Shown here: positions 1 through 64,000 of the stretch, piece by piece
Layout of the letters: every line of letters begins with the position of its first letter
How positions within the stretch are numbered: the stretch's first letter is position 1
NCBI GenBank assembly: GCA_965226375.1
Contig: CBDDCX010000007.1
Coordinates: 192,001-256,000 of the forward strand
Source: Longimicrobiales bacterium
Lineage (GTDB): Bacteria; Gemmatimonadota; Gemmatimonadetes; Longimicrobiales; Gaopeijiaceae
Length of the DNA stretch: 64,000 nucleotides
Direction of reading: 5' to 3'
Made by a program: the position numbers and the translations under genes
The notes under the pieces: generated by a model
Database searches by the model: none
The model's input: the letters and a program-made list of their open reading frames with translations, nothing else
Told to the model about the DNA's origin: nothing

Positions 1-1269
1 ATTGCTCACTCCTCCCGGTCCCCGTGACTCATGAGGCCCGCTGTACGTGTAGTAGTAGCCGGTGGAGTAGGGGTTGGTCGGATCCATGACATTCACCACC
101 TGTAGAGATTCTTCGTAACCGGCGATGAACACGTAAGGCCAACGGACCTCGAAGTTGTGGAGCGTGTTCGGCCAGGTCGATGTCCACGATCCGATCGGCC
201 GCGTGATGTTCTGGACCGGCCCGTCGAGCCCGGGCTTCAGATCCCACACGAGCATCGGCTTCTCCCCGAGAGTCATGCTGAAGGCGAAGCGCCCGTCGGG
301 TGTCGGGACGAATGTGTGGGCACCGGTCTGCCCCATGGCTCCGACGATCTGGGTGAGGAGTCGTGGATTGGCCACGTCAGTAACGTCGTATACGTACATG
401 CCGCCGTCCATCGTGACCTCGGGCCCGGGACCATAGAACCGGTCTTGGCCGCTAGCCGGATGATAGCCCACGTAGATGTCGTGATAACCGTCCGCTGTGC
501 CCCTCGGTTCGGGTAGCGGCACACTTCCCACCAGCCCGAAATTTGGATCACCGGCCAAAAAGCGCGCCATGTCGTAGATCACGACTCCGTAGGGGACGTT
601 CCGTGGGGAGCGGGTCGTCGCGAAGAGAAGGGCCCGGCCGTCGGAGTGCTTGTACATGAAGATGTTGTGGAAGCCACTCGGGATCCCGTCTGGAGAGCGG
701 ATTCTGCCCACTTCTTCGACCGTCGAGACGTCGGGGAGCCCGGTAACGTCGAACACGATGGCCCCCAGATCCGAGTCGGGACCTCCCTGACGGTAGGACG
801 TGCCCTGAACGTAGTAGTAGCGCCCGTCGAGTTTGAAGTAGCGCCCATCCGAGGAGCCCCAACCCTGGTGCAACTCGGCGTTCTCGATCCTCCACGAGTA
901 GATGACTTCCGCGTCTTCAGGATCTTCGAGGCTGATCACGTCGAAGCCGGAGGGCTGCCAACGCTTTCCCACATAGGCGAAGGGACGGGACATCTCCTGC
1001 TCGATTTCGATGTCCGTGACTCGCACAAACCCGCCGAGAGGAATGTGCGACAACACGTGGATATTCCGACTTCCCCGCATTCCCGGGGGCATGTTCTGCG
1101 GGCTCCCGGCGTACGGGGGATGCGGCCCGGGATCGCTCGGGTTCGTCTGAGCGATCAGGTCAGAGGTGCCGGCAAGGACAATGACCGCGAGCAGCGGCTT
1201 GGTGCCTCTAGCGGCTGATCCGAGCAGCTCGCAAAGACCAATACGACGAAAAACACGCAGGGTCGGCAT
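1..1269 (-). CDS. LVIVD-repeat-like secreted beta-propeller protein (3' end runs off the window)
   Basis: Hand translation from ATG 1269 (GGAGGT RBS) stays open to base 1, so it is missing from the ORF track. Repeated blades include HVLSHIPLGG..DIEIEQEMSRPFAYVG, GFHNIFMYKHSDGR, YHDIYVGY and HNFEVRWPYVFIAGY. Confidence 0.75.
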   Translation of the reverse strand, partial: MPTLRVFRRIGLCELLGSAARGTKPLLAVIVLAGTSDLIAQTNPSDPGPHPPYAGSPQNMPPGMRGSRNIHVLSHIPLGGFVRVTDIEIEQEMSRPFAYVGKRWQPSGFDVISLEDPEDAEVIYSWRIENAELHQGWGSSDGRYFKLDGRYYYVQGTSYRQGGPDSDLGAIVFDVTGLPDVSTVEEVGRIRSPDGIPSGFHNIFMYKHSDGRALLFATTRSPRNVPYGVVIYDMARFLAGDPNFGLVGSVPLPEPRGTADGYHDIYVGYHPASGQDRFYGPGPEVTMDGGMYVYDVTDVANPRLLTQIVGAMGQTGAHTFVPTPDGRFAFSMTLGEKPMLVWDLKPGLDGPVQNITRPIGSWTSTWPNTLHNFEVRWPYVFIAGYEESLQVVNVMDPTNPYSTGYYYTYSGPHESRGPGGVSN

Positions 1270-1386
1270 GGCAGTCACCTCCATCAGCAGGCCTCGAGCC
1301 CTACGCTCGTGGCTACGTGATGGTACGCCGCTTCACCCAAGTACGCACGCCAGCAAGACGCACTGGGGGCATGTGGCGCCGCGGTA

Positions 1387-2667
1387 CTAAACCAGCATGG
1401 CTGCCGGCTCTTCCAGCATCTCCCGTAGGGTAGCCAGGAACGCCGCACCCGTGGCACCGTCGATCACCCGGTGATCGCAGCTCATGGTGATGCGCATGCG
1501 ACTGCGGACGACGACCTGACCGTCCTCGACGACGGGAGTCTCCTCCACGCCTCCGATGGCCAGAATCCCGGCTTCCGGCGGATTGATCACAGCCGTGAAT
1601 TCGTGAATGCCGAACATGCCGAGGTTCGAGATGGAGAATGTGGCCCCGGTGTACTCCTCGGGCTTGAGCTTCCGCTCCCGAGCACGACCGGCCATCTCCC
1701 TGACTTCCGCCCCGATCTGTGCCACACCCTTGGCATCCGCGTCTCTCACGACGGGCGTGATGAGGCCATCTTCGACCGCCACCGCAACGCCTATGTGCAC
1801 GCGGTTGAAACGACGGATGGAATCGCCGAGCCAGTGGGCGTTACACGCCGGATGCCGGCGCAGGGTGGCGGCTGTGGCTCGAATGATGAGGTCGTTCAGT
1901 GAGATCTTGCGGCCTTCTTTTTCCAGCATGGCGTTGATGCTGCGTCGCGCCTCGATGGCCCGACCCATATCCACATCGATGGTCAGGAAAAAGTGCGGCA
2001 CCGGACCGATGGACTCGGCGAGCCGCCGGGCAATCGTCTGCCTCATTTGGCTGAGGGAAAGGTCTTCGTAATCGGCGTCCGAAGCGGGTGCCGAAGCCAC
2101 CGGGCTCGGGGTCGGTGCAGCCACTCCCTCGGTCAGAGCGACCTCGATGTCGCGCTTGACGATGCGGCCGGCGGGTCCCGATCCGGAAACGGCCGACAGG
2201 TCCACACCCGCGTCGGCGGCCAGTCGCTTGGCGAGTGGGGAGGCCTTGATCCTACCGCCCTCCGAGGTCGGTGGGGCTTCGGACGTCTGCGGGGCTTGGG
2301 TCCGTGGGGCCTCGGTCGTCAGAGCAGCGGGAGCCTCTGCCGCGGCGTCAGAGGGCTCGGCAGGAGCCGCCGTGTCAGCCGCCTCGGCCGGCCCCCCTGC
2401 ACTCGCACCGAACTCGGAAATGTCCTCGTCGGGACCCGCGATGACCGCAATCACGTCTCCGACCGGAGCCGTGGCGCCCTCCGCCACCAGGATGACGCGG
2501 AGGACCCCGTCCCCGCGAGCCGACAACTCCATAGTAGCCTTGTCCGTCTCGATCTCGGCGATGATATCGCCGCTGGTGACCGAGTCTCCTTCGGACTTGA
2601 GCCACTTCACGACCTGCCCCTCTTCCATGGTGGGGGAGAGGGCCTCCATGTGCACTTTAGTCGGCAT
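1387..2667 (-). CDS. pdhC: pyruvate dehydrogenase E2, dihydrolipoamide acetyltransferase
   Basis: Lipoyl domain EIETDKATME, peripheral-subunit-binding ASPLAKRLA, catalytic DHRVIDGA. Start moved to ATG 2667 (MPTKVHMEALSPTMEEG). Confidence 0.95.
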   Translation of the reverse strand: MPTKVHMEALSPTMEEGQVVKWLKSEGDSVTSGDIIAEIETDKATMELSARGDGVLRVILVAEGATAPVGDVIAVIAGPDEDISEFGASAGGPAEAADTAAPAEPSDAAAEAPAALTTEAPRTQAPQTSEAPPTSEGGRIKASPLAKRLAADAGVDLSAVSGSGPAGRIVKRDIEVALTEGVAAPTPSPVASAPASDADYEDLSLSQMRQTIARRLAESIGPVPHFFLTIDVDMGRAIEARRSINAMLEKEGRKISLNDLIIRATAATLRRHPACNAHWLGDSIRRFNRVHIGVAVAVEDGLITPVVRDADAKGVAQIGAEVREMAGRARERKLKPEEYTGATFSISNLGMFGIHEFTAVINPPEAGILAIGGVEETPVVEDGQVVVRSRMRITMSCDHRVIDGATGAAFLATLREMLEEPAAMLV

Positions 2668-3640
2668 AAAGCACCTTCTTGCACGCCTCCACGACGCGTC
2701 CGGCGCTTGGCTTGGTCCAGGCCTCGAGCTTCTTGTTGTACGGCATCGGGATGTCGGCCTGTGTGACGCGCAGCACCGGCGCGTCGAGATCGTCGAAGGC
2801 CTCTTCCATGAGGATGGAGACGATCTGGGCGCCGATCCCCACGTAGGGAAAGCCGTCCTCCACGTAGACGGCCCGGTTGGTTCTCGCCACGGTCTCCAGA
2901 ATGGCGTCCACGTCGAGTGGACGGAGGGACCGAAGGTCCAGCACGTCGGCCTCGATGCCTTCCTTGGCCAATTGCGCCGCGGCCTGAAGAGCGACGTGCA
3001 CCATCCTGCCATGGGTGATGATGGACACGTCGTCGCCCTCGCGCTTCCGGTCCGCAACACCCAGGGGCACGATGAAGTCGTCGTCGTCGGGAACTTCGCC
3101 CTTCAGGTTGTAGAGGAGCTCCCCCTCCATGACCGCCACGGGGTCGTTGTCCCGGATGGCGGCCTTGAGCAGACCTTTTGCATCCGCGGGCGTGGCCGGC
3201 GTGACGAGCTTGACCCCGGGCGCATGGACATACCACGTCTCGCAGGCCTGGGAGTGCTGGGCGCCGAGCTGGAGGGCGGCGCCGGTCGGCCCCCGGAAAA
3301 CCATCGGAACGCCGATCTCGCCATTGCTCATGTGGAGCATCTTCGCGGCGCTGTTGATCACTTGGTCCAGAGCCAGGATCGAGAAGTTGAACGTCATGAA
3401 CTCCACGACCGGCCTGAGGCCGACCATGGCCGCGCCGACGCCGAGCCCAGTAAACCCGAGCTCGCTGATGGGTGTGTCCACGACACGCTTGTCGCCAAAG
3501 CGTTCGAGAAGGCCCTTGGAGACCTTATATGCACCATCGTACTCGGCCACCTCTTCGCCCAGAAGGAAGACGGAGTCGTCTCGGTCCATCTCCTCGGCGA
3601 GAGCTTGGTTCAGGGCCTCTCTATAGGTCAGTTCAGCCAT
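2657..3640 (-). CDS. pdhB: pyruvate dehydrogenase E1 beta subunit
   Basis: TYREALNQALAEEM, DTPISE, EFMTFNF, AQHSQ; lies between pdhA and pdhC. Confidence 0.95.
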   Translation of the reverse strand: MAELTYREALNQALAEEMDRDDSVFLLGEEVAEYDGAYKVSKGLLERFGDKRVVDTPISELGFTGLGVGAAMVGLRPVVEFMTFNFSILALDQVINSAAKMLHMSNGEIGVPMVFRGPTGAALQLGAQHSQACETWYVHAPGVKLVTPATPADAKGLLKAAIRDNDPVAVMEGELLYNLKGEVPDDDDFIVPLGVADRKREGDDVSIITHGRMVHVALQAAAQLAKEGIEADVLDLRSLRPLDVDAILETVARTNRAVYVEDGFPYVGIGAQIVSILMEEAFDDLDAPVLRVTQADIPMPYNKKLEAWTKPSAGRVVEACKKVLYAD

Positions 3641-3691
3641 CGGACGTTTCAGCCATTGGACGTTTCAGCCATTGGACGTTTCAGCCATCGG
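3632..3691. repeat. 16-bp tandem repeat TTCAGCCAT(C/T)GGACGT x3.75 covering the pdhB start
   Basis: Units start at 3632, 3648, 3664 and 3680 (last is partial); read directly. Confidence 0.95.
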
Positions 3692-3699
3692 TCGCTCGG

Positions 3700-4764
3700 T
3701 TACCGGTCTCGGCCGTCGAAGAATAGACGGCCGTGCGGGTTGATCTCTGAGTAGACGTGGTCGTAGAGGCCGGCAGGATCGGGGTCGGGTGCCGCTTCGG
3801 CGAACTCGTCTGCAGCGGCGACCACTTTCCCGACCTCGGCGTCAATGGCCTCGAGCCCCCCCTGGTCGAGAAGCTTTGCAGCAAACAGCCGATCCCGCAG
3901 AATCTTGATGGGATCGGCGTTCTCCGTCCGGTCGTCCACCTCTTCTTTGGACCGGTAGGTGCCCGACACCGGATCCGACATCGAGTGGCCCTTGAAGCGG
4001 TAGCACTGCAGGTCCACGAAGTGGGGGCCGGCCCCGGCTCGCACGCCCGTGACGATCTCGTCGAACGCCTTGAGCGTAGCGATAACATCCTGTCCGTCCA
4101 CGATGGTCGCCGGAACGCCGTGCGACGCCGCCTTGGTCACCATGTCCGTGTCCGAGACCCGAGAGAACTTGGTTCCCATTCCGTACGCGTTATTTTCCAC
4201 CACGTAAATCACCGGCAGGTCCCAGATAGCCGCCATGTTCATGGACTCGTGGAACATGCCCTGGTTCACGGCCGCGTCCCCCATGAAACACATGCAGACC
4301 TGATCCCCGCCCCGGTAGTGAATGGCCCAGGCCATGCCCAAAGCAAGACCGGTCTGTCCACCGACGATGCCGTGACCACCCATGAAGCCCACGTCGGCGC
4401 CGAAGATGTGCATGGAGCCGCCCATGCCACCGGACGATCCGCTAGCCTTGCCGTAGAGCTCCGCCATGACCGCGTCCGCTGACAGGCCCTTGGCGAGCGC
4501 CTGCGTATGATCCCGGTAAGCAGTGATGACGTAGTCGTCCTTCCGAAGCGGAAGAATGGACCCCGCAGGGGTCGCCTCCTGCCCGATGTGCAGGTGACAG
4601 AATCCGCCGATCTTCCCGATGGCGTACCCCTCCTCGGCCTTCTCCTCAAAACGCCGATAGAGCAGCATTTCGCGGAGAATGTGGAGAAGCTGATCCTTAG
4701 AGAATCCATCCAACTCGGGACCCCCGTTGGTCGCCTTCCTTGCTGCGGTCTTAGGCTCTGTCAT
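3700..4764 (-). CDS. pdhA: pyruvate dehydrogenase E1 alpha subunit
   Basis: GFCHLHIGQEA, YRDH, TPP-binding GDAAVNQG..ENN, YRFKGHSMSDP. Confidence 0.95.
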   Translation of the reverse strand: MTEPKTAARKATNGGPELDGFSKDQLLHILREMLLYRRFEEKAEEGYAIGKIGGFCHLHIGQEATPAGSILPLRKDDYVITAYRDHTQALAKGLSADAVMAELYGKASGSSGGMGGSMHIFGADVGFMGGHGIVGGQTGLALGMAWAIHYRGGDQVCMCFMGDAAVNQGMFHESMNMAAIWDLPVIYVVENNAYGMGTKFSRVSDTDMVTKAASHGVPATIVDGQDVIATLKAFDEIVTGVRAGAGPHFVDLQCYRFKGHSMSDPVSGTYRSKEEVDDRTENADPIKILRDRLFAAKLLDQGGLEAIDAEVGKVVAAADEFAEAAPDPDPAGLYDHVYSEINPHGRLFFDGRDR

Positions 4765-5882
4765 CTGTTCGTCCCATTCGAGCCCGTAGCCGGCCGGCCG
4801 GGTCGGCCCATCTCGAGTTGCACGAGGTCGAGTCCCGGCAGCACTTCTCCGGGCGGGGGGATGTCGGCCTCGAGCACCCTCTGAATGCGGCCGACCGCTC
4901 CGGCCTCGACTTCACGGGCCTGCTCCTTGGCGTGATAGCTCGAACGCACCAGCGGACCCGCCTCCACGTGCTTGAAGCCGTACGTCTCCTCACCTACGCG
5001 CTTCCACTCGGCAAATTCATCGGGCGTGACCCAGCGGGCCACCGGAATATGCTGGAGTGAGGGTCGTAGATATTGGCCCAACGTTAGGATGTCCACGGCG
5101 GCCTCACGCAGATCCTTCATGGCCTCGTGAATCTCGGGCGCCTCTTCTCCCATGCCGAGGATGATGCCGGTCTTGGTCAGCATGGAGGCGTCGATGCGCT
5201 TGGCGGCTCCGAGAAAGGAAATGGAGCGCCAGTAACGGCCACCGGGCCGGACCTCGGGATGGATCCGCTCGACGGTCTCGAGATTGTGGCCGAGGATGGC
5301 CGGCTTGGCATCTTGCACGACCCGCAGGGCCTTCTCGTCGCCCTTGAAATCGGGGATGAGCACTTCCACCGAACAGCGAGGGACCAAAGTATGGATCCGC
5401 CGGATGGTGTCGGCGTAGATGCCGGCCCCTCCATCGGGCAGCTCGTCACGATTCACGCTCGTGATCACCACGTGTTCGAGCGACATGGTCCGCACCGACT
5501 CTGCGACCCGTCTTGGTTCGTCGAGGTCGAGCTCCGTAGGTAGCCCGTGCGCCACAGCACAGTACTTGCACGCCCGGGTGCAGACGTCTCCCAGAATCAT
5601 GAAAGTGGCGGTCCCGGCCTCCCAGCACTCCCCGATGTTCGGGCAGCCGGCCTCTTCGCAGACCGTGTGGAGGGACTGGGTCCGCATGAGACTCTTAAGA
5701 CGCAGATACTCGGAACCCCCCGGCGACCGCACCTTCAGCCACAGGGGCTTTCGGTCCCGAATCGGGATCGTATCCAAACCCTCATGGGCTCTGATCCTGG
5801 AGTGGCCCTTGGGCTTGACGACTCCCGTGTCCTTGCCATTCGGGGCATAACCCCCGGGCGCTTCAGTAAGAGTTCTCGACAC
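4761..5882 (-). CDS. lipA: lipoyl synthase (start uncertain)
   Basis: CEEAGCPNIGEC (CX4CX5C), CTRACKYC (radical SAM CX3CX2C), C-terminal RSSY. Confidence 0.95.
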   Translation of the reverse strand: MSRTLTEAPGGYAPNGKDTGVVKPKGHSRIRAHEGLDTIPIRDRKPLWLKVRSPGGSEYLRLKSLMRTQSLHTVCEEAGCPNIGECWEAGTATFMILGDVCTRACKYCAVAHGLPTELDLDEPRRVAESVRTMSLEHVVITSVNRDELPDGGAGIYADTIRRIHTLVPRCSVEVLIPDFKGDEKALRVVQDAKPAILGHNLETVERIHPEVRPGGRYWRSISFLGAAKRIDASMLTKTGIILGMGEEAPEIHEAMKDLREAAVDILTLGQYLRPSLQHIPVARWVTPDEFAEWKRVGEETYGFKHVEAGPLVRSSYHAKEQAREVEAGAVGRIQRVLEADIPPPGEVLPGLDLVQLEMGRPGRPATGSNGTNR

Positions 5883-5970
5883 CTGCGACCTATGCTTGGG
5901 ATAAATCCGATGCGCGACCCGAGAGGCCGGCGCTGACCGAGCCAATAAAGAAAGCGTCTCCCTCAGGGCG

Positions 5971-7107
5971 TCACAACCCTATTCCGAGACTACGCACCAG
6001 GTAGCCCAGTCCGAAGCCCACGTAGTTCCCGACGGCGTAGCCCAGGAGGCCCACCGCGATACCCGGAAGGACCAACTCATTCCACTCCCGCGCGATGGCG
6101 ACGGCCACCGCGCTGGAGGGTCCGCCGACCGGCGCCTGCGAAGCCACACTCACGGTCCCGATGTCCATTCCCAGAAGTCGGCCCATACCGTACACGACCA
6201 CACCGTGTACCCCCACGACCACCGCCGTATAGAAGAAGACGGCGACTCCCACCAGGAGAATCATGTCGATTCTTGAGTAGATGCCGATGATGACGAAGAA
6301 GAAGTGGAGAGCCAGAGAGCCGAGCTGCATGGCGCCCGGAGCACTCTTGAACGGCCCGACGTGGCCCACGATCAAGGCGAACGTCGTCAACCACAGAACC
6401 GACGGAACGGCGGGGATGACCGTGCCCATCCAGTCGGCCGCTACGAGGAGGACGAAGCCTACCGCGATGAGCGACGCGAGGTCCAACGTGGAGAGGGGGA
6501 CGCGCGAGAAAAAGGGATGATCGACCTCGCCCCCTGACTGCTTTCCAGCGCCGGGAACCGGTGTCGGGTAGAACCGGACCAACAACAGTGGCAAGACCAG
6601 ATTCGCGCCGAGCCAGATAGCCGTCATGGCGTTGTCGGCGGCCGTGGCACCTGCGAAGAGCACGTCGGGCAGACCCAGTCCTCTCCCCACGGCCACGAAG
6701 TTCACTCCACCACCGGAGTACGTCCCGGTCAGGGTTCCAGCAAGCTTCCACGTCTCAGCCTCGAAGCGCCCGGCGAAGATCAGGGCGCCCACGAATGCTC
6801 CGAGGGCCGTCCCGGTCACGGCGATGGCAAAAGCACCCACCATGCGGCGGCCGGCCTTCTTGAGGTCGGCCAGGTTGACCGCCAGAAGCAGCCATGCGAT
6901 GGCCAGGGAGGTGACCGATCCGCTGATGGTCTCGTAGATGGGCGAGGCGGCCGCCACGATTCCCAGGTTGGACAGGAGGGCGCCGAAGAGGATCGCCAGC
7001 AGCGAAGCGCCCAGTTTGGAGAGGGCAGCCACCTTGTAGTCGAGCAGAAACGCGAGGGCCGTGGCGGCAGTGACGACCGCGGTCAGCAGGAGCGGGGACT
7101 CGATCAA
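5971..7107 (-). CDS. DUF819-like multi-pass membrane protein
   Basis: Many hydrophobic segments; GTYSGGGVNF, ASQAPVGGP and GLLGYAVGNYVG match the DUF819 pattern. Confidence 0.75.
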   Translation of the reverse strand: MIESPLLLTAVVTAATALAFLLDYKVAALSKLGASLLAILFGALLSNLGIVAAASPIYETISGSVTSLAIAWLLLAVNLADLKKAGRRMVGAFAIAVTGTALGAFVGALIFAGRFEAETWKLAGTLTGTYSGGGVNFVAVGRGLGLPDVLFAGATAADNAMTAIWLGANLVLPLLLVRFYPTPVPGAGKQSGGEVDHPFFSRVPLSTLDLASLIAVGFVLLVAADWMGTVIPAVPSVLWLTTFALIVGHVGPFKSAPGAMQLGSLALHFFFVIIGIYSRIDMILLVGVAVFFYTAVVVGVHGVVVYGMGRLLGMDIGTVSVASQAPVGGPSSAVAVAIAREWNELVLPGIAVGLLGYAVGNYVGFGLGYLVRSLGIGL

Positions 7108-7940
7108 GGACGCTCTCCTTCAGATGTGTCCTGATCGACATGCGCTGCAGATCCGGCGTCATCCTTACGACGCCGCGGGTGGGCACCGGGCCCGTGAGGC
7201 TGGCATTCGAGCACATGGGAGACGGCGTCTGCCGGAGAATCGGTGATGAAGATCAGATCGAGGTCCTCTGCCGAGATCTTCTTCTCCACTACGAGACGTT
7301 CCCTCATCCATGCCATGAGCCCCGACCAATACTCCGTCCCGAACAGGACGACGGGGAAGTTCCTGACCTTACCGGTCTGTATCAGCGTCAGTGCCTCGAA
7401 GAGTTCGTCCATGGTCCCGAATCCTCCGGGGAAAATCACGAACGCCTGGGCATACTTCATGAACATGGTTTTTCGGACGAAGAAGTACCGGAAATCCAAG
7501 CCCAGGTCGACGAATTCGTTCAGCCCCTGCTCGAACGGAAGCTCGATATTACACCCGACCGAGGGTACGCCGGCCGCCCGGGCCCCGCGGTTGGCGGCTT
7601 CCATGTTGCCCGGCCCCCCTCCCGTGATGATGCCAAAGCCCGCCTCGCCCATGAGGCGAGCGGTATCGACGCACTCCTGGTAAACGGGATCAGCCGCGGT
7701 CAGCCGTGTCGATCCGAAGAAGGAGACACACGGGCCCAAGTCGCTCAGTTCCTCGAATCCGTCGACGAACTCACCGAGAATCCGAAAGACGCGCCAGGAC
7801 TCCCGCCCACCGCGGAGAAGTCCACGCTCTTCGAGCTCGTCCACCGTAGACTGGAGGAATCGCTCGTCCTCCGTCTCCTTGGAGTAGGGTGGAGGGGGAA
7901 CGACCGTCCGGTCCGGCGCCTCTGTGCTTTCGTCGCTCAC
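7104..7940 (-). CDS. LOG family (TIGR00730) nucleotide phosphoribohydrolase
   Basis: ITGGGPGNMEAAN, FFVRK, PGGFGTMDE. GTG 7940 is preceded by GAGGTG. Confidence 0.9.
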   Translation of the reverse strand: MSDESTEAPDRTVVPPPPYSKETEDERFLQSTVDELEERGLLRGGRESWRVFRILGEFVDGFEELSDLGPCVSFFGSTRLTAADPVYQECVDTARLMGEAGFGIITGGGPGNMEAANRGARAAGVPSVGCNIELPFEQGLNEFVDLGLDFRYFFVRKTMFMKYAQAFVIFPGGFGTMDELFEALTLIQTGKVRNFPVVLFGTEYWSGLMAWMRERLVVEKKISAEDLDLIFITDSPADAVSHVLECQPHGPGAHPRRRKDDAGSAAHVDQDTSEGERP

Positions 7941-7953
7941 AATGTCACCTCGT

Positions 7954-8973
7954 TCAAGTTCGCCCGGAGAGCCACTCTCCGGTTCGGCGGAGGCTCTCTT
8001 CATGTCGGTGCGGGGGCCGCCACCCCAGTATGTCGCGGGCCCGTGCGGAGCGATATGGATTGTCACGCAACGCGAGTCGAGCCACCCTCGAGGGGGCGAG
8101 GCCCTCCGCACCCGGAACCGAAAGGCGCAGTGCGTCGCCGAGCTGAGCCACACCGCGAATCAGGCCGGCGGGAAGACGGGCGAGGCGAGGCGTCTTTCCC
8201 AGTCCACTAGCGAGGCCCGTCAACAGCCCCTCTTGGGTCAAGGGGTGGTCCTCCGACAGGTTGAACGCCTGTCCCGCACCCCTCCCATCCAACGCCGACT
8301 CCACACCGGCGGCCACGTTGCCCGCGTATACGACCGCCACGGTGTTGTCGCCTGGCCCGAGCACCGGCACTACCGGTAGTCGCAGAAGCCGGGCCAACCG
8401 GGGCGTAAACAGCCGATCCCGCTCGCCGTAAACCACCGAAGGTCGAACCACGGTCACCGAGAGCCGGCCGGATTCGTGCAGATCCATCGCCACCCCCTCG
8501 GCCATCCTCTTCGATCTGGCATAGAGGTCTTTGGGGCGAAGGTGTCCGTCGAGGGGCCCCGTTTCGTCCGCCTCCGCGTCGACCTGCCCGTAGACAGCCA
8601 CCGACGAGATGTGGACGGCATGCTCGACTCCGGCCCGGGCAGCTCCCTCCAGGACGTTCCGCGTCCCATCCACGTTCACCGCGCGGACGCTGGGCCATTC
8701 CGTGCCGCTGTATACGACCGCCGCGCAGTGCACCACCCATCGGCACCCTTTCATGTGGGTGGCCAGCATCTCGGAGTCGTCACGGATGTCGCCCGCGGCC
8801 ACCGAACAACCGATCTCTCTGAGCAGTCCAGTGTTCGACGTCGGCCGTTGGAGGGCGACCACCTCGTGACCCGCCTCGAGTAGCCGCTCCGCGATATGCG
8901 ATCCCACCAGGCCCGAACCTCCCGTCAGGAATACTCGGGCCGGCAGTTCGGTCGGATGGACCTGGGCGTCCAC
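7954..8973 (-). CDS. NAD-dependent epimerase/dehydratase (extended SDR)
   Basis: TGGSGLVG Rossmann motif and YARSK catalytic motif; start estimated. Confidence 0.85.
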   Translation of the reverse strand: MDAQVHPTELPARVFLTGGSGLVGSHIAERLLEAGHEVVALQRPTSNTGLLREIGCSVAAGDIRDDSEMLATHMKGCRWVVHCAAVVYSGTEWPSVRAVNVDGTRNVLEGAARAGVEHAVHISSVAVYGQVDAEADETGPLDGHLRPKDLYARSKRMAEGVAMDLHESGRLSVTVVRPSVVYGERDRLFTPRLARLLRLPVVPVLGPGDNTVAVVYAGNVAAGVESALDGRGAGQAFNLSEDHPLTQEGLLTGLASGLGKTPRLARLPAGLIRGVAQLGDALRLSVPGAEGLAPSRVARLALRDNPYRSARARDILGWRPPHRHEESLRRTGEWLSGRT

Positions 8974-8978
8974 GCGCG

Positions 8979-9752
8979 TCAGTCGTTCCCGATCAGCGCC
9001 TGGGCCGTTGCCCGCATTGTCGGGAAGATCCCGCTGTGGTCGGAGTACTCCGGTAGGTTCTTGGCCATCTCCGCGTCGTAAGCATCGAGCCACCGCTGGA
9101 AGAACTCCCTCGCACTAGCCGAGTCACCCAGGGCGAGGGAGGCGTCCGCCGCACCCGCCAGACCCAGCAGATGTTCCGGCTGTTCGGCCAGAATCTCTTC
9201 TGCCGCATCAAGCGCCTCGTCGTTCAACGAACCCTGGAGACGCAGAAGTACCAGATGGAACTTGCCATCGGCGTCGAGATCTGCCACGAGCTCGTGGGCG
9301 CCAATGGCCATGGGCAGGAAGTTCGTCACCTCCGCGGCGTCTCCAGCCGACGCGGCGCTCATGACGCGATTGAACAATCGATCGGCCGCCTGCCGAGGCG
9401 TCATGCTCGAGAGATCGACCCCTGAGGCTCCGGTAGACGCGGTCGGCGCAGGTGCCGGGATGTCCCGCCCCGGGCCATACACGGGATACGCCACAACCAG
9501 GATGAGGCCTACCATGAGCGCTCCGGCCATGTACCAGACCGCCTGGTTCACCGGGCCGGTGGGCGAGTTCGCTCCAGCCGCCGCCTCGGCTTCCCCGCTG
9601 GTGGCGCCGACGGCTGTCCCGCACTGGTTGCAGAAGCGGGCTCCGGCGGCAGACTCCTGACCGCACTTCGGACAGGTCGCGGCGCCCTGCGCGGCCCCGC
9701 AATCAGAACAGAAGCGACCGCTAGTCTCCGACCCGCAGTTGGAACATTTCAT
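8979..9752 (-). CDS. double zinc-ribbon membrane protein with helical/TPR-like C-terminus
   Basis: CSNC..CSDC..CPKC..CNQC followed by one TM helix. The ATG overlaps the upstream TGA (ATGA). Confidence 0.75.
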   Translation of the reverse strand: MKCSNCGSETSGRFCSDCGAAQGAATCPKCGQESAAGARFCNQCGTAVGATSGEAEAAAGANSPTGPVNQAVWYMAGALMVGLILVVAYPVYGPGRDIPAPAPTASTGASGVDLSSMTPRQAADRLFNRVMSAASAGDAAEVTNFLPMAIGAHELVADLDADGKFHLVLLRLQGSLNDEALDAAEEILAEQPEHLLGLAGAADASLALGDSASAREFFQRWLDAYDAEMAKNLPEYSDHSGIFPTMRATAQALIGND

Positions 9753-12100
9753 GAACCGCTCTCGGCCTCCGTGCGCGGTCGCTCGCCACCGCCGGGGGTC
9801 ATCGCATTGAACAGCAAGGGCCACGTGGCCATGGTCTGTGCACGGTAGTTGGGCTGGAAACCTATCAGGACCACGGACCCGCTTCCTACCGACGCCTCCA
9901 CCACAGCCGCCTTACCGGCAAGGTATTCCGGCCCAAGAATCCAGCCCGACCTCACGGGGTTACCCTCGCTGTAGCGGGCCGTGACCCGGAGCTCGGGATC
10001 CTGCACGTCGAAGGCGCGGCTACTGCCCCAGTACCAGGCGGTGACCGACTCGTCCATGCCCTTGTTCAACGGATGTGCCGTGTCGAGTCGCAACTCCACA
10101 ATGGAGCCAGGAACGTAGAAGTCTCGTGACTCGAGGCGCTCCACGGCATTCGAGACCCCGAGGTTGAAGAGGTCCGCCACGAGCTCGGTCGCCGCCTCGA
10201 TGGCCACGATTCTGCCTCCCTCGTTCACAAAGGCTTCCAGAGCTCGCAGGCCTTCGTCACCCAAGCCCCCCACGTAGGGCTCTGGTAAGGTACCGGCAGC
10301 GTAACCCCGAGAGATCGAGGTGGGGCTCTGGTCCTGGAAAACGATGACGTCGTAGTCTCTCCTGAGAGAACCCTCTCTGGCTCGGGCATCCTTCAGGGTG
10401 TCGTACTGCAGACCGTGCTGGTCGAACACCCAGCGCGTCCATCCGGCTTCCATGGGCTCCTGCCAGGATTTGTACATCGCGATCCTCGGCGCGTCGGACC
10501 CCTCCAAACCCGACGGGAGACTGAACGCGAAGTCGGGCGTCGCAATCGGGTCACCGGCCACGACGGCATCCAGACCGGGTTCCAAACGCTCCACGGCCAT
10601 GGCCTCGACGTTCATGAGGAGCGGCAGCGTGTGCGCGGTCACGTCATACGGCCGCCGGGGAGGACCGCCCGGGTACTCGCGAAGGTCCGGATAGTGCTGC
10701 ACCTCGAGCATGGTCTGAGCGAACGCCGCGTACGGCTGATTCATGGGAATCAGGTAGGTGCCGGCCTCGTAGCGGTTCCCGTCCGCCTGAAACGCCTGCG
10801 ACGCTTCGTGTACCTCCACATCACCCATTCGCAAGATGCGGAGTATGTATGCCAGGCCACCCGGGTTCGCCTGGTCTGCGGGGAGTACCCAGGCACTGGG
10901 CCACTCGTCCCACCCGTTCACGGCCCGCTCGTTGACCCGATAGAAGTTCTCGAGCCAGTAGCGGCGGTTTTTGGCCGCATTGCTCAGCAGCGCCATCGCA
11001 CCGGCATCCTGATAGTCCACGATGTCTGGGAGGCCCCAATCCCCACCCCGCCAGGGATCGGGGTAGTTGGCCGATGCGACCGCAGCGTCGTAGCCCCGAC
11101 CGCCGCCGACGCGCTCCGGGGGGATGGTCACGGTCGTCGCAATCCGTGCCGAGGCCGTTTCGGAAAGGATGCGGGCCCCGCCGTGATAATGTTGGTAAGC
11201 ACGCGCAGGGGTAAAGCCGTCGTAGATGGCATCTACCACCACTCCGTCCTTGCCCTGGGACGTCAGCTCAGCGGCCATGAACGTGCCCAACATGTTGACG
11301 GCCGTAACCAGGCCCGGGTCCACGTTGTGCTCGATGGGGTCGATGTAGGGCGGAAAGAAAATGCGAGCACCATTGCCGCCCATCTGATGGATGTCGTGCA
11401 CGATCTGCGGATGCCACGCGTTGTGGGCACCAAGCACGGTGTGTTGAGTCTCCTTCTGCGTGAACGCGTACCAGTCCCGGTTGTTGTCGTGTCCCACGTA
11501 GTAGTGGTACAGCCAGGGCATGGGCCCGGCCTCGTATTCGGTGTCGAGCCACTGGTTGTACCAATCCACAACCCACTCCGTCCCGTCGGGATTGAGGGAC
11601 GGGATGTCCAGAAGGATGACGTTGTCCAGAATCTCGCGAACCTTCGCGTCGTCGGACGAAGCCAGGCGGTGGGCCAAGCGGGCAGCCGTCTGGGCCCCAC
11701 CCACCTCGGTCGAGTGGATGGCGTGGGTGATCAGCACCACCGCACGCCCCGTGTCGAGCAAGCGGGAGAGTTCTTCTTCACCGGAGACCCGGCGGGGATC
11801 GGACAACTTCATCTGGATGGCGTGAAGTTCGTCGATGCGGGCCTGATTCTCCTCGCTCGTGATCGTGAGCATCACGAACGGACGACCCATCGTGGTCGCT
11901 CCGAGCGTGTCTATTTGTACGCGCTGACTCGTTTCGGCCAGTTTCTCGTAGTACGAAGTGAGCTGGGTCCAATTCGCCATCTGGCGCTCCGCGCCTATCT
12001 CGAAACCGAAGTGGGATCGGGGCGTAGGAACGTTTTGGGCCGCGAGCAGGCTCACGGTGACGAAGCAGAGGGCCGGACCCGCCAGGAACCGGTAGGACAT
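9749..12100 (-). CDS. M14 family zinc carboxypeptidase, secreted
   Basis: Signal peptide after ATG 12100 (GGAGG RBS); HSTE (HxxE), NPDG, DNNRD, DIHQMG. Confidence 0.85.
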   Translation of the reverse strand: MSYRFLAGPALCFVTVSLLAAQNVPTPRSHFGFEIGAERQMANWTQLTSYYEKLAETSQRVQIDTLGATTMGRPFVMLTITSEENQARIDELHAIQMKLSDPRRVSGEEELSRLLDTGRAVVLITHAIHSTEVGGAQTAARLAHRLASSDDAKVREILDNVILLDIPSLNPDGTEWVVDWYNQWLDTEYEAGPMPWLYHYYVGHDNNRDWYAFTQKETQHTVLGAHNAWHPQIVHDIHQMGGNGARIFFPPYIDPIEHNVDPGLVTAVNMLGTFMAAELTSQGKDGVVVDAIYDGFTPARAYQHYHGGARILSETASARIATTVTIPPERVGGGRGYDAAVASANYPDPWRGGDWGLPDIVDYQDAGAMALLSNAAKNRRYWLENFYRVNERAVNGWDEWPSAWVLPADQANPGGLAYILRILRMGDVEVHEASQAFQADGNRYEAGTYLIPMNQPYAAFAQTMLEVQHYPDLREYPGGPPRRPYDVTAHTLPLLMNVEAMAVERLEPGLDAVVAGDPIATPDFAFSLPSGLEGSDAPRIAMYKSWQEPMEAGWTRWVFDQHGLQYDTLKDARAREGSLRRDYDVIVFQDQSPTSISRGYAAGTLPEPYVGGLGDEGLRALEAFVNEGGRIVAIEAATELVADLFNLGVSNAVERLESRDFYVPGSIVELRLDTAHPLNKGMDESVTAWYWGSSRAFDVQDPELRVTARYSEGNPVRSGWILGPEYLAGKAAVVEASVGSGSVVLIGFQPNYRAQTMATWPLLFNAMTPGGGERPRTEAESGS

Positions 12101-12527
12101 ATGGTTTCCTCCAAGGATGTACAGCCGGAAATGCACGGTGATCGTACCTACGACCCATACGGGGGGCAACCTCTCATGAAGGAGACGTCTTCGAGGCCAT
12201 GATCGCCGCGCTCGGCCCCTTTCTCGCAGCCGCCTCCCTCCAGGTCGCGCCCCCGACACCCGTACCGGCAGACACCTATCGGGATGAGGGCGTCCGGGCG
12301 ATTCTGGCCAGCGCGGCCGCCGCCCGCGAGCGAGACATGGAGGGTATTCTCAGCTACGAAGGGCTTGCTCGTGAGAGGATCTACGTGGGACTGAAGGTGA
12401 CCCGTTCCCGTCGTGAGCGGGGTCTCTTCGACGGTGAGCGCGTAGCCCGGATCCGTTGGGAAAGGGGCGGCGATGGTCAAGTCCCGAGTTGTGTGTAAAA
12501 GTGAGAGGAAGCTCCTCGATGCTTCGG

Positions 12528-13709
12528 TTAGGCTGCCTTGGCGACCTCCTTGGGTTCGAGAAGCGTGAGATCGAGGTAGCGGCGTTCGCTCCAGACCGCA
12601 GTAGTCTTCAGAGCAACCGCGGTGATGAGGCGGAGCGCACTGGCTCGGTCGGGGAAGGCGCCGGCGCTCCGGATCCGACGCTTGATCTCGGTGTGCAGGC
12701 GCTCGAGGCTGTTCGTGGTGCGTAGCCTGGCCCAGTGGGGCTCGGGGAACGCGTAGAACTGGGTGGCGGCCGTGAAGCCCCGCTCGAGCACCTTCATTGC
12801 CTCGGGGAGCTCCTCTTGCCAGCGCGTCGTGATCTCGGCCAGGCGCTTCTTCGCCTCAGCGAGCCCGGGGGCCCGGAAGACGGCGGCAACCTCGCGCGCC
12901 ACACGCTTGCGCAGGCGATGCGGGACCTTGGCCAGCACGTTGCGTTGCAGGTGCACGGTGCAGCGCTGACGGCGCACCTCAGGCAGGAAGCGGCGCACCG
13001 CAGCTGCCAGGCCCGCGTGCTTGTCGGCGATCACCAGTTCGACGCCGCTGAGACCTCGCTCCAGGAGCTGCTCGAGGAGCTCCGACCAACTGTCCTCTGA
13101 CTCCTCAGGGCCTAGCGTGATGGCCAGGAGCCGGCGGTGACCGTCCGGATCCACCGCGTAGGCCACGAGCGCGCTCACGTTCTCGACCTTCCTGGCCCAG
13201 CGCGCATCGAGGAACGTCGCGTCCAGATACAGATAGGGGTGAGGCCCCTCGATGGGTGCGCTCCGCAGCGCTTCTACAGCCCCATCGAGCCGCTTCGCGA
13301 CCCGCCTTACCGTCGAGCGTCCCACGCGCTCACCCAGCAGTGCTTCAGTCACGTCGCCCATCTTGCGCTGCGACACACCGCTCACGTAGGCCTCCACCAT
13401 CATCTCGTCCACTTCTTCACTCCTGCGCCGGTAGCGGCCCATCACGTCGGCGGGCGAGCCGCCTTCCCGGCTGCGCGGCACCATCACGTCGATCTGACCC
13501 AAGCTCGTGAGCAGGCGCCTGAGGTACGTGCCGTTCCTGTGGTCCTTCCGGCTGCCGACCCGCTCGAAACGACGCGCTCCGACCATCGCTTTCAACTCCT
13601 CCTCCAGCACCATCTCGAGCGTAACACGAATCGCGCCCTGAAACAACGACTTCAAATCCTGCCGTAACTCTTCTTGCGTGGCCCGCTCAACTTCAACCAT
13701 CTTTTCCAT
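12528..13709 (-). CDS. IS256 (Mutator-type) transposase
   Basis: RNGTYLR, VPRSREG, YLYLDAT, VIADKHAGL, QRCTVHLQRN, LRTTNSLERLHTEIKRR. Confidence 0.95.
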   Translation of the reverse strand: MEKMVEVERATQEELRQDLKSLFQGAIRVTLEMVLEEELKAMVGARRFERVGSRKDHRNGTYLRRLLTSLGQIDVMVPRSREGGSPADVMGRYRRRSEEVDEMMVEAYVSGVSQRKMGDVTEALLGERVGRSTVRRVAKRLDGAVEALRSAPIEGPHPYLYLDATFLDARWARKVENVSALVAYAVDPDGHRRLLAITLGPEESEDSWSELLEQLLERGLSGVELVIADKHAGLAAAVRRFLPEVRRQRCTVHLQRNVLAKVPHRLRKRVAREVAAVFRAPGLAEAKKRLAEITTRWQEELPEAMKVLERGFTAATQFYAFPEPHWARLRTTNSLERLHTEIKRRIRSAGAFPDRASALRLITAVALKTTAVWSERRYLDLTLLEPKEVAKAA

Positions 13710-13816
13710 GAGGAAGCTCCTTTCCGGTTCCGGACCTGCTGGCGCAGGCCCGGACTCCCCGGGTTCGTGTCATGATGAACATTCACAAGGAGCTTCCTCT
13801 CTTTTTCCCGGGCTGT

Positions 13817-14608
13817 CCGGATACCGAGGCGGATCCACCAGGCACTCAGGCGTGTGAGGCGAGCGAGGCCGATGGAAGCGAAGGGCGTACCATTGTCGGA
13901 GCGGATGACGGCGGGCAGACCGAACTCGCGGAAAGTCCTGATGAACACAGGCTTGGCGAGCTCGATCGACGTGGAATACAGCCCTGTGCACTCGAGCAGG
14001 AACCGGCTGAAGCCGTCCTGGATCGTGAGGGGGTAGCAGTAGCGACCGTTGCGCATCTTGAACTGCCCTTTGAAGTCGACGGTCCAGACCGCATTGGGCT
14101 CATCCATCGCAGTGAGCGGCTTGCCGGGGTGGCCCGGTTTGCCGGAGCGTCTGCGCTTCTTCGTGATCAGGTCGTGACGCTCGAAGATGCGATCGATCGT
14201 CCTGCGAGCTGGGGCCGAGCCAAACTTCTCAGCTGTGAGTTTACGGATCTTGCGTGATCCCCATCCGTAGCGCTGACGCAGGTCGACGACGTGTTCGACG
14301 ATCGGCTCCTCCACGGCGTGCGGGCAGTGATGGGGTCGGCGCGATCGCTCTTGAAGTCCCTCGAATCCCTCTGCGCGGAAGCGATTCCACCAGGTGTATC
14401 CCGCGGTCCTGCTGATACCGTAGCGCCTACAGGACTCGGCGAAACTGAACGTCCGTTGTTGCACTTCGAGGATGAAGCGTACTCTTTGCTCGTACATGGT
14501 CGACCGGTTCCAGTCCATCGGGCTCTCCTTGTTGCAGAACCCTGGTTGATAGGAACCTGTCAACCATCAGTGTAGGCCATTGTGTAAAGGATCAGGGTAG
14601 GCTGTACC
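13817..14608 (-). mobile_element. 3'-truncated IS481-family element
   Basis: ATG 14518 (AAGGAG RBS), N-terminal HTH, WTVDFKG and IRSDNG (D, D). It breaks at WWIRLGIR, before the catalytic E. Left-end 20-bp repeats at 14558-14577 and 14583-14602. Confidence 0.85.
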
Positions 14609-14638
14609 CCCCGGACCCCTCACCCCCTTTTACACAAA

Positions 14639-15705
14639 AGGGGGTATTCCCTTAAGTCCACCGACCCCAAGATATAGTGGTTACCGGGGCTCTGCGGGCC
14701 GTTTCCCACGTCCGGTGCCGAGGTAAAGGGCCGAAGCTGGCGTGGGAGCACACTGAACAGCCTGCTCAAGCAAGCGGTAGAACAACAGGCCGCGAGCCCG
14801 GGATGTGCGTCGGTTGAAGCGAAAGGTGAACTCGTCCAGATAGTAGGGGAGGTGTTCGCGGGCGATCCCTCCTTGGAGGGTTCCGAGGACCCAGCGCTTG
14901 AGGAGAGACGCCACCCGATGTACGGCCGACATGAGCACGTGAGCGGGATCGCCGGAGGTCGAGAGGTTCGTGACCGTGTGGCGAAAGCCCAGTTTGGCGA
15001 GTCCCTGATAGCTTGGCCATCCGTCGGTATGCACCGTGCTTGCCGGTGCGATGCTATCCTTGACGAAGCCTCGCAGAACCGGAGCGGAGAGGTCGGGCAC
15101 CCAACGCAGCCGTATTCTCCCGATCTTGCGTCCGTCGACCTCGGCGGCGATCGCGACGATGGCCTTCTTGATCGTCTCGCGGCCCCGCACTCCAGCCTCC
15201 ACGCCCCCGACATAGCTCTCGTCCACTTGCACAACGCCGCTCAGCTGGTCGCGATCCGGTCGGACCATGGCCCGGCGGAGCTTGTGGAGCCAGACCCACG
15301 CTGTCTTGTAGCTTCCCAGTCCGAGCACGCGCTGGAGCCCGAGAGCATTGGCTCCGTATTTCTGGCTCGTGAGCTCCCAGGCAGCGAGAAACCACAGACG
15401 CAGGGGCGAGCGCGTGCGGTGGAACACGGTTCCCGCCAGCACCGAGGTCTGCCTTCGACAGTGTGGGCAGACGAGACGCCCCCGCGATGCTCGCCAGACC
15501 TCTCCCAACCCGCCACAGCCCACGCACACAAACCCTTCCGGCCAGCGCAGACCCTCCACGTACTCCAGGCATGCCGCATCGTCGGGGAAGAACTCGTCCA
15601 GCTCCAGCCGCGTACGGGGATAGTCCACGCCGCCACGGAGCTGAGAAGCCGGAACCGCCATGACCACAACATGTAGTGGGCGGTGGACTTAAGGCAATAC
15701 CCCAT
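14639..15705 (-). mobile_element. IS1595-family element (ISSod11-like ends), copy 1, 1067 bp
   Basis: IRs ATGGGGTATTGCCTTAAGTCCACCG / CGGTGGACTTAAGGGAATACCCCCT; 9-bp TSD TTACACAAA at 14630-14638 and 15706-15714. Confidence 0.92.
14681..15667 (-). CDS. IS1595 family transposase
   Basis: Zinc ribbon CVGC..CPHC, VQVDESYVGG, VHTDGWPSY, YLDEFTFRFNRR. Confidence 0.95.
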   Translation of the reverse strand: MVMAVPASQLRGGVDYPRTRLELDEFFPDDAACLEYVEGLRWPEGFVCVGCGGLGEVWRASRGRLVCPHCRRQTSVLAGTVFHRTRSPLRLWFLAAWELTSQKYGANALGLQRVLGLGSYKTAWVWLHKLRRAMVRPDRDQLSGVVQVDESYVGGVEAGVRGRETIKKAIVAIAAEVDGRKIGRIRLRWVPDLSAPVLRGFVKDSIAPASTVHTDGWPSYQGLAKLGFRHTVTNLSTSGDPAHVLMSAVHRVASLLKRWVLGTLQGGIAREHLPYYLDEFTFRFNRRTSRARGLLFYRLLEQAVQCAPTPASALYLGTGRGKRPAEPR

Positions 15706-17578
15706 TTACACAAATATCGCGACACTACCGCGGCGATCGCTACATCGAATGGATCGGCGCTCGTTATCGAGTGCCCCTGGTGGGAAACAGCGGCGAGATA
15801 CAGGCGGAGATCAACGAGGACCTCGAGGAGGAGCTCATGGACGAGCTGCCGGCCGCGCTGGAGTTCGACCCCTGGGACGACCGCATGCTCTTCGGTGACG
15901 AGTGGGTACTCCATCCGCTCTCGGATTCAGCGGCCCTGCACTATCGCTTCAGCTCGGGCGACACCCTGCGACTGTCGCTTCCGGACCGGTCCCTTACCAT
16001 GATCGAGGTCCAGGTCGAACCCAGGAGGCCGGATATTCATCTGGTGGCGGGTTCACTCTGGTTCGATCAGGACTCGGGCAGCCTGGTGAGGGCCAGCTAC
16101 AAACCGGCCCGACCGTTCGACCTGGAGCTCATCGAGCCGGAGGACGCTGAAGAAGTGCCCGGCCTGCTCAAGCCGATTACCGCCGAGATCGAGTACGTCA
16201 CCGTCGAGTACAGTCTCCACGAGTTCCGGTACTGGCTACCGAGGCGGTTCGCTCTGGAGGGCGAGGCCACGGTGGGCCGCTTTCTCCAGATCCCCCTTAC
16301 GGCCGAGTGGACCGTGTCCGGGTATACCGTGAACGAAGAAGAGTCCGAGATGCCGATCTCAGGGCCACTCCCTGCCGGATGGACGCGATCCGAGCATCGA
16401 CGGGAGCGGGACGGGGAGGTGCGCTATGTGACCGTCGTCATGCCTCCGACCGATTCCATCATCAACTCTTCTGAGCTGTCCGAGGCTACGGTGGATCGTG
16501 CGCCCACGGCGTTCAGCGACCGAGAGATCGATGAATTGAAGGGCGAGCTCGAGGATCTCCTGCCTTCACAGGCCCGGCCCGGCCCCGTCTGGGCCTACGG
16601 ACTTCTTGAAGGCATGACCCGCTACAACCGGGTCGAAGGACTGAGCCTAGGTACCACCGGCACGCTTCCCTTGCCCCGTCGCTTCAGCCTTCGGGCGGAG
16701 GGACGCATCGGCACGGCAGACTGGCAGCCGAGGGGTGAACTCACTCTCTACCGAGGGGAGGCGGACAGGGGATGGGCGCTGTCCGGCTATAGACGACTGG
16801 ATTACGGCTCCGACTGGGCAGGACCGCTGGAGTTCACTCGGTCCGTGAACAACCTTCTCGGCGGTCACGACCACGGTGCGTTCTTCGACGCCTTCGGGGG
16901 AGAGGTCAGTCTGGTCTCGTCAGGCCGGGCGTCGCGAAGGACCATGCGGTTGTTCTTCGAGGAGCACCGGGAGGTGTCGAAGGAAACCGACTTCTACCTG
17001 CAGCGCGCGATCGGGTCCGACGACAACATGCCCGAGAACATTTCTGCGCTCGAGGGCTCCGTGTTCGGGGGCGAGATCGAGCTGCGGGGACATCGCGGCG
17101 TCGACCCCGCCGCACTCATGCTCTCCGGCCGCGTCGTCGTCGAGGGTGGAGCGGGCGAGCTCGAGTATTGGCGCTGGCTCGCCAGTGGGACGCTGGCTCA
17201 CCCATTGCCGTTCCGCCTGGTCGGAGCCGTCGAGGGCGGCCTGGGCATGGCGGCCGAAGACACCCCCGTCCAACGTCACTTCTATCTTGGGGGGCCCGAG
17301 ACGTTCCGTGGGATGTACACGGGGGAACTGACGGGGAGCGCATTCTGGTTCGGACGCACCGAGGTGGCAAACGATTTCCCGGCTGCCCGTGTCGTGGCAT
17401 TCGCCGACTTCGCGTGGGTCGGACGAGAGGAGAGGTTCGACACGAAGGGGTTCGCCGCGTCCGCGGGCATCGGCGCCTCCCTGCTGGACGGTCTCCTGCG
17501 TATGGACCTGGCCCACGTGCTGAAGGGCGATGACGGGACTCGACTACACATCTACTTCGACGGGCTCTTTTAGACCCC

Positions 17579-18331
17579 TCAAAGGCCGGTTGGCGCGTCG
17601 ATGAACTCCCAGGGCACGCCGAAGCGCTCCTCGATGTGAGCGCCCAGGGCCTTCACTCCCCACGTCTCCGTTGCGTAGTGCCCGGCGTAGAGCGCATTCA
17701 CCCCATACTCCATGGCGTCGTTGAAGGTGTGGTGGGAGCCTTCACCCGTCAGAAGGGCATCCAGGGCAAACTCCGCGGCGTCCGGAATCAGGCTAGCGGC
17801 GGCGCCCGTGACGACACCGATTCGGTAGACGTGCTCAGGCCCGCCCGGAATGAGACGGACCGGGCCACGTAAGACCTCGGACACCTGCTCGACCAGGGCG
17901 CCACGCTCGACGTCCACCTCACACCACCAACCGAAGTCACGCCCTTGGTGCCGCCCGAAGCGGCCGGAGGGCTCCCAGCCCATCTCTCTGCATAGGACGG
18001 CACAGTTGCCCACCTCGACGTGGGCGTCGAGCGGCAGGTGGCAGCCGTAGAGAGCGGTGCCACCTTGAATGAGCGACCGTAGCTTCCTGAAGCGAGGGCC
18101 GGTGACCCGGGTTCGCCCATCCCAGAACAGCCCGTGGTGCACGATGAGTAGGTCCGCACCCCGCTCGACGGCCTGCAGGATCACGGCCTCGCTCGCGTCC
18201 ACCGCCACCGCCAAACGCTCAACCTCCGCCGGCCCCGCCACCTGCAGTCCGTTGTGGGCCGACTCATGGTCCGGAAAGCCCTCTACTTCAAGATATTCTC
18301 CGAGGTATTGGAGCAGAGATTCTAATTTCAT
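17579..18331 (-). CDS. Nif3-like dinuclear metal center protein
   Basis: NGLQV, LLIVHHGLFW, HLPLDAH..GN, LTGE, AGHYATE. Confidence 0.92.
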   Translation of the reverse strand: MKLESLLQYLGEYLEVEGFPDHESAHNGLQVAGPAEVERLAVAVDASEAVILQAVERGADLLIVHHGLFWDGRTRVTGPRFRKLRSLIQGGTALYGCHLPLDAHVEVGNCAVLCREMGWEPSGRFGRHQGRDFGWWCEVDVERGALVEQVSEVLRGPVRLIPGGPEHVYRIGVVTGAAASLIPDAAEFALDALLTGEGSHHTFNDAMEYGVNALYAGHYATETWGVKALGAHIEERFGVPWEFIDAPTGL

Positions 18332-18349
18332 CGATAGAACCCGGAGGGG

Positions 18350-18460
18350 TGTGGAAAAGTAGGGCCTTCAGGAGCCGGAACGGTCGAACAGAGACCCGCG
18401 CGTGTACGATAAGTGACTGTCCACCAACGACATAACCAGATTGTCCACTATTGTGGAAAT
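18350..18460. promoter_or_regulatory. putative DnaA-box cluster
   Basis: TTTTCCACA (-) 18350-18358, CTGTCCACC 18417-18425, TTGTCCACT 18441-18449, ATTTCCACA (-) 18452-18460. Confidence 0.5.
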
Positions 18461-19096
18461 CTACGTGGGACGCGTGCCGCCTCGAGCCGGCGGCGGCGGC
18501 TGGTGACGCGGAAGTGGGTGCCCCGCCCCGCCTGTCGAGGGCACGTCCGGTTCCGACGTCTCGACCGAACCGGGGCTCGCGTCGACCGCCGGCGATGCCG
18601 AAACACCAGACACGCGGTCGTGGGTCACACCGCCCGACGGTGACTCTGCGGGAATCCCCTGACCTCCAACCCCACCCTCCGGCGTACCCTCAGTGACGGC
18701 ATCCTTGCCAGTAGAGACTGCTGGTTGGGGCTCGGGCTGGGCCTCGCCCACGGAAACCGGTCCCTGGACTGTGGCTCCTTCCTCGAGATGCATGCGCCGG
18801 GCGTCGATCTCGCCCGTAATCTGACTCGTGGATTGCAGCTCGAGACGGGACTGAGCATGGACGGACCCCAGCACCCGGCCGGAAATGACGGCGTCCTGCG
18901 TGTAGATGTTACCGTCTACTAGCCCCTCTTTACCAATGACAACGGCCTTCCCGGCCCGAACGTTGCCTTTGACCGTACCCTCGATCCTGATGGCCCCGTC
19001 CGTCTCGCAGTCACCCGTCAGCGTCATGCCCACCCCGATGATGGAGATGACCGCCTCGGGTGGCGTCGTCTGAGTCATTTTGTCGTTCTTGGCCAT
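18461..19096 (-). CDS. bactofilin (polymer-forming cytoskeletal protein) with low-complexity tail
   Basis: SIIGVGMTLTGD..IRIEGTVKGNV..VVIGKEGLVDGNI..ISGRVLGSV beta-helix pattern; ATG 19096 follows GGAG. Confidence 0.9.
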   Translation of the reverse strand: MAKNDKMTQTTPPEAVISIIGVGMTLTGDCETDGAIRIEGTVKGNVRAGKAVVIGKEGLVDGNIYTQDAVISGRVLGSVHAQSRLELQSTSQITGEIDARRMHLEEGATVQGPVSVGEAQPEPQPAVSTGKDAVTEGTPEGGVGGQGIPAESPSGGVTHDRVSGVSASPAVDASPGSVETSEPDVPSTGGAGHPLPRHQPPPPARGGTRPT

Positions 19097-19119
19097 AACG
19101 CCCAATCTCCAGGCCGATT

Positions 19120-19878
19120 TCAAGGTCGTTGCACCAGCTCCAGGGGATCGACCGCAGCTCCCTCGAGCAGGATTTCAAAGTGGAGGTGCGGAGCGGTGGA
19201 CCGCCCCGTCGACCCGCTGAATGCTATCACTTCGTCCTTCCGCACCTCTTCTCCAAGCCGCACCGCGGTAACCGAGGCGTGGGCATAGAGGGTCTCATAT
19301 CCGTTTCCATGTCCCAACCGAACATACAACCCATAGGTGGCGTCCTCACCGACCTCGAGCACCCGACCCGCACCGGCGGCTCGAATATATGACCCCGTAG
19401 GGACGGCGATGTCCAGTCCCGGGTGCTCGCGGCCCTCATCGTCAAGGAGGCCCTGGGTGACGAATCCACGCTCCGTCAGCGGCCAGCTGTCGGGAACATC
19501 CGCACCAGTCTCGGCTCGCGCGGACGAGCGACTCGAGGAGGCAGGCGGTGGAAGCCACAGAGCGGAGGGAGCGGCCTCACCCTCAGGTGCGAACAGGGCA
19601 CGAAGCGCCTCGTACTGTCGTTCCAGGGCGTCGATCTGCCTGATGAGCGCCGGGAAACGGGCCCGTTCGGCCTGCAGCGCTGCCACCTGTGCCTCCAGTT
19701 CGACCACGTGGACAACCCGTGCCGCCATATAAGCCCAAGTAGCGACAACGAAGGTCAGGATGACGCCGAGCCCGATCGCGAGGCCCCTGAGTGTCCGGAG
19801 TCGGCGGTACCCGATTTGGTATGAGCGACTCTCACTCGAGTCGGGGACGAGGATGATTCTCAGCAGGCGATCACTCAA
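19120..19878 (-). CDS. M23 family peptidoglycan metallopeptidase with TM helix and coiled coil
   Basis: HPGLD, YAH, STGRSTAPHLHFEI. Confidence 0.92.
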   Translation of the reverse strand: MSDRLLRIILVPDSSESRSYQIGYRRLRTLRGLAIGLGVILTFVVATWAYMAARVVHVVELEAQVAALQAERARFPALIRQIDALERQYEALRALFAPEGEAAPSALWLPPPASSSRSSARAETGADVPDSWPLTERGFVTQGLLDDEGREHPGLDIAVPTGSYIRAAGAGRVLEVGEDATYGLYVRLGHGNGYETLYAHASVTAVRLGEEVRKDEVIAFSGSTGRSTAPHLHFEILLEGAAVDPLELVQRP

Positions 19879-20771
19879 GACACTACCTCCGACGCGTCAC
19901 GACCCGTGATGACATCGAACACACGCTCGAAGTCCTCGGAGTTCCGGTACGGAATCTCGATGACGCCTGCTCCTCCTCGACCCACACGGACGTGGGCCTT
20001 CGTGGCCAGGGCCGATCGGAGCTCCTCCTCGAGCACCCGAACGACCGGATCACGGGTCTCCGTCGACCGAGGTCCGGACTTCTTCTGCGGTGCGCCACTC
20101 CGAACACGCCGCTCTACCTCTCGTACGGACCAGCCCAACTGGACCGCACGTCGGGCAAGTTCGCCCAACTGAACAGGGTCACTCACCCCCAGAAGAGCAC
20201 GTGCGTGTCCCGTGGTCAGGTCTCCAATCTCGACAAGCTTCCGGACGGAGACGGGTAGCTGGAGCAAACGTAGCATATTGGCGACCGTGGATCGACTCTT
20301 ACCAACCGAATTGGCGATCGCCCCATGGCTCAGCCCGTGTTGGGCCTCCAGGGCTTGATAGCCCTCCGCTTCTTCGATGGGGCTCAGAGCCTCGCGCTGG
20401 AGATTCTCCACGAGCGCCAGTATCAGGAGAGTATCGTCATCCACCTGGCGGGTCAGCGCCGGGACATCCACCCAGCCGAGCCGCCTGACCGCTCGAAGGC
20501 GACGCTCCCCCGCGACCAGCTCGTATCGGTTCGTGGCGCCGGGGGCGGGGCGGACCAGAAGTGGCTGAAGGAGGCCGTTTTCATCGATAGAGCGAGCCAG
20601 GTCGTCCAGCTCGGCGTCGGAAAACCTCCTGCGGGGCTGCTTGGGGTTCGGGCCGATCGCCGACACGGGCAACCGGTGAGCTTCCGCAGCTGTAGCTTCC
20701 GGATCCAGGTAGTCGCTGAGAAGGGCCCCGAGGCCCTTGCCCAACCGATCCTTCTTCGGTGGGGGAGTCAC
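19875..20771 (-). CDS. parB: chromosome partitioning protein ParB
   Basis: LGKGLGALL, NPKQPRR, GLLQPLLVR, AGERRLRA, ENLQREAL, HTH. Confidence 0.95.
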   Translation of the reverse strand: MTPPPKKDRLGKGLGALLSDYLDPEATAAEAHRLPVSAIGPNPKQPRRRFSDAELDDLARSIDENGLLQPLLVRPAPGATNRYELVAGERRLRAVRRLGWVDVPALTRQVDDDTLLILALVENLQREALSPIEEAEGYQALEAQHGLSHGAIANSVGKSRSTVANMLRLLQLPVSVRKLVEIGDLTTGHARALLGVSDPVQLGELARRAVQLGWSVREVERRVRSGAPQKKSGPRSTETRDPVVRVLEEELRSALATKAHVRVGRGGAGVIEIPYRNSEDFERVFDVITGRDASEVVS

Positions 20772-20810
20772 TGGCTTTCGGCCTCCAATGGATGCACGGC
20801 TAACACCACT

Positions 20811-21590
20811 CTACGCCGCTGCGGGTCCGCGTCCCACCAGAACCTCCTTGGCGAGAGCCAAATAGCTCTGGGCCCCCTGCGAGAGCACGTCGTACTGCAC
20901 GATCGGCTGCCCGAAGGAGGGGGCCTCGGCCAAGCGGACGTTGCGGGGGATGGCGGTGCGATACACACGATCCTGAAAATACTCACGTGCCTCCGCGGCA
21001 ACCTGCCGCGAGAGGTTCAGGCGGCGATCGAACATCGTGAGAAGTACACCCTCGATTTCGAGTCCCGGATTCAGGGCCCTCTGGACCAGTCGGACCGTGT
21101 TCAGGAGCTGACTCAGCCCCTCCAGAGCATAGAACTCGCATTGGATCGGAATCAGCACCGAGTCCGCAGCCGTTAGGGTATTGAGGGTCAGCAAGCCGAG
21201 GGAAGGGGGGCAATCCACGAGAATGTAGTCGTATGCGGTCCGAATCGACTCCAGGGCCCGCCTGAGGACCGTCTCTCGACTCAGGGCACCCACGAGCTCG
21301 ATCTCGGCTCCCACCAGATCCCGGGTACTGGGCATGAGGTCCAGGAAGGGGAACTGGACCGACTTGATTACGGCCTCCTCGGCCTCCCGCCCGCCGATGA
21401 GGACATCGTACACTGTAAGGCGCTCGGGATCGATGGAAACTCCAAGGCCGCTGCTGGCATTTCCCTGCGGATCCATGTCGATCACCAGGGTGCGGCACTC
21501 GGCTACAGCGAGCGAGGCGCCGAGGTTGATTGCGGTGGTGGTCTTGCCGACCCCGCCTTTTTGGTTAGCGATGGCTATTACGCGCGACAT
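20811..21590 (-). CDS. parA: chromosome partitioning ATPase ParA/Soj
   Basis: NQKGGVGKTTT deviant Walker A, DPQGNA, DCPPSLG, QCEFYALEG; start moved to ATG 21590. Confidence 0.95.
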   Translation of the reverse strand: MSRVIAIANQKGGVGKTTTAINLGASLAVAECRTLVIDMDPQGNASSGLGVSIDPERLTVYDVLIGGREAEEAVIKSVQFPFLDLMPSTRDLVGAEIELVGALSRETVLRRALESIRTAYDYILVDCPPSLGLLTLNTLTAADSVLIPIQCEFYALEGLSQLLNTVRLVQRALNPGLEIEGVLLTMFDRRLNLSRQVAAEAREYFQDRVYRTAIPRNVRLAEAPSFGQPIVQYDVLSQGAQSYLALAKEVLVGRGPAAA

Positions 21591-21762
21591 CCATGGACCG
21601 TTTGGATGTGAATTCTCTTGGCGAGGCGGGAATATACGGCTGGCGGCGGACACGGTAAAGCGAGGACGTGCTGTTCCGCGGGCTTCGGACCAGTGATAGA
21701 TTCATTGCCGGAAGCTCCCGGAAGGAGCCCGAGGCTTTGACAATCCACACGAGGCAACATCG

Positions 21763-22230
21763 TTGACGACCTGTACACCTCGCTGGGACCCCCGGTTATC
21801 CGCGTTCTTACTAGCTTTTGTCGCCATTGGTTGTGGAGGCGACGCTGAACCAACGGGACCCCAGGCCAATCCGGACTTCATGGTTGGCGAGTGGATCGCC
21901 GACTCGATGGTCCTGACCAGCAAGGCCAATCCCGAGATCGCGCCGGATATCACCGAGTTCGGTGCCGTCTTCACTTTGTCCGTGCAACCATCGGGACGTT
22001 ACACCGCCATCCTGGAGGGATCTGGCCAATCCTCCACCGAGTCGGGCACGCTCACGGTGGAGGGGCCCGATGTGGTGTTCATGCGCCAGTTACCGACACC
22101 CGGCGACTCGAGGGCACACTGGGAGCGGGTGGGATCATCCGTGATTCTTTCGGGCGACCCCGACTTCGACTTCAACCTCGATGGTACGTCGGAGCCGGCC
22201 ACCTTGCGTTCGGTCATCGTCCCCCGCTAG
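21763..22230 (+). CDS. putative lipoprotein (lipocalin-like beta protein)
   Basis: Lipobox-like VAIGC after a hydrophobic stretch; VGEW motif. Confidence 0.6.
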   Translation: MTTCTPRWDPRLSAFLLAFVAIGCGGDAEPTGPQANPDFMVGEWIADSMVLTSKANPEIAPDITEFGAVFTLSVQPSGRYTAILEGSGQSSTESGTLTVEGPDVVFMRQLPTPGDSRAHWERVGSSVILSGDPDFDFNLDGTSEPATLRSVIVPR

Positions 22231-22256
22231 GGCCACCCCCACCCGCAGTTCTCAAC

Positions 22257-22272
22257 TGTTTCACGTGAAACA
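22257..22272. promoter_or_regulatory. parS: parS site 1
   Basis: Perfect consensus TGTTTCACGTGAAACA. Confidence 0.92.
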
Positions 22273-22280
22273 GGGGCAGG

Positions 22281-22296
22281 TGTTTCACGTGAAACA
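22281..22296. promoter_or_regulatory. parS: parS site 2
   Basis: Perfect consensus TGTTTCACGTGAAACA, 8 bp from site 1. Confidence 0.92.
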
Positions 22297-22343
22297 CCCC
22301 GACCGACCGTTTGGCCACACCCGGTGCGGACTTCCGATACTAT

Positions 22344-22407
22344 CTACGGGTTTTCCCGTTGACAACCGACAAGCCATTTGCAATATTGCTACGGGAGAAC
22401 CCGTAGC
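22344..22407 (+). promoter_or_regulatory. blaI-family promoter with two operator palindromes
   Basis: CTACGGG-TTTT-CCCGTTG 22344-22361 overlaps -35 TTGACA (22359-22364); -10-like AATATT at 22382-22387; GCTACGGG-AGAA-CCCGTAGC at 22388-22407. Confidence 0.7.
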
Positions 22408-22421
22408 TAGAGGGACGACCC

Positions 22422-22814
22422 ATGCCTGAAGATGCGTTCACCCCCCGAGAGTTGGACGTCATGTCCATCCTCTGGGATCTGGGCTCGGCCACCGTTGCCG
22501 AGGTCAGAGAGCGAATGGTCGATTCGCTCGCGTACACGACTGTGCTCTCGGCTTTGCAGATCCTGGAGGAGAAGGGTCACGTCAGACACGAGGCCGAAGG
22601 ACGTGCGTACCGCTACCACCCGACGGTGGACTGGCGGACGGCGGGCGGGCGGGAGCTTCGCCGCCTTCTCAAGAAAATATTCAAGGGCTCGCCCGAGCTT
22701 CTCCTTGTCCAGCTCGTCTCGGATCGGCGTGTGGACGAGGAGCAGCTCCGCAGGATCCGCAAGCTCGTCGACGACCGCCTGGGGAAGGACTCGGCGGAAG
22801 AGGAGGAAGACTGA
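22422..22814 (+). CDS. BlaI/MecI/CopY family repressor
   Basis: RELDVMSILW..ATVAEV..LAYTTVLSALQILEEKGHV..GRAYRY. Confidence 0.92.
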   Translation: MPEDAFTPRELDVMSILWDLGSATVAEVRERMVDSLAYTTVLSALQILEEKGHVRHEAEGRAYRYHPTVDWRTAGGRELRRLLKKIFKGSPELLLVQLVSDRRVDEEQLRRIRKLVDDRLGKDSAEEEED

Positions 22815-24052
22815 TGCTTCTGAGCTTGATGGTCTACGTGACCGTGGTGAGCCTGCTGCTCGCCCTTGCGGCCTGGACGTGCGAACGCGCGGTGCGCGGG
22901 CTCGCCTTTCCCACCCGCTGGATCTGGGCGTCCGCCCTTGCCGGCTCCCTCGGTCTCACGCTGTTCGTCCTCCCTTGGCCCGGCGGTGTCTCGACTCCCC
23001 TGGAACTCGTCACGGCCGACGCTGCTTCTGGCCCGATTGCGGCTCCACTCACCGCCCTGACCAACGGCCTCACTCTTCCCAACGGCCTCGACCCCTACGT
23101 CGGCGCTGCCTGGGCCGTCCTGTCTCTCATGGTCGGTTTCATGCTGCTGCGCGCCCAGGTCGGCCTCTCGTCGGAGCGGTCGACGTGGACCCGGATGCAA
23201 CTCCGAGATCGTGAGATCTTCCTGGCCGAGGACTTCGGCCCGGGCGTGGTGGGGCTGATTCACTCGGCCATCGTGATGCCCCGCTGGGCCTTGGACATGA
23301 CCGAGCAGGAACAAGAGCTGATGCTCCGGCACGAGGCCGAGCACCGAGCGGCCCACGATGTCTGGTTGACGTCGGGGGCCCTGTGGCTCTTGGCCCTACT
23401 CCCTTGGAGCGTCCCCCTTTGGTGGACCGTTCGCCGGCTTCGATTGGCCATCGAGATCGACTGCGACTACCGAGTGCTTCGGCGCTCCTCGGAGGTAATG
23501 CACTACGCCGGCCTTCTGGTCGAGATCGGGGCCAGGAGGATGACATCACCGGCGGGTGCACTGGCGTTCGCGCGTCCCGCCCCATTCCTCGAGCGGAGAA
23601 TTCGGGCCATGACCGACAACCCCAAACCCCGCTTTCTCCGTGCCCTCAGGATGATCGTCATTACGGGCCTCTTGGTCGTGACCGCGTGCCAGATGGACCA
23701 GATCCCGACGGCACCGCCGCAGCGCTCGGTCGCGGCTGAGGACGGGCCGTACTTTACGCCGATGACGGTCAGGCCCGAAATCACCAATCGCGGTGAGATC
23801 GTTCAGACCCTGATCCGTGCGTACCCCCGAGACCTTCGGGACGCAGGTGTCGGTGGACAGGCCCTGGTCTGGTTCTACATTGATGAGACGGGAAAGACGG
23901 TCGAGAACCGCCTAGACCGGACTAGCGGGAACGACGCGCTGGACGCAGTCGCCCTCGAGGTGGCGAGCATCTACGAATTCACCCCTGCGTACCTCAGGGA
24001 GGAGCCCACGAGCGTGTGGGTACGGCTTCCCATGACATTCGAGGTTCGATAA
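22814..24052 (+). CDS. BlaR1-like M56 peptidase with C-terminal TonB_C domain
   Basis: TM helices, HEAEH (HExxH), EIDCD, LERRI; C-terminal YP..LRDAGVGGQALVWFYIDETG..SG..ALD..FTPA. Confidence 0.85.
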   Translation: MLLSLMVYVTVVSLLLALAAWTCERAVRGLAFPTRWIWASALAGSLGLTLFVLPWPGGVSTPLELVTADAASGPIAAPLTALTNGLTLPNGLDPYVGAAWAVLSLMVGFMLLRAQVGLSSERSTWTRMQLRDREIFLAEDFGPGVVGLIHSAIVMPRWALDMTEQEQELMLRHEAEHRAAHDVWLTSGALWLLALLPWSVPLWWTVRRLRLAIEIDCDYRVLRRSSEVMHYAGLLVEIGARRMTSPAGALAFARPAPFLERRIRAMTDNPKPRFLRALRMIVITGLLVVTACQMDQIPTAPPQRSVAAEDGPYFTPMTVRPEITNRGEIVQTLIRAYPRDLRDAGVGGQALVWFYIDETGKTVENRLDRTSGNDALDAVALEVASIYEFTPAYLREEPTSVWVRLPMTFEVR

Positions 24053-24503
24053 GCCCCAACCGGAAAGGCCATGGCAGGCGTGGTCGTCCTTACGAACCCG
24101 CCACCGGGCCAGGCGGCCCCGGTGGCGCAGACACTCGCCTCAGCAGTCTTGGATTGTGCGACCACATCGCTCGAGGGGGGCTAGGCGCGAGCATTTTTTA
24201 TCGCGATTCCCCATCCTCGAACGAGCCAGTCCGGGTGGTCCCGTTCTGCTGTCACCGTGCATTAATCACAAGAATTGCCAGGTTCCAACCTAACCCGTAC
24301 CTTCTACCCTACCCGCGCAGGCGCTAGAGACCATAAGTGCCCCCGCAGTCCTGCGCACCCGCCAAGGCAATTAGGCAACGCATCCACCCAGGCCACATAG
24401 CTTGTCGTGGCAGGCCTTGACCACAAGGTGGAAGCGACGTCCGAAGCAGCGAGCTAGCTGGCACATCACGCTATGCAGCATCACCCGTGAGAGGGAGGAT
24501 GTC

Positions 24504-24920
24504 ATGGACAAAACGACCACGATCCTGGTCGTTGAGGACAATCTCGACCACCAGCATCTGATCAAGTTGGTTCTAGCCAAGGGGTTACCTCACGTACGCG
24601 TGGACACGGCCGTAGCCGGCGAAGCCGCAAAGACGTATCTGGGTACGGAAGATCCCCCTGCATTGATCGTGTTAGACCACTGGCTCCCGGATATTACGGG
24701 CCTCCAGCTTTTGGAGTGGATCAGCGGCCACAAGCAGTATGCAGGAATTCCGGTGATCATGTTCACCAGCTCTGAAGATCCACAACATGCTCAACAGGCC
24801 TACGCGCTGGGTGTGCGTCGGTACTTGATCAAGCCTGCGGACTTCAACCAGCTGGTCTCGGTCATCAGAGAGACGCTTCGCCACTGGGTTAAATCGGAGC
24901 CTGACTCAGCAGCTGGGTGA
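24504..24920 (+). CDS. single-domain response regulator (CheY-like)
   Basis: ILVVEDN, LIVLDHWLP (phospho-Asp), MFTSS, YLIKP; GGAGG RBS before ATG 24504. Confidence 0.9.
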   Translation: MDKTTTILVVEDNLDHQHLIKLVLAKGLPHVRVDTAVAGEAAKTYLGTEDPPALIVLDHWLPDITGLQLLEWISGHKQYAGIPVIMFTSSEDPQHAQQAYALGVRRYLIKPADFNQLVSVIRETLRHWVKSEPDSAAG

Positions 24921-24937
24921 GGTATCCTCCACTCCCC

Positions 24938-26836
24938 TCAGTCCCCCGTCACCTGTGCCACATCCCCCCGCCGCCAGCGCCGCACCTCGAGGATCAGGTT
25001 GTGTAGGTCCGAGGGGGAGACCCCCGGAATGCGCGCCGCCTGAGCCAGGGACTCCGGACGGATCCGCGCCAGCTTCTCTCGCGCTTCGTACGAGACGCTC
25101 ACGAACGCGGCATAAGGGAGATCGTCAGGCAACACGAAGTCCGCCTGCTCTCTCAGCCTCTCTGCCCTTTCGACCTCACGCCGAACGTACCCTTCGTACT
25201 TGAGCTCCACCTCGACAGCGGCTACGGCGTCGATCTCCACACTGGGATCGAAGGGTGCGCCCCCAACCACAGCCAACTCCTTCGCGGGTACCTGCGGGCG
25301 CTTGAGCAAGTCGGCGGCTCGAACCGACTGCGTGATGGGAGGCGTCCCGACCTCGGCTAGAAGCGCATTCACGTCCGAGGGCCTCACCACCGTCTCCACG
25401 AACCACCTCCGGATGCGCGCCTCCTCCTCCAACCGTTCATCCAGCACCGTCTCCTGATGCGCCGTCAACAAGCCGGCATCACGGGCAACGGGTCCCAACC
25501 GCTTGGGGGCGTTGTCCTGCCGCAGCATGAGCCTGAATTCAGCGCGCGAAGTGAACAGCCGGTACGGCTCGTCCACACCCTTGGTGACCAGATCGTCGAT
25601 CAGAACCCCGATGTAGGCCTGATCCCTCTCCAAGATGAACGGACCCCTACCGAGAGCGCTCAGGCCGGCGTTGGCTCCGGCGATCAGCCCCTGGCCCGCT
25701 GCCTCTTCGTACCCGGTGGTCCCGTTTATCTGTCCGGCAAAGTAGAGGCCAGGAATCTCCCTCACCTCCAGCGTGTGCCGAAGCTGGTGGGGTGGGAAGT
25801 AGTCGTACTCGATGGCGTATCCGACCTTGGTCACCTGGGCGCGCTCGAGCCCCGGAACGGTCCTCAGGAACTCCACCTGGACCTCCGGCGGGAGGGACGT
25901 GGACAGCCCGTTCACATAGAGCTCCGTCGTCTCCAGTCCCTCGGGCTCCAGGAACACCTGGTGCCGGGGCGAGTCGGGGAAGCGGACGACCTTGTCCTCG
26001 ATCGACGGGCAGTACCGGGGTCCGCGTCCGGAGATCTCACCGCCGAACAGCGCACTGCGATCGAGGTTGTTCTGCACCACCCTCCGTAGGCCCTCCCCGG
26101 TCCACGTGATCCAACAGGGGCGCTGCTCGGGAACGCTCTCCCGCACGTACGCCGCAAACCGGAAGTCCTCCGGATCTCCGTCCTGCCGTTCGATCCGGGA
26201 GTAGTCGACCGTTCGCCCGTCGATACGGGGCGGCGTTCCCGTCTTGAAGCGGGCGATCTCCAACCCGCGAGCCTCCAACTCTTCGGCCAACGCAATGGAC
26301 GGCGCTTCTCCGGCACGGCCCGCCCCCACTCCGGCCTCACCGCCGATGTGGATGCGCCCCCGCAGGAACGTCCCCGCCGTCACGACGACGGTCTCCGCAC
26401 GGAACTCCAGACCACCACGGGTCCGGACGCCAACAGCTCGGCCCCCCTCCATGAGCAGTCCGGCGACCATCTCCTGGAAGAGGGCCAGACTCGATAGCTC
26501 ATCCAACGCACGCCGCACCGCCCTCGGGTACAGGCCCCGGTCGCACTGTGCGCGGGGACTCCAGACAGCAGGTCCCTTTCGGCGATTGAGCATCCGAAAC
26601 TGGATGCGGGAGGCGTCCGTGGCGCGGCCCATGATCCCGCCTAGGGCATCCACCTCGCGCGCCACCACCCCTTTGGCGATCCCACCGATGGCCGGATTGC
26701 AGCTCATCTGCCCCACCCGGGACAGGTCGGGCGTAATCAGAAGAGTATGCGCTCCAACCCGGGCGGCGGCAGCGGCCGCTTCCGAGCCGGCGTGGCCTCC
26801 CCCGACGACAATCACGTCGTAGCGTTCGCCGATCAC
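24938..26836 (-). CDS. mnmG: tRNA U34 modification enzyme MnmG (GidA)
   Basis: GGGHAGSEAA, MSCNPAIGG, FKTGTPPR, GPRYCPSIEDK, AGQINGTTGYEEAA. Confidence 0.97.
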   Translation of the reverse strand: MIGERYDVIVVGGGHAGSEAAAAAARVGAHTLLITPDLSRVGQMSCNPAIGGIAKGVVAREVDALGGIMGRATDASRIQFRMLNRRKGPAVWSPRAQCDRGLYPRAVRRALDELSSLALFQEMVAGLLMEGGRAVGVRTRGGLEFRAETVVVTAGTFLRGRIHIGGEAGVGAGRAGEAPSIALAEELEARGLEIARFKTGTPPRIDGRTVDYSRIERQDGDPEDFRFAAYVRESVPEQRPCWITWTGEGLRRVVQNNLDRSALFGGEISGRGPRYCPSIEDKVVRFPDSPRHQVFLEPEGLETTELYVNGLSTSLPPEVQVEFLRTVPGLERAQVTKVGYAIEYDYFPPHQLRHTLEVREIPGLYFAGQINGTTGYEEAAGQGLIAGANAGLSALGRGPFILERDQAYIGVLIDDLVTKGVDEPYRLFTSRAEFRLMLRQDNAPKRLGPVARDAGLLTAHQETVLDERLEEEARIRRWFVETVVRPSDVNALLAEVGTPPITQSVRAADLLKRPQVPAKELAVVGGAPFDPSVEIDAVAAVEVELKYEGYVRREVERAERLREQADFVLPDDLPYAAFVSVSYEAREKLARIRPESLAQAARIPGVSPSDLHNLILEVRRWRRGDVAQVTGD

Positions 26837-26855
26837 AGGCAGCGCCCCCACGTCA

Positions 26856-27161
26856 TCACAGGATTCCAAAGTTCGAAACGATCTCGAAGTCAACCGGCAG
26901 CGGCCTGTCGGACAATACCCGCTCCACGCCGTCTACCCGGGACCCCGGAGGTCCGTCGCCCAGCTGAGCCTCGAATCGCTCGACGGACTCCCTGTCACCG
27001 GCGGCGTGCACCTCCACGCTTCCGTCCGTGCGGTTCAAGACCACACCCCGCAACCCGAGGTCGCCGGCCACTCGGCGGGTCCACCATCGGAAGCCGACGC
27101 CCTGGACCCGGCCCTGGATCCGGAATCCCACCTGGAGAGCAGTTTGTTTTTCCGTCATCAC
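26856..27161 (-). CDS. acyP: acylphosphatase
   Basis: GRVQGVGFR and NRTDGSVE. Confidence 0.9.
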   Translation of the reverse strand: MMTEKQTALQVGFRIQGRVQGVGFRWWTRRVAGDLGLRGVVLNRTDGSVEVHAAGDRESVERFEAQLGDGPPGSRVDGVERVLSDRPLPVDFEIVSNFGIL

Positions 27162-28663
27162 TTGCCGATACAGAAGTCGCGAAAGACCCGGTCGAGAACC
27201 TGGTCGTTGGATATCACACCGAGCAACTCTTCGAGTGCCGTTTCCGCCGGTCGCAAGTGGGTCGAAGCCATCTCAGCCGGCACCGCGCCCTTCAGCGCCT
27301 CGATGAACTCGGCCACGTGGGCCAGTGCGGCCCGCACCCCCTCCCGGTGCCGGGCCCGGGTCAGAGCAGGCACGGATACACCGGTACGTACGAATCCACG
27401 ATAGACGAGCGTTGGCAGAAGCTCCTTCAGGCGCGCGATACCGGTCCCATCGAGTACGGAGATTTCAACCGTGTCCGCGACCGCGAGTGCAGCCTGGGGT
27501 TGCGAGCCCGCACCTTTCATGATGGGTTCGTGCACCGTCCCCGACCCTGCCAGATCGGCCTTGGTTCTGAGCACCACCACCGGCACATCGCCCAGCTCGT
27601 CCACGAACTTCAGCTCATCCTCCAACAGCGCTCGACCGCCCTCTACACACAGGAGCACCAGGTCCGCACGGTTCAAGTACCGGCGCGCCACCTCAACGCC
27701 GAGGCGCTCCACCGTCTCCTCCGTATCACGGATGCCTGCCGTATCGACCAACCGGAACGGAAACCCCCCTAGCGATACGACCGCCTCCAGAGCATCTCGA
27801 GTCGTTCCCGGAACTTCGGTGACGATGGCGCGATCCTGGCCGAGAAGAGCGTTGAAGAGACTGGACTTGCCGGAGTTGGGTATGCCTGCGAGGACCGTGA
27901 GGGCTCCCTCGCGGAGAAGCTCGCCCTCCGGGGCCGTGCTCAGAAGTTCGTCGAGGGCATCGAACAGGCCCTTCGCCTCCTTCAGAACGCGCTCCACGGG
28001 GACCGGTGCCTCGTCTTCCTCGGGAAAGTCGATGTGGTGCACCAGAAGAGCCTCCACGGTTACCAGTTGCTCCCGAAGCGCCCCGATTCTCTGGCTGAGG
28101 CCACGATCCAATTGAAACAGGGCACTGTCGTGCAGCGCCCGGCTGTGTCCCTCCACCAGATCCAGCACGGCCTCGGCCTGCACCAGGTCCATCTTGCCAT
28201 GGAGCACGGCCCTTCGAGTGAACTCCCCGGGCTCGGCAAGGCGCGCTCCGGCCGCCTGGCACGCCTCGAGGACGAGAGCGGGCACCAACCACCCGCCGTG
28301 ACTCGAGATCTCTACCACGTCCTCACCTGTATAGCTGTCCGGTGCCGGGAAGGTCGTGACCAGCGCGCGATCCAGGAGCCCCCCCGTGTTCGGATCCTGA
28401 AGGGCCAGGAGCCGTGGCGAGCGTGGGGGGACTGAGGCGGCGTGCTCGGGGGAAAGGGCCTGAAGAATATGGAAGGCTCGTTCTCCGGAGAGTCGAACCA
28501 ATGCGACCGCGCCCAGACCAGGGGCTGTCGCCACCGCGGCAATCGTGTCCACCACCGGCTCGGACCCCGCGCCGGAATCCGGCGCAGCCGGCAGACCCGT
28601 GGTCTGCTCAGTCACGGCGCCGGAATCCGGCGCCTCTTGCCGGCCCGAGGCCTGCTCAGTCAC
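27158..28663 (-). CDS. mnmE: tRNA modification GTPase MnmE
   Basis: DTIAAVAT, SYTGED, GEFTRRA, GIPNSGKSS, GTTRD, DTAG, terminal FCIGK. Start taken at the GTG overlapping the yidC end. Confidence 0.95.
   Translation of the reverse strand: MTEQASGRQEAPDSGAVTEQTTGLPAAPDSGAGSEPVVDTIAAVATAPGLGAVALVRLSGERAFHILQALSPEHAASVPPRSPRLLALQDPNTGGLLDRALVTTFPAPDSYTGEDVVEISSHGGWLVPALVLEACQAAGARLAEPGEFTRRAVLHGKMDLVQAEAVLDLVEGHSRALHDSALFQLDRGLSQRIGALREQLVTVEALLVHHIDFPEEDEAPVPVERVLKEAKGLFDALDELLSTAPEGELLREGALTVLAGIPNSGKSSLFNALLGQDRAIVTEVPGTTRDALEAVVSLGGFPFRLVDTAGIRDTEETVERLGVEVARRYLNRADLVLLCVEGGRALLEDELKFVDELGDVPVVVLRTKADLAGSGTVHEPIMKGAGSQPQAALAVADTVEISVLDGTGIARLKELLPTLVYRGFVRTGVSVPALTRARHREGVRAALAHVAEFIEALKGAVPAEMASTHLRPAETALEELLGVISNDQVLDRVFRDFCIGK
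28569..28663. repeat. imperfect 48-bp tandem duplication at the mnmE 5' end
   Basis: GCGCCGGAATCCGGCGC at 28569 and 28617; CTGCTCAGTCAC at 28604 and 28652. Confidence 0.85.
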
Positions 28664-30413
28664 CGCTGGTAGCCAGCTTGATGGGCCCCTTCTCCCGGAG
28701 CTTCTGGCGCTCCTTGGCAATAAAGTACTGCTGGGGCAGCGTGGCCAGGTTCGCCGTGACGTAATAGAGATTCAGCCCCGACGCGAAGTTCAGGAAGATG
28801 AACGTCATCATGATCGGCATCATCCACAACATCATCTTCATCTGCGGGTTCGGCTCGGGCATCGAGCGAACCGAGATGAACTGCATCAGGAACATGGATG
28901 CGCCCAACAGCACAGGCAGCACATAGATCGGATCGGCCGCAGCAAGATTCGGGAGCCAGAGGAAGCTCTCACCCCTCAGATGGATCGTGTTCTGGAAGAC
29001 GAAGAAAAGCGTGATGAGAACGGGCCAAGGAAGCAGCATGGGGAGACACCCGGCCAGCGGGTTGAAGCCGTGGTCCTTGTACAGCTTCATCATCTCCTTC
29101 TGGAGCTTCTCGGGTTGGTCCTTGTACTTCTTCTGGATCTCCTGGAGAAGCGGCTGCACGGCCATATTGCGCATCTGCGCCCGCATCGCCTTCTGGTTCA
29201 GCGGGAAGAGCAGCACGCGCATCATCACCCCGAAGATGATGAGCACCCATCCGTAGCCGACGTTCAGCTTGCTGTGCAGGAAGTTCAGGATCGTCATCAC
29301 GATCGCGACCACGGGGCGAACCACCACCCGCATCCACCGGTAACCGTACGGGTTGGCCTCCTCCAGCCCGTTGCCGTAAGCGGTGAGGAGATCGAGCTCC
29401 TGGGGACCCATGAAAAGCCGATAGCTCGTCGATCCGGCGTTGCCCAGGGATTGGGTCACCGCCACCTCGGCCTGGTCGTCACCGAGCGCCGAACTCGCAA
29501 TCAGACCGCCGAGGTACGCCTCTTCAACACCGGTCCCCGGCAGCACGGCAAAGAGGAAATACTTGCTCTTCAGCGCAGACCAGATGAGCGGACCTTCCAC
29601 GATTCGATCGTCGTCCACCTTGCGCATGGGCACCGCCTGTATGCCCTCGCGGAGATGGTTCGTCACGTAACCCATAATGCGTGACTCGTCCGCCTCCCTC
29701 GCCTCGTTGTAGGCCAGGCCTCTTCCCATGTCCGTCACCAGAAGCGCGCGATCGACGCCGGTGACGCTGCTCCGTACCGCGATCTCGTACGACGACGGAT
29801 CGAAGGTGTAGGTCGTCTCGAAGGTGAGCGCCCCCGACGGGTGTCGGTAGGTCAGAGTGAGGGTCTCGGACCCGCCCCCCTCGGTCAGGCGGAGCCCATC
29901 ACGGGGCACGACCTCGAAGGGAAGGTTGCGTAGGTCGAGGCTGCCTCGGTCGGCCTGAATCTGGGCACCCAGAGCTCCAAACCCATCCTCAACCAAGAGC
30001 TCTACCGGTCCCTCGCGGGAAAACGAGGGGAACTGGAGCAGTTGCGCCGAAGTCAGCCGACCACCGTAGTTGCTGAAGGCGAACCTGTAGAGGGGACCCT
30101 CCACGACGATCGTCTCGGGCGGCACGGTGCCGGGCTGTACCATTGCCGGAGGCACGGCCTCAGTCAGCACCCCTTGGCCGGCCGGCGGTTGCAGCGGGTC
30201 GCCGACAATGGCCGGTACCGTCTCGGCCGCTACCTGGCCGGGTGCGATAGGACCGGGCGCCTCGGCCAGGCCGGGAGCTTCAACGGAAGTCACCGAGTCC
30301 GCAGACGCCGGATCGAGCTCTTCCGGCGGGATGGGCGGAAAGAGAAGGTTCGTCCCGACCAGGACGAGGATCATCAGAGTGATCGCTAAAAGGAACCGCG
30401 CTTCCTGATTCAT
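28656..30413 (-). CDS. yidC: membrane protein insertase YidC
   Basis: N-terminal TM and periplasmic domain; YGWVLII, LFPL, NPLAGCLPML, FLWLPNL..DP, SGLNLYY. Confidence 0.95.
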   Translation of the reverse strand: MNQEARFLLAITLMILVLVGTNLLFPPIPPEELDPASADSVTSVEAPGLAEAPGPIAPGQVAAETVPAIVGDPLQPPAGQGVLTEAVPPAMVQPGTVPPETIVVEGPLYRFAFSNYGGRLTSAQLLQFPSFSREGPVELLVEDGFGALGAQIQADRGSLDLRNLPFEVVPRDGLRLTEGGGSETLTLTYRHPSGALTFETTYTFDPSSYEIAVRSSVTGVDRALLVTDMGRGLAYNEAREADESRIMGYVTNHLREGIQAVPMRKVDDDRIVEGPLIWSALKSKYFLFAVLPGTGVEEAYLGGLIASSALGDDQAEVAVTQSLGNAGSTSYRLFMGPQELDLLTAYGNGLEEANPYGYRWMRVVVRPVVAIVMTILNFLHSKLNVGYGWVLIIFGVMMRVLLFPLNQKAMRAQMRNMAVQPLLQEIQKKYKDQPEKLQKEMMKLYKDHGFNPLAGCLPMLLPWPVLITLFFVFQNTIHLRGESFLWLPNLAAADPIYVLPVLLGASMFLMQFISVRSMPEPNPQMKMMLWMMPIMMTFIFLNFASGLNLYYVTANLATLPQQYFIAKERQKLREKGPIKLATSGD

Positions 30414-30671
30414 CTACCCCACACTTCCACGTCGATTCAACTGGGTGACATCGAGATCGTCCGGCACGGGGTCATGGCCCCACCCCCCGAACGGCCGGCA
30501 ACGTATCAGGCGCTTGAAGGCCAACCAGCTTCCATGCACGGCACCGTAGCGCTCCACGGCTACCGCCGAGTACTCGGAGCAGGTGGGCGAGAAACGGCAG
30601 GAAGAGGGCGTGTAGGGCGAGATCCCTCGCTGATAGAACCGGATCACTCCTAGAATCATTCGCCCGAACAC
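30414..30671 (-). CDS. yidD: membrane protein insertion efficiency factor
   Basis: [31 protein letters not shown]. Confidence 0.93.
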
Positions 30672-31060
30672 AAGTCCTCCGTTACCGCCTGAAGCTCTGC
30701 CTTGAGAGTACGGAAGCCGGCACCATAGGCTTCTTTGCGGGCGCGCACCAACACATCCAGCACCAGGCCCGCATCGCTGAGCCGAGGGAGCACGCGAGTC
30801 CGTCCGATCTCTCTCAACCGGCGCTTCACACGGTTTCTTTCAACAATCGAATGCCTATGCTTGGGAACGATCACGCCCCACCGACTATGCGAGCCGGGTG
30901 AAGACAAAAAGAAGACGTCCAGATTGGGCGTCTTCTTCCGAGTACCCCGTCGAAGGAGCGATCGGATATCTCGGGTCTGACTGATGCGTACCGATCGCGG
31001 GAAGCGAAACTCATCGGTCCTACTCGGACCCGGCCCGGTTGCCGAGCGGGCCGCGCTCAT
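30656..31060 (-). CDS. rnpA: ribonuclease P protein component
   Basis: FPRSVRI and [12 protein letters not shown] (RNR motif); located after rpmH. Confidence 0.9.
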
Positions 31061-31064
31061 GCGA

Positions 31065-31214
31065 CTACTTTGAGCCGATCCTCACCACTAGGCGGCCGCG
31101 ACCTCGGGCCCGCCGCCGCGACAGCGTCTTTCGCCCTCCGCGAGTCTTCATCCGCTCACGGAAACCGTGCTTGTTCACACGCTTACGGTTGCGAGGTCTG
31201 TATGTGGGCTTCAT
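31065..31214 (-). CDS. rpmH: 50S ribosomal protein L34
   Basis: Hand translation [49 protein letters not shown] (49 aa, absent from the ORF track). Confidence 0.97.
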
Positions 31215-31371
31215 AGCGTTGGAGCCTTCTTTTGTCGTCCAGGGACCCGCGCCGTTGAACCGCGATGGGGCCGTAAAAAAATTAGCACGGAAAGATATCT
31301 GAGAGCGTGAACCGAGGTCAAGGCCAGGGCGGGCCCTGAGAGCGAAAACTCCTTCAGCGGTACCACCAAAA

Positions 31372-31400
31372 TTGACTTTTCCACATCAGGATTCTAGCGT
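31372..31400 (+). promoter_or_regulatory. putative dnaA promoter with a DnaA box in the spacer
   Basis: TTGACT-17bp-TAGCGT; TTTTCCACA at 31377-31385. Confidence 0.6.
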
Positions 31401-31457
31401 GCCTCCCCGCCGACTCTCCACTAGATTGAGTGATCGTCGAACATTCCCAAGGAGCAC

Positions 31458-32831
31458 ATGGAGTTCACCGCCGACGACCTGTGGTCAAGGGTCCTAGAGG
31501 CAGCCCGAGGCCGTATCCAGGAGCAGACCTATCGTACCTGGATGGCGGGGACGACGGCGGTCGGACTCACCGAGTCGGAGCTCCTGGTGGAGGCGCCGAG
31601 CGAATTCCACGTGGAGTGGCTGGAGGACAAGTACGGGCCACTCTTGTCGGATCTGATCGAACAGGCCCTCGGGCGGCCGCTCCGACTCAAGGTCCAGTGT
31701 GGCAACCCGGCCCCCACACCCTCCATCCCCACAGTGGAGGTCGCCACACCCGCTTCGGCACCCTCCGCGCCCGCGGTCGGCGCCACCTCGCCGTCACCGT
31801 CGCTGAACGAACGGTACTCCTTCGAGCGCTTCGTGGTCGGTGACAACGTCGAGCTCGCGACGGCGGCATGTCATGCCGTCGCCGGAAAGCCGGCTCGCAT
31901 GTACAACCCCCTGTTCCTCTACGGCGGTGTGGGCTTGGGAAAGACGCACCTCATGCATGCCATCGGCAACGCCATTCGTGAGACGACGCCATCCAGCCGG
32001 ATCGCGTACCTGCCTACGGAGCAGTTCACCAACGATCTGGTCACCGCCATCCAGAACGGCACCACTGCGGAGTTTCGGCGGACCTACCGCCAGATCGATC
32101 TGCTGCTCGTGGACGACATCCAGTTTCTGCAAGGCAAGGAGCGCACCCAGGAAGAGTTCTTTCACACGTTCAACGCGCTCTACGACGCTCAGAAACAGAT
32201 CGTGCTCACCAGCGATCGACCACCGAAAGAGCTTCCCGGACTGGAAGAACGGCTTATTTCCCGCTTCGAGTGGGGGCTGGTGGCCGACATCAAGCAACCC
32301 GACTACGAGACCCGCATCGCCATCCTCCGGAAAAAGGCCGCAGACGACGACCTGACTCTGGACTACGATGTGATCGATTTTATCGCACGTTTTTGTACGT
32401 CTTCAGTCCGTGAACTCGAGGGCGCGGTAATCAAGCTCCTGGCTTATTCGTCGCTCACCAATCAGGAAATCACGGTCGACCTTGCCCGCAGGGCGCTTCA
32501 AGCCACCTTCGGACACGAGTCGCATCAGGCGGGTGGAGCATCGAGCCCGCAACGGATTCGAGAGGTCGTAGCCAATCACTGGCACGTACGTGACGAAGCC
32601 CTTAGCTCCAAACGCCGGACGAAAGACTTGACGGTCCCTCGCCAGGTCGCCATGTACCTGATCAAGGATCTCCTCGACTACCCTTTGGTGCAGATCGGAA
32701 AGCTGTTCGGCGGCCGGGATCACTCGACGGTGATCCACTCGATTCGCAAAGTAGAGGAGACCATGGCGGGCGATTCCTCGTTCCGACGAAGCGTCGAAGC
32801 CGTGCGCGACGAGCTGATGAGACCCGTCTGA
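31458..32831 (+). CDS. dnaA: chromosomal replication initiator DnaA
   Basis: YNPLFLYGGVGLGKTHL, LLVDDIQF, TQEEFFHTFN, SVRELEGA, RQVAMYL, GGRDHSTV. Confidence 0.98.
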   Translation: MEFTADDLWSRVLEAARGRIQEQTYRTWMAGTTAVGLTESELLVEAPSEFHVEWLEDKYGPLLSDLIEQALGRPLRLKVQCGNPAPTPSIPTVEVATPASAPSAPAVGATSPSPSLNERYSFERFVVGDNVELATAACHAVAGKPARMYNPLFLYGGVGLGKTHLMHAIGNAIRETTPSSRIAYLPTEQFTNDLVTAIQNGTTAEFRRTYRQIDLLLVDDIQFLQGKERTQEEFFHTFNALYDAQKQIVLTSDRPPKELPGLEERLISRFEWGLVADIKQPDYETRIAILRKKAADDDLTLDYDVIDFIARFCTSSVRELEGAVIKLLAYSSLTNQEITVDLARRALQATFGHESHQAGGASSPQRIREVVANHWHVRDEALSSKRRTKDLTVPRQVAMYLIKDLLDYPLVQIGKLFGGRDHSTVIHSIRKVEETMAGDSSFRRSVEAVRDELMRPV

Positions 32832-32834
32832 TGG

Positions 32835-33048
32835 TGTGGAAAGACGTGTGGAAGACCGCCCGGTTCTCCCGAGTTCTCTACGGGCGAGGGCCGTCGCAAG
32901 AAGTCTTCATTCTTTTCCACATTGGTGTTGCACGGTGGAAATGCTTGAGGGCACAGGGCTATGTGCGGTCCTCCACAATTCCACACCCTCTACTACTACT
33001 AATTATTTCTTATAGTGTAGTCTTTAAATAGGTAGTCACTGTGAAAAA
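32835..33048. other. oriC: replication origin oriC
   Basis: DnaA-box-like 9-mers at 32835, 32847, 32913, 32969, 32977 and 33040; CTA x4 trios at 32990-33001; AT-rich tract to ~33030; lies between dnaA and dnaN. Confidence 0.88.
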
Positions 33049-33090
33049 CCCGGCCTCGACCGACGCCGTAAAACCTCAATGGGAGGCTCG

Positions 33091-34206
33091 ATGAACTGCA
33101 CCATCACTCGGCAGAATCTTCACAAGGGCCTCGCTGCCGTTTCCGCGAGCATCCCCACCAAAACGACTCTTCCGGTGCTTTCCAACATCTTGTTCGAGGC
33201 CGGACAAGACGGGGTGTGGATGAGCGGCACGGACCTCGACGTGGCAGTACGCGTCTGGGTGCCCGCCGACGTCAAGGAACAGGGCAGCCTGACCGCTCCG
33301 GGCAAGAAGCTCCAGGAGATCGCCCGTGAGCTTCCAGATGAGCCGGTCGAGGTGACTACACGAGGCGACCAGATCGAACTGAAGTGCGGACGAAGTCAAT
33401 TCAAGCTCAACGGTCTGCCCAGCGACGAGTTTCCCACGCTTCCCGAGGTCGACTTCGATGAAGGATGGAAGGTCAAGGGGAGTGAGCTCCACAGGTTGAT
33501 CAAGCACACGTCCTTTGCAGTATCCACCGAAGAGAGTCGTCCCATTCTGAACGGGGTGCTCTGGGAGCTTCGTGATGGGCACATGCGGATGGTTGCCACG
33601 AACGGGCACAGGCTTGCCCGCATGGGGATCCCAGCCGCTTCTTCGAGTGCACCGAGTGCAGACTTCATCGTGCCGCCCGTCGCGCTCCAGCAGGTTCAGC
33701 GGCTGTTCGAACATGAGGACGATCTGGAGGTGGCTCGCAGCGGAAATCATCTCGGATTCCGCGCCGCGGGCAGGGAAGTCTATACTCGCCTGATCGAAGG
33801 AGCGTATCCGAACTACGAACAGGTTATTCCAAAGGACAACGACAAATACGCCATCGTAGACAAGAAGGCGTTGGCGTCGGCGGTACGCCGGATGGCGATC
33901 CTGGCGAGTGATCAGACCCATAGGATCCGCATGGTGTTCGAGTCGGATCGTGTCCACCTGAACGTCCTGACCCCCGATCTCGGCGAGGGTGAAGACGAGT
34001 TGGAGCTCACCTATGAGGGCGAGGGTCTGGAGATCGGATTCAACGCCGCATACCTGCTCGAGGTGTTGCGGTACATGGAAACGGACGACGTGAAGCTTAC
34101 GTTCAAGGCTCCCGAGCGCGCTGCGACCATCGTGCCCGTCCCGCCGGAGGGCGAGGAGCCCGGCGACTACCTTTGTCTGGTGATGCCCCTCAGGCTACTC
34201 GACTGA
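33091..34206 (+). CDS. dnaN: DNA polymerase III beta sliding clamp
   Basis: TLPVLSNIL, GTDLD, SRPILNGV, VATNGHRL, LIEGAYPNY, IGFNAAYL, LVMPLR; GGAGG RBS before ATG 33091. Confidence 0.97.
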   Translation: MNCTITRQNLHKGLAAVSASIPTKTTLPVLSNILFEAGQDGVWMSGTDLDVAVRVWVPADVKEQGSLTAPGKKLQEIARELPDEPVEVTTRGDQIELKCGRSQFKLNGLPSDEFPTLPEVDFDEGWKVKGSELHRLIKHTSFAVSTEESRPILNGVLWELRDGHMRMVATNGHRLARMGIPAASSSAPSADFIVPPVALQQVQRLFEHEDDLEVARSGNHLGFRAAGREVYTRLIEGAYPNYEQVIPKDNDKYAIVDKKALASAVRRMAILASDQTHRIRMVFESDRVHLNVLTPDLGEGEDELELTYEGEGLEIGFNAAYLLEVLRYMETDDVKLTFKAPERAATIVPVPPEGEEPGDYLCLVMPLRLLD

Positions 34207-34245
34207 GACCCGAGAGGCGGTCACAAAAACACCCGGCCAGTCGTT

Positions 34246-34830
34246 CTACTCAGTGCCTGCCGCCGCTCGGGCGGCAGCCAAGAGCTCGCTTCCGGTAAAT
34301 GCTGCCACGAAGGGGAGGTGCAATTCGTCCAACCGCTCCTTGCCACCCTCTTCTCGGTCCACGAGACAAAGCACTCCAGCTACGGTAGCGCCGTGCTCGC
34401 GGATTGCCTCGATGGCTTTGAGCGCGCTCCCTCCACTGGTGACGGCATCCTCGATAATCACCACGCGGGCATCTTCGGGAAGACCTCCCTCGATCTGACG
34501 CCCCGTCCCGTGGTCCTTGGCCTCTTTGCGGACCGTGAATCCGTCGAGAATCTGTTCACGATCAAAGCTGTGGTGGGCGATGGCGTAGGTGACAGGATCG
34601 GCGCCCAACGTGAGCCCCCCGATGTGGGACACGTCCCAGCCCGTCTCATCGATGAGATCGTAACAGACCTTCCCGGTCAGGTGCTGGCCCTCGGCCGTCA
34701 TCGTGGTCTGGCGAGCGTCCACGTAGTAGGACGAACGCGATCCACTCGCGAGGGTAAAATCTCCAATACGTACGGAGCGCTCGAGAAGAAGAGCCTTGAG
34801 TCGCTCTCGCTCATGCATTTGTTTGCTCAT
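34246..34830 (-). CDS. pyrE: orotate phosphoribosyltransferase
   Basis: FTLASG..YYVD, RKEAKDHG, PRPP-binding IIEDAVTSGGS. Confidence 0.93.
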   Translation of the reverse strand: MSKQMHERERLKALLLERSVRIGDFTLASGSRSSYYVDARQTTMTAEGQHLTGKVCYDLIDETGWDVSHIGGLTLGADPVTYAIAHHSFDREQILDGFTVRKEAKDHGTGRQIEGGLPEDARVVIIEDAVTSGGSALKAIEAIREHGATVAGVLCLVDREEGGKERLDELHLPFVAAFTGSELLAAARAAAGTE

Positions 34831-34868
34831 AGTGCGATCGAACCCTCAATGCTCGACTGGTGTTCCGA

Positions 34869-35846
34869 ATGACCCCCAATCCTCGCTTGATCAAAAGAAT
34901 TCTCGTTGTGGCCGCCGCTGGTCTGTGGGCGTGCGACGGCGGATCGAGCAGTATAGATCCCGATACGCTTCGTTTTGGCCAAGTCGGGCAGATTCGTGTG
35001 ACCCTGCTACTTCCGCTAGCGGTCGACAAGGGTGAGCTACAGCAGACCCTGATCTGGGCATCCTCCGGTGCGTGGGAACTCACAGAGCGTATCTCATATC
35101 TGGAAGTGCTGGGGGATGAAGACGTGAGGTCCAACCCCGGCGATCCGTCGGCGTATGCTGCGGCCTATGCCGGGATGATCATCCAGATCAACGAAACCGG
35201 GGGGTTGACGCTCTTTACCCCCGAACTCGATCCGGATCTGATTCCGACGTGTGGGATCACCCGCACCACGATCATCCTGACGGTCCAGGACGACTCACGG
35301 GGCCAATCCGAGACCTGGGTGCGCTGCTCCTCCGGGGACTTCAGCAACCTGACCCCGGCCGGCGCGGACCCGGGCCCTGCGGCCAGCCGGATCGCACAGG
35401 TGACCATCTTGGCCGGTGAGTTCACGTTGGGTGACGACTTCGTGTCGGTGTACAGCGGCAGCGTGCCGTTCTCCACCCTGGATCGTGGCGAGGACTCGTT
35501 CGCAGAACTGGGTGCGTCGTTCACGTTCACGTCCGCATTGGGTTGGCCTGAGTTCTGGAAGTCTCACGTGGGGCGTGACGAGGATCCTCCCGAGGTGGAC
35601 TTCGAGCGTGACATGGTCGTCATCGCGGCGGTGGGCTTGCGCGTCGAAGCGGGTGACAGCGTCGAGGTGAGGCGGATCCTTCAGATCGCCACCGGGACTC
35701 TCACCGAGGTCGTGGAGAGGGTGCCCGGCGACTTCTGCTCGCCGGCGGCTCGTCTTCACGTGCCGTTCCACATCGTTTTGGCGCCGACGACGGATCCACC
35801 GATTCTCTTTCCCGAGCCTCGGGTGGAGAGGATACCGTGCGGCTAG
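34869..35846 (+). CDS. lipoprotein with C-terminal PrcB-like domain
   Basis: Lipobox LWAC; PPEVDFERDMVVIAAVG..GDSVEV..PFHIV pattern. Confidence 0.6.
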   Translation: MTPNPRLIKRILVVAAAGLWACDGGSSSIDPDTLRFGQVGQIRVTLLLPLAVDKGELQQTLIWASSGAWELTERISYLEVLGDEDVRSNPGDPSAYAAAYAGMIIQINETGGLTLFTPELDPDLIPTCGITRTTIILTVQDDSRGQSETWVRCSSGDFSNLTPAGADPGPAASRIAQVTILAGEFTLGDDFVSVYSGSVPFSTLDRGEDSFAELGASFTFTSALGWPEFWKSHVGRDEDPPEVDFERDMVVIAAVGLRVEAGDSVEVRRILQIATGTLTEVVERVPGDFCSPAARLHVPFHIVLAPTTDPPILFPEPRVERIPCG

Positions 35847-35908
35847 AGCAACCGGACCCCGCGGCAGTCCGGGTGGAACGCCGGCGCGACGCCCGGGGCG
35901 AGGGTGTG

Positions 35909-36630
35909 ATGTCCCTCCGGCGACAATTCATGCTTGTCCTCGTAACCTTCTCCGTAGTGCTCGCGGCGGTGGGCGGCTGGGGCACGTGGGTTATCGTCCA
36001 GGCCGACCTCGAGGCGGAGATGGACGACAAGCTCAAACAGGTGACGGGTACCGCCGCCAGAGTCGGGTTCTCCACGTCCGGCCTCGCTGCCCTTCGGCCC
36101 GGCGACGAGGCACTTCGAACGTACACGAGTCAACAGAGCAAACTGCAGCAGCTTCAGGCCTATGTGGCAGAGGCGTGGATCATTCGCACGGTGGACTACA
36201 CCTCCGTGGTTTCGACCCGACCCGTCGGCGAGGTGCCCATTGGTTCGTTGACCCGTTTCGAGGCATACGGGGCGGAAATCGCAGACGCGGAGCTCCGAAA
36301 CACGGCCACGACGTCTGATCTGTTTTCTGTGGACGGACAGCCGTTCAAGTACGGCTTCATCGGCCTGGGCGCGCAGAACCCGGGGCTGGTGCTGGCCGTG
36401 CGTATGCGAGCCGACTATCTGGTTCCTCTCGCCCTGCTCAGGGCAAAGATCCTGTGGGGGTCTGTGGTCGCCGCGGTTGCCGCGATACTGCTGGCCCTCT
36501 TTCTCGCCCGAAACGTGGCCCGGCCGCTGGAGCGTTTGAGCCGAGTGGCGCTGCGTATCCAGAGGGGCCGCTGGGCCGAGCCTGTGGGAGAAGAACAGGG
36601 CCGGGAGCTCAGGCAGCTGTCTAGAGCCAT
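35909..36630 (+). pseudogene. N-terminal half of a membrane sensor (TM-periplasmic-TM-HAMP); output domain lost
   Basis: Two TMs, then HAMP ARPLERLSRVALRIQRGRW..ELRQLSRAM, with no HisKA/HATPase following. Confidence 0.7.
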
Positions 36631-38632
36631 GGTTCCCCTGGCCGTTCGAGCACGAAGGCGAGATCGTCCCTGTTGTCAGCGACGGTACGGTGCAGACCTA
36701 CCGGCTGCGCTGGATTTCATTCGGGGGTGGTCGCTACCTGAGGAACCGATTCGGCAGATCGCCCTGTGGTTCAATCCCAGCGATCTGGCCAGCATCGACA
36801 TCCTGTCCATCACACTGGTCCCGATGGTGGCCAACTATGCCGCCGCGGGCGCGGCCTCGCGCTCGGAAAAGCGCAGCCGGATTCATCGACAGGCGTTGTA
36901 CACGCACACGCCGGGGCGCGTAGAGTATCGGGTCAAGATCCCGGAAGGTGGTCGGCTGGACTTCGGTATGGGGGTCGTGCGTGAGGACGTGCCCGTGACC
37001 TTCCGGGTCACGGCGATCGCTGATGGTGCCGCGGGCGGTGAATCAACCACGGTTTTCGAGGAGCACTACGCGAACAAAGAGGCCTGGGGCCAGCGTTCGG
37101 TGGATCTTGCCGACTTGGCGGGCCAGACCGTAACGCTCGCTCTGGAGGCCGAGTCGGAGACCGAAGGGCGGGTCGCTTTGTGGGGAGCGCCGACCGTAAC
37201 AGGCGGCGGGCAGTCGCCTCTTCCGAACGTCGTTTTCTACGTCTTCGACGGCGGTGCGGCGGACTACATGAGCGTCTACGGTTACAACCGTCGAACGACC
37301 CCGACCCTGGAGCGGCTGGCTACGGAGGGCGTCGTGTTCGAGCGAGCGTACAGCAACTCTTCCCGGACCCTGCCCTCGACAGCCTCCTTCATGACTTCCC
37401 TACAGACGAGTGTGACGGGGGGCTTTATCGGCGGCAGCAACCCTGTGCCTGCCGAGGCCGTGACCATGGCCGAACACATGCACCGGGCCGGCTACCAGAC
37501 CGCGGTGTTCACGGGAAACCCCAATGCCGGGACCTTGAGCGATCTCCAGCGTGGAGTCGATCTGTTCCGGGAGGATTGGGCGGATTTCTCGTACTTCGGC
37601 GGCAATAACCACAAGGAGTCCTCGAAGTACCTCCACGAGGGATTCTGGAGCTGGCGGGAGGACTATCCCAGCCATCCGTTTTGGGCGCACTTCCAGACCA
37701 CTGACACGCATGGGGACTTTCCGGCTCCGCCACCCTTTGGCGGCCTCTTTGTCACCGCGGACGAATGGGAAAGGGTGAGTGAGTCGGTTGACCGTTTGGA
37801 GGCGTTTGGCGGGCCTGGTCCCTATTCTCCCGCTTGGGATTCTACGGGGATCAGCCGGACGGCATTTTACACTGTGGGGAAGGGCCTGTACGATGAAGCG
37901 ATGGCTCACAACGACTATCGGCTCGGGCAGCTCATCGACCGGCTGAAAGCTGAGGGGGAGTGGGAGAATACGCTGTTGATCATCGGGGGCGATCACAGCA
38001 TCCGGGCGGCTTTCACGGACATGGGCCTCGCGCTCAGCGACTCGCTGCCTCCCCGATGGAGCCAACCGATGTTCCGGCCCACGGTCTCGAGGGTGCCGCT
38101 CATGTTCGTGTGGCCGGGCCACATCGAGGGGGGACAGCGGATCGACTACCCCGTATCGATGCTCGACGTACTGCCCACCCTGCTCGACTTGCTGGGGCTC
38201 CCCCCCGCCGAGATCGGACAAGGTCAGTCGCTGGTTCCTTTGCTGTCGGGTCGAGAAGGATGGGAGCCGCGACCGGTGATCCTCGACGAGTTCCGTGCCC
38301 ATCGTGCCGATCTCGAGACCGGCGAGCTGTCGGGCTGGATCGAGGTAGTGGACGGCCGTTGGGGCGCTTCGCTCGAGATCAACCCCAACCCGGAGAGGCC
38401 CGCGCCGCGCCGCCGTCCTTCCCCGCTGCTGCTTTACGACCTCTGGAACGATCCGATGGCTCTGTGGAGCCTGCACGAGGAACGGCCGGACCTCGTGGAG
38501 AAGTACACCGCCTTCCTGGAGGGACAGTTCGAGGCTCACCTGGCCTTGGCACAGTACTTCACGCCATCCGGTGAGGTCGAGCTGACCCCGGAGCAGCTTC
38601 AGACGCTACGCACGCTGGGCTACATCAAGTGA
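36631..38632 (+). pseudogene. 5'-truncated sulfatase-like hydrolase
   Basis: PNVVFYVFD, YGYNRRTTP, RAYSNSSRTLPS, GYQTAVF, LYDEAM, NTLLII..DH, VPLMF..PG, DVLPTLLDL, LYDL..DP; no start codon of its own. Confidence 0.75.
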
Positions 38633-38707
38633 AGCGGTGGTGAGTGCTGGTGGAGTCTGCCTGGTCGTCGTGAACTTCTTCGAGGAGTTGAAGGAGCGGG
38701 TGCCGAA

Positions 38708-39406
38708 TTGAACGGTCAGGTCCCTTGGCTGCGCGTCTTCGTGGAAGGCGTGGTGATTGTGGGGTCGATTCTGATGGCGTTTGGGCTTCAGGCGTGGTGG
38801 GAGCGACGGCAGCAGCAGATCCTGGAAGTTCAGTACGCAGATCGCCTGAGGTCCGACCTCGCGGCCGACACACTGCGCTTCGCTGAAACCGGCGCTGTCT
38901 TTGGGGTCAAAGTCGATGTCCTGCGCGACTTCCTTGAAGCAGGGAGCCGCCCGCTCTCGGTCTCGGACGCCGATCGGATGATGGCCCGATTGGCCTTTTC
39001 GACCTACAACGCCTTGCCAGAGACCAGGTCCGCCACCTTCCGAGAGATGGAGAGTTCGGGTGCGCTCGGGTTACTCCACGACGTCTCACTACGCAACGCC
39101 CTCGCTGAGTACTACGCCCACAACGAACTCCTCTCGGGCATTCTTGCCGATCCACCCGGACCGTATCAGGTGATCCTAGTCGAGGCGTTGCCCGGCGACC
39201 TTTGGCATTCGATGAGGATCGACTCAACCAGCGTCGATCAGGCTGCGCTGGAACGCGGTCTACGTAAACTCGCCTCGTATCCTGACCTGGAAGGAACTCT
39301 GAATTCGGAGCTTGCCTACTCAACGGAACTAATGTTCTTCACTCGTCGGTTCAAGGCAGATGCCACGGGGCTGCTCGCACAACTCGACGAGGCATACCCC
39401 CAGTAG
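38708..39406 (+). CDS. DUF6090-like membrane-anchored helical protein
   Basis: N-terminal EGVVIVGSILMAFGLQAWWE..LRSDL and SSGALGLL..LRNAL pattern; AAGGAG RBS at 38691. Confidence 0.65.
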   Translation: MNGQVPWLRVFVEGVVIVGSILMAFGLQAWWERRQQQILEVQYADRLRSDLAADTLRFAETGAVFGVKVDVLRDFLEAGSRPLSVSDADRMMARLAFSTYNALPETRSATFREMESSGALGLLHDVSLRNALAEYYAHNELLSGILADPPGPYQVILVEALPGDLWHSMRIDSTSVDQAALERGLRKLASYPDLEGTLNSELAYSTELMFFTRRFKADATGLLAQLDEAYPQ

Positions 39407-40054
39407 CACCCTCATTGCCTCCCCACATCCCGCAGCGCAGCCTGACGTCGCATCCGCTCGGGCGAGACTCGCATCAATCCCAAACCAGCCATCGCCCAAC
39501 CTCAGCATCACCCAATAGCTTGAGCGCATGGGCTTAGCTTCTGGCCCAGCAAAATGTACTCCAACGCTGTGTTCTTCATCATAGTAAATAGATGCTGCCA
39601 AGCGGCACACTTGTTGCTCTTAGCTACGGGTGGACTTGTCCGGGCGGGCGAGACTGACCGCGAGAATCCTGATGTTGAGTGGTGTGCTCTGCGGACCCGC
39701 CCGGACAAGCTCCACTACTTGTTGTCAGGGTGCCACAGCAAGTTGTCGCGGCCAAGCCACGAAACCTCAGCTTGCTATGCGCACCGAAAGCAACATGGGC
39801 AGACCAGCCCCCTCCAGGGCTAACAACTTATCCTCCTCGATAACTTCTTCGAGCAGTTGATGGAGCCGGTGCCCGACTAACGCCGGTGTCGGTCCTTGTG
39901 CCAACGGTCGGGCGCTCTGGCCCAAGAGACAGCCGATTGGGTCGGGGCGGTCTGGAAGAGAAGACCCCTGAGTGGACCCGGAAACATGAGGGACAAAAAA
40001 GCGCGACTGACACACACTCCGTCTGAGCAGTCTGAGATCCAAGGAGGCATGACC

Positions 40055-41074
40055 ATGAACACCAAGCGACTTCGAGAGACCGCCCAGGCGATGGTCGCCC
40101 CTGGCAAGGGCATCCTGGCGGCTGACGAAAGTGCACCCACAATAAAGAAGCGCCTTGGGAGCATCGGTGTGGAATCCACCGAGGAGGCCAGGAGGAGCTA
40201 CCGAGAGCTGCTACTCACAACCCCCGGCCTCGCAGATCACATCAGCGGCGTTATTCTCTTTGATGAGACCCTGCGGCAATGCACCACCGATGGCACTCCG
40301 TTCGTCGATGTCCTGACCGACCAGGGGCTCCTGCCGGGGATCAAGGTGGACACGGGAGCACGAGACCTCGCCGGCTTTCCGGGTGAGAAGGTCACAGAGG
40401 GTCTCGATGGACTCCGCGAACGACTTGCTGGGTACCGAGAGCTCGGGGCACGCTTCGCCAAGTGGCGTGGAGTAATCGCCATCGGAAAGGGCCTCCCCAC
40501 GGAGTATTGCGTCGGCGCCAACGCGCACGCTCTGGCTCGATACGCCGCCCTTTGCCAAGCGGAGGGAATCGTTCCCATCGTCGAGCCAGAGGTTCTCATG
40601 GATGGCGACCATGATATTCACCTGTGCGATCGGGTTACGTCGCAGGTCCTTCGAAAGACCTTTGAGCAGCTGGCAGAGCACCGTGTCTTGCTCGAGGGTG
40701 TGATTCTGAAGCCCAACATGGTCCTTCCCGGCACCAAGTCCACAACCGCGGCGACAGTCGCAGAGATCGCAGAAATTACCCTGCGGTGCCTTCTAAACAC
40801 GGTGCCGTCCGCCGTTCCGGGCATCTGCTTTCTTTCCGGTGGCCAATCTCCGAAGGAGGCAACCGTAAACCTGAATGCCATGAACACGATCGGTCGGCAT
40901 CCGTGGGAACTGAGTTTCTCGTATGGGCGCGCGTTGCAGGCACCCGTCTTGAAGGCTTGGGGGGGCAGCGCAAAGAATGCCGTCGCTGCGCAACACGCTC
41001 TTACGGTGCGAGCCCGATACAATGGGGCTGCACGCGACGGAAAGTACTCCGCGGGAATGGAGCCTAATGCGTAG
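40055..41074 (+). CDS. fba: class I fructose-bisphosphate aldolase
   Basis: GKGILAADES, GVILFDETL, FAKWR, VPIVEPE, LKPNMV (Schiff-base Lys), FLSGGQ, SFSYGRALQ; AAGGAGG RBS 7 nt before ATG 40055. Confidence 0.95.
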   Translation: MNTKRLRETAQAMVAPGKGILAADESAPTIKKRLGSIGVESTEEARRSYRELLLTTPGLADHISGVILFDETLRQCTTDGTPFVDVLTDQGLLPGIKVDTGARDLAGFPGEKVTEGLDGLRERLAGYRELGARFAKWRGVIAIGKGLPTEYCVGANAHALARYAALCQAEGIVPIVEPEVLMDGDHDIHLCDRVTSQVLRKTFEQLAEHRVLLEGVILKPNMVLPGTKSTTAATVAEIAEITLRCLLNTVPSAVPGICFLSGGQSPKEATVNLNAMNTIGRHPWELSFSYGRALQAPVLKAWGGSAKNAVAAQHALTVRARYNGAARDGKYSAGMEPNA

Positions 41075-41308
41075 CGGGATCGACATCACTATCGGCTCGA
41101 TCTTGCACCTGCCTCTGTATGCCCTCGGCTGATGAGCGGGTGTCCAATTGGTCCGCCAGATCCCTTGGCTTCGCGTCTTCGTGGAAGGCGTGGTGCTCGT
41201 CGGCAAACTGGAGAACTAGCGGCCTTCGCATCAGTCCCCTCCAACCATCTCCCAACCTCAGCATCACCCATAGATTGAGCGCATGGGATCTGGCGAAGCT
41301 CGACGGGC

Positions 41309-41760
41309 TCACCTCCCGAAGGAGAAGTCGACCGAGGTCTGCTGATCTTCACGCACCGTGACACGCTGCGTCCGAATCCCCAGGGTCGCATGCCATGCCT
41401 CCACCAGGTATGCGCCGGGAGAAAGACTGTCCAGGCTGAAGCGGCCATCTTCGGTGGTGACCGCGAAGAAAGGATGATCCAGCACCAGAATCATGGCGGT
41501 CATCCAGCCGTGGATATCGCACTCCACGGGCACTAGGCCTGCGGCCTCCTCGAAGACCTTTCGGCTCTCGAGGCCCCGCAGCGGCTGGCCGATGTTGAAG
41601 CCGCGACCGGCGGCGGGTGACACGTGCACGTTGTGGAGCGTGGCGTCACTGTTCCGGATGACCAACGTCTGCCCCGCCTGTACGGCGAGGACTCTCGGGC
41701 CGTACATGCAGCCTTCCTGGTCCAGGACGATCTCTTCGATGGGCGGGGCGGACGCTTGCC
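41309..41760 (-). pseudogene. 5'-truncated cupredoxin-like / carboxypeptidase-regulatory-like domain protein
   Basis: LDQEGCMYGPRV, NSDATLHNVH, CDIHGWM, HPFFAVT..GRF..PGAY..AWH; no credible start or signal peptide. Confidence 0.7.
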
Positions 41761-41859
41761 CACCTCCGCGGGCTCGCGATGCTCTCGACTCCGGTGGTTT
41801 GGGATGCCAACTTCGGCGGAGCGACCTGAGTTCGAGTCCCCTTCGGAGGCGGCAGTCGA

Positions 41860-42908
41860 TGCGCGAAGAGTCTAGCGAGAAGGTGCAGTCATCAGAGAGA
41901 GACGTCGCGTCAGAGAGAGACGTCCCGTCGCCTGACGCCGAAGGTCCTGTGGACGACGTCACCGAGCGCGGACTGGATCGCCGCGAGGCACTCAAGTTGG
42001 GAGCCGCCGGGCTCGGCCTTGCTGTGGTCGGAACCTCGGCCGGTTGCACGATCGAGTCCCACGCCCGAGGGTCCGGTTCTGTGCAGGATCTGGGCCCGGC
42101 ACCCACGGATCTCTTGTCCGCTCCTCCGATCGACCAGGTTCGCATCGGATACGTCGGTGTGGGCCTCCAAGGGAGCGCCCACGTCCGCAATCTGCTCAAG
42201 ATCGAGGGCTGCATTATCCAGGCGGTCTGCGACGTCGTCCCCGAAAAAGTCGAGCGAGTTCAGGATTGGGTAGTGGAGGCCGGCTTCCCTCGCCCGACCG
42301 GATACACAAGGGGCGAACGAGACTTCGAGCGCCTCTGCCAAGAAGAGGATCTGGACCTGGTGTACAACGCCACCCCCTGGGAGTGGCACGTTCCGATCTG
42401 CACGTCCGCCATGGAGAACGGAAAACACACGGCGACCGAAGTTCCGGCGGCCTACACGCTGGAGGACTGCTGGAAGCTCGTGGAGTACGCGGAAAAATTC
42501 GAAAAACACTGCTCCCTGATGGAAAACGTCAACTACGGGCGCATGGAGATGCTCGCCTTCAATCTCGTCCGCCAGGGACTGCTAGGAGAGATCCTGCACG
42601 CAGAGGGTGGATATCTGCATGATCTGCGAGCGATCAAGTTCGAGGACAAGGACGAGGGTCTGTGGCGCCGCGCCCACGCCATACAGCGGAACGGGAATCT
42701 CTACCCGACGCACGGGCTGGGGCCCATCGCCAACTGCATGGACATCAACCGTGGCGACCGATTCGCCACGCTGGTCTCCATGAGCAGTCCTTCCAGGGGT
42801 CTCCAGGACTGGGCCGAGGCCAACTATCCGGCGGTCGCGATAGTCGGGATGCCACGTCGCTGGGATTCCATTGAGATGCCCGGGGCGTTCGGCGTGCTTG
42901 AAAGATAA
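41860..42908 (+). pseudogene. Tat-exported Gfo/Idh/MocA (GH109-like) glycosidase, 3'-truncated
   Basis: DRREALK Tat motif, ATPWEWHVP, EVPAA, MENVNYG, GGYLHDLR, NLYPTHGLGP, INRGDRF; the family pattern stops near 42830. Confidence 0.8.
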
Positions 42909-43110
42909 GAGGCGGTTTTTCGAAGCTCTGACTGGCTTCTGGACGGACTTCAGAGGGGTCGGTGCATGTCTGAAGTGTCCCCGAGTCGTCGTCATCAGGC
43001 ACACTGTGAGGCAAGGGCCGTCAGACTCGTCCTACATGTCAGTCCCGGACCCCCACCATCGTGAGACTCAGAATCTGTCCATGTCTGGATGGGCCTATGT
43101 CTGAATAGGC

Positions 43111-44913
43111 CTACGTCATGAAGCCCACTCGCGGTAGCAGCTTGAAGACTCCCCAGCCGGACAACACCGCGACGATCATCCCGAAGGCGCCGGACGCCAG
43201 CTCTCCGTACAGCAGGAAGCCCGTTCCGAACAGCGCGCCGTACACCATGGTGCATCCCAAGAACCAGGAGAGCAGTCCGGCGGCGAGCTCCCCACCGCCC
43301 TGCGCATCGGTCCCCTCCACATCGGTGCCCTCCGAGGCCTTCAAATCGCCTATCACCGCATCCCACCCCCGGCCGAGGGGGCGGATGTCCCGGTAGAACG
43401 CCTGGAGCGTCTCCGTGTCCACCGGCGGCGTCATGAACGTCACGGCCAACCAGCTCACAGTGGTGATCGCAACACCCACCACCAGCGTGCTGGAAGGATC
43501 CCATGCCTCGAAGCCTAGGCGAGTGTGGAAGAAGGCGAAGTAGATGGCGACCAGGAACGAGATCACCATGGCGGAAATCTCACTCCAGGTGTTGACCCGC
43601 CACCAAAACCAGCGCAGGAGGAACACCAGACCAGTGCCCGCCCCGATCTGTAGCAGGATCTGGAACGCCTGCATGGCATTCTCGAGCTGTAGCGCTACGA
43701 TCGACGCGAGGATGATCAGCCCGACGGTTGAGAGGCGCGCCACCCGGACGTAGTCCTTCTCTTCCCGGTCCGGGGCCACGAAACGGCGGTAGACGTCGTC
43801 CACGATGTACGACGATCCCCAGTTCAGATGTGTGCTGATGGTCGACATGTATGCCGCGGCAAGCGATGCCACCACCAGGCCCAGAAGACCGTGAGGCAGA
43901 AAAACCAACATGGCGGGATAGGCCAGGTCGTGGCGGATGACGGATGGATCCACGTTGGGGAATGCGACCTGTAGGTCGGCGAGTGTCGGATAGACGATCA
44001 GCGAAGCAAGGGCCACCAGGATCCAGGGCCACGGACGCAGCGCGTAGTGCGCCAGATTGAACCAGAGCGTGGCCTGCATGGCGTGTTTCTCATCCTTGGC
44101 GGCTAGCATGCGTTGGGCGGCATAACCTCCACCGCCGGGCTCGGCGCCGGGGTACCAGGTACTCCACCACTGCACGGCGATGGGCACGATGAAGACGGCC
44201 GCCGCGGTGGACGGATCGGAGAAGTCCGGAAGGAAGGACAGCTTGCCCGAGACGGCCGGGTTGGAAATGAGGCCCGAGAGCCCCCCCACCTCGGGAAGTC
44301 GCAGCGCGTAGACGGCTGCGGCGACAGCACCGATCATCGAGATGGCGAACAGGAGCAGGTCCGTGACCAGGACGCCCCGCAGCCCCGAGGTGGCTGCGTA
44401 GAGGACCGTCGCGGTTCCGGCGATCAGCACCACCGTGTACTTGTCCGCCCCGAGGAGCACGCCACCGATCTTGATGGCCGCCAGGGTCACGGTAGCCATG
44501 ATCATGACGTTGAAGAACACCCCCAGATAGATGGCCCTGAACCCTCTGAGGAACGCGGCTGAGCGTCCGGAATAGCGGAGCTCGTAAAATCCGATGTCGG
44601 TAAGGACGCCGGACCGCCGCCACAGCTTGGCGTAGAAGAAGACCGTGCACATGCCGGTGATCAGGAAGGCCCACCAGATCCAGTTCTGGCTGACCCCCCC
44701 GGTACGCACGAGGTCTGTGACCAGATTGGGTGTGTCCGTCGAAAACGTCGTGGCCACCATGGAGGTCCCCAGAAGCCACCACGGCATGGACCGGCCCGCG
44801 AGGAAGTACTCTTCGGTGCCGCGCCCGGCCCGCCGGGCGAACGCCAGTCCCACGGAGAGGGCCGTCAAGCCGTATAGGCCCAGGACCCACCAGTCCAGTG
44901 TCGAAAGCTGCAT
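43111..44913 (-). CDS. sodium:solute symporter family protein
   Basis: EYFLAGRSMPWW, SMVATTFSTDTP, AQRMLAAKDE, AAYMSTISTHLNWG; many TMs. Confidence 0.92.
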   Translation of the reverse strand: MQLSTLDWWVLGLYGLTALSVGLAFARRAGRGTEEYFLAGRSMPWWLLGTSMVATTFSTDTPNLVTDLVRTGGVSQNWIWWAFLITGMCTVFFYAKLWRRSGVLTDIGFYELRYSGRSAAFLRGFRAIYLGVFFNVMIMATVTLAAIKIGGVLLGADKYTVVLIAGTATVLYAATSGLRGVLVTDLLLFAISMIGAVAAAVYALRLPEVGGLSGLISNPAVSGKLSFLPDFSDPSTAAAVFIVPIAVQWWSTWYPGAEPGGGGYAAQRMLAAKDEKHAMQATLWFNLAHYALRPWPWILVALASLIVYPTLADLQVAFPNVDPSVIRHDLAYPAMLVFLPHGLLGLVVASLAAAYMSTISTHLNWGSSYIVDDVYRRFVAPDREEKDYVRVARLSTVGLIILASIVALQLENAMQAFQILLQIGAGTGLVFLLRWFWWRVNTWSEISAMVISFLVAIYFAFFHTRLGFEAWDPSSTLVVGVAITTVSWLAVTFMTPPVDTETLQAFYRDIRPLGRGWDAVIGDLKASEGTDVEGTDAQGGGELAAGLLSWFLGCTMVYGALFGTGFLLYGELASGAFGMIVAVLSGWGVFKLLPRVGFMT

Positions 44914-45956
44914 CAGGGCTCCGTTCCCGAAGATTCGTTCTGGTTCGTCAACGCTCGGAACGCGCTCCGAAGATTCGCCGGATAGCGGCCCTCGGCAACG
45001 AGCGCCTCTATCCGCGACCCAACTTCCGATCGATCGTCCGGGAAGGTCACGCCGAAGCTCGGCACACCCGACTCCATGGCTCTCACCCGGGCATCACCGG
45101 TGGCGATGAGCCCGTTCAGCGCATCACTCAAGTAGAATTCAGGGGGGCCTTGGTCGGCCGGCTGTGCGAGAAGGGCGCGGAAGCTGCCCTCGAGAAGAGG
45201 GAAGATGTCGGGTGTGAATCCCCAGAGCCCCATGGAGGCCGGTTCGTCTCCGGAAAAAGCGAGCGATGTGCCGTCAGGAGTCTCGCCGACGATCCCGGAA
45301 GACGTCCGGTGGACTCGGAGCACTTCACGGATTTCCTGGACGTGCCCGCGGGAGTCTGCCTGGAGGATGGCCCTGGAGACCTGCGCCCCCGCTGACAGCG
45401 TATCCGTGAGACGATAGGTGACGGCCAGACACTCCCGTTCGCCACTCGCGCCCCGTGTGCCCAGTACGTTCCCCGAGCCAAGTCCGTTCAAGTACCGTGG
45501 AAGCACCTCCAGGGGGGCTCGCCCGTAGAAGTCGTCGGCATTCACGACGGCGAAGGGAACGTGGACGACGTCCCGAGCGCTCCACACGGCGTGGCCAGTC
45601 CCCCAGGGTTTGGTTCGGCTCGGGGGAAGTGCCACACCAGTAGGGAGGTCGTCCAGGCGCTGGCGAACAAAGCGACACGGCCACGAACCGGCAGTTAGTT
45701 CTTCGATGTGCCGTGACACGGCGTCTTCGATCTCACGACGCACCACCAAGACCGCGCCGCCATATCCGGACCGGGCGGCGTCGAAGAGGGTGTAGTCGAG
45801 GAGCGCTTCTCCCTGCGGGCCGACGGCGGCAAGTGGCTTCACCGCGCCATACCGAGTCGACATGCCCGCGGCTAACACGACGAGGGTAGGGGAGTGAGTC
45901 GGAGAGGGGTCGGGGTCTGGAGGCCCCACGTGCGGCGAGATCGAGGCGGGGCTCAC
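44913..45956 (-). CDS. sugar-phosphate nucleotidyltransferase family protein
   Basis: LVVLAAGMSTRYG..K, KPWGTGHAV, NADDFYG, SMGLWGF, EFYL, GVTF..D. Confidence 0.88.
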   Translation of the reverse strand: MSPASISPHVGPPDPDPSPTHSPTLVVLAAGMSTRYGAVKPLAAVGPQGEALLDYTLFDAARSGYGGAVLVVRREIEDAVSRHIEELTAGSWPCRFVRQRLDDLPTGVALPPSRTKPWGTGHAVWSARDVVHVPFAVVNADDFYGRAPLEVLPRYLNGLGSGNVLGTRGASGERECLAVTYRLTDTLSAGAQVSRAILQADSRGHVQEIREVLRVHRTSSGIVGETPDGTSLAFSGDEPASMGLWGFTPDIFPLLEGSFRALLAQPADQGPPEFYLSDALNGLIATGDARVRAMESGVPSFGVTFPDDRSEVGSRIEALVAEGRYPANLRSAFRALTNQNESSGTEP

Positions 45957-46034
45957 GCTTGGGGTCGGAGTGGGGTGGGTCTGAATGAGATCATGGATAG
46001 TCGTGGGAGACTACCCGCTGCTATGTCCGGGTGC

Positions 46035-46070
46035 AAAAAAAACTCGGCAGGGGGGCGAATCCCTGCCGAG
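46035..46070 (-). terminator. Rho-independent terminator
   Basis: Perfect 10-bp stem CTCGGCAGGG/CCCTGCCGAG, 8-nt loop, U8 tail on the minus strand. Confidence 0.9.
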
Positions 46071-46205
46071 CTTTATACGGCGTCGAGCATCATCACGTCA
46101 TCCACACATCACCCACCCGGGCTCTTCCGCCGTCCCCACATCATCATCATCATCGTCACAGTTCACCGTTTTTTTCGCCGGACTTCGTCTCCTCCGTCCG
46201 ACGTC
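46035..46205 (-). ncRNA. candidate sigma54-dependent small RNA or leader RNA
   Basis: Bounded by a -24/-12-like box and a strong terminator; purine-rich with 9 GATG and 7 GGA motifs; no long ORF on this strand. Confidence 0.5.
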
Positions 46206-46214
46206 CATCTCTAT

Positions 46215-46345
46215 GACAAGGTCCGTGCCAGAATCGAAACTTGTCTCTAACCGACTTACTAATAACGAGTTACATCGATTCGACGTGAAAGTGCGGAGGC
46301 ACCGGAGGTGTTCGAATACGGGACAGGTGTCCCGAAAGCTGGACG
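46215..46345 (-). promoter_or_regulatory. sigma54-type promoter with IHF-like site and tandem UAS-like palindromes
   Basis: TGGCACG-GACC-TTGT at 46230-46216; TAATAACGAGTTA at 46260-46272; TGTTCG-N5-GGGACA 46309-46325 and TGTCCC-N6-TGGACG 46328-46345. Confidence 0.55.
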
Positions 46346-46602
46346 GGAGTGGGGTGGGAAGCGAGAGATGCTACACGGCCAGGGCACACCTCACGATCCT
46401 CGTTGGTTGGGTCAGCATGCCGACCTCCGTGCCTACTCCACAGTTGGTGCACTCTTACGTTCTGGGGGGTTCGGGAGGCCCACAAGTCGGGGATCGCCAA
46501 TGTGCGTGCAGGGGGGCTCACCACAGTGTCGGCGGTTGGGCTCGCTCGGACGTTCAAGGGAGACCTTGGGGCAGATCGCCCACGCGTATAGAATAGGAGC
46601 CG

Positions 46603-46686
46603 GCCGGGATGGTGGAATTGGTAGACGCACCGGACTCAAAATCCGGCGGGCTTCGGCCCTTGGGGGTTCGAGTCCCCCTCCCGGCA
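46603..46686 (+). tRNA. tRNA-Leu(CAA)
   Basis: Acceptor GCCGGGA/TCCCGGC, anticodon arm CCGGA-CTCAAAA-TCCGG, long variable arm, GTTCGAG T-loop. CCA is not encoded. A -10 TAGAAT lies at 46589. Confidence 0.97.
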
Positions 46687-46746
46687 CTTAAGGTTTGAGC
46701 GGTTTTCCACATCGGAGGTCCCCGGTCTGGACATACCGATGGACAT

Positions 46747-46785
46747 ATAAGAAGGCCCCGACTCCCTGGTGGAGGTCGGGGCCTT
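46747..46785 (-). terminator. terminator downstream of integrase
   Basis: 11-bp stem AAGGCCCCGAC/GTCGGGGCCTT (46752-46785) followed by a short U-rich tail on the minus strand. Confidence 0.7.
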
Positions 46786-46804
46786 GCTCCGTTGATGGGT
46801 CGGG

Positions 46805-47980
46805 CTAGGCCAGTTCCTTCAGTTCCACCCGTTCGTCGGGCTCGTTCTCCACCAGGTGCAACAGGTGGCTCTTCATGAAGGTGTAGTACGACATCGTCGT
46901 CTGAATATCAGCGTGGCCCATGGCGCGCTGAACGATCGCCGGAGACTTACCCGCTTCGAGCCAGTTCGTGACCCGGCGGTGGCGTAGATCGTGGGGTACG
47001 AAGTTCTCGGGTAGCTTTGCCCGATGGCATGCGTTGCTCATCGCCGCGCGGAACGCCTTCGGGCGGGTGCCAGCCTCCGCGTTCTTCTTCCTCCGTTCGT
47101 GGTGGAAGACCCAGGGGGTACGTCCGATGCCCGGATACGTCGCGAAGCGGTAGCGGCTCGCGTGCTCAGTCAGGGCACGACGGAGTCGTCGCGTTATCGG
47201 TACCCATCGGGACTTCCCCGACTTCGTTCGGTGGTCGTGGCGACCCGATACGATCTCGATGGCTCCATGGGAGCCGAACTCCCAATCGATGTCACCCCAC
47301 TGAAGCCATAGGCCCTCGCTCTTCGAGCGCATCCCCGTTTCGGCGAGGACGGTCACGTAGGTCTTGAGCATCGGGTTCGCCTCGCACTCGGCCAGCAGGC
47401 GATCGAGTTCATCGTCGTTCAGGATCACGGGTTGCCGCTTGTCGTACTTTGGGGGCTTCGTGGCGCGCACCGGGTTGGCGTCCAGCAGACACCACTCCAC
47501 AGCCTTCTCGAAGACTAGGCCGAGTATGGCACGGTCCTTCTCTATCGTCCTCCCGCTGAGCGGTTGCGAGAGGCGTTCACCGCTGGGTCCATGCGTTCGG
47601 CGCCAAGCCATATAGCTGGCCACGTCACCTCGATCGAGGTCGTGGAGCTTGGGATCGCGCAGTTTGACTACGAAGAAGTGGGCGAGGGGTTTGAGCGAGT
47701 GCGGATAGCTCTCCGCAGAATTCGGGGCGAGCCCGGGCAACACATCGCTCTCGAAGCGTGTGATGAGTTCCGACATGGTCGTTACCCCCGGGAGCCCGCG
47801 CTTAACCCGTCCGTGGAGTTTCTTGAGCCTCTCGTGCTCCTTCTTCGCAAACGTCTCGACCTCGGATCTCTTCACGTCAGAGAAGTTGTAGGTCTCATAT
47901 TTGCCACCGATGCAGAGGCGCAGCCGGTACGAGCGGCCTCGCTTGTCGATTGATCCGGGGTGCGTCTTTCTGCGTGCCAT
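46805..47980 (-). CDS. tyrosine recombinase/integrase
   Basis: TGMR, K, HDLRH, MGH, TTMSYY catalytic set; N-terminal arm-binding-like GSIDKRGRSYRLR. Confidence 0.95.
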   Translation of the reverse strand: MARRKTHPGSIDKRGRSYRLRLCIGGKYETYNFSDVKRSEVETFAKKEHERLKKLHGRVKRGLPGVTTMSELITRFESDVLPGLAPNSAESYPHSLKPLAHFFVVKLRDPKLHDLDRGDVASYMAWRRTHGPSGERLSQPLSGRTIEKDRAILGLVFEKAVEWCLLDANPVRATKPPKYDKRQPVILNDDELDRLLAECEANPMLKTYVTVLAETGMRSKSEGLWLQWGDIDWEFGSHGAIEIVSGRHDHRTKSGKSRWVPITRRLRRALTEHASRYRFATYPGIGRTPWVFHHERRKKNAEAGTRPKAFRAAMSNACHRAKLPENFVPHDLRHRRVTNWLEAGKSPAIVQRAMGHADIQTTMSYYTFMKSHLLHLVENEPDERVELKELA

Positions 47981-47983
47981 TCG

Positions 47984-48649
47984 TCAGTCCTCCTTGGGTG
48001 CTTCCGTGTCTTCGGCCAGTTGTTTGCGCAGGGCGACTTTCAGGCCCTGGCACGATAGAACGACGAAGTCGTTTAGTTCGGGGTTGGGAATACGGGCTGG
48101 GGCCACTCCAAGCACCTTCAGTGATGCGTTCAGCGCCTTCCCGGCTGCGACGGAGTCTTTCAGCCAAGTGCCTTCGAGCTTCGTGGCCTCGGGAGCAGCA
48201 CTCCGTACTTGATGGCTTCTAATGGCCCTCGTGAGGTCCCTTGCGGCTTCCTTGGCGAAAAGGGATAGGCGGGTGTACTCGGGGAACCCTCGTCTGACAG
48301 CCTTGGACTCAGCGTCCTGAAGGGTCTTCAGCTGGGACCTCGTCTGAAGACCGGTCACTGCCGGGCTCGCATCCGTCGGGTCGTCAACCTCTCCCATCAA
48401 CCATTCATAGGGTACACCAAGCACGCTGGCCGCAGCGCGCATGACGGTGGGTCTGGGGTGCGGGGGCGCGCCCTCGCTCATATAAGACCGAAGGCCAGAA
48501 ACGCTCGTGCCCCGACGATCCTCACCTGGTTGAAGAGCCTTCGTAACCCTTTCTGCGAACGTCTCGTAGCTCCACGCTCGGCTCTTCATCTCGCTCTTCA
48601 GACGTTCAGCGTAGATCCGCACTTTTCTGCTCCGTTCGTCGCGAAACAC
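47984..48649 (-). CDS. XRE-like HTH repressor of the element
   Basis: AERLKSEM..WSYETFAERV..SGLRSY..AASVLGVPYEWLMGE; directly upstream of the integrase. Confidence 0.6.
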   Translation of the reverse strand: MFRDERSRKVRIYAERLKSEMKSRAWSYETFAERVTKALQPGEDRRGTSVSGLRSYMSEGAPPHPRPTVMRAAASVLGVPYEWLMGEVDDPTDASPAVTGLQTRSQLKTLQDAESKAVRRGFPEYTRLSLFAKEAARDLTRAIRSHQVRSAAPEATKLEGTWLKDSVAAGKALNASLKVLGVAPARIPNPELNDFVVLSCQGLKVALRKQLAEDTEAPKED

Positions 48650-48719
48650 CCGCAGAAAGAACAGCTGGCTGTTGTTGGGGGTGAACCGTACACTTTAGTG
48701 TGGAGATCATCACTTTTCT

Positions 48720-48905
48720 GTGGTAAACCAAGAATACGAGGAACTCGACGTGAGATCAAGACCACTTACCGTGGCCACCAGGGTGACCGAAGCGGAGCAC
48801 GAGGCGATCTCGGCCGCTGCTGAAGACAGAGGCACCTCGGTTGATGGTCTCATCAGAGAGTGCTTGATCCCGAAGGTCGCCCAGATCCTCAAGGGACCTC
48901 GATGA
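48720..48905 (+). CDS. small ribbon-helix-helix-like protein
   Basis: TVATRVTEAEHEAISAAAEDRGTSVDGLIR strand-helix-helix pattern; divergent from the repressor. Confidence 0.55.
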   Translation: MVNQEYEELDVRSRPLTVATRVTEAEHEAISAAAEDRGTSVDGLIRECLIPKVAQILKGPR

Positions 48906-48993
48906 CATCTCCCTCACGGATTCCTTCCGATTGCCACCATTCTTCCGTCTTGCTGCTCAGGAACTCCACGATGTAGTGGACGTTTTCTGACAT
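48889..48993 (-). CDS. 34-aa ORF, possibly a gene remnant
   Basis: MSENVHYIVEFLSSKTEEWWQSEGIREGDVIEVP with a strong GAGGGAGG RBS. Confidence 0.3.
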   Translation of the reverse strand: MSENVHYIVEFLSSKTEEWWQSEGIREGDVIEVP

Positions 48994-49222
48994 GATGCGC
49001 CTCCCTCACTTGACCCGAAGACGGCAGCAGGGCGAACGTACAGAGCGCGGCCCCCCGGGGTCGTTGCACTTGTGAGGCGTCGGTGTTTCTTTCGCGAGAG
49101 CCCGGCGCCTCGCTTATTGTGATGGTGTCATAATGCGGAGGCGTTGGAACACCGTCAAGGATTATCATGTACACCCATTCGGGAGTGTTGAACTGAAGAA
49201 TCCTGGCAGGGATGTACGTGCT

Positions 49223-49432
49223 ATGCTCGTTAAGCGGATTCTCACCGAAGCCGGACTGACCCGTGCTCAACTCGCTCGTGATACGGGCTTGAATGAGGCC
49301 ACCCTGTGGGCGTGGGTGACTGGTCGCAGGGTCCCCGAACCCGAATCCCTACAGAGGCTGGCCGCTGGTCTCGAGCGTCGCGGCGGTGAGCTATCCGAGT
49401 TGGCGAAGGAACTGCGGAAGGCTGCCGAATGA
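49223..49432 (+). CDS. small XRE/Cro-like HTH protein
   Basis: GLTRAQLARDTGLNEATLWAWVTGRRVP. Confidence 0.75.
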   Translation: MLVKRILTEAGLTRAQLARDTGLNEATLWAWVTGRRVPEPESLQRLAAGLERRGGELSELAKELRKAAE

Positions 49433-49549
49433 CCGGCAACCCGATCAAGTGCGCCAGATGCGGTGAGGTCATCGATCCCGCCGTGATTGACGAGACCTTC
49501 GAGTTTTGGACGGCGGACGGCAAACCTCGACACAGGGGTATTTGTCCGA

Positions 49550-50616
49550 ATGGGGTATTGCCTTAAGTCCACCGCCCACTACATGTTGTGGTCATGGCGG
49601 TTCCGGCTTCTCAGCTCCGTGGCGGCGTGGACTATCCCCGTACGCGGCTGGAGCTGGACGAGTTCTTCCCCGACGATGCGGCATGCCTGGAGTACGTGGA
49701 GGGTCTGCGCTGGCCGGAAGGGTTTGTGTGCGTGGGCTGTGGCGGGTTGGGAGAGGTCTGGCGAGCATCGCGGGGGCGTCTCGTCTGCCCACACTGTCGA
49801 AGGCAGACCTCGGTGCTGGCGGGAACCGTGTTCCACCGCACGCGCTCGCCCCTGCGTCTGTGGTTTCTCGCTGCCTGGGAGCTCACGAGCCAGAAATACG
49901 GAGCCAATGCTCTCGGGCTCCAGCGCGTGCTCGGACTGGGAAGCTACAAGACAGCGTGGGTCTGGCTCCACAAGCTCCGCCGGGCCATGGTCCGACCGGA
50001 TCGCGACCAGCTGAGCGGCGTTGTGCAAGTGGACGAGAGCTATGTCGGGGGCGTGGAGGCTGGAGTGCGGGGCCGCGAGACGATCAAGAAGGCCATCGTC
50101 GCGATCGCCGCCGAGGTCGACGGACGCAAGATCGGGAGAATACGGCTGCGTTGGGTGCCCGACCTCTCCGCTCCGGTTCTGCGAGGCTTCGTCAAGGATA
50201 GCATCGCACCGGCAAGCACGGTGCATACCGACGGATGGCCAAGCTATCAGGGACTCGCCAAACTGGGCTTTCGCCACACGGTCACGAACCTCTCGACCTC
50301 CGGCGATCCCGCTCACGTGCTCATGTCGGCCGTACATCGGGTGGCGTCTCTCCTCAAGCGCTGGGTCCTCGGAACCCTCCAAGGAGGGATCGCCCGCGAA
50401 CACCTCCCCTACTATCTGGACGAGTTCACCTTTCGCTTCAACCGACGCACATCCCGGGCTCGCGGCCTGTTGTTCTACCGCTTGCTTGAGCAGGCTGTTC
50501 AGTGTGCTCCCACGCCAGCTTCGGCCCTTTACCTCGGCACCGGACGTGGGAAACGGCCCGCAGAGCCCCGGTAACCACTATATCTTGGGGTCGGTGGACT
50601 TAAGGGAATACCCCCT
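49550..50616 (+). mobile_element. IS1595-family element, copy 2, 1067 bp
   Basis: Same ends and length as copy 1; 8-bp TSD TTGTCCGA at 49542-49549 and 50617-50624. Confidence 0.92.
49588..50574 (+). CDS. IS1595 family transposase
   Basis: 328-aa protein identical to 14681-15667. Confidence 0.95.
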   Translation: MVMAVPASQLRGGVDYPRTRLELDEFFPDDAACLEYVEGLRWPEGFVCVGCGGLGEVWRASRGRLVCPHCRRQTSVLAGTVFHRTRSPLRLWFLAAWELTSQKYGANALGLQRVLGLGSYKTAWVWLHKLRRAMVRPDRDQLSGVVQVDESYVGGVEAGVRGRETIKKAIVAIAAEVDGRKIGRIRLRWVPDLSAPVLRGFVKDSIAPASTVHTDGWPSYQGLAKLGFRHTVTNLSTSGDPAHVLMSAVHRVASLLKRWVLGTLQGGIAREHLPYYLDEFTFRFNRRTSRARGLLFYRLLEQAVQCAPTPASALYLGTGRGKRPAEPR

Positions 50617-50750
50617 TTGTCCGAAGTTCAAGAATACCGAATAAACCCCGCAGACGCTTAGAACGTGAATACAAGCCTCTGAGACGGCTCCTGCTTGCGC
50701 TTCCCGACCTGCGGATAGGATGTTGAGCACCGCCTGATCTCGGAGTGCCC

Positions 50751-51865
50751 ATGTCCGATCCCATCGTCCGCCTGAACGCCGCCCTCGAGGGCCGCTACGC
50801 CATAGAGCGTGAGCTTGGCGAAGGCGGCATGGCCACCGTCTATCTGGCGGACGACCTGAAGCACGAACGGAAGGTCGCGCTGAAGGTCCTGAAGCCTGAA
50901 CTAGCTGCGGTTGTCGGCGCCGAACGCTTCCTCGCCGAGATCAAAACCACCGCAAACCTCCAGCACCCGCACATCCTGCCTCTCTTCGATTCCGGCGAAG
51001 CCGATTCCTTCCTCTTCTACGTGATGCCCCACGTCCACGGGGAATCACTCAGGGAGCGCATCGACCGCGAGAAGCAGCTCGGTGTCGAGGACTCGGTCGC
51101 CATCACGCGGAAGGTGGCCGACGCACTGGACTACGCGCACGGGAACGGCGTCGTCCATCGCGACATCAAGCCCGGCAATATCCTGCTCAGTGAGCGGGGA
51201 GAGCCGCTCGTTGCGGACTTCGGGATTGCTCTGGCCGTGGCACAGGCGGGTGCGGGGCGCATCACGGAGACGGGATTGAGCCTCGGCACTCCGCACTACA
51301 TGAGCCCGGAGCAGGCGACGGGCGACCGGGACGTGGACCCCCGCTCGGATGTCTACGCGCTCGGCTGTGTGCTCTACGAGATGCTCGCCGGGCAGCCACC
51401 CTTCTCTGCCACCACTGCCCAAGCGGTGCTGGTCAAGATTCTCACGGCGGATGCACCGTCGATCACGAGTGAGCGGAGGACCGTGCCTCCAAACGTCGGT
51501 GCGGCCCTGGTGAGGTCACTTGAAAAGCTGCCCGCCGACCGCTTCACGAGCGCGGCTGACTTCGCGGCTGCGCTCGCGGACCAGAGCTTCACGTATGAGG
51601 CGCGGGCTCGGACTTCCGTAGCGGCCTTTACCCCGGAGCCGGTAACCACGCCCGCCATAGTGCCTGGCCCTTGGAATCGGCTGACGGTCGCCTTGGGACG
51701 ACCGCTGTCCTCCTTGCAGGGTTGGCCGCCTGGGGCTGGCTCCGGCCATCTCCCGAGCCCGGCGTCACTACGCGGGCGTCAGTGACAGGTGTCGGCATAA
51801 CTGCCTCGGGTGGTGGCTGGAGGCTCGCGATCTCGCCGGATGGCCGTTCGATTCTGAAAGCGTGA
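50751..51865 (+). pseudogene. Hanks-type Ser/Thr kinase with TM helix and truncated PD40 propeller
   Basis: GEGGMATV, VALK, HRDIKPGN, DFG, GTPHYMSPE, SDVYALG; frameshift at ~51695; ends after the first AISPDG repeat. Confidence 0.88.
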
Positions 51866-51929
51866 GTTGGGTGAAGGCGGCATGGCTACGGTTTATCTCG
51901 CCAAGGACTTGAAGCACAATCGCGAGGTG
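51858..51929 (+). pseudogene. 24-codon fragment of a second Ser/Thr kinase (subdomain I)
   Basis: KRELGEGGMATVYLAKDLKHNREV; differs from the first kinase mostly at synonymous positions. Confidence 0.85.
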
Positions 51930-51931
51930 CG

Positions 51932-52420
51932 GATGGGTACTTGCGGCGGTTCGCCGACCTTGAGATTGGGCTCCCCAAGCCCAACTCTCATGAGTTCTGT
52001 CTTAACCTTCTCAGGAATCTGAAGACCGCCGGGTTGTCGAGTACCGCTACCGAGACACTTGCCAGGTTCGCTGATCTGTTCGAGTTGCCGCTACGCACCC
52101 AGGAGCGATGTTTCACGGAGATGAGTGCTGTGGCAGCGACCATGCCAGGAGTAGCGGCAGAAGGAGCACTCGCCTTCATGTGCGCCTTCCGGGCTGCCGA
52201 TGTTGAGCAGTACCACGCTTACCGAACCGAAAGATCCAGCCTGAAGACTAGCCTGAGTCAGATGGGGGTGAAGCGGCAGCGTCGTGACGATGAGACGGTC
52301 TACTTTAAACAGACCAGTGAGATCCTAGGCGATACGATGACGGCACTGAACCAGAGGATCGGTTGGACAAGCAGGTTGATGGAGCGCCTTGAGGTGGTGG
52401 CGAACCTTCTTGATGAATGA
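51932..52420 (+). pseudogene. C-terminal remnant of a KAP-family P-loop NTPase-like protein
   Basis: DGYLRRFADLEIGLPKP and LPLRTQER resemble the distal KAP motifs; no Walker A/B. Confidence 0.55.
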
Positions 52421-52732
52421 CGAGAGGCGGAACAACTTCAGCCCGATTAACGTGCTCGACTACAACGGGCTCCGGGTGGTGTGGTCAGCGGTTGAAGGAC
52501 AGGACTGACTTTGGTCAGTTCTTGGTCAATTCCACTTGAAAAAGATGGTAGAATGGTGTAGACGTAGGAGACGGGCAGATCGGCACCTTGCCCTTCGGTT
52601 GCAACAGAATACGGTCGCCCGGCAAAGGCTTGAAAAGGCTACCCGTCAGACTCAAAATCCGGCGGGCTTCGGCCCTTGGGGGTTCGAGTCCCCCTCCCGG
52701 CACTGGTCGCAAGTGCTGCTCCTGAGGAGATC

Positions 52733-53278
52733 ATGAGAACCATACTGACGGCACTCTTGGTGGTGGGATGCCTTTGGCACGGTGGCGTAGGGGCCCAGGA
52801 GCGCGTGCAGAACGGCGAGAGGATCCGTGTAGAACACCATGTGGACGGGGGAGACCCGGAGATGGTGGAAGGGTGGCTTGTAGGCATCCACCCGGGCGAT
52901 TCGATCGTCTTGGCCACCAGGGCCGATCGGGACAGGATTTCGTTCAGAACTACGCTCGTGGACCGGTTCCAGGTCTATCGCATCGACACCAAGGTCACCC
53001 AGGTGGCCCTACTGGGCACGGTGGCCGGCGGTCTAATCATGTTTCCCTTCACCGAGTCCGAGTGCTCCGACACCCGGACCGAGATCTGTCTCGGCCGTGT
53101 CACAGTGCTGTACGCGGCGGCCGGGGGCTTCCTGCTGGGAGGTCTTATCGGCTCTTTTTTCAAGGTCCCGACGTGGAAGGATGTGGCGCCCGAGTCGTTC
53201 CGATTTCCGTTGGTCCAACCCGCTTTGACCTTCGATGGTGGGGTGGGGTTTTCGGCGAGGGTTGCGCTGCCGCATTAG
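52733..53278 (+). CDS. hypothetical exported/membrane protein
   Basis: GAGGAG RBS, signal peptide, two Gly-rich hydrophobic segments. Confidence 0.6.
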   Translation: MRTILTALLVVGCLWHGGVGAQERVQNGERIRVEHHVDGGDPEMVEGWLVGIHPGDSIVLATRADRDRISFRTTLVDRFQVYRIDTKVTQVALLGTVAGGLIMFPFTESECSDTRTEICLGRVTVLYAAAGGFLLGGLIGSFFKVPTWKDVAPESFRFPLVQPALTFDGGVGFSARVALPH

Positions 53279-53492
53279 TGCCGATGGGTGGGTGACTCTC
53301 CCGTGGATAGGATGCGGTCCGCCTTCCTGTGCCAGGTCCTGCACAGCAACCTGTCTTACACCCTCGGGGCTCCTTAGAATGACCTCCTAGAGTCGGGCGC
53401 TCCTGACCGGTGGTCTCATCCCGGAACCGGATCGTCATGTTGTGTTTGCGGCTCGGATGCCGCTCCCACTCCGCAGAAGGCTGGAAATTGCT

Positions 53493-54284
53493 TTGGACGC
53501 CACTCCTACCCCCGTCCTCGTCGAACGGGACGAAGCGGTCGCGGTCCTCACGCTCAACCGTCCCGAGCGTCTGAACGCCGTAAGTCCCGACCTCTACCGG
53601 GTGCTCAAGCAGGCCCTCGACGACATCGAGTCCGATCGGGATGTAAGGGTCGTGGTGCTCACCGGCGCGGGCCGAGGCTTCTGCGTGGGGGCCGATCTCA
53701 AGTCCCACTCCGAGGGGCCCATGTCGGCGGAGGCACGGCGGGACTATATCGGCCTCGCTCAGACGGTGAACGCGGGCCTGCAGCACAGCCGGGTGCCTGT
53801 CGTAGCCGCGGTGAATGGCCACGCGATCGGGGCTGGGTTGGAGCTCGCCCTATCCGCCGACTTTATCCTGGTGGCCCGAGACGCGAAGCTCCGTCTTCCT
53901 GAGGTCGCTCTGGGGACCTTCGTCGGCGGAGGCGTTACGTACCGACTTCCGCGGCGTGTCGGTGACCTCAAGGCGAGGGAGCTCATTCTCGCGGGTGACT
54001 TCTTCAGCGGCGAAGACGCTGCAACCATGGGCTTGGCCAGCCGTGCCTTGCCCGCTGAGGATGTGCTGGCGGCGGCGCTCGTGCTCGCGAAGGAGCTCGC
54101 GCTCAAAGCGCCTCTCTCGATGACGGCGGCCAAGCGCCTGCTGAATCGCTCACGGGACATGACGTCCGAGGAGGCCATGGCCGAGGAAGCGGACGCGTTG
54201 GACGCGATCATGGAGAGTGAGGACTGGGGGGAAGGGGTTCGAGCGTTCGCAGAGAAAAGACCACCGCGTTTCCTCGGAAATTAG
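53493..54284 (+). CDS. enoyl-CoA hydratase/isomerase family protein
   Basis: LTLNRPERLNA, FCVGADL, VNGHAIGAGLELAL, PEVALG, EGVRAFAEKRPP. Confidence 0.92.
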   Translation: MDATPTPVLVERDEAVAVLTLNRPERLNAVSPDLYRVLKQALDDIESDRDVRVVVLTGAGRGFCVGADLKSHSEGPMSAEARRDYIGLAQTVNAGLQHSRVPVVAAVNGHAIGAGLELALSADFILVARDAKLRLPEVALGTFVGGGVTYRLPRRVGDLKARELILAGDFFSGEDAATMGLASRALPAEDVLAAALVLAKELALKAPLSMTAAKRLLNRSRDMTSEEAMAEEADALDAIMESEDWGEGVRAFAEKRPPRFLGN

Positions 54285-54322
54285 GCGATCCGGGTGACGA
54301 TCTGGACGTTGAGGCTGGTCGG

Positions 54323-56493
54323 GTGAATAAGCCGGACGGTCTCGAGGATGTGCCGCCGGAGCGTCCAGTGGACGGCAGCGGAGTACGGGCCGCACTCTAC
54401 CCTCGCTCCATCGCCGTGCTCGGTGCGTCCAGAAGCCCCAAGAAGCGAGGCAACCGAGTACTCCGCGCGCTTTCCGAGCTGGGATTCGAAGGGCCCGTCT
54501 ATCCGGTCAATCCCAACGCCACCGAGATCGACGGTCGGACGTGTTATCCAAACGTGGAGGCACTTCCGGAGGCGCCCGACCTGGCGCTGATCGCACTCCC
54601 GGGGTCGATGACTCCTGCGGCCGTCGAGGCGTGTGGGCGGGCGGGCGTCCGAGCGGCCATCATCCTGGCGGTGGGCTTCGCGGAGTCGGGCGAGGAGGGC
54701 GCTGAGCTACAGGCGAGCCTGCTCGAGGCGGCGCGCGACTCCGGGGTCCGGATCGTGGGTCCCAACACCTCTGGACTCCTGAACCTCGGCCTGGGACTCA
54801 ACCTGGTGGGTACGCCCGACCTCACTCCGGGCTCCATCGGCATCCTGAGTCAGTCGGGCAACATCGCGCTGGCCCTGATGAACGAGGGGGGACGCACTCC
54901 TGGGGTGGGTGTATCGGTATACGTGGGGGTGGGTAACGAGACCGACATCGGGTTCCACGAGTACCTTGACGTCCTCGCAGAAGATGACGGTACTGATGTG
55001 ATCGTGATCTACGCCGACGGCATGCGTGCCCCGGGAGCTTTCCTCCGCTCGGCCGCCCGCGTCACACGTTCCAAGCCCATCGTGTTTCTCAAGGGAGGGA
55101 GGCCGCCCGAGGGCTCGACGGCGGTGCTGTCGCACACCGGAGCATTGGCGGGAGATTACGCTGTGTTGAGCGCCGGTCTCAGGCAGGCCGGCGTGGTGGA
55201 GGTGACGCGTGAGGATGAGCTGCTCCCCGTGGCGCTGGCGCTGGCGAAACAACCTCCGGGCGCCGCGGGCGGTATCGCCATCCTCTCGGACGGGGGAGGG
55301 CAGAACGCCCTGGCCTGTGACCTGTTCCACGAGATGGGTTGTCCGACGGCGACGCTTTCGGCCGAGACGCGAGAAAGACTGGGGGTGATCCTCGGTCCGG
55401 CGGCCGCCGTGCGAAATCCCGTCGACGTGGCGGGAGCGGCCGACTCCAATCCGGGCGTGTTCGCCGACGCCCTCGGGGTTCTCGTCGGCGATCCGGGTGT
55501 GGCCGGTGTTCTGCTCGTGGGGTTGTTCGGGGATACCACATCGCATACTCGAAGACCTTCGAGCTGGTCGAGATGGAGGCCGCCGGTCGACTGATGAACG
55601 ATGCCGGGGCGGCGGGCAAGCCGGTGGTGGTGCACTCCATATACGCGAATGTGGATAGCCTTCCTCTCACGCACCTGAGAGAGGGAGGGGTGCCGGTGAC
55701 CTCTTCCCTGGAGATCGCCTGCCGGTGTGCGGAGGTAGTGGTTCGCAGGCGCGATCTTCTGCTTCGAGCTCCCGTTTGGGCGAGGGAAAATCTGGCGGAC
55801 AGGGCCGGCCTGAGGGCTCCGGCGACATCGCCTGCCTCTCTAACAGAGTGGCAGGCTCGTGAGGAGCTGTCGGCCTACGGGGCGCGCTTTGCTCCGGGAA
55901 GACTCGTGCGTACCAAGGACGACCTGGCCGGCCTGTCCTGGGACGCACCGTTCGCCATGAAGATCGTTTCGCCCGGCATTCCGCATAAGACGGAGGCCGA
56001 CGGTGTACTGCTCGACGTGGCCAGCCTGTCTGAAGCCGAAAATGGAATGTCACGGCTCATGGATTCGGCCCACACCTACCTGCAGGGTAAGGGGTCCGAC
56101 GCTTCGATCGACGGGATCCTGGTCACCGAGATGATGCCCGCTCCCGTCGCGGAGTTGCTCATCGGAGTTCGTCGGATGCCACGCCTCGGCTGTGTCCTCA
56201 CGGTCGGGGCAGGAGGGACCCGTACGGAGGCTCTCGGTGACGTGACTCACCGGGTCCTTCCCATCCACGCCACAGAGGTCGAGGAGATGCTCCTCGAGTT
56301 GCCCATAGCTCCCGTGCTCTCAGGCGCCCGAGGACGGCCTGCCGCCAGCCTGCAGGCAGTGTCGGAGTTGGTGTTGGCGGTGGTTCGATACGCCTTGCAC
56401 GATCCGTCGATCAGCGAGGTGGAGCTCAACCCCACCTTCGCTTATGCGGATCGGGCCATTGCCGTGGACGCTCTGGTGGTGCGACGCGCCTGA
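54323..56493 (+). CDS. acyl-CoA synthetase (NDP-forming, alpha-beta fusion) with apparent frameshift at 55529-55532
   Basis: PRSIAVLGAS, YPVNP, RIVGPN, SQSGN, SHTGALAG (phospho-His), NPVDV. One extra G restores FGGYH and joins the ATP-grasp half (KIVS..HKTE..GV, ELNP..AVDA). Confidence 0.85.
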
Positions 56494-56532
56494 GTATCAC
56501 CTGAGTATGGCATGAGTGTCCCCTGAGTATCG
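56489..56532. repeat. 11-bp imperfect tandem repeat x4 (CCTGAGTAT core)
   Basis: cctgagtatca / cctgagtatgg / catgagtgtcc / cctgagtatcg. Confidence 0.85.
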
Positions 56533-56679
56533 AGAAATCGTGAAAAGTGCACTTCATCGGGCGTGCATATTTCCTTAGTTTTAAACTCTGTCTTTCGGAT
56601 TGAGGCAATTGGCGGGAAATGCAGTGAATCAACGGCAATTTCGGCCTTGATTGGCAAATGTGCCGGCATCGGAGATGAA

Positions 56680-57987
56680 ATGGGTGACAACGGGAGTGAT
56701 GGAAACAACTCACTGACGGTTCGGGACAACCGTACGGGGCGTGAGTACGAGATAGATATTCAGGACGGCGACGTCATCAACGCGATGGACCTCCGCCAGA
56801 TCAAGGTCAATGAAGACGACTTCGGCATGATGTCGTATGACCCCGCCTTCTCCAACACGGCATCGACGCGCAGCGCCATCACCTTCATCGACGGTGGCAC
56901 GGGCATCCTGGAGTACCGGGGATATCCCATCGAGCAGCTCGCCGAGCGCAGCAACTTTCTCGAGGTAGCCTACCTGATCTTGAAGGGTGAGCTCCCCACC
57001 AAGCCGGAGTTGGACGAGTTCACGCAGAACATCACGATGCACACCTACGTGCACGAGAACTTTCGTCGCCTGATGCATGGGTTCCGCTATGACGCTCATG
57101 CCATGAGCATGGTCATCAGCGGTGTCGCGGCGCTCAACACGTTCTATCCCGACGGCACCAACGTCCGTGATGCGGACAACCGCTGGCTTCAGATCCAGCG
57201 TCTGGTGGCCAAGATGCCGACCTTGGCGGCTTACGCCTATCGACATCACCGGGGGCTGCCCGCCGTCTATCCGGAAAACGAGCTGTCCTATACGGCGAAC
57301 TTCCTGAACATGCTGTTCCGCATCGGTGGGCGGGAGTACAAGCCCAACCCGGTTCTGGAGCGGGCGCTCGATGTACTCTTCATTCTGCATGCGGATCACG
57401 AGCAGAACTGCTCGGCGACCACGATGCGGGTCATCGGCAGTGCGGAGACGGACCCCTACTCGTCCCTGGCCGGTGCCATGGGTGCCTTGTTCGGGCCGCT
57501 CCACGGTGGAGCGAATGAGGCCGTGCTGAGGATGCTCAACCGGATTGGATCCATGGACAACATCCCCGCGTTCATGGAGGGCGTAAAGAACAGGAAAGAG
57601 CGCCTCATGGGCTTCGGGCATCGGGTGTACAAGGCCTATGATCCCCGAGCCAGCATCATCAAGCGGACCGCGGATGAAGTATTCGAGGTCACGGGACGCA
57701 ATCCACTCCTGGACATCGCTCTCGAGCTCGAGAAGATCGCCCTCGAGGACGAGTTCTTCGTGTCGCGAAACCTGTATCCCAACGTCGACTTCTACTCCGG
57801 TCTCATCTACCAAGCTCTGGGATTCCCGGTCGAGATGTTCGGAGTGCTTTTCGCGATACCGCGCACCGTGGGATGGCTCGCTCAGTGGGAGGAGATGCTC
57901 GAGGACAAGGAACAGCGCATCTCCCGTCCCCGGCAGATCTTCACGGGGAGTGCCAAGAGAGATTTCGTGCCGATCGAAGATCGCTAG
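56680..57987 (+). CDS. gltA: citrate synthase
   Basis: YRGYPIEQL, LHADHEQN, LHGGANE, GFGHRVYK, YPNVDFYSG; start moved to ATG 56680 (GGAG RBS). Confidence 0.96.
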   Translation: MGDNGSDGNNSLTVRDNRTGREYEIDIQDGDVINAMDLRQIKVNEDDFGMMSYDPAFSNTASTRSAITFIDGGTGILEYRGYPIEQLAERSNFLEVAYLILKGELPTKPELDEFTQNITMHTYVHENFRRLMHGFRYDAHAMSMVISGVAALNTFYPDGTNVRDADNRWLQIQRLVAKMPTLAAYAYRHHRGLPAVYPENELSYTANFLNMLFRIGGREYKPNPVLERALDVLFILHADHEQNCSATTMRVIGSAETDPYSSLAGAMGALFGPLHGGANEAVLRMLNRIGSMDNIPAFMEGVKNRKERLMGFGHRVYKAYDPRASIIKRTADEVFEVTGRNPLLDIALELEKIALEDEFFVSRNLYPNVDFYSGLIYQALGFPVEMFGVLFAIPRTVGWLAQWEEMLEDKEQRISRPRQIFTGSAKRDFVPIEDR

Positions 57988-58024
57988 TCCACAGTCGAAT
58001 CAGGGTTCGCTCAGAGGAGAAGAC

Positions 58025-58915
58025 ATGTCCGTAGTCCCGATTGACGTGATGCATCTCGGTCGCTCGGGCACGATCACCTCGTACTGGATCGACGGGCCCG
58101 AACCGGCCTTGGTGGATCCAGGACCGAGTACGTCGCTCGAAGGGCTGGAGGCGGGACTCCAAGAGCAGGGCCTCGGGTTCGCCGATCTGCGCCATCTACT
58201 TCTCACGCACGTTCACCTCGACCACGCGGGCGGCGCCGGGCACCTGGTCGAGCGGTTTCCCAACGTCCAGGTTCACGTCCAGGTGGACGCGGCGCCGCAC
58301 ATGGCGGATCCGGAGCGGCTCGTGTCGAGCACCAGACGAACCTTTGGGGACAGGCACGACCGCCTCTGGGGTGATGTGCTTCCGGTTCCCAAGGACCGCA
58401 TTCGTGCGTGGGAGCCGTCCACGCGTTTGTCGGTACCAGGAGTGCGAGTGTTTTCGACACCCGGCCATATCGCGCATCATGTTTCATACTTGGCCGAGGA
58501 CGACGGGATCCTCCTGGCGGGCGACGCTATGGGTGTCATTCTGGCTCCCGGCGCACCGACACATCCTTCGGGGCCGCCACCCGCGGTGAGCGTACCCGCG
58601 TGGCTCGAGACCTTGGAAGCGATCGAGCCGATCGACCCCGACCTCTTCGGCCCGACACACTCCGGGTTGCACGGGGACTTCACGGGACGTGTGGCGCAGT
58701 TGCGAGAGCGTCTCTTGGCGCTCCGTGACCGGGTACAGGAGGCCATCGAGGCCGGAGATGACAGCGATCGTGCGGTCTTCGAGTCCGAGGTGCGCGATGA
58801 GCTCGCCCAATTCCGTCCGAGAGAAGAGGTCGACGACTACTTCGATGCCTTCAACCCGACCATGGACTGGGACGGCATGAAGCACCACCTGGAACGGGCG
58901 GATCGATCGTCGTAG
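58025..58915 (+). CDS. MBL-fold metallo-hydrolase
   Basis: VDPG, THVHLDHAGG, TPGH, AGDA, PTH; GAGGAG RBS. Confidence 0.9.
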   Translation: MSVVPIDVMHLGRSGTITSYWIDGPEPALVDPGPSTSLEGLEAGLQEQGLGFADLRHLLLTHVHLDHAGGAGHLVERFPNVQVHVQVDAAPHMADPERLVSSTRRTFGDRHDRLWGDVLPVPKDRIRAWEPSTRLSVPGVRVFSTPGHIAHHVSYLAEDDGILLAGDAMGVILAPGAPTHPSGPPPAVSVPAWLETLEAIEPIDPDLFGPTHSGLHGDFTGRVAQLRERLLALRDRVQEAIEAGDDSDRAVFESEVRDELAQFRPREEVDDYFDAFNPTMDWDGMKHHLERADRSS

Positions 58916-58950
58916 GGCTGTGGGCAGGTTGCTGACGGAGGACTCAGCGG

Positions 58951-61900
58951 TCAGCCGAAGTTCTTCACCCCCGGAGGCGACTGCCGGAGTGCCGTCAGAT
59001 ATCGGAACGGCGTTCGGACACTACGCTCCGGCTCGGCCCACCACTCCAGCGCACCCGGCAGGGTAGGGTGGAGATCTTCGGGTTTGGCGGTTTCATTTAT
59101 CCGTACGGCCTTCACGTCGAACGCGATAACGTTCATGGTCAGCCCGTCTTTCTGTAGGCGTCCCCGAACCACGAGGAACGACTCCATACGTACGGTCGTC
59201 CGGCATGTTTCGTAGATCTTCGGCTTCACAATTACGTTTATGGGACCACTCTCATCTTCCATCAGGACAAAGCCATAGCCGTTTGCGGTTGAAGGCCTTT
59301 GACGGGCCACTACGATGCCCGCCACCGTCACGGTGGAGTGGTTCGGAAGGTCCGGGAATCGATCGCCGCTCACGGTTTCGGAAGGAAGCTCGTCCCGGAG
59401 TAGGGCCAGGGGATGGAGATGGGTGGAAAAGCGGAGCATGCGGTACTCCGCCACCATGCGTTCGGTGTCCTCGAGGCCGGGGAACGCGATACGCGCGTAC
59501 GGATCGTCTAGACCCAACTCGGCCTGGGGATGGTCGTCCCGGCCACCGCTCCGCTCCGCATCGTCCTCCGGGCCCAACCAGAGGCCGGCTTGCCACAGGA
59601 GCTGCCTGCGCGTGAGGCCGAAGCTCTCGAAGCCACCCACCCAGATGAGGTTCTCCACCGCAGGTCTCTTCAGGGTCGCAGGCGTCCGCCTCAGGAAGTC
59701 GGACAGGGAGACGAACGGCCCGTTCCGCTCCCGCTCTTCTACGACTCTCTCGGCGATATCGGTGCCCCAACCCCGGACGAAGCCCAGGCCGACCCTCAGG
59801 TCGTTGTCCTCGGCCGTACACTTCACCCGGCTTCGATTCACGTCCGGAAGGCGAATCCCGATTCCGTGGCGTCGGGCGTCCCGGCCAAGGGCGTCCAGGG
59901 AGTAGAAACCCATGGGCTGGTTGTTGAAGAGACCCACGTAGAACTCGGTGCCGTAGTAGTAGCGCAGCCACGCCGACTGGTAGGCCAGAAGGCCGAATGC
60001 CGCAGCGTGGGACTTGGGAAAACCGAATTCGCTGAACGCAGTCACCTGTTGGAAGACCTTCTGGGCCGTGATCTCGTCGACTCCTCGTGCCCGTGCTCCA
60101 TCCCGAAAGTCGTCCCAATGCGAGTCCATGGCTTGCCTGGAACGTTTGCGGCTCATGGAGCGTCGCAGGTTCTCCGCCTTTCCGTCGGAAAACCCCGCCA
60201 GGGCTTGGCAGACCTGGAGAACCTGATCCTGGAAGATGATGACGCCCAGCGTCTCCCCAAGAGCATCTTCGAGGAGGGGATGATCGTACGGGACGCGGAA
60301 GTCGGAATTTTCGCGGAGGAGCTCCCTGCGTCTTACGTACGGGTTGACCGCACCTCCCACGATGGGACCCGGCCGGACGATGGCCACCTGGACGGCCAGG
60401 TCCTCCAGATTCCGGGGCTGGACGCGCCGAAGCATCTGTATCTGAGCCCTGCTCTCCACCTGAAACATGCCGATGGTGTCGCCCGTGCAGATGCGTTCGT
60501 AGACTTCTGGGTCGGCGAAGTCGATGCGGGACAGGTCGGGCGCCTGGCCGTGACGCTCCGAGATGAGGTCCACCGCCTCTTCCACCAGCGACAGCATACC
60601 CAGGGCCAGGAAGTCGATCTTGATGAACCCGGCGTCGTCACAGGAATCCTTGTCCCATTGGCAGAGGACCCGACCCTCCCACGCCGCCGGTTCCAGGGGC
60701 ACGATCTCCACGAGGGGCCGGCTGGAGATGATCATTCCGCCCACGTGCTGGGAGATGTGACGGGGCAGACCCTTGATGTCGTCGGCCAGCTCGCAGAGCG
60801 CCTGCCACGAGGGTGACTCGGCCTTTTCTCGGAATTCCGGCAACCGGCGCAGTTCCTCCATGAGGCCTCCGCCCGAGCGCCGTTCCGCCAGCTTCGAGAG
60901 CTTTTCCAGATCTCCCATGGGAAGGTCCAGGGCTTTGCCGATCTCCCGTAGCGTGAAGCGGATCCGGTACGTGGGGAATGCGCACACCAGGCCGGCGTGC
61001 TCATTCCCGTATCGTTTGTAGACCCGCAGGATCAGCTCTTCACGGATGTCGCGCGGGAAGTCGAGGTCGATGTCCGGGACGCTCCGCATGGCCTCATTCA
61101 GGAAGCGTCCCAGGAAGAGGTTCGTCTTCACCGGGTCCACATGCGACAGCCCGATCAAGTAGCAGATGATGGACGACACCGACGACCCTCGGCCCCGCCC
61201 CGGCGGCAGGCCGGCATTGGCCCGTGGCGCGGTTCCCCGGATGTCGGCGGCCACCTCTCGAGCCAGCTCCATGATATCGCGGTAGACGAGGAAGAAGCCG
61301 CCCAGGCCGTGGAGGTCCACGAGCGCGAGCTCCTGATGAAGTCGGTCCCGGGCTTCGTTCTCCAGCTTCGAACCGCCATAACGCTCGTCCAGCTTAGCCA
61401 GACATACGGCGGCCAGGGTCTCGAGCGCTCCTCCTCGGTCGCTTCCTTCGAAGTCGGGAAACGTGTATCCCAGATCCTTGGTGAGATCGAAGGCGGCGCA
61501 CCGCTCGGCGATCTCGAGGGTGTGGGCCAGGGCGTCGGGCCGGCCCTGGAAGCGGTTCTCCATCTCCTGGGGAGATGCCAGATAAAAGCGCGCGTTGGGG
61601 CGCCTCTGCGCGTGAGATCCGTTCAGTGTGGTCCGGTTCCGGATCGACACGAAGACGTCCTGAAGCCGATGCCGCTCGGGGCTGTGGTAGTGGACGTTGC
61701 CTGTGGCCACCACGGGAATCTCGAGCCGGTCGGCCAAGCGGCCCAGGCTCCGGTTCCGGTAGCCATCCCCCTTCTCCTGGTTGTCCTGGAGCTCCACGAA
61801 GAGCTTCCCGTATCCGAAAGCGCCCTGAAGACGTCGGGCCAGGAGCTCTGCGGTTGCCACGCTGTCCTCGAGGGCGACCAGAAGGGGGCCTTGCCGGCAC

Positions 61901-62349
61901 CCGGTGAGGGCGATGAGACCCTCTGTGCGGGCGAAGAGGGAGGAGAGAGGAAGGGTGGGGCGGCCGCGATCACTCTCCAGATGTGCCTCACTCAGGAGCC
62001 GGCAGAGGTTGGCATACCCGGCCGGGGTCTCGGCCAGGAGGGTCATGTGGCAGCCGCGGACCAGCGCGTCACCGTCCGGGTCGGCGGCATCGAGCCCGTC
62101 CAGGCCCTGGGGGATTCCCGGAATGTCCAGGGCCACGGTGACCTCTGCACCCGTGATGGGCTGGAGTCCTTCGGTGCGGGCCGCCTGGGCGAACTCCATG
62201 GAGCCATAGAGGCCGTTGTGGTCGGTGAGGGCCAGGGCCGGATACCCCACCTCCAGAGCTCTGAAAACCAACTCCTCGGGATGGGAGGCTCCATCCAGGA
62301 AGGAGAAGCCGGAGTGACAGTGAAGCTCGACGTAGGGAGGTGTGGACAC
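58951..62349 (-). CDS. dnaE2: error-prone DNA polymerase DnaE2 (ImuC)
   Basis: YVELHCHSGFSFLDGASHPEELV, PDIDLDF, LPRHISQHVGG, QWDKD..KIDFLALGML, FQVESRAQ, GFPKSHAAAF, NQPMGFY, RQRPSTA. Confidence 0.93.
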   Translation of the reverse strand: MSTPPYVELHCHSGFSFLDGASHPEELVFRALEVGYPALALTDHNGLYGSMEFAQAARTEGLQPITGAEVTVALDIPGIPQGLDGLDAADPDGDALVRGCHMTLLAETPAGYANLCRLLSEAHLESDRGRPTLPLSSLFARTEGLIALTGCRQGPLLVALEDSVATAELLARRLQGAFGYGKLFVELQDNQEKGDGYRNRSLGRLADRLEIPVVATGNVHYHSPERHRLQDVFVSIRNRTTLNGSHAQRRPNARFYLASPQEMENRFQGRPDALAHTLEIAERCAAFDLTKDLGYTFPDFEGSDRGGALETLAAVCLAKLDERYGGSKLENEARDRLHQELALVDLHGLGGFFLVYRDIMELAREVAADIRGTAPRANAGLPPGRGRGSSVSSIICYLIGLSHVDPVKTNLFLGRFLNEAMRSVPDIDLDFPRDIREELILRVYKRYGNEHAGLVCAFPTYRIRFTLREIGKALDLPMGDLEKLSKLAERRSGGGLMEELRRLPEFREKAESPSWQALCELADDIKGLPRHISQHVGGMIISSRPLVEIVPLEPAAWEGRVLCQWDKDSCDDAGFIKIDFLALGMLSLVEEAVDLISERHGQAPDLSRIDFADPEVYERICTGDTIGMFQVESRAQIQMLRRVQPRNLEDLAVQVAIVRPGPIVGGAVNPYVRRRELLRENSDFRVPYDHPLLEDALGETLGVIIFQDQVLQVCQALAGFSDGKAENLRRSMSRKRSRQAMDSHWDDFRDGARARGVDEITAQKVFQQVTAFSEFGFPKSHAAAFGLLAYQSAWLRYYYGTEFYVGLFNNQPMGFYSLDALGRDARRHGIGIRLPDVNRSRVKCTAEDNDLRVGLGFVRGWGTDIAERVVEERERNGPFVSLSDFLRRTPATLKRPAVENLIWVGGFESFGLTRRQLLWQAGLWLGPEDDAERSGGRDDHPQAELGLDDPYARIAFPGLEDTERMVAEYRMLRFSTHLHPLALLRDELPSETVSGDRFPDLPNHSTVTVAGIVVARQRPSTANGYGFVLMEDESGPINVIVKPKIYETCRTTVRMESFLVVRGRLQKDGLTMNVIAFDVKAVRINETAKPEDLHPTLPGALEWWAEPERSVRTPFRYLTALRQSPPGVKNFG

Positions 62350-62375
62350 GGCCTTCGGGTTTTATTTGGGAAAGG

Positions 62376-62409
62376 AACCGAATATAAACCGAAGATAGTC
62401 GGGGTGCAA
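62376..62409 (-). promoter_or_regulatory. dnaE2 promoter with overlapping 11-bp direct-repeat operator
   Basis: TTGCAC-17bp-TATATT on the minus strand; AACCGAATATA AACCGAAGATA at 62376-62397. Confidence 0.7.
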
Positions 62410-62584
62410 CGATAGGGCCGACGGTGGAGCCGATATTGGACGGCTTTCGGGTCGCTTCCTCGTGATGAACCCGAGCGGCCGCACAACTGGGTCATCTGTA
62501 TTCCTTGCTACGTGGCACTGTCCTGGTGCATTTTCCCGTCTGGCATCCCGAGCGTCCGGGTGCACGACCGCCGACCAGAACTCC

Positions 62585-64000
62585 ATGTCCCAGACAAAGC
62601 GTTTTATCCGCGAGATCCACCGCCGCTCGCTATGGCAGGTGTTGTCGATCTATTTGACGGCTTCGTGGATCGCCGTTCAGGTCGTCCAGACCCTGGCGGA
62701 TAGCGCGGGTCTGCCGAGTTGGGTTCCTGCCATGGCTGTCGCCTTGCTGGTGATCGGGTTCCCGATCGTCATGGCCACCGCGTTCATCCAGGAAGGCATC
62801 GGACACGACCACGGCTCCACGGACGAGGAGCCGTCTGTGGAGGATATCAGGTCACGGTCGGCCGCCCGGTGACCCGACAGCTCTTTACCTGGCGGCACGC
62901 GATGGCCGGTGGTGTCGCCGCATTCGCGCTCTGGGGAGTCGTCGCCACGTTCTTGCTGCTGTCGGGCCCGCGTGGAGAGAGTTCCACCGCCGGCGCCGGG
63001 CCGGACCGGCCTGTCATCGCGGTTCTCCCCTTCACCAGCGGTGGCTCTGAAGAGGACTCGAAGACACTCAGCCTGGGGTTGCACGACGACCTTCTCACGC
63101 GACTGTCCAAGATCAAGGCGCTCCGCGTGATCTCGCGAACGTCGATGATGCAGTATCAGGAGACGACAAAGGATATCCGCGCCATCGGGCGGGAGCTCGG
63201 TGCTGCTGCGATCCTCGAGGGAAGCGTGCTCGCGGTTGGTGACCAGGTAAGAGTGAATGCGCAGCTCATCGACGCGTCGACGGACGAGCACCTGTGGGCC
63301 GACAACTACCAGATGGCGTACACGCTCAAGAACATCTTCGACCTTCAACGCGAGATCGCGGAGCGAATTGCCGAAGCCTTGAGCGCGACTCTGCTTCCCG
63401 ACGAGAAGACCGAGTTGGCGGCGGTTCCGACCGAGGACCTGGACGCCTACAACTTTTTCCTGAGAGGTAACCGCTACTTCGACGCAGGTCCGCGCTCGGA
63501 CGACTTCACTGTGTCGTTCCAGATGTACGAACAGGCGATCGAGCTCGATCCGGAGTTCACGGATGCCTACGTGCGGCTCGCGCTGGCCCGAAGCGAACGC
63601 TGCCAGAACCGCGGCACCTGCTTCCGTCCAGAGAATCGGATAGCCATCCTCGAGGCGGCTTCAAGGGCGCTATCGCTGGCGCCTGATCTGCCCCAGGCGA
63701 TGGTGGCGATGGGGTACTACCACTACGCCGTCGAGCGTGACTTCGAGAAGGCGCTCGACTATGGATTGCGAGCGGAGGAGGATGGTCTGGGTGATGCCGA
63801 GGTGCATCACCTGTTGGGAGCCGTGAAGCGTCGGATGGATGATTTCGAGGGCTCGATCGAGAGCTTCGCTGAGGCAGCGCGCCTCGATCCGCTTTCCGGG
63901 CACTTCCTGGAAGACCTCGGTCATACGTCGCTGTACGTACGCCTCTTCGAAGAAGCGGAGGAGATCCTCCGCAGGGCGATTGCGTTGGCGCCGAACGAGC
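62585..64000 (+). CDS. membrane protein with TolB-like N-terminal and TPR domains (apparent frameshift at ~62865; runs off the window)
   Basis: EIHRRSLWQVL plus 2 TMs; the shifted frame gives LFTWRHA..IAVLPF..GLHDDLLTRLSKI..RVISRTS..VRVNAQLIDA..HLWA and TPR-like repeats. Confidence 0.8.

Follow-up and report, generated by a model that had tools for sequence, protein, structure and literature searches.

A predicted sigma54-driven small RNA family in Longimicrobiales shares an enhancer and loop type with a tolC exporter operon

CrcZ and CrcY are protein sponges with repeated single-stranded words, the Pxr RNA of Myxococcus is under sigma54 and two-component control, and GcvB of enterobacteria has a G/U-rich single-stranded region and pairs with mRNAs. 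CrcZ and CrcY of the Pseudomonadaceae have an RpoN promoter that is activated by a two-component enhancer-binding protein (PMC6292655), and CsrB, CsrC, RsmY and RsmZ carry a short word several times over, in varying number, with which they titrate a protein off mRNA leaders (PMC5207318). The sigma54 promoter of GlmY has upstream activator sites, a requirement for IHF and a two-component activator (PMC3045617), and the RNA is a decoy for RapZ that resembles the RNA it protects (PMC4152352, PMC7073468). No small RNA was described for the order Longimicrobiales in the literature that we searched by taxon or operon, and the main text of PMC11109978 does not name the taxon. The RNA, leader and regulon reported below were not described in the literature searched, which takes in few subscription journals and no supplements of RNA-motif surveys.

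We analysed a 64-kb stretch (the window) of a genome from the order Longimicrobiales, in the Gemmatimonadota, here called G000; g1, g75, g28, g15 and g33 denote genera and L-numbers denote loci. All elements of the cassette are on the minus strand, as read from the window sequence. Two adjacent imperfect palindromes form an enhancer (46345-46329 and 46325-46309) that sits 105 to 141 bp upstream of the predicted +1, followed by an IHF-like bending site with 2 mismatches to the consensus (46260-46272, read on the plus strand) and a sigma54 −24/−12 promoter, TGGCACG-N4-TTGT, with TTGT at −12 (46230-46216). The standard −25/−24 spacing from the sigma54 box places the +1 at about 46204, from which a predicted small RNA of 170 nt runs to 46035. 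It contains nine GATG and seven GGA words, (GAT)5 and an A7 run, and it ends in an intrinsic terminator (46035..46070) with a perfect 10-bp stem (46070-46043) and a U8 tract. These parts are as a preliminary description of the locus had read them, and its proposal of an undescribed sigma54- and enhancer-driven RNA gene agrees with what comparison indicates, a predicted non-coding, terminator-ended gene that is conserved in relatives.

The predicted RNA folds more stably than its shuffles (z = −2.72; 2 of 200 shuffles as stable). A 5' hairpin with a purine-rich loop (P1, 46176..46203) is predicted in both the MFE and the centroid structure. A closing stem (P2, 46077..46169; arms 46169-46164 and 46082-46077), predicted in G000 and G083, surrounds a G/U-rich region. 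The region begins with a first single-stranded stretch carrying (GAU)5 and a G run (46125..46163), which is mostly unpaired in the centroid, and continues with a second G/U-rich loop (46118-46089) closed by a short predicted stem (P3, 46085..46124; arms 46124-46121 and 46088-46085).

Downstream on the same strand and outside the RNA is a nucleotidyltransferase-like gene (44913..45956) with a weak Pfam NTP_transf_3 match below the cut-off. Its putative sigma70-type promoter (46008..46036; −35, 17 bp, −10), read from the sequence, begins at the end of the U-tract and has identical spacing in G001, G002, G083 and G152. The divergent neighbour is tRNA-Leu(CAA) (46603..46687, plus strand; ARAGORN and Rfam), which is also the insertion site of an island of about 6 kb (46688-52704) with an integrase (46805-47980), a helix-turn-helix gene, a transposase-like frame and a Ser/Thr kinase. 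The last 48 bp of the tRNA gene are repeated at 52657-52704.

We asked how far these elements exceed chance in the 4.2-Mb genome. (GAT)5 occurs once in it, and none of 49,724 non-overlapping 170-nt genome windows holds nine GATG words. At least seven GGA words are found in 4,314 of these windows (8.7%), so the GGA count of the RNA carries no meaning. Of the two repeated words in the preliminary description, GATG thus has a count unique in the genome and GGA is ordinary; GAUG as such is not conserved, as the G001 copy has only three GATG words. The sigma54 box by itself is at chance level (8 seen, 6.4 expected in the genome), and the IHF word taken alone does not exceed chance either, a site with 2 mismatches being expected about 0.14 times per 80 nt. 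The promoter elements become convincing because they are conserved with constant spacing: the −24/−12 promoter is intact in 11 of 12 copies, and an IHF-like word lies 43 bp upstream of the −24 box in 8 of 11 carrier genomes. As anticipated, Rfam returned no match for the RNA at E ≤ 10, and relaxed thresholds applied to the window and in 16 locus scans gave only tRNA, rRNA, an intron piece and chance matches. Three other candidate readings were rejected: the tmRNA of the genome is at C7:550055-550409, with none in the window (ARAGORN); pairing with the 3' tail of 16S rRNA is no better than in shuffles (in two comparisons, 177 and 199 of 200 shuffles equalled or exceeded it); and G-quadruplex scores fall below those of shuffles (300 of 300).

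Homologues were sought by DNA similarity, synteny, pattern and profile. We searched 230 of the 314 genomes of the family with profile R2, whose model takes in the promoter, and all 314 with a strict promoter pattern. The cassette was found in 11 genomes of five genera (G000, G001, G002, G083, G152, G029, G034, G111, G163, G140 and G016) and on one metagenome contig (L121). A first metagenome pattern scan gave 0 matches, a second gave 15 stretches with one homologue, and a pattern scan of the genome collection gave 31 stretches with three homologues. The 12 homologous RNAs are 97 to 175 nt long with a mean column identity of 56% across the five genera, and their bodies are 45% G and 20% A. The neighbouring tRNA-Leu and nucleotidyltransferase-like gene accompany the cassette in g1, g75 and g28, and other genes flank it in g15 and g33; the divergent position relative to tRNA-Leu in the preliminary description thus holds for the nearest relatives only.

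All 10 terminator pairs are kept in the nine copies that were parsed by script (three were unparsed), with two-sided changes at 2 positions between clades. The P1 stem is identical in G083 and G152, has a G-U variant in G001 and is replaced by a different 10-bp hairpin in G029. P2 and P3 are best regarded as predicted stems, because the five closest copies, aligned and judged by eye, have only one-sided changes; in P2 these are G-U changes, with no two-sided change. The repeat-unit number of the first G/U-rich stretch differs between genomes, and the strain in DNA run X14 has two extra units. The second loop is longer by 10 nt in G001 and by 17 nt in G152. The A7 run is not conserved among copies, and the g15 copies contain three GGA words. 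Enhancer-like repeats, IHF spacing, promoter, loops and terminator pairing persist while the cassette changes neighbours. On this comparison the locus is very probably a real RNA gene with a predicted transcript. Three RNA runs (X1, X5 and X15) are silent on its expression, because their cover falls only on the tRNA of other organisms and the source organism was not demonstrated in them.

Two readings place the function of the transcript elsewhere. It could be a short mRNA that encodes an acidic peptide, some 36 residues long and starting at an ATG at 46208, in which the GAT repeats are Asp codons. One frame is similarly Asp-rich in G000, G001, G083 and G029, with several third-position changes (by eye), and the A7 run was unchanged in an independent DNA run, which counts against the peptide. 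The ATG lies 4 nt upstream of the predicted +1; in G083 and G152 its place is taken by ACG or GCG, and the g15 and g33 copies have no such frame (g33 by eye). Distances between conserved anchors of 64, 58, 51, 50 and 56 nt and of 36, 46, 36 and 53 nt mean that the frame is not kept between copies. We consider a peptide very improbable. Alternatively, the transcript could be a cis-acting leader or attenuator of the nucleotidyltransferase-like gene, which lies on the same strand and is the same neighbour in g1, g75 and g28; an alternative fold of the G001 copy pairs the G-rich stretch with the 3' arm of the terminator. We give this arrangement only a very slight chance, given the other downstream genes in g15 and g33, the conserved putative sigma70-type promoter that the downstream gene has of its own after the U-tract, and the presence of a sigma54 box within 1.5 kb upstream in only three (G000, G001 and G083) of 30 loci of that gene.

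A −12 box of the TTGT type is also found, at an identical distance from the IHF site, above protein genes in the unrelated metagenome contigs L110, L120, L117, L108 and L116, and is therefore a real promoter variant rather than decay; two of these genes are small heat-shock-like by eye. Further sigma54-like elements were seen in the same material. At G000:C8:431535, on the minus strand, a sigma54-like box is followed by a direct duplication of about 120 bp above a protease-like gene. At L240 (G244), L247 (G090), L250 (G289), L163 (G325) and L252 (G096), sigma54 promoters that keep this IHF spacing and have related half-sites in their enhancers stand above a gene for a secreted Tyr/Gly/Trp-rich protein.

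Profile R2 also matched a second position in the window's genome, G000:C7:367141, and corresponding sites in other genomes. The window enhancer is of the same type as this one (G000:C7:367140), which belongs to an operon at G000:C7:367337-374968 encoding TolC, a membrane-fusion protein (MFP), two MacB/LolD-like ATPases, a sigma54 response regulator (G000:C7:372123-373583) and a histidine kinase, with no permease gene. The gene order is conserved in all six regions that reach that far, one of which has a single ATPase. For an enhancer weight matrix we used 26 tolC promoters, all from other genomes, and kept small-RNA promoters out of the set. In G000 it ranked the operon enhancer first (32.6 bits) and the window enhancer second (22.4 bits); the margin over the next genomic site (20.9) is small. 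Both enhancers are 115 bp upstream of the −24 box. Among the other RNA promoters the matrix scored 26.8 in G001, 20.4 in G152 and 10.5 to 17.9 in the g15 copies, and poorly in G029 and G034. A third enhancer copy at G000:C8:1678421-1678550, with a TTCC-type sigma54 box, reads antisense into the end of a truncated ADOP gene and is probably a rearrangement relic.

An orthologue of the operon's regulator was found in 32 of the 35 genomes that show the enhancer or the RNA cassette: in 9 of the 11 other genomes with a cassette or relic, and in 23 of 24 with the operon enhancer only. None of 14 family genomes with a TolC paralogue only has it. We read this co-occurrence as consistency rather than as a statistical test, because the genomes are hand-picked and related. 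A TolC orthologue was found in all seven further carriers examined; across the phylum the TolC search returned mostly a paralogue, with no sigma54 box in any of 29 loci read. Together with the shared enhancer type, these patterns make the operon's regulator quite probably the protein that binds the window enhancer. G000 encodes rpoN, five full sigma54-activator domains among nine matches, and an IHF-like protein whose score is below the curated cut-offs. It has 67 ADOP matches, 34 of them above the cut-off, and 48 PadR matches, and the operon is likely the common core for the many orphan ADOP permeases, a family rarely named in the literature searched. Many ADOP genes of G000 are split into two neighbouring partial matches, which hints at frameshifts caused by decay or by errors of assembly.

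Between the sigma54 box and tolC (G000:C7:367140-367400; L151, L230) we identified a hairpin that could be aligned from 25 genomes (alignment A5). Its promoter has an unusual −12 box, TTCC or TTTC, and the leader has no Rfam match; leader and promoter together are an undescribed cis-element. RNAalifold gave an 8-pair core, of which 4 pairs have two-sided changes, and 7 of the 12 pairs of the leader stem have them. An 18-pair structure has 42 two-sided cells against 21.5 in shuffles (reached in 0 of 500) and 7 to 30 in slid controls, a test that leans towards this structure because it was derived from the same related sequences; its outer helix is 87% paired and its inner helix 58%. A run of four or more U follows the leader stem in 9 of 25 leaders, and hairpin and U-run together may form an attenuator. 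A single leader hairpin is found in G000 at E ≤ 0.5. The leader model gave no match in 110 other genomes of the class, with a limited sensitivity, as it also missed the known variant in G227. This variant and one in G189 (L165, L167) have the inner hairpin on the 5' side and stand above a lone ABC ATPase gene instead of tolC. At L156 (G312:C128) a further enhancer, sigma54 box and hairpin precede a gene that is AraC-like by eye, and the hairpin loop is nearly identical to the first loop of the window's RNA. The tolC orthologues at L207 (G034) and L209 (G130) have no detectable sigma54 box or leader; the one in G034 keeps the enhancer, and G130 is also without the regulator by this query.

The loops of the leaders resemble those of the RNAs. 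Leader loops are 58% G and 9% C, and G(A/G)UG words occur 58 times against 25 expected in the leader loops and 79 against 29 in the RNAs. What is conserved is a C-poor, G/U-rich loop carrying G(A/G)UG words, and not GAUG itself. We trained a second-order Markov model on the leader loops of the other genomes alone and ranked all 26-nt windows of G000 with it; the leader of G000 came 12th and the second loop of the RNA 25th. All 12 RNAs hold a segment that at most 10 of 3,000 random genomic stretches match or beat, and of 500 composition-matched shuffles 498 score below the window's RNA. Over the 12 RNAs, 2 to 76 of 500 shuffles of equal composition reach the score (19 to 76 in seven of them), so the likeness is partly one of composition. 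A covariance model of the leaders alone did not find the window's RNA and found two g15 copies weakly (18.1 bits, E 0.055; 16.2 bits, E 0.14). Descent of the RNA from the leader is for this reason suggested only. Comparison of genomes establishes the shared enhancer, the conserved non-coding cassette and a structured leader with similar loops.

Our main reading, to which we give a probability of roughly 0.45, is that the RNA is a co-induced decoy for a candidate leader-binding protein in the regulon of the sigma54 regulator of the tolC operon; protein titration is the likeliest mechanism. In a first, well-supported step, the kinase would activate the regulator, which would bind the enhancer common to operon and RNA gene and, helped by IHF bending, start both sigma54 promoters. 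The second step is supported by comparison: the operon mRNA begins with the conserved hairpin, whose exposed loop is C-poor, G/U-rich and carries G(A/G)UG words, and the small RNA exposes two such stretches in which the word is more frequent. A single-strand RNA-binding protein, neither CsrA nor Hfq, may sit on the leader loop and repress the operon by a translation block, termination or decay, and the small RNA may titrate this repressor, so that exporter core and regulator would be turned on abruptly above a threshold of the signal. The −12 TTGT of the RNA promoter is nearer to the consensus than the TTCC or TTTC of the operon, and the decoy could therefore accumulate first. Co-induction, binding of a protein to the loops and a sharpening of induction by titration are what we infer from the comparison. 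Against the decoy, the one leader hairpin of G000 is a small target set, most leader-bearing genomes lack the RNA, some RNA copies are decaying, and the enhancer matches in G034 and G029 are weak.

The same loops could instead pair with C/A-rich stretches of mRNAs controlled by the same sigma54 regulator, without Hfq; in a variant, the leader hairpin may also be set free and act on these mRNAs as a second RNA. In favour of pairing are the accessible G/U-rich loops and the strength of the terminator, and the U-runs after the stem in part of the leaders could free the leader hairpin. No antisense match in the genome is longer than 15 nt (E ≥ 0.5), duplex energies on about 3,660 roughly called gene starts are no stronger than those of shuffled loops or of coding regions, 45 padR start regions are no better than average, and no complementary word is common to the padR leaders (by eye). 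The loop sequence also drifts between clades; this drift and the variable repeat number would fit protein binding better than a pairing seed. We regard base pairing as unlikely, though it keeps an appreciable share of our belief.

The distribution of the RNA raises another reading. It was found in 11 of the 230 family genomes searched with the profile, whereas the leader is present in more than 25, and three of the six g1/g75 copies are damaged: G002 has lost the enhancer and the −24 box, in G083 the enhancer is gone, and G127 retains neither promoter nor RNA body. The cassette could thus be a duplicated promoter and leader with an added terminator, transcribed with little or no function, a view to which the patchy distribution, the damaged copies and the enhancer kept at the G034 tolC lend weight. 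The retention of enhancer-like repeats, IHF spacing, promoter, loops and terminator across five genera, the two-sided changes in the terminator and the survival of the cassette through relocation make it improbable.

We also observed a second, undescribed sigma54-driven RNA family of about 170 to 200 nt, which has tandem repeats in its enhancer, two C-rich loops and a terminator, at L248 (G023), L249 (G278), L251 (G309), L268 (G139), L272 (G018), L273 (G283) and L274 (G134). It stands directly above a different response regulator gene in G309, G139, G283 and G134 and gave no Rfam match when three of the loci were scanned; by its appearance it may pair with Shine-Dalgarno sequences. Its occurrence in the same family of genomes raises the idea that the window's RNA is a sponge for a small RNA with C-rich loops. 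The C-rich RNA was not found in G000 (best nhmmer E 0.18), had no real match in any of the 11 carriers, and its loops pair with the leader loops or the window's RNA no better than shuffles; its neighbouring regulator has no close match in G000 (39 to 42% identity over most of its length). A sponge of this kind is accordingly a very long shot.

Returning to the decoy, we searched for its possible protein partner. No match to CsrA (PF02599) was found in G000, which is 90% complete, or in five of five carriers, with the positive control matched in 3 of 14 genomes; likewise no Hfq match (PF17209) was found in G000 or five of five carriers, with the control matched in 5 of 14. A single miss is weak, because the genomes are 90 to 95% complete; a miss in six of six for each protein is telling. 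An RRM protein was rejected as the partner, with no match in G000, and four cold-shock proteins are encoded there. Of the proteins that the preliminary description had suggested looking for, rpoN and enhancer-binding proteins were found and csrA and hfq were not. A wider joint reading, which we hold as tentative and rather doubtful, is that an undescribed protein reads G(A/G)UG-rich loops in Longimicrobiales and gates the single TolC/MFP/ATPase core of dozens of orphan ADOP permeases, and that in several lineages a copied operon promoter and leader became a free decoy RNA. If true, this would add a third sponge system to Csr and Crc/Hfq and make the birth of a small RNA from a leader visible. 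Loop, leader and regulator offer a bait, a reporter and an inducer in the search for an RNA-binding protein in bacteria that gave no csrA or hfq match, and a handle on how the exporter core of a genome rich in ADOP and PadR matches is switched on.

Measured against the described systems, the comparisons indicate a real small-RNA family that is new and of a known general kind, with a proposed mechanism. What appears new, judging from the genomes compared, is an RNA family linked to a specific two-component system and to a specific mRNA leader of an exporter operon. None of the RNAs considered here is matched through Rfam. As in CrcZ and CrcY, a small RNA would arise from an enhancer-activated sigma54 promoter; unlike theirs, its repeats are G/U-rich rather than A-rich, with one A7 run that is not conserved, hfq was not found, and regulator and regulon are different. 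It may resemble CsrB, CsrC, RsmY and RsmZ as a proposed sponge with a variable number of word copies, but csrA was not found, GGA is not enriched and there is no series of small GGA-capped hairpins. The analogies with CsrB/RsmZ and CrcZ that the preliminary description drew therefore fail at the protein partner, since neither csrA nor hfq was found and seven GGA words are nothing unusual. GcvB differs in its Hfq-dependent pairing with mRNAs, as hfq was not found here and no target stands out. Like Pxr, the window's RNA is a predicted stem-loop small RNA of a little-studied group, with a different sequence and context. GlmY shares its promoter architecture, and unlike in the GlmY/GlmZ pair, the RNA mimicked here would be the leader of an mRNA that belongs to the same regulon.
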